IMG/VR virus record: IMGVR_UViG_3300020045_011289
Location: 1 to 24,216 of that record
Reading direction: 5' to 3' (one strand)
DNA: 24,216 nt
From: a virus
Lineage: Duplodnaviria; Caudoviricetes
The notes beneath the pieces were generated by a model, which ran no database searches, was not told the origin of the DNA, and saw nothing but the letters and a program-made list of their open reading frames with translations. Of this stretch, positions 1 to 24,216 are shown piece by piece (position 1 is the first letter of the stretch; each line of letters begins with the position of its first letter). The position numbers and the translations under genes were made by a program.

Positions 1-690
1 GGTGAAAACCAGCAGATTATGGGGCTAAACTACGACCATGAGGGTGTAAGAGCAGATAGAACAATTGCCAAGGACGATGATGGTAAGACATTTGTTCATA
101 ACAACCTATTCACTATCAAGAAAGATTCTAAGCACCGTGGTAAGGGGGTAGAATTCTTTGCCTCTCAGGTTGCTGCCATGCAAGAGGCTGGGGTAGATTA
201 CATAGAAACACATGCAGCGGGATCGGCTACCAGTGAACACTATAATGGCTATTATACCTGGCCTCGTATGGGCTATGATGCGGAGCTGACCCTTAATCAA
301 TTGAATATCTTGCCGAAGAGTCTTACCAACCAGCTGAATGGTAAAAGGAATATCCAAAGTCTGTTTGCTCTGCCGGGTGGAAAAGAGGCGTGGGAGATAT
401 TTGGTAGTGATTTAATGGAGGCCAAGTTTGACCTTACCAAGGGTAGTAAGAGTATACAGATCCTAGAATCCTACCTGAAAGAACGTGAACAGGCAGCAGC
501 TAAACCAAAGGAAGAACAGGCCAAGACAAAAGAGAGGGTAAAGAACGCGCGTAAGAAGATGCAAGAGTTTCGTATCAGAACCCCTCTTGGTCCCCCAAGC
601 GGTCTGCCCAGCCTGGGAGGGCGAATGACCGACCAACAAAAGGAAGAACTGTTAAAGACTTACATACAGGAGCGCGGAAGTGAAGACTGA
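1..690 (+). CDS. C-terminal part of a head-region protein with a GNAT-like domain (possibly a MuF/polyvalent-protein extension); probably 5'-truncated
   Basis: Frame 1 is open from base 1 (GENQQI then M at 19). KHRGKGVEFF resembles the GNAT acetyl-CoA loop R/Q-x-x-G-x-G, followed by a helix, the strand YIETHA, and NGYYTWPRMGYD (equivalent to the 'fY.klGF' motif). It lies just upstream of the prohead protease. Confidence 0.5.
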   Translation, partial: GENQQIMGLNYDHEGVRADRTIAKDDDGKTFVHNNLFTIKKDSKHRGKGVEFFASQVAAMQEAGVDYIETHAAGSATSEHYNGYYTWPRMGYDAELTLNQLNILPKSLTNQLNGKRNIQSLFALPGGKEAWEIFGSDLMEAKFDLTKGSKSIQILESYLKEREQAAAKPKEEQAKTKERVKNARKKMQEFRIRTPLGPPSGLPSLGGRMTDQQKEELLKTYIQERGSED

Positions 691-865
691 TGAAAAACTC
701 GATAAGGAAAAGCTAGATGCCATCAAAGAACTAAGGGCCAAAATCGTTAGCCAGATTAAGGAGTCTGGTGAGGCCAATGAGCAAGACCAAGAGGAGTTAA
801 CCAAACTGATGGAAGAAACGGGCTATGGTGAAGAGATAGGTAGCCTGGATGATTACGATATGTAG
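680..865 (+). CDS. small acidic hypothetical protein (61 aa)
   Basis: GTG start overlaps the end of the upstream gene; GGAG about 10 nt upstream; helical, E/D/K-rich sequence; fills the operon gap. Confidence 0.6.
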   Translation: MKTDEKLDKEKLDAIKELRAKIVSQIKESGEANEQDQEELTKLMEETGYGEEIGSLDDYDM

Positions 866-910
866 TTGGCCTATAGCTATCACAACTAGCTATATTACTC
901 AGGAGCACTT

Positions 911-1114
911 ATGCGAGTTGATCAACAGCAAGAGCAACGCCCACCACAACAAGACCTGGAAAGTAAGTTCCGTGATAGCCTACAGGATGTAGTGATTGTA
1001 GCGGAACGCCTAGCACCTTATTGCAAAGATGTGGAAGAATTGCTGGGTATGCTTAGGCTTGGTATCGAGTCCGATGGTCAGCTTAGGCTCTTAATGGGAA
1101 AGATTAAACGATGA
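911..1114 (+). CDS. hypothetical protein (67 aa)
   Basis: AGGAG RBS at 901-905; stop overlaps the protease start (ATGA 1111-1114), indicating translational coupling. Confidence 0.75.
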   Translation: MRVDQQQEQRPPQQDLESKFRDSLQDVVIVAERLAPYCKDVEELLGMLRLGIESDGQLRLLMGKIKR

Positions 1115-3501
1115 TGCCATCCCCTCCCCCACTAGGTTCTACCTTCACCATGATGGAAGGCCGTAAAGACCTGGATACCAGCCAATATGGCTACAAATTG
1201 GCAGGTTCGTCCTACGGTCTGGATACGGCCTATGGTGAGTTTGATATTGATGAAAAGCGGATGGCCCTACGTTTCCCATTTGCGGACGGAAATCGCAGAG
1301 ATGGGGTCGGCGACCTGTTGGAGGTTGGGGGTATCCGCACGGATCGACATGAGAAAAATAGGATAGTTCTCTTTGACCACGGCAAGCAAGTCCAGCTGCC
1401 TATCGGTAAAGCCGAAGACCCCAATACAGGCGCATATACGGTAGAGATAGACCCTGTAGGCCGCAAGGCTTGGCTTACTTGCTTTTTCTATCAGGGGAAG
1501 GGCTTGCCGGGAGCTAAGCCCCACGATGAGTATGACCACGCTCTTTTCTGTGAGCAACTTTTCGATCTAGCTGCCAAGCGGTACATACGCGCGGGTAGCA
1601 TAGGCTACCAAGTGGTAAAGGCCCTGAAGCTACCAGCGGATTACGAACAAGGTACGCCTCCGGGGCTACACTTGCTTGTAACCCTGATGTTAGAGGGTAG
1701 CCTAGTGGTGCTACCAGCCAATGGCGATACGGTTCGTAAGGCCCTAGCCCTTCCCCAGGTATGTGGTAAGGCACTATCGCCGGTGTTGGTAAAGAGCCTC
1801 TCACCTTATGCCGAGCCTACTAAGGTAATGGCAAATGGGATTGGCACGAAAGCGAGCCAGTTTTCTAGGGGTAATTTCTCTGTTGGGCAAAAAGTTGTCT
1901 GGAATAGTAGAACTGGCCCGGTAGTAGCCGAGTTCCGGGGCCAGTTAATGGGCTTAGATGGTTATGAGGCCACAATTATTGTAAGAGAGGAAGGTAGTTC
2001 ACCCTTCCAAGTAACCGTACCCATTATGGAGATAAAACAGAAAAACCTATCCCCACAAAGCAAAGCCTTAGAGCAGATTTATAGAGGGTGTAAGATTGAA
2101 AAAATAGAGGCCCAACAGGTGGGTTACACATCCAATCGAAGCACTCTTAACAAGGTTGGCATCGACACAAGCAGAAAATTCAGTGGGTACGAAATTACCT
2201 TACCGGACGGCGGTTCTAAGGTAGTGGATAAATTGTCCGAGGCAAAAAGATATATTGACAACTATCTTGGCCCCGATGAAAAAAGTCTTGAAGGTGGTTT
2301 AGCCGATACCACCCCTACAAGCTCTTTCTCTCAGGAGAATGGAAAGATGGAAAGCGGAGCAGCAAGCAAAAACATCAAATCCATCCGAGCTAAGTACAAG
2401 CGTAAGGGCTTTGATGACCCTGAGTCTTTTTCTCAGGAGGCTTGGAGGCGCGGAGATAAGACCGAAAAACCGCACGTTAGAACTATTAGAACAAATCGGA
2501 TGCAAAATTTAATAGATGCTACGGATAGGTATACGCTAGGGGATGTAGACAGAGGGACATTTGACTCAGGTAACAGATACCAAATATCCAAACAGTCTTT
2601 TGGGTATATGATTTGGGATTCCCAAGCCAGAGAAAGCAAGAACTGTGAGATAAAAAGCCTTCGTAAGGGCTTGGAGGGTGGAGAATCTTACTCTAAAGCC
2701 TTTAATGTTGGTGATATGGTGGAAAACACTTATGCAGGGTCAGGGGCACCAGCTTGGCAACCCGGAAAAGTGGTAGAGGTTGCTAAGCAAAGAAAGCAAT
2801 CATCTAGAGACCAATTTGGCAACCGTGAGTCCCATCAACCAGAAACGCGCTACCGGGTAAACTTTAATGGACGTGACTATTGGGTAGATGAGGGGGCTTT
2901 AGAATTGGCTGGTACTAAAAGCCTTTCCTCCATCCGACGGAAGTATATGGCTAAGGCTATTCCTGTTGCTGCCGACGTTGCAAAGCGTATTTTACAAAGA
3001 CTATCCCCAGGGGAGGCTAAAACGATTAGCGGTATCTCTGTAAGACGTACCAAGCCGGGATTAGACAGCCGATTTAACCAAGAGGACGGCTTTGTTATTG
3101 ACGGAAACCAGATGGGGCTAGAAAGAGCTTCCGAAAAGATAGCAGAACTCACAGGAGGAAAGAGCCTTGAGACAAGCAAAAGTCTAAACTACAAATCCCT
3201 TAACGTTCGCTATCGCAGCAAGGTCATCAAGGGCTTTGCCGAAGTGCAAGTAAAGTTTGCTCTACCCGACCGGGATCGTACCAAACAGGCTGCTATGTTT
3301 GCCGAAATGGAAGCCAACGGTTATGGTAGGCCCCAAGGGGTACGCTGGAGTGAGGACGGTAAAGACCTAGCTAGCACGGCGGAAAACGTATCTTACAAGT
3401 TCTGTTTGGAACCCGGCAAATCCTTACCAGCGGAATTGGAAAAGCTCAGCACTATTGCTGCAAAGCATGGTGCTAGGTTAGTAGGTAATACCAAGAGTTA
3501 A
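1111..3501 (+). CDS. HK97-type prohead maturation protease (aa ~45-208) with a ~550-aa multi-domain C-terminal extension
   Basis: Caudoviral prohead protease motifs: D-x-x-G-D (RDGVGD), VLFDH...PIGK (catalytic His), RAGSIGY (catalytic Ser), LEGSLVVLPAN. Located upstream of the major capsid gene. Confidence 0.9.
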   Translation: MMPSPPPLGSTFTMMEGRKDLDTSQYGYKLAGSSYGLDTAYGEFDIDEKRMALRFPFADGNRRDGVGDLLEVGGIRTDRHEKNRIVLFDHGKQVQLPIGKAEDPNTGAYTVEIDPVGRKAWLTCFFYQGKGLPGAKPHDEYDHALFCEQLFDLAAKRYIRAGSIGYQVVKALKLPADYEQGTPPGLHLLVTLMLEGSLVVLPANGDTVRKALALPQVCGKALSPVLVKSLSPYAEPTKVMANGIGTKASQFSRGNFSVGQKVVWNSRTGPVVAEFRGQLMGLDGYEATIIVREEGSSPFQVTVPIMEIKQKNLSPQSKALEQIYRGCKIEKIEAQQVGYTSNRSTLNKVGIDTSRKFSGYEITLPDGGSKVVDKLSEAKRYIDNYLGPDEKSLEGGLADTTPTSSFSQENGKMESGAASKNIKSIRAKYKRKGFDDPESFSQEAWRRGDKTEKPHVRTIRTNRMQNLIDATDRYTLGDVDRGTFDSGNRYQISKQSFGYMIWDSQARESKNCEIKSLRKGLEGGESYSKAFNVGDMVENTYAGSGAPAWQPGKVVEVAKQRKQSSRDQFGNRESHQPETRYRVNFNGRDYWVDEGALELAGTKSLSSIRRKYMAKAIPVAADVAKRILQRLSPGEAKTISGISVRRTKPGLDSRFNQEDGFVIDGNQMGLERASEKIAELTGGKSLETSKSLNYKSLNVRYRSKVIKGFAEVQVKFALPDRDRTKQAAMFAEMEANGYGRPQGVRWSEDGKDLASTAENVSYKFCLEPGKSLPAELEKLSTIAAKHGARLVGNTKS

Positions 3502-3522
3502 ACCCTAATAGGAACACAAAGA

Positions 3523-5151
3523 ATGCGCGTTAATACTAAGGGAGGAACGGAGTACACGGATTATGATTTTCAAAGAATGAATACCTCTGATTTGCAAAAA
3601 GTAGTTAGCAATGGAAGCCAGAACGAAATCAGAGGGGCACGACAAGAGCTAAATCATAGACTAGAAATTAGGGATAAAACCGGAAAAATGCCACAACCTT
3701 TGCCTAAGAGCAATTCTAATATGCACACTAAAGCCGATCCTTCTATGAATCCAACCGAAGCCCCCCCTACTGACCTAGACGAACAAATGGAAGGGGACGA
3801 ACCCCTGGAGCCGTTTGGCGCCCAGGTACTCCGCCGTATCCATGAGAACCATGTAGTTCTTATGGAAGAATACGACGAAGCCATCGAACTGCTAGACCAT
3901 CCAGAGGTGAAGAAGCACCTTACCAAATTGCTCCAGGGTATCGAAGCTACCCTAACAGCCACGGAAGGTTTGCTAGGTAAGCATTATCCCGATTTGCCTG
4001 GCATTGAAGGCGCGGAGAATAAGGGCTTGGATGAAGAGAGTGAGATTGAAGAAGAGGAAGAAGCCCCTGCTGATGAAGCTGCCGAGGCCATGCTGGAAAA
4101 GGGCCTACGGGGCCGAGCTAAGCAAATGTTTCGGCAGTACAAGTCTTGGGCCAAGGCAATGGGGGTTTGTCCTGGCTGCGGTAAGGAAGATTGCGGTTGT
4201 ACGGAAGAACCACCGCAAAAGGCTGCTCCCAAGTTTTCCACCAAACGCCTCGTCAAGACCATCGGTAAGGTACTAGGTAAAGACCTCACGGAAGATGAAG
4301 TAGGCGAGGTGGTTGATAAGCTGGAAACGGAAGCGTCGGACACAGAGCCCGATACCAAAGCCCTTACCCAAAGGATTTGCAAGGCCCTTGGTAAGGATAT
4401 GTCAGACGACGAAACCACCGAAATGATGGGCCAAGTAGATGAGCAAATGGAGCAAAAATCCATCCTCTGCAAATCCCATAAAGATGCCGTGAGGGGAGCC
4501 GCTGGCTTCCTGGAAGAAGCTGGCCAACACTCAGGTAATTGGGAAGATGAACACCGTATGAAGGCTATGTCTTGGCATAAGGCCCTAAGTGAAGTAGGTG
4601 CCGACCCCGAGCCTGATATGGTCGAAGGCGCGGATATGGTAGATGAAGGTATGCCAGGGGAGATGGGGCAAAAGGCAGGTTTTGAGTTAGTCTACGGTAA
4701 TGGAGGGCATGGTGGCCCTTATAGCAGCTTGGAGGAAGCTAGAAACAGAGCACAACAATTGCTTCAAGGGTCAAGGACCGAGCGGTCTATTTATATTGTT
4801 CCTCGGGATGAAAGAACTTTGGACCGAAGAAATGCTGTAGAAGAAGTCAGAAAAGACGAAAAGGGGCTAAGATTTGTAAAAGCAATGGCTGGGGTACAGG
4901 TTAATAACGCGGTCTCAGTTAGCGGAAATCAAGGTATAGTTACAGCCGTAGACAAAACAAACCAAACTGCGGATGTAAAGTTTAACAACGGACATACCGT
5001 TGTAGACATCTCCTTCGACGATCTAACTTGGGAGGGAGGTAAATCCATCACGCCCCAAGCAACCAAAGCCCTTGCCTCTACCTTTACGCAACAAAGCAAG
5101 CAATTGGAAGACCTAAACAAGCAACTGGCAAAGTTGTCGAAAGTCCTGTAA
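3523..5151 (+). CDS. scaffold-like/internal head protein with inserted small domains
   Basis: Lies between protease and capsid genes. Acidic helical core, CPGCGKEDCGC cluster, internal duplication (…IGKVLGKDLTEDE… / …ICKALGKDMSDDE…), and a C-terminal coiled-coil-like helix. Confidence 0.6.
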   Translation: MRVNTKGGTEYTDYDFQRMNTSDLQKVVSNGSQNEIRGARQELNHRLEIRDKTGKMPQPLPKSNSNMHTKADPSMNPTEAPPTDLDEQMEGDEPLEPFGAQVLRRIHENHVVLMEEYDEAIELLDHPEVKKHLTKLLQGIEATLTATEGLLGKHYPDLPGIEGAENKGLDEESEIEEEEEAPADEAAEAMLEKGLRGRAKQMFRQYKSWAKAMGVCPGCGKEDCGCTEEPPQKAAPKFSTKRLVKTIGKVLGKDLTEDEVGEVVDKLETEASDTEPDTKALTQRICKALGKDMSDDETTEMMGQVDEQMEQKSILCKSHKDAVRGAAGFLEEAGQHSGNWEDEHRMKAMSWHKALSEVGADPEPDMVEGADMVDEGMPGEMGQKAGFELVYGNGGHGGPYSSLEEARNRAQQLLQGSRTERSIYIVPRDERTLDRRNAVEEVRKDEKGLRFVKAMAGVQVNNAVSVSGNQGIVTAVDKTNQTADVKFNNGHTVVDISFDDLTWEGGKSITPQATKALASTFTQQSKQLEDLNKQLAKLSKVL

Positions 5152-5209
5152 TTCTAACTCTTAACTGCAATCCCCTACCACCCAGGGGTTAAACGTTTCC
5201 GGAGGAAAA

Positions 5210-6655
5210 ATGGCCGTAAGTGAACTCGAAACTCTGCAAACCCTGGCCAAGCAAAATAGCGAGGGCCTCAATGCTGTAACGAAGTCCCTGGGTGCCTTGG
5301 TAGACCGGCTGAATAAGGCTCCGGCCTACCCCAAGGGTGCCAATCCGGGTTCGGTCTTTGGTGCTCCCCACGCGCGGAATGGTGAAGACCCGCTGTCGAG
5401 TAGGGGCTTTTCCTTTCTCAAAATGTTCGGGGTTATGCAAAACTTGGTTCCCCCCGAAGATGCCAAGATCGAAATGGACGTACACAATCGTCTCTCCAAG
5501 TGTTTCCATCAGGGCTACGATTGGCAAGCTGGTGGGCAGCTAGGCGTCTCGCGGTTTATGGCCCCTCTGGCCTCCAATTTCTTCGAGGAATCCAGGGTAG
5601 ACCGCAACTTCCGTAGTGAGATGAAGAGTCTCATTATGGGCGGCGTGGATGGGAGCATGGACCTCCCCGACGAAATGCGGTGGATGCGAACCAAGTCCCT
5701 TTCGGCTATGGGCTATGGCAAGAAGGATTTGTCTTGGTTGAATGAATTGACGGGCGGTGCCTTGGTTGCACCCCCGGAGATGGGCGAGCTTATCGAGCTG
5801 CTTCGAAACAAGGAAGCCTTGGTCCAGGCTGGTGCGCGGACTGTTCCCTTGCCGGCCCAAGGTCGGTTGAAGTATCCCCGCCAGACCGCAGCCTCCAATA
5901 CCTATTGGGTAGGCGAAAATAAGGCTATTACTCAGAGCGAAATCGGTACGGGTGAAGTGACCTTGCAAGCCAAGAAATTGGCCGTGTTGATTAAGTCCCC
6001 CAACGAGCTTATCCGCTTTGCCAACCCCGCAGCGGAAGCCTTGGTCCGGGACGATATTACCAAGTCTTTGGCCTTGGGTCTGGACCTGGCTGGCCTGGAA
6101 GGTGCGGGCGGTGATACGCGCCCCCGTGGTATCCTGAATCTTCAGGGTATCAACACTATCTCCAGCAGCCGACAAACAGCTGACGGTGATTATCTGGTAG
6201 GTACGGACCTCTACCGTATGGTTGCTGCAGTGGAAGAAAGCAATGCGGAATTTGAAGGCTGGATTCTCCGCCCGAAGTCCCTGTACAAATACTACCAGCT
6301 TCGTTCGGATGCCGTTGCCCAGGGTGATGCTGCCGGCCCGTTCTTGTTCAACCTCATCCGTGAGGCCGGTGAAGGCGTCAAGGCTACCTTGGCGGGCTAC
6401 CCCGTTACCAAGAGCAATCAGGTTAGCCAGGTACGCTCCAAGGGTGCCTCTAGCAACCTTACCTACGTCTTGGGTGGTATGTTCTCGGATGTGTTGATCG
6501 GTATGTTCGGTGGTGTGGAATTCGCTACCACAACCCAGGGCGATACCAGCTTCACGAATGACCAAACGTGGATCCGTGGTATCCTCACAGCTGACATCGC
6601 GGTCCGCCATGAAGCGGCTTTCTCGTTGCTGGACAACCTGCAAACTACTCTGTAA
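5210..6655 (+). CDS. HK97-fold major capsid protein with N-terminal delta-like domain
   Basis: GGAGG RBS. Typical HK97-family motifs: TGGALVAPPE..ELIELLR, YPRQT..YWVGE, VTLQAKKLA, G-x-G..PRGILN, LAGYPV, F.NDQT.IR....D..VRH..AF. Confidence 0.95.
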   Translation: MAVSELETLQTLAKQNSEGLNAVTKSLGALVDRLNKAPAYPKGANPGSVFGAPHARNGEDPLSSRGFSFLKMFGVMQNLVPPEDAKIEMDVHNRLSKCFHQGYDWQAGGQLGVSRFMAPLASNFFEESRVDRNFRSEMKSLIMGGVDGSMDLPDEMRWMRTKSLSAMGYGKKDLSWLNELTGGALVAPPEMGELIELLRNKEALVQAGARTVPLPAQGRLKYPRQTAASNTYWVGENKAITQSEIGTGEVTLQAKKLAVLIKSPNELIRFANPAAEALVRDDITKSLALGLDLAGLEGAGGDTRPRGILNLQGINTISSSRQTADGDYLVGTDLYRMVAAVEESNAEFEGWILRPKSLYKYYQLRSDAVAQGDAAGPFLFNLIREAGEGVKATLAGYPVTKSNQVSQVRSKGASSNLTYVLGGMFSDVLIGMFGGVEFATTTQGDTSFTNDQTWIRGILTADIAVRHEAAFSLLDNLQTTL

Positions 6656-6706
6656 TAACCCTTAGTCGCCCTTGACTTTTAACTCAAAACAAAAGGAGAT
6701 ATATAA

Positions 6707-7252
6707 GTGTCCGCTAATACAATTGTAGACCTTGGCAATGCTGCTGACATTGCTTGCAATATGCGAGTGGTCAGCGGTTCGGATGACACCTTCGGTCCTG
6801 TTATTGACATGCTCGGGGCTGCTGGTTATACGGGCGTTTGGGTTGCCGGCTTTGGTGCTACGGCTCTAGAAGTCCGTATCCAAACCAGCGATGCCACTAC
6901 CAGCGGCTCCTTTACCGATCCTACCAGTGGTCTCCCTCTGAGTGCCTTTCCGGTAGGCGGGAAGATTACTTCGGGTGGTATCTTCTGGGCTAACAGTGGT
7001 GCCTATCTCTCAGGATATAGCTCCCCAGCTAGTCCGGTTGCTGGGGCCTCGCTGTTTGCCAGTGGTGGTATGGATATTGCTTGCTTCCAACGTCCCCATC
7101 GTTACGCTCGGTTGTGGGTAACGTCGGGCAATGCCAGTATCACTAATGTACCTTTCCAGGCTGGCTTCATCTGCCAGAAACGCTTGACGGGTTCTAGCGG
7201 TACGGCGGGAGGCTTCTCCTATGCTCCGGGTTCCGGCACCGTAAATGTCTAG
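6707..7252 (+). CDS. probable capsid decoration/cement protein, Ser-Gly rich
   Basis: Strong RBS (AAAAGGAG) and GTG start; directly after the capsid gene and before the terminator; beta-rich with the pattern 'IQTSD...FTD' and 'RYARL'. Confidence 0.65.
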   Translation: MSANTIVDLGNAADIACNMRVVSGSDDTFGPVIDMLGAAGYTGVWVAGFGATALEVRIQTSDATTSGSFTDPTSGLPLSAFPVGGKITSGGIFWANSGAYLSGYSSPASPVAGASLFASGGMDIACFQRPHRYARLWVTSGNASITNVPFQAGFICQKRLTGSSGTAGGFSYAPGSGTVNV

Positions 7253-7291
7253 TATATAGGCGCGTTCCTTTCGTGGTGCTCCTGTTGTTGT

Positions 7292-7327
7292 GGGCCGAGG
7301 GGCATGATGTTCCTCGGCTTTTTTCTT
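7292..7327 (+). terminator. Rho-independent terminator after the capsid/decoration genes
   Basis: GCCGAGG (7294-7300) pairs with CCTCGGC (7312-7318), extended by G-U/C-G/A-U pairs, followed by TTTTTTCTT. Confidence 0.85.
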
Positions 7328-7336
7328 AGGTAGGCC

Positions 7337-8011
7337 ATGATTCTATCCGACTTGACAGAGCTGAAAACACTGCTGGATATTCCCACAGGGGATACCAGCC
7401 AGGATGCCAAGTTGATGTATCTGGTAGTGATGGCCAGTAACGTGATAGAGGAATATCTAGGTAGGCAAGGCCAGCTATTGAAGAAGAGCCGTACAGAGTA
7501 TTACAACGGCACGAACACCCAAAAGCTACTACTCAGGAGCCGGCCCGTTTTTACCACACCTACGATCCAGGTATGGGCGGATAACTCAGGCGACTGGGGA
7601 AGTGGTACAGACCCCTTTCCGGACTCTACAGAGTTAGTCTACGGCACGGATTTTGCCTTACAAATCGACCAGGACGACGGGACAAGTAGGAGTGGTATAC
7701 TAGTTAGGCTTAACACGGTCTGGAATCGCCCCACGGTTCGCCAGACGGGTTATCTGTTCCCATTCGTGTACGAAGGCCAAGGTAACATCAAAGTAACCTA
7801 CACGGGCGGCTACACGATTGATACACTCCCGGATGGTTTCCGCCTGGCTACCAATATCCTGGTAATGAGGCTACGCGCGTTGATGCCTTTTGGTTGGCAG
7901 ATTACTAGCGAAAGCTATGAAGAGCGAAATATCTCCCTAAACGTACCCACGGAAGACCTCTTCAGTATTATCAAGCCGTTCCTATTTTCTTATAAGAATT
8001 GGAAATGGTGA
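7337..8011 (+). CDS. head-tail connector/adaptor (gp6/gp15-like, with beta-domain insertion)
   Basis: L.ELK..L.I....QDAKL..L...AS..IE.YLGR N-terminus; IKVTYTGGY...LP...LA motif; position after the capsid genes. Confidence 0.85.
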   Translation: MILSDLTELKTLLDIPTGDTSQDAKLMYLVVMASNVIEEYLGRQGQLLKKSRTEYYNGTNTQKLLLRSRPVFTTPTIQVWADNSGDWGSGTDPFPDSTELVYGTDFALQIDQDDGTSRSGILVRLNTVWNRPTVRQTGYLFPFVYEGQGNIKVTYTGGYTIDTLPDGFRLATNILVMRLRALMPFGWQITSESYEERNISLNVPTEDLFSIIKPFLFSYKNWKW

Positions 8012-8388
8012 TGCCACACCTTGGACCTTACACAACTAGGACGTTCCACCTAAACCTCTACTCGGGTATGCTCCGCACCATCGTTATCAATAAGCGCGGA
8101 ACAGAGCAAAATCAGGGTACAGGTACGAACCTAACTCTCTACAATTGCAGGCGGAAAAAAATCTACTATGGTGGACAAAACATCCGGGGTCAAATGACCT
8201 CGAATGATTACACGGTTTGGCAGATACCCAGGGTAGAGCTAGATCGGGTAGGCATAGTGAACTTGAACATTGTCGATACCATCACGGACCAAGCCAGTGG
8301 CGAAGTCTGGCAACCAGAAAGTGATGATGTATTGATTAGGCAACTTTTTGATAATTTTGTTAATGTGCCGTGCAAGCGAATCGTATAA
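8011..8388 (+). CDS. probable head-closure/stopper protein
   Basis: About 125 aa, beta-rich, ends DTITD...WQ...VPCKR; follows the connector with a TGATG overlap (alternative starts at 7999 or 8005). Confidence 0.6.
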   Translation: MPHLGPYTTRTFHLNLYSGMLRTIVINKRGTEQNQGTGTNLTLYNCRRKKIYYGGQNIRGQMTSNDYTVWQIPRVELDRVGIVNLNIVDTITDQASGEVWQPESDDVLIRQLFDNFVNVPCKRIV

Positions 8389-8400
8389 AGGGATTAACAT

Positions 8401-8889
8401 ATGGCATCTAACTATTACGTTAATGGCAATACGCTGGTAACGGCAGACGGTTCCGAGCTTGGCCTTAGTGAAGGTTCCGTTACCATTTCCATACAGCCCA
8501 AGCACCTTGATATTAAGGTTAGCACTTTCGGGGAAACTGTACCCGAAATGCAAGCCATGCTGGCCGAGGCTACCATCAATATGGTACTGGTTTACTTTGA
8601 CCCCGACGTGGTAGAGACGGTTCTTCGCAAAAGCATGGCAGCGGGTACACTCGGCCAAATGCCGGTTGCGGGTACACTGATGGGGGCTGGTGGTTTCTTC
8701 ACTAGCCTCAAGGTCAATAGCCCCACGGGTGGTAGGCCCTGGACCTTCCCCGGTGCCGTGCTTACAGGGAACCCAGTTAGCTGGCCTCTGGGTAACGAGC
8801 GGACCTTGCTGCAAATGAACTTCCGGGCTATCCCCTACTCCAGCGACCCTCACACGGCAGCCGGAGCCGTCTTATTCAGCCGCGCCTAA
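8401..8889 (+). CDS. tail tube-like protein, paralog 1
   Basis: ELGLSEGSVTISIQP motif matches the 'lG.t.ggv.i' tail-tube pattern; size 162 aa; position between neck and chaperone genes. Confidence 0.7.
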   Translation: MASNYYVNGNTLVTADGSELGLSEGSVTISIQPKHLDIKVSTFGETVPEMQAMLAEATINMVLVYFDPDVVETVLRKSMAAGTLGQMPVAGTLMGAGGFFTSLKVNSPTGGRPWTFPGAVLTGNPVSWPLGNERTLLQMNFRAIPYSSDPHTAAGAVLFSRA

Positions 8890-8925
8890 CCTACAGTCTC
8901 TTTCTCTCAGGAAAAAGGGTGGGCT

Positions 8926-9411
8926 ATGGCCAACGGCTTTTACATCCAGGGGAATACTACTGTAACCACCACGGAAGGCGAATTGGGCTACAGTGAGGGA
9001 CTTATCAAGGTCTCCCCGATGTTCCATTATCGGGACATAAACTCAGACGACTTTCCTAACTCCCCGGCTTTTGTGTTATGGATGCTAGGAGAAGTTTCTA
9101 TCGAAATGACCTTAGTTTATTTCGACCCTACTATCCTCTATCAGATAATGGAGGTTAGTATGGGTAACGCTTCTGTATTGGGTACGTTCGGTCCAGCAGG
9201 TAAAATAATGGCGGGTACGGTACTTACCCTGGAAACAGAGGGGGGAGAAAACAGCGATGAGTGGTCCTTCCCTAAAGCCTTTCTCTCAGAAAGACCTGTG
9301 GTATGGCCACTAGGAAACGAGCGTAGTGCAGTTAGCCTAACCTGGAGAGCCGTTGGTACACCCACAGCTAGTACCAATATGGTTAGCAGCGGAGTAAGGT
9401 TGTTTAGTTAG
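8926..9411 (+). CDS. tail tube-like protein, paralog 2
   Basis: Colinear with 8401-8889: GNT.VT..G-ELG.SEG, M.LVYFDP, W.FP.A.L...PV.WPLGNER, and VLFS/RLFS ends. Confidence 0.7.
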   Translation: MANGFYIQGNTTVTTTEGELGYSEGLIKVSPMFHYRDINSDDFPNSPAFVLWMLGEVSIEMTLVYFDPTILYQIMEVSMGNASVLGTFGPAGKIMAGTVLTLETEGGENSDEWSFPKAFLSERPVVWPLGNERSAVSLTWRAVGTPTASTNMVSSGVRLFS

Positions 9412-9430
9412 TAGCACAACAGGAGGAGCT

Positions 9431-9943
9431 ATGTTTTCACGTTTTTGGGCCTGGCTGAAAGCCTGGTTTGTTAAGCCTGATGACAGTATCTATCAGCCGA
9501 CGGAGAGGTTGATTTATAGCTATTTCAATGGGGAAAAGCTAGTCATAGCCGATCCGCAAGTGCTGTACAGGGCCCTGATGGATGTGGCTCCGGAACTAAG
9601 CGCGGATATTAACACCAGCAATAGCCAGAGTAAGTTTTGGAAGCAAGCCAACGATAACGCGGTAAAGAATGTTCGCAATATCTTTTCCATCAAACCATTG
9701 CCAGAGGGTGGGCTAGGCGAACTGGAATTGTTTGAATTGCTTTTTCACTTCATAGACTATTGCGACCGCTTAAAAAAAGTGCGGAGCCCCTCTCAGATGT
9801 CCTCGGTGAGTTTGGCGGCTCCGATACCTACTTCCGAGGTCAAAAGCCAACCTATCGACAATACTTTGGCCTCTGGCTCAACAGAAAAAGAGCCTTCTAC
9901 CGTAGAGCCGGAGCCGTCGCCTACGGAGCCAGTGTTGCTCTAG
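9431..9943 (+). CDS. tail assembly chaperone (gpG-like)
   Basis: AGGAGGAG RBS; lies between tube and tape-measure-like genes; contains slippery site A AAA AAA at 9772-9778. Confidence 0.75.
   Translation: MFSRFWAWLKAWFVKPDDSIYQPTERLIYSYFNGEKLVIADPQVLYRALMDVAPELSADINTSNSQSKFWKQANDNAVKNVRNIFSIKPLPEGGLGELELFELLFHFIDYCDRLKKVRSPSQMSSVSLAAPIPTSEVKSQPIDNTLASGSTEKEPSTVEPEPSPTEPVLL
9772..9839 (+). promoter_or_regulatory. programmed -1 ribosomal frameshift signal with candidate pseudoknot
   Basis: TTA AAA AAA GTG gives an X XXY YYZ heptamer. Stem 1: CGGAGCC 9782-9788 / GGCTCCG 9817-9823. Stem 2: CCTCGG 9801-9806 / CCGAGG 9834-9839. Confidence 0.7.
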
Positions 9944-10053
9944 GGTCTATCCAACCGGCTTTGGATTATTACTTGGCCCAGGCCAGTGGTAAGAGCGAAG
10001 CCTTATTGATGAAGGCCATGCAAGAGATGGCCCAACAGAGTAAGAAGGCTTGA
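9772..10053 (+). CDS. -1 frameshift extension of the tail chaperone (gpT-like part of gpGT)
   Basis: The ORF in the -1 frame relative to 9431 has no good independent start, is open across the slippery heptamer, and ends 1 nt before the next gene. Confidence 0.75.
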   Translation, partial: KKSAEPLSDVLGEFGGSDTYFRGQKPTYRQYFGLWLNRKRAFYRRAGAVAYGASVALGSIQPALDYYLAQASGKSEALLMKAMQEMAQQSKKA

Positions 10054-10054
10054 T

Positions 10055-10897
10055 ATGAGCATAGCTTCCGTATTAGCAGCCTTAGCACCCAAGGTTGCCC
10101 AATTAGCCTCTGCCCAGGCCAATGGTGGGCGTGGTATGCTTGCTAATGCCTATGCCCAATATGGTCGAAGCCTGCAATTCGCTAACGCCGATCCACCTCC
10201 AGGTATGAGCGAAGCGGAACGGGTTAAGTGGCGGCAAGAACAAAGGCAAAGGCGCTTACAGGGCATCCAGATACAAGAGCAAGGAGCCCCCCAACTGGAG
10301 GAAACCCTTGGCCAAGCTGGCAAGATTGCTAATCAGATAAACCCTTTTGGCAAGAGCGGGACACAAGCGGCTAGTGGTTTACTCCAGGGGGCTGGTAGTG
10401 CAGCTGGTATGATGGGCGGACCCTGGGGTAAAGCAGCAGAGGTAGGGCTAAAATTCACGGCTGCTCTAGTGGAGTCCATAGACAAGCTCCGTAATTGGGG
10501 CAACCAATTGCATGAAAACAATATGCAATTCGCGGAGTATAGTGCTAGTATGGCCCGCGTGCAAGCTGCCAGTGAGGTCCAAGAATTCTACTTAAAGCAA
10601 TCTCAGGGCGACCGTAGGGCACAAAGCGCGGAGTATCTATCGGAAAGCCGGGCCGATATGAATAAGGCTTTCGCACCCCTGGAGAATCTTTGGGCCAAGG
10701 TAGAAAATTATGTAAGTGGTTCTTTGATGAAAGCCGTGACGAACCTGATGCTGCCCGTAACTGTTATTGCCGAGTTCTTAGATAGTGCTACCTCCGGAGA
10801 TACCGGAGATAGTATTGATGCCTCCCGCTGGGCTTACGAAGTTGCCCAGGGCGACCACGAAAGAGTTATCCAAAGTAGACCCAGGAATATGCGATGA
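10055..10897 (+). CDS. short tape-measure-like protein (280 aa)
   Basis: Immediately after G/GT; A/Q/G-rich helical sequence with GAAGMMGGPWG and F.PLENLW.K patterns typical of tape measures. Confidence 0.6.
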   Translation: MSIASVLAALAPKVAQLASAQANGGRGMLANAYAQYGRSLQFANADPPPGMSEAERVKWRQEQRQRRLQGIQIQEQGAPQLEETLGQAGKIANQINPFGKSGTQAASGLLQGAGSAAGMMGGPWGKAAEVGLKFTAALVESIDKLRNWGNQLHENNMQFAEYSASMARVQAASEVQEFYLKQSQGDRRAQSAEYLSESRADMNKAFAPLENLWAKVENYVSGSLMKAVTNLMLPVTVIAEFLDSATSGDTGDSIDASRWAYEVAQGDHERVIQSRPRNMR

Positions 10898-11068
10898 GCG
10901 TTCCAGCTGTTGTTATCAAAGTGCTTAAAGCCGTGCCCAAGCTCCTGAAGAATCAGGAGATTGTCAAGAAACTAGGGAAAGCTCTAGTGGCCCGGCTAAG
11001 GCGAGAAACAGGTAGCCCCACACCAGAAGAACAGCCTAGCGATAGTAGACCAAGGAATATGCGATGAG
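10874..11068 (+). repeat. 25-bp direct repeat AGTAGACC(C/A)AGGAATATGCGATGAG at 10874-10898 and 11044-11068
   Basis: 24 of 25 positions identical, read directly; each copy contains an AGGA RBS and an ATGA stop/start junction. Confidence 0.95.
10894..11067 (+). CDS. 57-aa mini-protein missed by the ORF track (MSVPAVVIKVLKAVPKLLKNQEIVKKLGKALVARLRRETGSPTPEEQPSDSRPRNMR)
   Basis: ATGA overlaps at both ends (10894-10897 and 11064-11067); fills the gap exactly; shares the C-terminal SRPRNMR with the upstream gene. Confidence 0.75.
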   Translation: MSVPAVVIKVLKAVPKLLKNQEIVKKLGKALVARLRRETGSPTPEEQPSDSRPRNMR

Positions 11069-12272
11069 TATTCATACCTACAACGATATTACCTTTATGG
11101 CCCCTCTACACACCTCTTTCTCTCAGGAGTGTGTGTATGACCCCTCCGATACAGACAGGGAATTTGTCAAGCTGGACGTAACGGTCCAAAGCCTGGTCAC
11201 TCCCGATACGGCAGCTGGTATGGGGATTGCAGGAGGCTTTGATACGAGTGCAGCTGTTATGGCTAAGTATATGCGTGAGAAGTTAATGGTGCCCCGCAAA
11301 GCCTGGAGCATCAAGAGTAGTAATGTGGAACTGATTCCAAGCCACGGAGCCACCGTAGACGCCAAGAATGGCCCTCACCCTCAATCTTTTAATTTCACCA
11401 TGATGACGGAGCAAACCTTCATTGCTACCTTCCGGTGTATTGGCCACTTTTCCACAGTTGATATAGATGAACCCCGTAACTACTTTACTAGTGTTAGGTG
11501 GTCGGATAGTGTTGAGATTGACGACCTAAACTATACTACGCGCACCCGTAGAGGTAGGTATCGTATCCGCAGTGATAACCAAAACAAGCAGGAGATAGAT
11601 CGTATCCGTAGGGCCGTAGCTATTTTGGGTGTTCCTCAAGGCTTCCTCCGCAAAAGCTCACAGTACACTCTTAGTGAAGATGGTTTGCAGATTGATTTTA
11701 CCATCCAGGATCAAGAGGTTTTTCGGGTCCCCCCCGCTCCGGCTTTTAGGTCCAAAGGCACTTACACAGAAACCACCACAAAAAACGGGGCTATGCGGCA
11801 TGGAGCTATTCGCTTAGACCTGTGGGGAGATAAGGTCACTAGCCCAGCGGTACTCCTGAAGAAGTGTATTGAGGTAGCAGCAGCCAAGCTGTTATTGGTA
11901 GGGGGAGCCCAACAGCGGGAAAGGCGGTTTGCCAGATTAGAGCAATGTGATTTTGGTACGGACCTCTACGAAAATCATTGCTGGTGTAATATGAGGTGCC
12001 TACTTAATACCAGGCACGAGCAGGCTAATGACCCAAGATTGCGCGTTAATGGAGTAGCTACTATCGACTTCGATGCTATCACCAGAGCCCCTCTATACAG
12101 TGCAGCAAACAACGTCACACCACCAAAATACTTGGACCTGGGTACGGCTGCTCTATTCCTTCAGGCTGCACGCTATTTTGACCCAGGAGCAACCATTACG
12201 CTTAACTCGGCTACGGGTGATACTACAGTAGCCCCCTTGGGTGTAATCCCAGGTACAGGAAGGGACACCTAA
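11064..12272 (+). CDS. putative tail-tip/distal tail structural protein (402 aa)
   Basis: Long ORF after the tape measure; alternating beta-strand pattern; function inferred from position only. Confidence 0.5.
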   Translation: MSIHTYNDITFMAPLHTSFSQECVYDPSDTDREFVKLDVTVQSLVTPDTAAGMGIAGGFDTSAAVMAKYMREKLMVPRKAWSIKSSNVELIPSHGATVDAKNGPHPQSFNFTMMTEQTFIATFRCIGHFSTVDIDEPRNYFTSVRWSDSVEIDDLNYTTRTRRGRYRIRSDNQNKQEIDRIRRAVAILGVPQGFLRKSSQYTLSEDGLQIDFTIQDQEVFRVPPAPAFRSKGTYTETTTKNGAMRHGAIRLDLWGDKVTSPAVLLKKCIEVAAAKLLLVGGAQQRERRFARLEQCDFGTDLYENHCWCNMRCLLNTRHEQANDPRLRVNGVATIDFDAITRAPLYSAANNVTPPKYLDLGTAALFLQAARYFDPGATITLNSATGDTTVAPLGVIPGTGRDT

Positions 12273-12273
12273 C

Positions 12274-12831
12274 ATGGCTGCCGACAATCCAGGTAGTAAT
12301 AAACCTACCGACTTTCAGCCTGTTACTGTCCCACAGGCCGATATAGGCAATGTCCAGCCCTCCGATAGTAGGGCCTTATACAATGAGGCCGATAATGATG
12401 GTGTTTATACTGATTACCATACCAATCATAGGTATGAGACCGATCATCACAAATACATGGCCGGTATTACCAGTGCCAATGGCTTTAAGGGTGGTAAGGC
12501 AGCCTTTTTCCAACTAGCTGCTCCTACCACTCTGTTGATTGTTGATTGGACCCTGGAGAGGCGTGCGGATGCTGGGGATTATCCTATCTGGCCTACCAGT
12601 GATCCCCAAGATGGTAACACTATCCTCCTAGATAAAATCCTAGAGCCAGCTGTATTAGGAGTAGGCGCGGATGGTGTAACAGTTATCTACCGTTTAAGTG
12701 GGACCTATGTTTATGGGTTTCTCTCTACCGACCTGATTATCTACTATCACGGTAGGCCCCCCTGGATGGATCAATTCGTTAATTCGGAAGTCTACACCAC
12801 CAAACAAAAGCCAAAGATCATCACGAATTAA
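12274..12831 (+). CDS. putative tail-tip structural protein (185 aa)
   Basis: Starts 1 nt after the previous stop; beta-rich (YRLSGTYVY); function inferred from position. Confidence 0.5.
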   Translation: MAADNPGSNKPTDFQPVTVPQADIGNVQPSDSRALYNEADNDGVYTDYHTNHRYETDHHKYMAGITSANGFKGGKAAFFQLAAPTTLLIVDWTLERRADAGDYPIWPTSDPQDGNTILLDKILEPAVLGVGADGVTVIYRLSGTYVYGFLSTDLIIYYHGRPPWMDQFVNSEVYTTKQKPKIITN

Positions 12832-12840
12832 GGGCAATAT

Positions 12841-14238
12841 ATGGCTATCTCATTCTCCAGTGCCACGGGCAACTTGTTCAACCGCTTAGGCTCCCTTGGC
12901 CAGTTGTTAGTTGAGTTGCGGAGCTTCCATACCCTTCTCTTGGCCGAGATGACGAATACCACAGATGGCGTGGTAGGCCAATACAATGGAGAGAGTGATA
13001 TACAAGCCCTGATGGGTAGTAGCTACCAGTCCGCGCTTTCTAGTGCTGAGTCTATCGGAGGCACAGCCCAACAGCTGGCTATCCTTACTGTCAACCGTAT
13101 GGTATTCCGTGATAACCCCCAAGCTAACCAAACTCTTAACAGTACCAATACTACGGCCTCCATCCTGGAAATCATCCGGCAAATGAAAGCCCAGGGAGCT
13201 ACGATCCAAGCCCAAACTGTTACAGGCACCACCAGCAGCTTTACAGGAGAAGGCAACGGAGCTATCACGATTAGTACGAAACGGTGGGATGGTTTAACTC
13301 AGGAGAACCTCTATGCGGAGACCATTCTGGCGTCTTGCACATCGGATAGTTATTCGACGGGTGCTCCTGTCGGCAATGAAGGTTTTACCGTTACCGGGCA
13401 AGGCCAACAAAATGATAGGTTCTCCTTTGATTGGCCGTTAGGCAGCAATTGCCAGACCTCCATAAGCGCGATTGATGGTAGCGAAGATAACACGGAAGGT
13501 AATATCCTTACCAATAGTGGGTTTGATACCTTCACGGTAGCCAACACTCCGGACAACTGGACCATAGTAACAGGTGTAGTAGGTACGGATATCTTCTCCG
13601 AGGCAACCCTGGTCTATGATAGCGGAGCGACGGCACTAAGGTTGCTGGGAGATGGGGCAACCCTTATCAACCTTACCCAAACCTTCGATGTATCCACGGG
13701 AACTTCCGGCAATCTTACAGCCGGCACCCAATACAGTTGCAACGCTTATATGCGCCGGGATGGTACTGCTGCCGGTGCTGGTGTACTTACTATTGACCTT
13801 ATTGATGGCAACAATGCGATTGTCCAGGATGACCAAGGGACTAACAACACCTTCACCATCGACCTAACAGCACTTACTACAAGTTATGCTGCCTACAATG
13901 GCATTTTCCGTACTCCTTCCCGTATGCCGGATACACTTAAATTCCGCTTCCGTCTTACTACGGCTTTAACCAGCGGGCGTAGTGTTTACCTGGATAAGAT
14001 GAGCTTGGGAGCTATGACGGAACTGTATACGGGTGGACCTAGTGCGGCTATCCATGCTGGTAGTGATCCCTTCGTTATTGGTGACTATGGCACCATGACC
14101 ACAACCAACAATCGGGGTGGACAAAGCAACCTGGCAAGTTTTGGTGTACTGTTAGAAAGGTTTTTCCAACTAAGTAACCTCGATATACTCTTTCCTTCCG
14201 CCTCTTCGCCCTCAGTGCCGGATTCGCTCATCCAGTAA
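12841..14238 (+). CDS. virion structural protein with a carbohydrate-binding-module-like (CBM4/9-type) domain
   Basis: T/G/S-rich. NILTNSGFD....PDNW ... LTQT ... LTAGTQY ... VYLDKMSL matches the galactose-binding jelly-roll pattern. Confidence 0.6.
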   Translation: MAISFSSATGNLFNRLGSLGQLLVELRSFHTLLLAEMTNTTDGVVGQYNGESDIQALMGSSYQSALSSAESIGGTAQQLAILTVNRMVFRDNPQANQTLNSTNTTASILEIIRQMKAQGATIQAQTVTGTTSSFTGEGNGAITISTKRWDGLTQENLYAETILASCTSDSYSTGAPVGNEGFTVTGQGQQNDRFSFDWPLGSNCQTSISAIDGSEDNTEGNILTNSGFDTFTVANTPDNWTIVTGVVGTDIFSEATLVYDSGATALRLLGDGATLINLTQTFDVSTGTSGNLTAGTQYSCNAYMRRDGTAAGAGVLTIDLIDGNNAIVQDDQGTNNTFTIDLTALTTSYAAYNGIFRTPSRMPDTLKFRFRLTTALTSGRSVYLDKMSLGAMTELYTGGPSAAIHAGSDPFVIGDYGTMTTTNNRGGQSNLASFGVLLERFFQLSNLDILFPSASSPSVPDSLIQ

Positions 14239-14276
14239 CGCATAACCACAACAACATATGAGCATGCACAACAACC

Positions 14277-15167
14277 ATGAACCCCTTGCTATCTCTGGTC
14301 TATCTGACCTATCGGCCTGGTGGTATTGACCTGTTAGCTGACGGCTTAGCCAGGCAGGATAACAATTATGAGCTTATCGTAGTGGATGATTACCCAGGAA
14401 GGGTAGCCCGTGGTAAGGCCCAGGAGTACCTCCTGGAAAAAGGTATCAACCTGGCTTGGTATGGCCAATCTAAAATCCCAATCCGCACGGGTAAACATGG
14501 CCTAGCCAACGCCATGAATACGGGTGCCTTGCATGCGCGTTGTTCGCATGTGGTCTACCTCCACGATTATACCTGGCTACCACCTGGAGCTATGACCCAA
14601 TGGGTACAGAGCTTTCGGGAGAAATGCCCACATACGATCCTGCAAGGCATGGCTTATATCCATGCTACGCCCACCCCGTCTGAGAACACCGATCTAACCA
14701 TTTGGCCCCAATTCCAGGCCAACCCTACTAGATGTTTCTCTCAGGAAATCCATGCGTGGAAACCGGAAAGGCATGAGAATTTTTATTGTGGCGTACCACT
14801 GGCTTTCCTGGAAAAAACCAATGGGATAGATGAGAGGGCCGAGGGCGATATTGCTTGGCCGTTGTATAGTATGGTTCGCCAAGCCCAATTGCACCGTTAC
14901 AACTTTACGGTGGACTGGCGGTTAAAAATCTGGATGGCGGATCATAGGAATTGGCATGATAAGAACGACCCCCAACAATGGCACGCGGAAAAACGTGGTA
15001 AGGCTATCCCCCAGACCCAACCGGAGTGGTCAGCAGTAAGCGAAAACTCTTACGATTTTGCCAACCTTCGCCAGCTGATTATCGACCCTTATCCTACTAC
15101 CTTGCCTTCTTCTCAGGAAAATAATGGGAGAGGCGAAGTAGAAGTGTTGACCCGATTCTATCTTTAG
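14277..15167 (+). CDS. glycosyltransferase family 2 (GT-A fold)
   Basis: LSLVYLTYR, LARQ..YELIVVDD, ANAMNTG...AR..HVVYLHD (DxD-equivalent), LEKTNGIDER (GGFDE-like). Confidence 0.85.
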   Translation: MNPLLSLVYLTYRPGGIDLLADGLARQDNNYELIVVDDYPGRVARGKAQEYLLEKGINLAWYGQSKIPIRTGKHGLANAMNTGALHARCSHVVYLHDYTWLPPGAMTQWVQSFREKCPHTILQGMAYIHATPTPSENTDLTIWPQFQANPTRCFSQEIHAWKPERHENFYCGVPLAFLEKTNGIDERAEGDIAWPLYSMVRQAQLHRYNFTVDWRLKIWMADHRNWHDKNDPQQWHAEKRGKAIPQTQPEWSAVSENSYDFANLRQLIIDPYPTTLPSSQENNGRGEVEVLTRFYL

Positions 15168-15180
15168 TGAGAAGTGCTGT

Positions 15181-18100
15181 ATGGCCTCCTTTACCTATAA
15201 GCTGACCTATGCCGGTATCCCTTTTGTTACCGATGTAGCCCGAACAATTCCACTAGCCTCTGAGATGCGCGGAGGTACTAACCCCAAAGACCAACCACCC
15301 GCCAAGCATCAGGTAGAGTTAGACTTGGTAGACGAATTAAACCGGTTGCTTCCGTGGCAATACCTGGCTGATTTTGCTCCGCCTAGCCAATATCCTGGGA
15401 GAAACCTAGCAGCAGTAGCCCGCGCCTATGATGTAGGCCCCTACCCGAATGCTACGGTTCGCATAGGCGACTATTACTATCCTACAGGAGCGGCCCGGTG
15501 GGGAGTCTTTAGGGGTTTGGCAACGAGTAGCATGGTCAAGGAAATGGTTGCCCTATCCTTTGCTAATGCTACCACTACAGCCAAAGAATTTGTGATGCAA
15601 GCCGTGCCTCAACTGGTGAATGGGGCCAACGAAATTGAGTACACGGTTACTACCGACTTGTATATGCTCCCACCCAGGCCCTTGGCAGAACACGGGGCCA
15701 ACTTTGATGGGCTTTTCCTTGTTACCCTGGTAGATGAGAGATGGTATTGGCAATACAAGAGTGTTAGCCTTTCTCCCAGGGAAGGCCCCGTGGGTAGGAC
15801 CAGTTGGAATAACCTCATCAGTACCGTGGCTACCGCTTTGGGTATTAGCCTCTCAGCAACCATTGCAGACGATTATCTCTACCCAGAACCGGATAGCCAG
15901 CTATTTTGCAGGGAACAAAATGCAGCGGTGGTGCTGGACGCCATAGCCGCTAACCTCGGGCTTACCCTTGTGCGAAAGCTAGATGGCACGTTTTCCCTTC
16001 TTACCAATACCGCCAGCCAAACGCTAGTAAACTCCAATAGAGGCACGGCAACCGATTGCATTCGCACAGCGGGTGGAGACCTGTTTTCCACTGTTACCCA
16101 ATTGCCGGCGGGTATCCTTACCTCTGCCAAGAATGCGATTTTGCCAGCTAATATCAAGGTATGTTTTCCTGCTTATATCGAACCGCGTTACAGCGGCCCA
16201 GGAGCAGGGGATAGCAACGATCCTTCTGCTAGTGGTAAAGCTCCCATACCTTACCTGGTAAATGCTCGGTATGCGAACAAGCGGCCTAGCACTCAGTATG
16301 AAGATGGTTTCGGTAGCGTCTGGACTAAAACCATTGCAATTAGTGCGGCTGGCAGCAACTACACGGGTTTAGGCGGGCTAGGCACCCATACGATCCATAG
16401 CACAGCCAAGGCCCTCTTCGATTGTGAGGCCGATCTTAGTGGCAACCCACGGAACAATACCGAGCTATCCGCTTTAGCCTTACAGCTGGCCAAAAACTAT
16501 TGGGATGGCCTTTCTCTCAGTGCTCTGGATGAAGTCTATCCGGGTACTTATGCCTGGAGCCCCGAGGGTTACAATGACATTATTTGGACCTATTCGAGCC
16601 GAAGTAGGTTAGCCTCTACGCGCGTTTTTCGTAGTGAGTGGAACCAAATTGTTAGGGAATACCAACACTCAACTACGCGCGTTCCTAGGGGGGTAGGCGG
16701 GCCGAGTATCCCCCTGACGATTCGGGATTCTTTCTCAGGAGACATCAGCCATACAGTTACGAATCTCTACAGTGGTAGTTATACGGCTATCTTCGATAGT
16801 GTTACCAGCCTACCCACGCAAAATAGATGGAAAGGACTGGTCAACAGTACCGAAAGGGTGCTCTTCGAGGGTACCAGTGGAGGCACTACGGTTGATGTGG
16901 TACAGCGTGGGATTGATGGCACGGAGATGGGTAACTGGGTTTCTGTTACCTGTACCCAAATTACTGGCAATACTACCTATGGCATTAACCTGGAAACCAC
17001 GGAGAAAATGCAGTTTGTATATCCCGCTGAGTGGACTAGCGGCGGGTTACAGGGTATTCGACGGGTGCCACAAACGCAAACAGTCATGGCCCTTTCGGAC
17101 GAATATACTACCATCCAAGGTCTAAGGCATCATTCGGGTTATGTAGAGTCCTTTGATAGTGTTAATAATACCTACCCCAACCAAGAATTGATATGGATTA
17201 TTGAAAGGAATGAAGCCGGAGTTACCAGTGGTAGGCGCTATGATGGGCAAATTGCCGGCTATGCGGCGGGTACTCCACCGATCCGACCAGTCTACCTAGT
17301 TAATGAGGGGGAAACGGCTACAGGGACTGTCTATGTTACCCTGGGCACCAATCAAACAGATTACACTCTACCTAACGCTAGGCGCTTAGTCATCACTACT
17401 AGCGGTAGGTTCCGGTTTTTCTCCTTTGCTCCCTCTGTTAATCGCAAGATTGAAATTATCAACCAGGGGCCAGACAAGATTATCTATGAGGGGGAAAGCC
17501 CTTTTGGTACAGCAGCGGGCCGCATTGCTATCCCCTTTAATCCTACTCCTACTCTCTACCTTTCAGGGGGTGCCCCGGAAACCGACCCGAGTAGCCGCTA
17601 CCAAGCGGATTGTATGCAGCATCCGAACCAAACCTTAGTCCTGGAGTATGTAGGGGCAGGTACCTCGGGTGGAAAGTATAAGATCGAAAATCCACCGGCC
17701 AAGCATACGGTAAGGACGGTCTACTTCACGGACAGCGTAGCAGTAGGACAACCTGTCTATATTCGCTCTGGTGTGGGCTACAGTGGTCTCCCCCAAGTAA
17801 CCATTGCCCAAGCTAACTTTGATGTGAGCGGAGTGCAACAAAGGCACCCCACAATGGGCCTGGCTACAAACACTTTTACTTCAGGGGAGATAGGCGAAAT
17901 AACCACGGAAGGCCCTCTATACAACGTGGATACCAGAAATTTCACGGTTGGGGATCGGGTTTATCTCAATGTCTCAGGGAGCGCGTTCTTTACAGCCACG
18001 CCTTTAGGGATGGCCAGCGGCACCAATGGTATGGGCTCGGGTATCCAGCAGCCTATCGGACACGTTACCACGGTAGGCCAGAGTGGTTCTATCCATGTTC

Positions 18101-18867
18101 ACTTAGAGCCTGTCAAGACCGTGGTTTCCGGCGATCTATGGGCCAAGGTTATCTTCTCCGGCAACGTGGCTAGTGGAGCTATCATTGGCTGCCTTTTCTC
18201 AGGGGCACCAGAGGCCAGCGGAATTTTCTCGGGCAACCCTTTGTTTTCCGGGGTGCGTGATTGTCTACCCTACAATATTGCCAGTGGTACGCTGTGTGGT
18301 TGTTTGCTGGCCTCTGGCACCGTCCATAGTGGTCATCTTTATGTAGCCGGGGAACCCAGGGCCTTTACCTTCCTACGCGCTACCGATGAGGCTTTCCCAG
18401 GTATCCAAAATTTTGCCTGGTCCCAAGTACACGCGGCCAACGTTTATAGCGGTAGGGTTTCTGGAACCTCTGTAGTAGGCTTTCAGGTCAATACCAGAGA
18501 ATTCGAGCAGACCGCAGCTGGCGTTTTGTTTTGGGGATCAGTCAAGAATCAATCGGCCACCTTTAGTGCTTCCGGCTCTCCTATGATCGTCCAATTGTCC
18601 TGGAGTGACTACTGGGGCAATATGTCCTACTACCAAGCTCTGCTGGGGCCTATGATTATTGCCAGCGGAGAGACTTTCAGTGGCTCCCCCCATGATGCCA
18701 TCAACCTGAGTGGCTTCCTTGGTTTTGATAGTAAGATTCCTACCTACCAGGAGAGCCATAGTGGCCCGGTGTATCAGCCTATTCTTTCCGGCAGTATCAC
18801 GGTAAGAAATGCCAGCGGCCCGGATTTTGAGTCAGATTATGGTATCAATGTAACCCGTATCGGATAG
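15181..18867 (+). CDS. large tail hub/fiber protein (1228 aa) with Ser-Gly-rich C-terminal receptor-binding-like region
   Basis: The N-terminal third has hub-like motifs (VTLVDERWYW, VLDAIAANLGLTLV..DG). The C-terminal part has a GQPVYI...GLAT...G.I...G...TVGDRVYL domain typical of fiber/cement folds, plus [IVL]xSG repeats. Confidence 0.7.
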   Translation: MASFTYKLTYAGIPFVTDVARTIPLASEMRGGTNPKDQPPAKHQVELDLVDELNRLLPWQYLADFAPPSQYPGRNLAAVARAYDVGPYPNATVRIGDYYYPTGAARWGVFRGLATSSMVKEMVALSFANATTTAKEFVMQAVPQLVNGANEIEYTVTTDLYMLPPRPLAEHGANFDGLFLVTLVDERWYWQYKSVSLSPREGPVGRTSWNNLISTVATALGISLSATIADDYLYPEPDSQLFCREQNAAVVLDAIAANLGLTLVRKLDGTFSLLTNTASQTLVNSNRGTATDCIRTAGGDLFSTVTQLPAGILTSAKNAILPANIKVCFPAYIEPRYSGPGAGDSNDPSASGKAPIPYLVNARYANKRPSTQYEDGFGSVWTKTIAISAAGSNYTGLGGLGTHTIHSTAKALFDCEADLSGNPRNNTELSALALQLAKNYWDGLSLSALDEVYPGTYAWSPEGYNDIIWTYSSRSRLASTRVFRSEWNQIVREYQHSTTRVPRGVGGPSIPLTIRDSFSGDISHTVTNLYSGSYTAIFDSVTSLPTQNRWKGLVNSTERVLFEGTSGGTTVDVVQRGIDGTEMGNWVSVTCTQITGNTTYGINLETTEKMQFVYPAEWTSGGLQGIRRVPQTQTVMALSDEYTTIQGLRHHSGYVESFDSVNNTYPNQELIWIIERNEAGVTSGRRYDGQIAGYAAGTPPIRPVYLVNEGETATGTVYVTLGTNQTDYTLPNARRLVITTSGRFRFFSFAPSVNRKIEIINQGPDKIIYEGESPFGTAAGRIAIPFNPTPTLYLSGGAPETDPSSRYQADCMQHPNQTLVLEYVGAGTSGGKYKIENPPAKHTVRTVYFTDSVAVGQPVYIRSGVGYSGLPQVTIAQANFDVSGVQQRHPTMGLATNTFTSGEIGEITTEGPLYNVDTRNFTVGDRVYLNVSGSAFFTATPLGMASGTNGMGSGIQQPIGHVTTVGQSGSIHVHLEPVKTVVSGDLWAKVIFSGNVASGAIIGCLFSGAPEASGIFSGNPLFSGVRDCLPYNIASGTLCGCLLASGTVHSGHLYVAGEPRAFTFLRATDEAFPGIQNFAWSQVHAANVYSGRVSGTSVVGFQVNTREFEQTAAGVLFWGSVKNQSATFSASGSPMIVQLSWSDYWGNMSYYQALLGPMIIASGETFSGSPHDAINLSGFLGFDSKIPTYQESHSGPVYQPILSGSITVRNASGPDFESDYGINVTRIG

Positions 18868-18871
18868 CCCT

Positions 18872-19732
18872 ATGCCGTCTATAAAGCCTCCCAGTACAGT
18901 AGACAAGGTAGAGGTCTTAGCTACCTCTCCCATTGTTGCTACCCTGGATAAGACGGTTCGCTATTTACCAGCAATCAATATCCATACCATCAAAGGGAGA
19001 GAAATAGCCCTCTATGAAGATGGCGTGTGTGGTGAGATGGGGAGCGATACCTTTGAGAGATTTGAGACTTTGCTTGTCCAGCACCTAGTACGACCTGGAG
19101 ACATTTGCTTGGATGTAGGAGCCCACGTTGGCTATTATACACTACTGCTCTCCGAGCTTGTTGGCAAGGATGGTTTGGTCTTAGCCTATGAGCCAAGCCT
19201 GGAAAATTTTCAAATGCTCTCCTTTAATGTTAGACAAGCGAAGTGTGACAACACACTTTTGCAGCCTATCGGACTGTCAGACCAGCATGAAGAGCTAGAG
19301 CTATCCTATGGCAAAAACAATTCGGGTGATAACAGGTTATGGCGTGATACCAACCAAATGCCTGGCCCACAAATTACTTTGGAGCGCGCGGATGTTATAA
19401 TACCAATTTGGCTAACCCCCGACTTTATCAAGATTGATACCCAGGGGTGGGAAAGCCATGTTCTACGAGGTTTGCAGAAAAGGCTAACCAAGCCCAGCCT
19501 AAAAATGCTTATTGAATTTTGGCCTTACGGCTTGCGTGGAGCCGGTGGTACGGTTAAGGAATTTGCCACGCTGTTGCAAGATTTCACTTTGTTTCTACTG
19601 GATAGCAATGCCCATACTATGATGAGGCTAGGCAGCCCTGGGAACACCTTGGAAGATTTAGACAACAAAAACAATGACCACTTTTACAACCTATTAGCCC
19701 TGAAGGAGGTTCCCTGTGGCTATCCGAACTGA
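18872..19732 (+). CDS. FkbM-family SAM-dependent methyltransferase
   Basis: RPGDICLDVGAHVGYYTL, VLAYEPS..NF, DFIKIDTQGWE..VLRG, IEFWP. Confidence 0.9.
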   Translation: MPSIKPPSTVDKVEVLATSPIVATLDKTVRYLPAINIHTIKGREIALYEDGVCGEMGSDTFERFETLLVQHLVRPGDICLDVGAHVGYYTLLLSELVGKDGLVLAYEPSLENFQMLSFNVRQAKCDNTLLQPIGLSDQHEELELSYGKNNSGDNRLWRDTNQMPGPQITLERADVIIPIWLTPDFIKIDTQGWESHVLRGLQKRLTKPSLKMLIEFWPYGLRGAGGTVKEFATLLQDFTLFLLDSNAHTMMRLGSPGNTLEDLDNKNNDHFYNLLALKEVPCGYPN

Positions 19733-20051
19733 TTTTAGCTTTATCCGCCTGGAGGATGGCGTACTGGCTGTGAGTATGTCGCCTCCTACCAATATCACGA
19801 ATTGGAATTTACAGTTTACGCGCTTATTGTTTACCTCTAGCACTACAGCACTTGTAACCAAGAGCGCGGCTAGTGGCTATGCCAGCAACCAAAGCGGTAT
19901 CAACCTCACAGGGCCTACCCAGGGTGTTTTCCAGGTACAAATCAATTCAGCGGATAACTCTGGTGATGTGCGACCTTACTACCATAAGATCGAAAGACTA
20001 GACAGCGGTTATCGAAGTGTATTGGTAGAGGGAACATACTTGTTACGATAG
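19716..20051 (+). CDS. small beta-sandwich virion protein (BppU-N-like)
   Basis: AGGAGG RBS and GTG start; NITNW.LQF, GI.LT.P..G.FQV.I...D, YYH.IER.D, VLVEG pattern. Confidence 0.55.
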   Translation: MAIRTDFSFIRLEDGVLAVSMSPPTNITNWNLQFTRLLFTSSTTALVTKSAASGYASNQSGINLTGPTQGVFQVQINSADNSGDVRPYYHKIERLDSGYRSVLVEGTYLLR

Positions 20052-20086
20052 GTATAATAGGTCTACCTTTTACTCAGGAGAACATC

Positions 20087-20584
20087 ATGGGCTTTTTCAG
20101 TAAGATTGCGGGTAAGATTGCTGGACTATTAGGCAAGAAAAAGCCTACCCCAGCCAAGAAACAGAGGGACCAAGGACGATTTGGGAGAACACATGGGGGC
20201 GGAACCTACGGCAACTTGGGCGTTGCAGCCGGTTCGCTAAAACCAAGAGCCGACTTTGCTACCTCTGGCAAAACAGAGGCTGACCTAAGCCCAGAGAATG
20301 TAGCCAAGTGGCGAAGCCTCACCAAAGAGGAAGCGGAAGGTTTCCTCAATGGTGAGATTCTTTTTGTGCATAGCAGTAATGTTGCGGCCATGCAGTGGCA
20401 TGAAGAAACTAGCCAATTGATGGTAGAGTTCCTCAATGGTAGCGCGTATCTGTATGACAATTGTGATGAACGAATTGCTGTAGAGGCACTAAACTCGTTT
20501 TCAAAAGGAAATTTTATTTGGAACGAGATGCGCGTAAGAGGGTCTAAGACAGCCCACAAGCGACCATATCGCCGTCTACGCTAA
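20087..20584 (+). CDS. KTSC-domain protein with basic amphipathic N-terminus
   Basis: AGGAG RBS. SSNVAAMQW.E....LMVEFLNGSAYLYDN........L.S.SKG.FIW is the KTSC signature. Confidence 0.85.
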   Translation: MGFFSKIAGKIAGLLGKKKPTPAKKQRDQGRFGRTHGGGTYGNLGVAAGSLKPRADFATSGKTEADLSPENVAKWRSLTKEEAEGFLNGEILFVHSSNVAAMQWHEETSQLMVEFLNGSAYLYDNCDERIAVEALNSFSKGNFIWNEMRVRGSKTAHKRPYRRLR

Positions 20585-21120
20585 ACGATTGTTCTCCATA
20601 TTTCCCCTCGCTTTATTTTGATAACAAATTTCGGGGTTTCGTGCATCGCCCTAGCTATATCAACGCTCCTTACACCATTCCTTAATAGGCGTTTTATCTC
20701 TCTAATCTTCTCATTTGTTCGCCTTGACCTTGCTCTATCCTCTCCGAGTTTTAATTTCCCATTCCGCATAGCGTCCGCAAGGTTTTCTTTTCTTGTTCCA
20801 TACTCTAAGTTTTCCAGTCTGTTATCATTGCCAACGTCATTAAGATGCCTAACCTCTTCCCCTTCAGGGCATGGCCCAACAAACGCCAAAAGAACAAGTT
20901 GATGAACGAAGAACCTCTCGGGCTTTCCTACCTCTCGGAATAAATCAACATAAGTATGTTTATACTTAGCCCTTGTTTTTGGCTTCATTACCCACCAAGG
21001 GCCTGTTCTACGGGTTTTTGACCCGTAGACCCGATTGCTGTAGACTACGCCATCCGCGCTTACTACATAGTTGGGGAAGCCTGGAATTGGTTTAGTGCCA
21101 TGAGGTGGAACGTAAGGCAT
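20581..21120 (-). CDS. NUMOD4-HNH homing endonuclease with C-terminal HTH-like segment
   Basis: KPIPGFPNYVVSADGVVYS (NUMOD4); VHQLVLLAFVGPCPEG..VRHLND...DNRLENLEYGTRKEN (HNH). Confidence 0.9.
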   Translation of the reverse strand: MPYVPPHGTKPIPGFPNYVVSADGVVYSNRVYGSKTRRTGPWWVMKPKTRAKYKHTYVDLFREVGKPERFFVHQLVLLAFVGPCPEGEEVRHLNDVGNDNRLENLEYGTRKENLADAMRNGKLKLGEDRARSRRTNEKIREIKRLLRNGVRSVDIARAMHETPKFVIKIKRGEIWRTIV

Positions 21121-21220
21121 GACCTACCCCTTTAGTAGACCTTAAAAAGAGGTGTGGCAGGCAGTAAGGTGCTGCTCTTCGGATGCCTCCTAGCCACACC
21201 CCTAGTCTACCAAGGGAGTC
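21121..21220 (-). promoter_or_regulatory. long stem-loop in the 5' leader of the HNH gene
   Basis: Nested inverted repeats: GGTGTGGC 21151-21158 / GCCACACC 21193-21200, GTAGAC 21135-21140 / GTCTAC 21205-21210, AGGCA / TGCCT, CCCTT / AAGGG. Confidence 0.6.
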
Positions 21221-21815
21221 AAGAGGTAGCAAAAGCCTTAGTAACAACTTCGGCAAAATCTTCCCTAGCTCGAATTTTTACGTTGGCTATGTGCCAAACG
21301 CTACTAGGGGAAAAATCATTCAGTAGATGTATAGTAGCCCACATGGCAGCATAAGCATTATAGCAGTTGGGTTTGTATTTCCTGGTTGGCAAGAATTCTC
21401 TTAGGGCCTGTTTGGCCTCCTCCCTACCGCTGGGGTCCAGGTCCTCTAGTACCTTCCTCACTGGTTGCGGTATGGTTATCTCTTCCTCTAAACCAAGAAC
21501 ACAGTCGGCAGCAAACCGCAATAAATGACCCCTCATAGGTACGCGCTTATTGATTCTTCTCCGCTGACCTACACATTTTGCCATCGGTGGACCACCCTTT
21601 TTTAGATCACCCTCTAGGTCTACCTGGCACAGATATAGCTCGGAATATGGCATAACATAAGGGCCATAATAGAGAGCATCAAAGGGGTGCTCAGAGCAGT
21701 GGTAGCCAACCTCGCAAAGTACCGTCTCCCTGTCAGTAGACAGCCAAACTCCATTGGGTGGAATCGAAGTACCGTCGAATAGGGCTTCCCCCACAAAGTG
21801 ATAACCGGAAATCAT
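21219..21815 (-). CDS. conserved-type phage hypothetical protein (C-x-x-G-Y-H-C domain plus helical C-terminus)
   Basis: LCEVGYHCSEHPFDAL.Y....LCQVDLEG..K.V pattern is common in phage accessory proteins; ATGA overlap with the sigma gene. Confidence 0.65.
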   Translation of the reverse strand: MISGYHFVGEALFDGTSIPPNGVWLSTDRETVLCEVGYHCSEHPFDALYYGPYVMPYSELYLCQVDLEGDLKKGGPPMAKCVGQRRRINKRVPMRGHLLRFAADCVLGLEEEITIPQPVRKVLEDLDPSGREEAKQALREFLPTRKYKPNCYNAYAAMWATIHLLNDFSPSSVWHIANVKIRAREDFAEVVTKAFATS

Positions 21816-22396
21816 GCTATACCCCTGTGTAAGACTTGCCTCTCTGCAAACCTAGCTTGTACGCGCATTCTCTCTAACGCTCTTAGCCGTACCTGGGCTA
21901 CCGCTTGCCGGCTAACCCCCTGTAGCTCCGCATATTCCATCTCCGACCTTATCTCCTTGCCGTTTAGCCCATACAGAGCAACGATGGTTTGATACTCCCG
22001 TGGAGGTAGACCACTCAGGGCAATTTCAGCATCTAATCTAGCTATAGCCTGCTCTGAATTATCAGGCACAGCAAGGCTATTTGCATGGATATGTTTTGGC
22101 TTCCTATGAGCAAACTTCCCTTCTTTCTTCCGTTCCTTGTCCCTCCAACAACTGCTGGGAACATGGATATTACAATAGTTGTCCCCCAATTTCTGTAGCT
22201 CCCGGTAGACCACGGTATATACCAGGGTACTCATGGCCCCCAGGTCGGGGTTATAAGTTGGGAAAGCCTTTAGGAGAGCCAGGTAAGCGGTTTGCCGGCA
22301 ATCCTCAAACGGCACATGTTTATAGTATTTCTTCCGTATTTTCCCCATTGCAGCCAGTGCCAAAGGTTGATATTTCGCAAATTCTTCGTTTGTCAT
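21812..22396 (-). CDS. phage-encoded sigma-70-family RNA polymerase sigma factor (regions 2 and 4)
   Basis: Region 2: FEDCRQTAYLALLKAFPTYNP...STLV. Region 4: LPPREYQTIVALYGL...YAELQGVSRQAVAQVRLRALERMR. ATG at 22396 has GGAG upstream (alternative start 22408). Confidence 0.85.
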   Translation of the reverse strand: MTNEEFAKYQPLALAAMGKIRKKYYKHVPFEDCRQTAYLALLKAFPTYNPDLGAMSTLVYTVVYRELQKLGDNYCNIHVPSSCWRDKERKKEGKFAHRKPKHIHANSLAVPDNSEQAIARLDAEIALSGLPPREYQTIVALYGLNGKEIRSEMEYAELQGVSRQAVAQVRLRALERMRVQARFAERQVLHRGIA

Positions 22397-22558
22397 GGCT
22401 ATCTCCATACAACCAGGGTTATAACATGCCAGGCAAGGCCCCTAGCGTGCCTTGGGAGGCGTTATTATTGGTTAGCCGGGGTTGGGTTAGGCTTTACCAA
22501 ATAGATGGCTTACAGGGCTTACCAGGGGCCTTAAAACGGTATTACCAAGTTATACTAA

Positions 22559-22759
22559 TTAGCCAGCCCCGTGTACATAAAAGGCCATAGGCCCAGCTTC
22601 CGAGAGGAGAAATTCTTTAGGTACTTCATCTATATCCGGATGATCGAATCCCACCCTCTCTCGGAGGAGTCTACGCGCCTCCTCTAGGTCAGGGGCTATC
22701 ACTACGGCCAATCCGTCCGTATAATCGCAAAAATACCCCTCCCAAACAAACAATTTCAT
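22559..22759 (-). CDS. small phage hypothetical protein (66 aa)
   Basis: GGTGAG RBS; ATGA overlap; MKLFVWE...DYTDGLAVVIA.DLEEAR pattern. Confidence 0.7.
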   Translation of the reverse strand: MKLFVWEGYFCDYTDGLAVVIAPDLEEARRLLRERVGFDHPDIDEVPKEFLLSEAGPMAFYVHGAG

Positions 22760-22980
22760 ATCTCACCTTTCCCTTGTATTGGTTGACCCTCAAAAACAAT
22801 CTCCGGTAGGCTCCCGGTCCACCGCCGGCAATACTCGATACCCTCCCCGATCCGATCTGCAGTAGTTTTACCTGGGATGAGGTTATCAGCCCACCAGACC
22901 AGTTGCCCTCCACACCAAAGTTCTATCCAGGGGTTGCGGATGCAAATTTTGGCAAAGCCGTCATACTGGGGTAAGCGCAT
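22756..22980 (-). CDS. small hypothetical protein (74 aa)
   Basis: GGAGG upstream; tightly packed in the minus-strand run. Confidence 0.6.
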   Translation of the reverse strand: MRLPQYDGFAKICIRNPWIELWCGGQLVWWADNLIPGKTTADRIGEGIEYCRRWTGSLPEIVFEGQPIQGKGEI

Positions 22981-22982
22981 AT

Positions 22983-23216
22983 CTAATCCTCCTGGATAAG
23001 CCGAACGATTTTCAGTCGATTCATTGCCTCTATCTTCCGGTCTAAACGTAACTTTTCCTCTATTAGGTGCCCACCCAGATAGCCATCATCGAGGAGTTCT
23101 TTATTACGCGCTTTGTCCAGGGCATCCATATGGAGCCAGTGGGGTTCACTATGAGTGATGCAATCACAGCCCTTTTCCAGTACAACAATTGATCCATCTG
23201 CAAGTTCAGCTTTCAT
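22983..23216 (-). CDS. small hypothetical protein (77 aa; C-x-C-x-x-H-x-x-x-H-x-x-H)
   Basis: AGGAGG RBS; possible metal-binding Cys/His cluster. Confidence 0.7.
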   Translation of the reverse strand: MKAELADGSIVVLEKGCDCITHSEPHWLHMDALDKARNKELLDDGYLGGHLIEEKLRLDRKIEAMNRLKIVRLIQED

Positions 23217-23243
23217 GGTACCTCCTGAGAAAAAAATGGTAAT

Positions 23244-23450
23244 TCACTTCGCTCTGTGCCTGTATTCCTTGATAACCCGATATTTCTCGGAGAACTCCAC
23301 CGGGCCTAAATCGAAAAATCCAATCGGCGACGGATGCACCCGCACGAAATCTCCGCGTAGCGAACTGCCTTTTCCACGAATTCGCTGGAAAAGCACTCGT
23401 ACCGAATGTTTTTTCGTCTCAGCAACCCCAGTCGAAATTTCAATTGTCAT
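23244..23450 (-). CDS. small hypothetical protein (68 aa)
   Basis: GAGGT RBS about 6 nt upstream; fills the gap in the minus-strand run. Confidence 0.55.
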   Translation of the reverse strand: MTIEISTGVAETKKHSVRVLFQRIRGKGSSLRGDFVRVHPSPIGFFDLGPVEFSEKYRVIKEYRHRAK

Positions 23451-23498
23451 ATGTTATACCTCAAAAAGTGGGGCATCCGTGCCCTAGGGGAAGTATTG

Positions 23499-23693
23499 TT
23501 AGCACGCCTTAATAGTTTTTCGTGTAGTTAAGGCTTTTCCAAACTCCCGTTCAAAGCTCTCCAATGCTTGAACTGCGTTATATTCCAGGCTTTGGGAGTT
23601 GTAACAACCGTGGCGAAGGGAGGAAGTATAATACCAATACTCCCTCCCAATCTTCACCAAAACGGCTTTATTGTTGCGGGCTAGTTCAACCAT
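23499..23693 (-). CDS. small hypothetical protein (64 aa)
   Basis: AGGAG RBS; follows the helicase gene. Confidence 0.65.
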   Translation of the reverse strand: MVELARNNKAVLVKIGREYWYYTSSLRHGCYNSQSLEYNAVQALESFEREFGKALTTRKTIKAC

Positions 23694-23708
23694 AGTGTCT
23701 CCTATTTG

Positions 23709-24215
23709 TTATGCCTTTTGGTAAACTACGGCCTCTTCATATTCCGCTTTAATAGCCCCTAGCCTTACGGAACTGGTAGAGCCATCCCGCTTTGTTACTT
23801 CCACGGTTTGCCCAGCATAGCCCTTTGGTCCACGGACCAACCAAGAGCCGTCCTTACCTTTCGACCAGGAGAAGCCCTGGGTAACAGGGGGAACCGCTGG
23901 CGTAGGAGGTAGGGCTACCGTACCCTCCGTGGTAGGTCGGTGGGGGATAATCTCCAGGGCATCCTCACCGGTAAAGAAAGGACATTCGGTAATGTCCAGG
24001 ATGAGCTTCGCACGGGTAACGGCTACATAGAGCAATTTCAGGTCAGCTTCGCAAGCCTTGGATAAGGTCGGGAAATCAGCGGCTAACTTTACGGAATCCC
24101 ACTCTCGGCCCTTGCTATTCCACCCATCAAACCCATTTTGTAAGAACCTGTTTCCGTTTGGAACGCTGACACACATCGTTATTTGCTCGTCCGATTTTTC
24201 AACACTTGAAACCCT
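23709..24215 (-). CDS. 3' end of a UvrD/Rep-like SF1 helicase, interrupted by an intein; truncated at the window edge
   Basis: SKGREWDSV (motif V) and LLYVAVTRAK (motif VI); the frame is open to the window end; Pro-rich linker and small C-terminal beta domain. Confidence 0.85.
   Translation of the reverse strand, partial: RVSSVEKSDEQITMCVSVPNGNRFLQNGFDGWNSKGREWDSVKLAADFPTLSKACEADLKLLYVAVTRAKLILDITECPFFTGEDALEIIPHRPTTEGTVALPPTPAVPPVTQGFSWSKGKDGSWLVRGPKGYAGQTVEVTKRDGSTSSVRLGAIKAEYEEAVVYQKA
24117..24215 (-). mobile_element. intein C-terminal splicing region (blocks F/G)
   Basis: RVSSVEKSDEQITMCVSVPNGNRFLQNGFDGWN|S fits the intein 'V..v......vydl.V.....F.aNG...hN|S' end; the +1 Ser is the Ser of helicase motif V SKG. 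Confidence 0.8.
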
Positions 24216-24216
24216 T

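Follow-up and report, generated by a model that had tools for sequence, protein, structure and literature searches.

Small proteins between lysine motifs on the prohead protease and scaffold of an HK97-type phage: exchangeable modules as candidate capsid cargo

On the protease and the scaffold of the phage analysed here, small exchangeable proteins sit between lysine motifs; after these lysines, cuts are likely made by the HK97-type protease of the phage itself. The window, by which we mean the whole stretch of 24,216 nucleotides, belongs to a record representing 21% of a complete genome. Directly visible in it and its relatives are the layout of the locus, the exchange of modules at linkers, stand-alone homologues of modules, a conserved capsid junction and, in one relative, the reuse of a linker as a tag. 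We regard it as probable that the small proteins are capsid cargo processed by the protease; their further injection as effectors is possible, with the balance leaning somewhat against it.

All window features described here lie on the plus strand. The window opens with the 3' end of an upstream gene (1..690), which is homologous to the C-terminal domain of the large upstream head-locus proteins of relatives; it has no Pfam match, and its product, judged by eye only, is presumably acetyltransferase-like. The protease ORF (1111-3501, 796 residues) and the scaffold ORF (3523-5151, 542 residues) are as an earlier, sequence-only reading described them, as an ORF check confirmed; the capsid ORF (5210-6655) follows and matches PF05065 in Pfam. 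The protease core (1111..1800) closes with a conserved C-G-K...K-S-L segment that contains K210, K220 and K228, all three likely release sites; K210 is conserved in 27 and K228 in all of the 28 sequences covering this segment. His90 (1378-1380) and Ser163 (1597-1599) are invariant in 32/32 relatives and align with H65 of HK97 gp4 and with the serine of its G-M-S-V-G-F, respectively, the catalytic residues of gp4. By profile, the window protease has no PF04586 match above cut-off and an hhalign probability of 1% against gp4, and 12 of 28 related proteins match PF04586 weakly (best 20.6 bits, cut-off 21).

The protease gene is situated upstream of an HK97-fold capsid gene whose delta-like N-terminal domain (5210..5725) is predicted to be removable; this domain contains three motifs and ends at the junction K172|D-L-S-W (5723-5725), followed by the mature HK97-fold protein (5726..6655), homologous to the solved 8gta from residue 182 on. 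Ahead of the capsid fold, 20 of 21 relatives have K-[ADT]-L-S-W. In HK97, gp5 is cleaved at K103/S104 (PMC10275583), where its sequence reads K103|S-L-G; the junction K|[ADT]LSW parallels this site, and a cut there is predicted. Among cultured phages, none matches the window capsid protein over 80% of its length. A pattern scan of genome contigs found no protease relative, nor did a search of 401 genomes from the phylum to which the bin with L057 belongs, so neither gave evidence of a prophage.

The lysine motifs were counted as K[SAG][LIFMV] against composition-preserving shuffles; as this motif was chosen from the window itself, the independent tests are the proteins of related phages. The protease extension contains 14 motifs where 2.9 are expected (3.3 with local shuffling over 30 residues) and the scaffold 12 where 2.1 are expected, in each case a number reached in 0/5000 shuffles and together an excess of about 5-fold; the 15 downstream ORFs of the window have 9 against 8.3, which 911/2000 shuffles reach. 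In the window capsid, the N-domain has 3 motifs against 0.85 expected (226/5000 shuffles) and the mature part 3 against 0.92 (296/5000). Across 36 head proteins of 26 phages, the window included, 342 motifs face 90 expected, and K-S-L is the trimer in greatest excess (74 against 7.1). A further 18 protease and scaffold proteins, one of them without enrichment and two close to proteins counted before, have 240 against 64.0. Counted by region, the protease-scaffold part holds 497 motifs against 136 and the genes downstream of the capsid 92 against 85; capsid N-domains hold 50 against 15.7 and mature parts 25 against 17.5. Among 11 upstream enzyme-bearing proteins, none is clearly enriched, the best count being reached in 39/1000 shuffles. 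The enrichment is confined to proteins that would be degraded during maturation. Spacings of 16-44 residues between motifs are rare (22 against 47.7) and those of 45-100 residues common (61 against 44.1). The motif excess noticed from the sequence thus holds both in the window and in related head proteins. Of the motifs then thought to bracket modules, RKAL, GKAL and VKSL (1738-1800) fall into the conserved C-terminal segment of the protease and do not separate modules. Motifs also occur within the mature capsid, as had been cautioned, one site being conserved in 20 mature capsids. Motifs inside folded domains had been named beforehand as a finding that would speak against the reading, and they do occur: at that mature-capsid site, at K770 in the confidently folded module 6, and at K130 and K170 inside the protease. 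In a version of the motif that allows Tyr too, an internal motif is found in 10/20 homologues of module 6 and 12/30 of module 2.

Cutting at the motifs leaves nine long pieces, motif-free except in module 6, that agree within a few codons with the nine modules delimited in the earlier reading. In the protease ORF, module 1 (1852-2064; all-beta, SH3-like as a candidate only) directly precedes module 2 (2065-2283); a linker region (2284..2406), composed of a 17-residue block common to P0004 and the first basic linker, which starts at K423 (2377-2379) and runs through K432, leads into module 3 (2407-2655; one homologue, P0055). After module 4 (2698-2919) come the second basic linker (2920..2955), module 5 (2956-3162), a K-S-L cluster of three motifs with the basic leader of module 6 (3163..3231), and module 6 itself (3232..3498), whose piece (3232-3495) is not fully motif-free, as it contains K770. 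In the scaffold, module S1 (3541-3732), which has no homologue among the sequences compared, is followed by a conserved helical core (3808..4017), a Cys cluster C-x-x-C...C-x-C (4156..4209; by pattern in 11/20 scaffolds) and a conserved helical repeat (4489..4593; one copy here, two in 15/20 scaffolds). Module S2 (4675-4863) has a single homologue, in the unrelated 146-residue protein P0002, and module S3 (4882-5043) is KOW/SH3-like by weak match only; an amphipathic C-terminal helix (5068..5148), of the type usual for related scaffolds, likely binds the capsid.

Among relatives, conserved cores are accompanied by modules gained, lost or moved at lysine linkers, as the sequence-only reading had predicted. 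Window and P0004 are identical but for one change over protease residues 147-236 and 695-796 and identical in three linker blocks, whereas the modules between these blocks are unrelated; a module of P0004 recurs in P0009, placed after module 6. L045 and L049 are over 99% identical in DNA and show one swapped module and an indel of an 89-residue module, both at K linkers. Of 57 homology ends, 18 lie at most 3 residues from a motif (5.2 at random) and 39 lie farther from any; for modules other than 6, and with P0015 excluded beforehand, 21 of 50 internal junctions have a motif, against a rough background of 18%.

Stand-alone small proteins account for 11 of 21 homologues of module 1, the others being part of polyvalent proteins that also contain MutS-I or Zeta domains, and for 15 of 30 homologues of module 2; those matching these two modules have 58-99 residues, with termini near the motif-defined ends. 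Homologues of module 4 form the N-terminal part of three major capsid protein fusions and also occur in a polyprotein that bears a 2H domain, and the single homologue of module 5, in the protease extension P0054, again follows a basic linker and precedes a K motif. Head proteins of several kinds, namely protease, capsid N-domain and polyvalent proteins, carry the same modules at 40-60% identity, and judged by their homologues they are autonomous units. The ESM Atlas gave no match for module 3 and none of at least 0.9 for S2. Matches of module 3 to P0015 and module 4 to P0024, both repetitive proteins, were taken as chance, and a 'module 1' match in L060 was rejected, being inside a tape-measure-like ORF.

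Module 6 departs from the variability claimed for the modules: it is a position-fixed family domain, each of its 20 homologues being embedded in a larger protein. The last slot before the scaffold is filled by module 6 in 4/26 phages and by a second, ferredoxin/ACT-like family in 12/26, with no homology detected between the two (hhalign 1.2%); both are more likely to serve assembly. AlphaFold without alignment was confident for module 6 only, giving a ferredoxin-like fold (pLDDT about 80-90); its best PDB match, 1nxi (VC0424; Z 8.8, rmsd 4.8, 86 aligned), shows a likeness common to ferredoxin-like folds in general and was set aside as a clue to function, and a comparison with BFVD was uninformative. 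The model of modules 1-2 has a mean pLDDT of 44 and no Foldseek match, and matches to phi29 p56 (E 0.24) were not trusted at such low model confidence. The SH3/KOW look ascribed to modules 1, 4 and S3 finds an echo in weak Pfam matches (E 0.0035-0.1; SH3/Tudor-type for module 4), all below cut-offs. For the nine modules, Pfam and PHROGs gave no match that passed the cut-off; for the whole proteins, PADLOC and NCBIfam gave nothing of use; and PDB sequence searches with profiles of the protease and modules 1 and 2 yielded only chance matches. Since none of the modules can be placed in an effector or defence-related family already known, any anti-defence role is putative.

The shared basic consensus proposed for the linkers is real: [LIVAM]-R-x-[KR]-[YW]-x occurs 34 times over 18/25 regions, against 0.4 expected. 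In the complete genome of a relative, G002, the linker K-S-L-R-x-K-Y recurs on 18 scattered ORFs outside the head locus, all on one strand, 12 of them bearing it near the N-terminus and 2 at the C-terminus; reversed-pattern controls gave 0-1 matches. P0070, a module-2 homologue, begins with the linker as a leader. In two other relatives, G003 and G004, no dispersed tag was found outside the protease gene, and in the 24-kb window the tag occurs only inside the protease ORF. The dispersed tag is a new observation, and its N-terminal copies resemble the T4 leader. A second candidate address is the capsid junction with its N-arm, copied in 10 non-capsid ORFs (0 in 20 shuffles); such copies sit on 3 of 5 2H phosphoesterases, one of which passes the Acb1 cut-off.

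The processing reading would run as follows. Protease and scaffold would move into the prohead, as those of HK97 and T4 do, together with their fusions, and cleavage would occur only at accessible K|[SAGDT]-hydrophobic sites; these two steps we hold to be highly probable. The basic K-S-L-R-x-K-Y helix, flanked by cuts, would act as an address and bind the core or shell during assembly; folded modules of 6-10 kDa would be retained in the head while short peptides exit, and up to this point the whole chain is probable; finally, the modules would be ejected into the next host and act on defence or take-over, with which the chain becomes somewhat less likely than not. Module exchange at linkers, autonomous modules and the HK97-like junction bear out the original interpretation in part, while the motifs in folded parts and the fixed module 6 do not fit it. 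More tentatively still, basic tag and junction copies may together form a readable address system that loads exchangeable, host-directed small proteins and Acb1-like enzymes for release by the protease and injection.

Three other explanations bear on these steps. Released modules might act in the particle or the producer cell, as assembly cofactors, in DNA or RNA binding or in control of core size; the occupancy of the last slot, the basic linkers, the candidate SH3/KOW-like folds, a type that often binds nucleic acid, and the influence of T4 IPIII on head assembly agree with such a role, which we nevertheless consider unlikely, as the near-identical P0004 does without modules 1-5 and fast module turnover suits host conflict better than assembly. 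Less probable again is that the motifs serve self-destruction only: anything between two cuts would be harmless, so small genes would be captured there, and the modules would leave the prohead or be inert passengers. Enrichment is indeed as strong in module-free scaffold core regions and the capsid N-domain, microhomologies of 11-28 nt in linker-coding DNA would allow in-frame capture, no function was found for any module, and T4 core fragments are mostly removed; recurrence of the same modules across head proteins, the use of the linker also as a terminal tag of separate, unrelated genes, and junction copies on 2H enzymes speak against it.

The motif with its basic helix could, moreover, be an uncut docking signal for shell, scaffold or DNA, with the fusions remaining intact multi-domain proteins. 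Motifs in folded and mature-capsid positions, the basic amphipathic segments formed by the linkers and C-terminal tags, where cutting would free nothing large, are compatible with this; the motif is, however, found exactly at the cut position of the HK97-type capsid precursor and in excess in those parts whose removal is required, which makes docking very improbable. Should the processing and injection reading be correct, the motif would mark the exact ends of dozens of orphan 6-10 kDa proteins, directly screenable and acting in the first minutes of infection, in a class with anti-restriction, anti-CRISPR and anti-CBASS inhibitors; the HK97-type protease and scaffold would be a cargo platform beyond T4-like and jumbo heads, short tags would be at hand with which proteins could be loaded into shells of the HK97 fold, and the widespread unnamed families of modules 1 and 2 would gain a first functional context.

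The arrangement is a variation on polyvalent proteins and T4 internal proteins, both already known; a search that covered few subscription papers turned up no description of modules on Lys linkers in this phage family, and the supplements of PMC5512222 might list such fusions. HK97 is resembled in the gene order, with the protease before a capsid gene of the HK97 fold, the aligning His/Ser motifs of gp4 (PF04586, Peptidase_S78), the K|x-L junction of the capsid precursor and the Lys-x-hydrophobic N-domain sites (five in HK97). In contrast, gp4 has 225 residues and no cargo, whereas here the protease carries a 560-residue modular extension, the scaffold is either separate or fused, and the capsid N-domain has 172 residues.

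Polyvalent proteins, as described in the sections compared of PMC5512222 (Iyer et al. 2017), combine domains of very different kinds within a single late-gene polypeptide, for which packaging, processing and injection have been proposed; processing is ascribed there mostly to zincin peptidases, assemblin-like peptidases are C-terminal, and the cargo is mostly enzymatic. PMC9503650 describes, in the sections compared, head-protein fusions of Nudix, 2H and ART and a Nudix fused to a capsid serine peptidase. Here, too, several unrelated domains share a polypeptide among virion genes, and relatives carry 2H, ART, Kinase-PolyVal, metallopeptidase and MutS-I domains; recognised effector domains of this kind are absent by Pfam from the window's protease and scaffold proteins; in relatives they are encoded by upstream genes, and they also accompany homologues of modules 1 and 4. 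Unlike the zincin or C-terminal assemblin-like arrangements, the peptidase here is N-terminal in all fusions seen, and the modules are non-enzymatic, of 55-90 residues, with boundaries legible from sequence; the compared sections of both papers mention no cleavage motif or linker code.

T4 IPI-III, in the part of PMC9026906 concerned with them, are small variable proteins with a capsid targeting sequence trimmed by gp21, IPI being anti-restriction. The short leader shared by unrelated proteins is matched here by the 12 ORFs of G002 and P0070, and not by G003, G004 or the 24-kb window. Whereas gp21 cuts after L/I-x-E, going by that part of the source, the enriched motif here is Lys-based and likely cut after Lys; and whereas the internal proteins described there are separately encoded with an N-terminal leader, here the tag is found inside proteins as a linker, at the N-terminus as a leader or at the C-terminus as a tail.

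The 24,216-nt window record, with an estimated completeness of 21%, carries a head-tail operon of protease (1111-3501), scaffold (3523-5151), HK97-fold capsid protein (5210-6655), and adaptor and tail genes. Labelled by eye, the tail genes include a neighbouring tail-tube-like pair, alike in appearance (8401-8889 and 8926-9411), followed by a short tape-measure-like gene (10055-10897; 280 aa); within the block also lie a glycosyltransferase (PF00535; 14277-15167) and an FkbM methyltransferase (PF05050; 18872-19732), which possibly modify virion proteins. The operon end holds a KTSC-domain protein (20087-20584) and, on the minus strand, an HNH endonuclease (20581-21120) and a sigma-70-like factor (21812-22408); at 1-690 lies an acetyltransferase-like C-terminal domain without a Pfam match, common to upstream proteins of the related loci L005, L012, L016, L025, and L044. 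Relatives were gathered by scanning viral and metagenome sequences; three are 137-164 kb long, and no close cultured phage was found for the window phage. A capsid homologue was found in a Phycisphaerales bin (a Parcubacteria bin gave the other genome match), and TIGR02996, a domain of planctomycete range, is matched 15 times in the related genome G002, 3 times in G003, once in G005, and not in G004; these hints suggest that the host is probably a planctomycete.

The protease residues H90 and S163 are invariant (32 of 32 relatives); aligned to HK97 gp4, they coincide with its His and Ser motifs, with an hhalign probability of only 1% and a Pfam score under the cut-off. A conserved segment closing this domain contains RKAL, GKAL, and VKSL (1738-1800); these are thus sites at the protease end, and not the module brackets that the sequence-only reading had made of them, while the motif and module positions it gave were confirmed in the window. 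The scaffold comprises a helical core, a helical repeat, and a helix at the C-terminus, often with a Cys cluster; many relatives have it fused to the protease, others as a separate gene. Ten residues ahead of the capsid fold, 20 of 21 capsid proteins carry K-[ADT]-L-S-W (K172|D-L-S-W in the window), a junction missing from the earlier reading and parallel to K103|S-L-G of HK97, where K103|S104 is given as the capsid cleavage site in the accessible part of PMC10275583. The putative cut motif occurs 50 times in capsid N-domains (15.7 expected) and 25 times in mature capsid parts (17.5 expected), 20 of these 25 being one conserved site.

K[SAG][LIFMV] is concentrated in the protease extension of the window (14 against 2.9 expected) and in its scaffold (12 against 2.1), and occurs 9 times in 15 downstream ORFs, where 8.3 are expected. 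With near-duplicates, short fragments, and the distant locus L054 excluded, 36 head proteins of 26 phages contain 342 motifs (90 expected), and 18 later-found proteins 240 (64.0 expected); relatives are non-independent draws, yet shared descent accounts for little of this, as the extensions for the most part cannot be aligned. By genome position, all ORFs of the protease-scaffold region contain 497 (136 expected), those upstream 134 (110 expected), and those downstream 92 (85 expected); the upstream enzyme-bearing proteins of relatives, with 2H, ART, kinase, topoisomerase IB, and metallopeptidase domains, lack clear enrichment. Spacings of 16-44 aa are avoided and those of 45-100 aa favoured; an excess of very short gaps is without significance.

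Sequence comparison indicates that the modules are exchangeable units. The related protease P0004 is identical to that of the window over residues 147-236 and, but for one change, over 695-796; it retains three linker blocks, and two unrelated modules replace modules 1-5, one of these two following module 6 in P0009. Loci L045 and L049 are more than 99% identical at the DNA level; what sets them apart is a module swap, running from behind K-M-A to K-G-M/K-G-L, and an insertion of 89 aa that lies between K-S and K-N-L. Across phages, homology ends within 3 aa of a motif in 18 of 57 cases (5.2 at random), and in 10 of 36 (3.3 at random) with the commonest family removed. The extensions of L045 (785-5893 and 5716-8793) are full of repeated SH3-like modules beginning K-M-A and have their own short double-lysine linkers, and L041 has a different repeated linker; within any one phage, then, linkers seem homogenised. 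Modules resembling ribosome modulation factor (PF04957; best E 3.8e-07, with L044 exceeding the cut-off) occur at L012:7638-7790 and in the protease extensions of L041 and L044, and are possible ribosome-directed effectors.

Among 1.84 billion representatives, 73 matches to the modules were found. Homologues that exceed the module in length by at most 35 aa make up 11 of 21 for module 1 and 15 of 30 for module 2, their starts and stops mostly coinciding with the module; some may be cut gene calls, and several lie on 12-85 kb contigs. The order of these two modules varies (P0007, P0008), and they also open a 983-aa polyvalent protein and adjoin MutS-I and Zeta domains. Module 4 stands ahead of three capsid proteins (P0025, P0031, P0036), major capsid proteins of another lineage, where it precedes K motifs. 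Embedded modules have a motif at 49 of 87 internal junctions, or 21 of 50 excluding module 6, with a rough background of 18%.

These patterns make it fairly likely that protease and scaffold would enter the prohead with their fusions attached, that the protease would cut after accessible lysines, and that short linker and scaffold peptides would exit while folded modules stay. That the modules would then be ejected to act on host defence, completing the chain, is suggested tentatively, T4 IPI and polyvalent proteins serving as analogues. Accessibility matters because module 6 (3232-3498), with a confident ferredoxin-like predicted fold, contains K770-S-L, and the protease fold contains motifs too; the motif alone is insufficient, and access must decide. 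A reading in which the motif is an uncut docking signal is very improbable, and harmless capture of modules at degradation sites is improbable.

Action of the modules inside the particle, compatible with the first steps of prohead entry and cutting, is on the whole rather unlikely, and most apt for module 6, whose homologues are all embedded (20 of 20) and whose slot is fixed. This last slot before the scaffold holds a conserved ACT-like domain of 75-90 aa in 12 other phages (L004, L005, L008, L009, L011, L012, L016, L034, L039, L044, L045, and L048); a very basic segment stands in front of it, and in the loci covered it and module 6 exclude each other.

There are 34 instances of the basic linker consensus (0.4 expected), spread over 18 of 25 regions. 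Outside the head locus, 18 ORFs of the complete genome G002 carry K-S-L-R-x-K-Y, a candidate capsid-targeting tag, every one of them on the minus strand (2.7 kb, 39.9-48.3 kb, and 135-163.4 kb; L061, L062, L063, and L078): 12 near the N-terminus, 2 C-terminal, and 4 internal. These ORFs are mutually unrelated, several having a TIGR02996-like helix. P0070, a stand-alone module 2, likewise starts with the basic linker; in G003 and G004 none occurs outside the protease gene, which counts against generality.

The capsid junction and following N-arm are copied in 10 non-capsid ORFs (0 in shuffles), with further copies in G003 (near 58.0 kb), G004 (near 21.2 kb), and P0026. The copies, of the form K-[ADST]-[LM]-S-...-G-G-A-L-V, lie in non-capsid head proteins of L004 (1700-5719), L021 (1063-1803), L040 (4601-5329), L016 (415-2949), L020 (258-5126), L041, L044, L011, and L034; the non-capsid ORFs of the window have none. 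Three of five 2H phosphoesterases carry a strict copy, one scoring above the Acb1 cut-off. Such copies possibly anchor proteins to the shell by mimicry.

The literature searched showed no description of this Lys-linker module system, and the accessible part of PMC7824862 contains nothing on it; a Nudix domain fused to a capsid peptidase is described in the part available of PMC9503650. The layout of the basic linker in G002 and P0070 is that of the T4 capsid targeting sequence, as far as the available text of PMC9026906 describes it. T4 internal proteins and, from the accessible portion of PMC5512222, polyvalent proteins resemble the module system in their working, but the peptidase features defining them are absent here, and it is best classed as a new variant.
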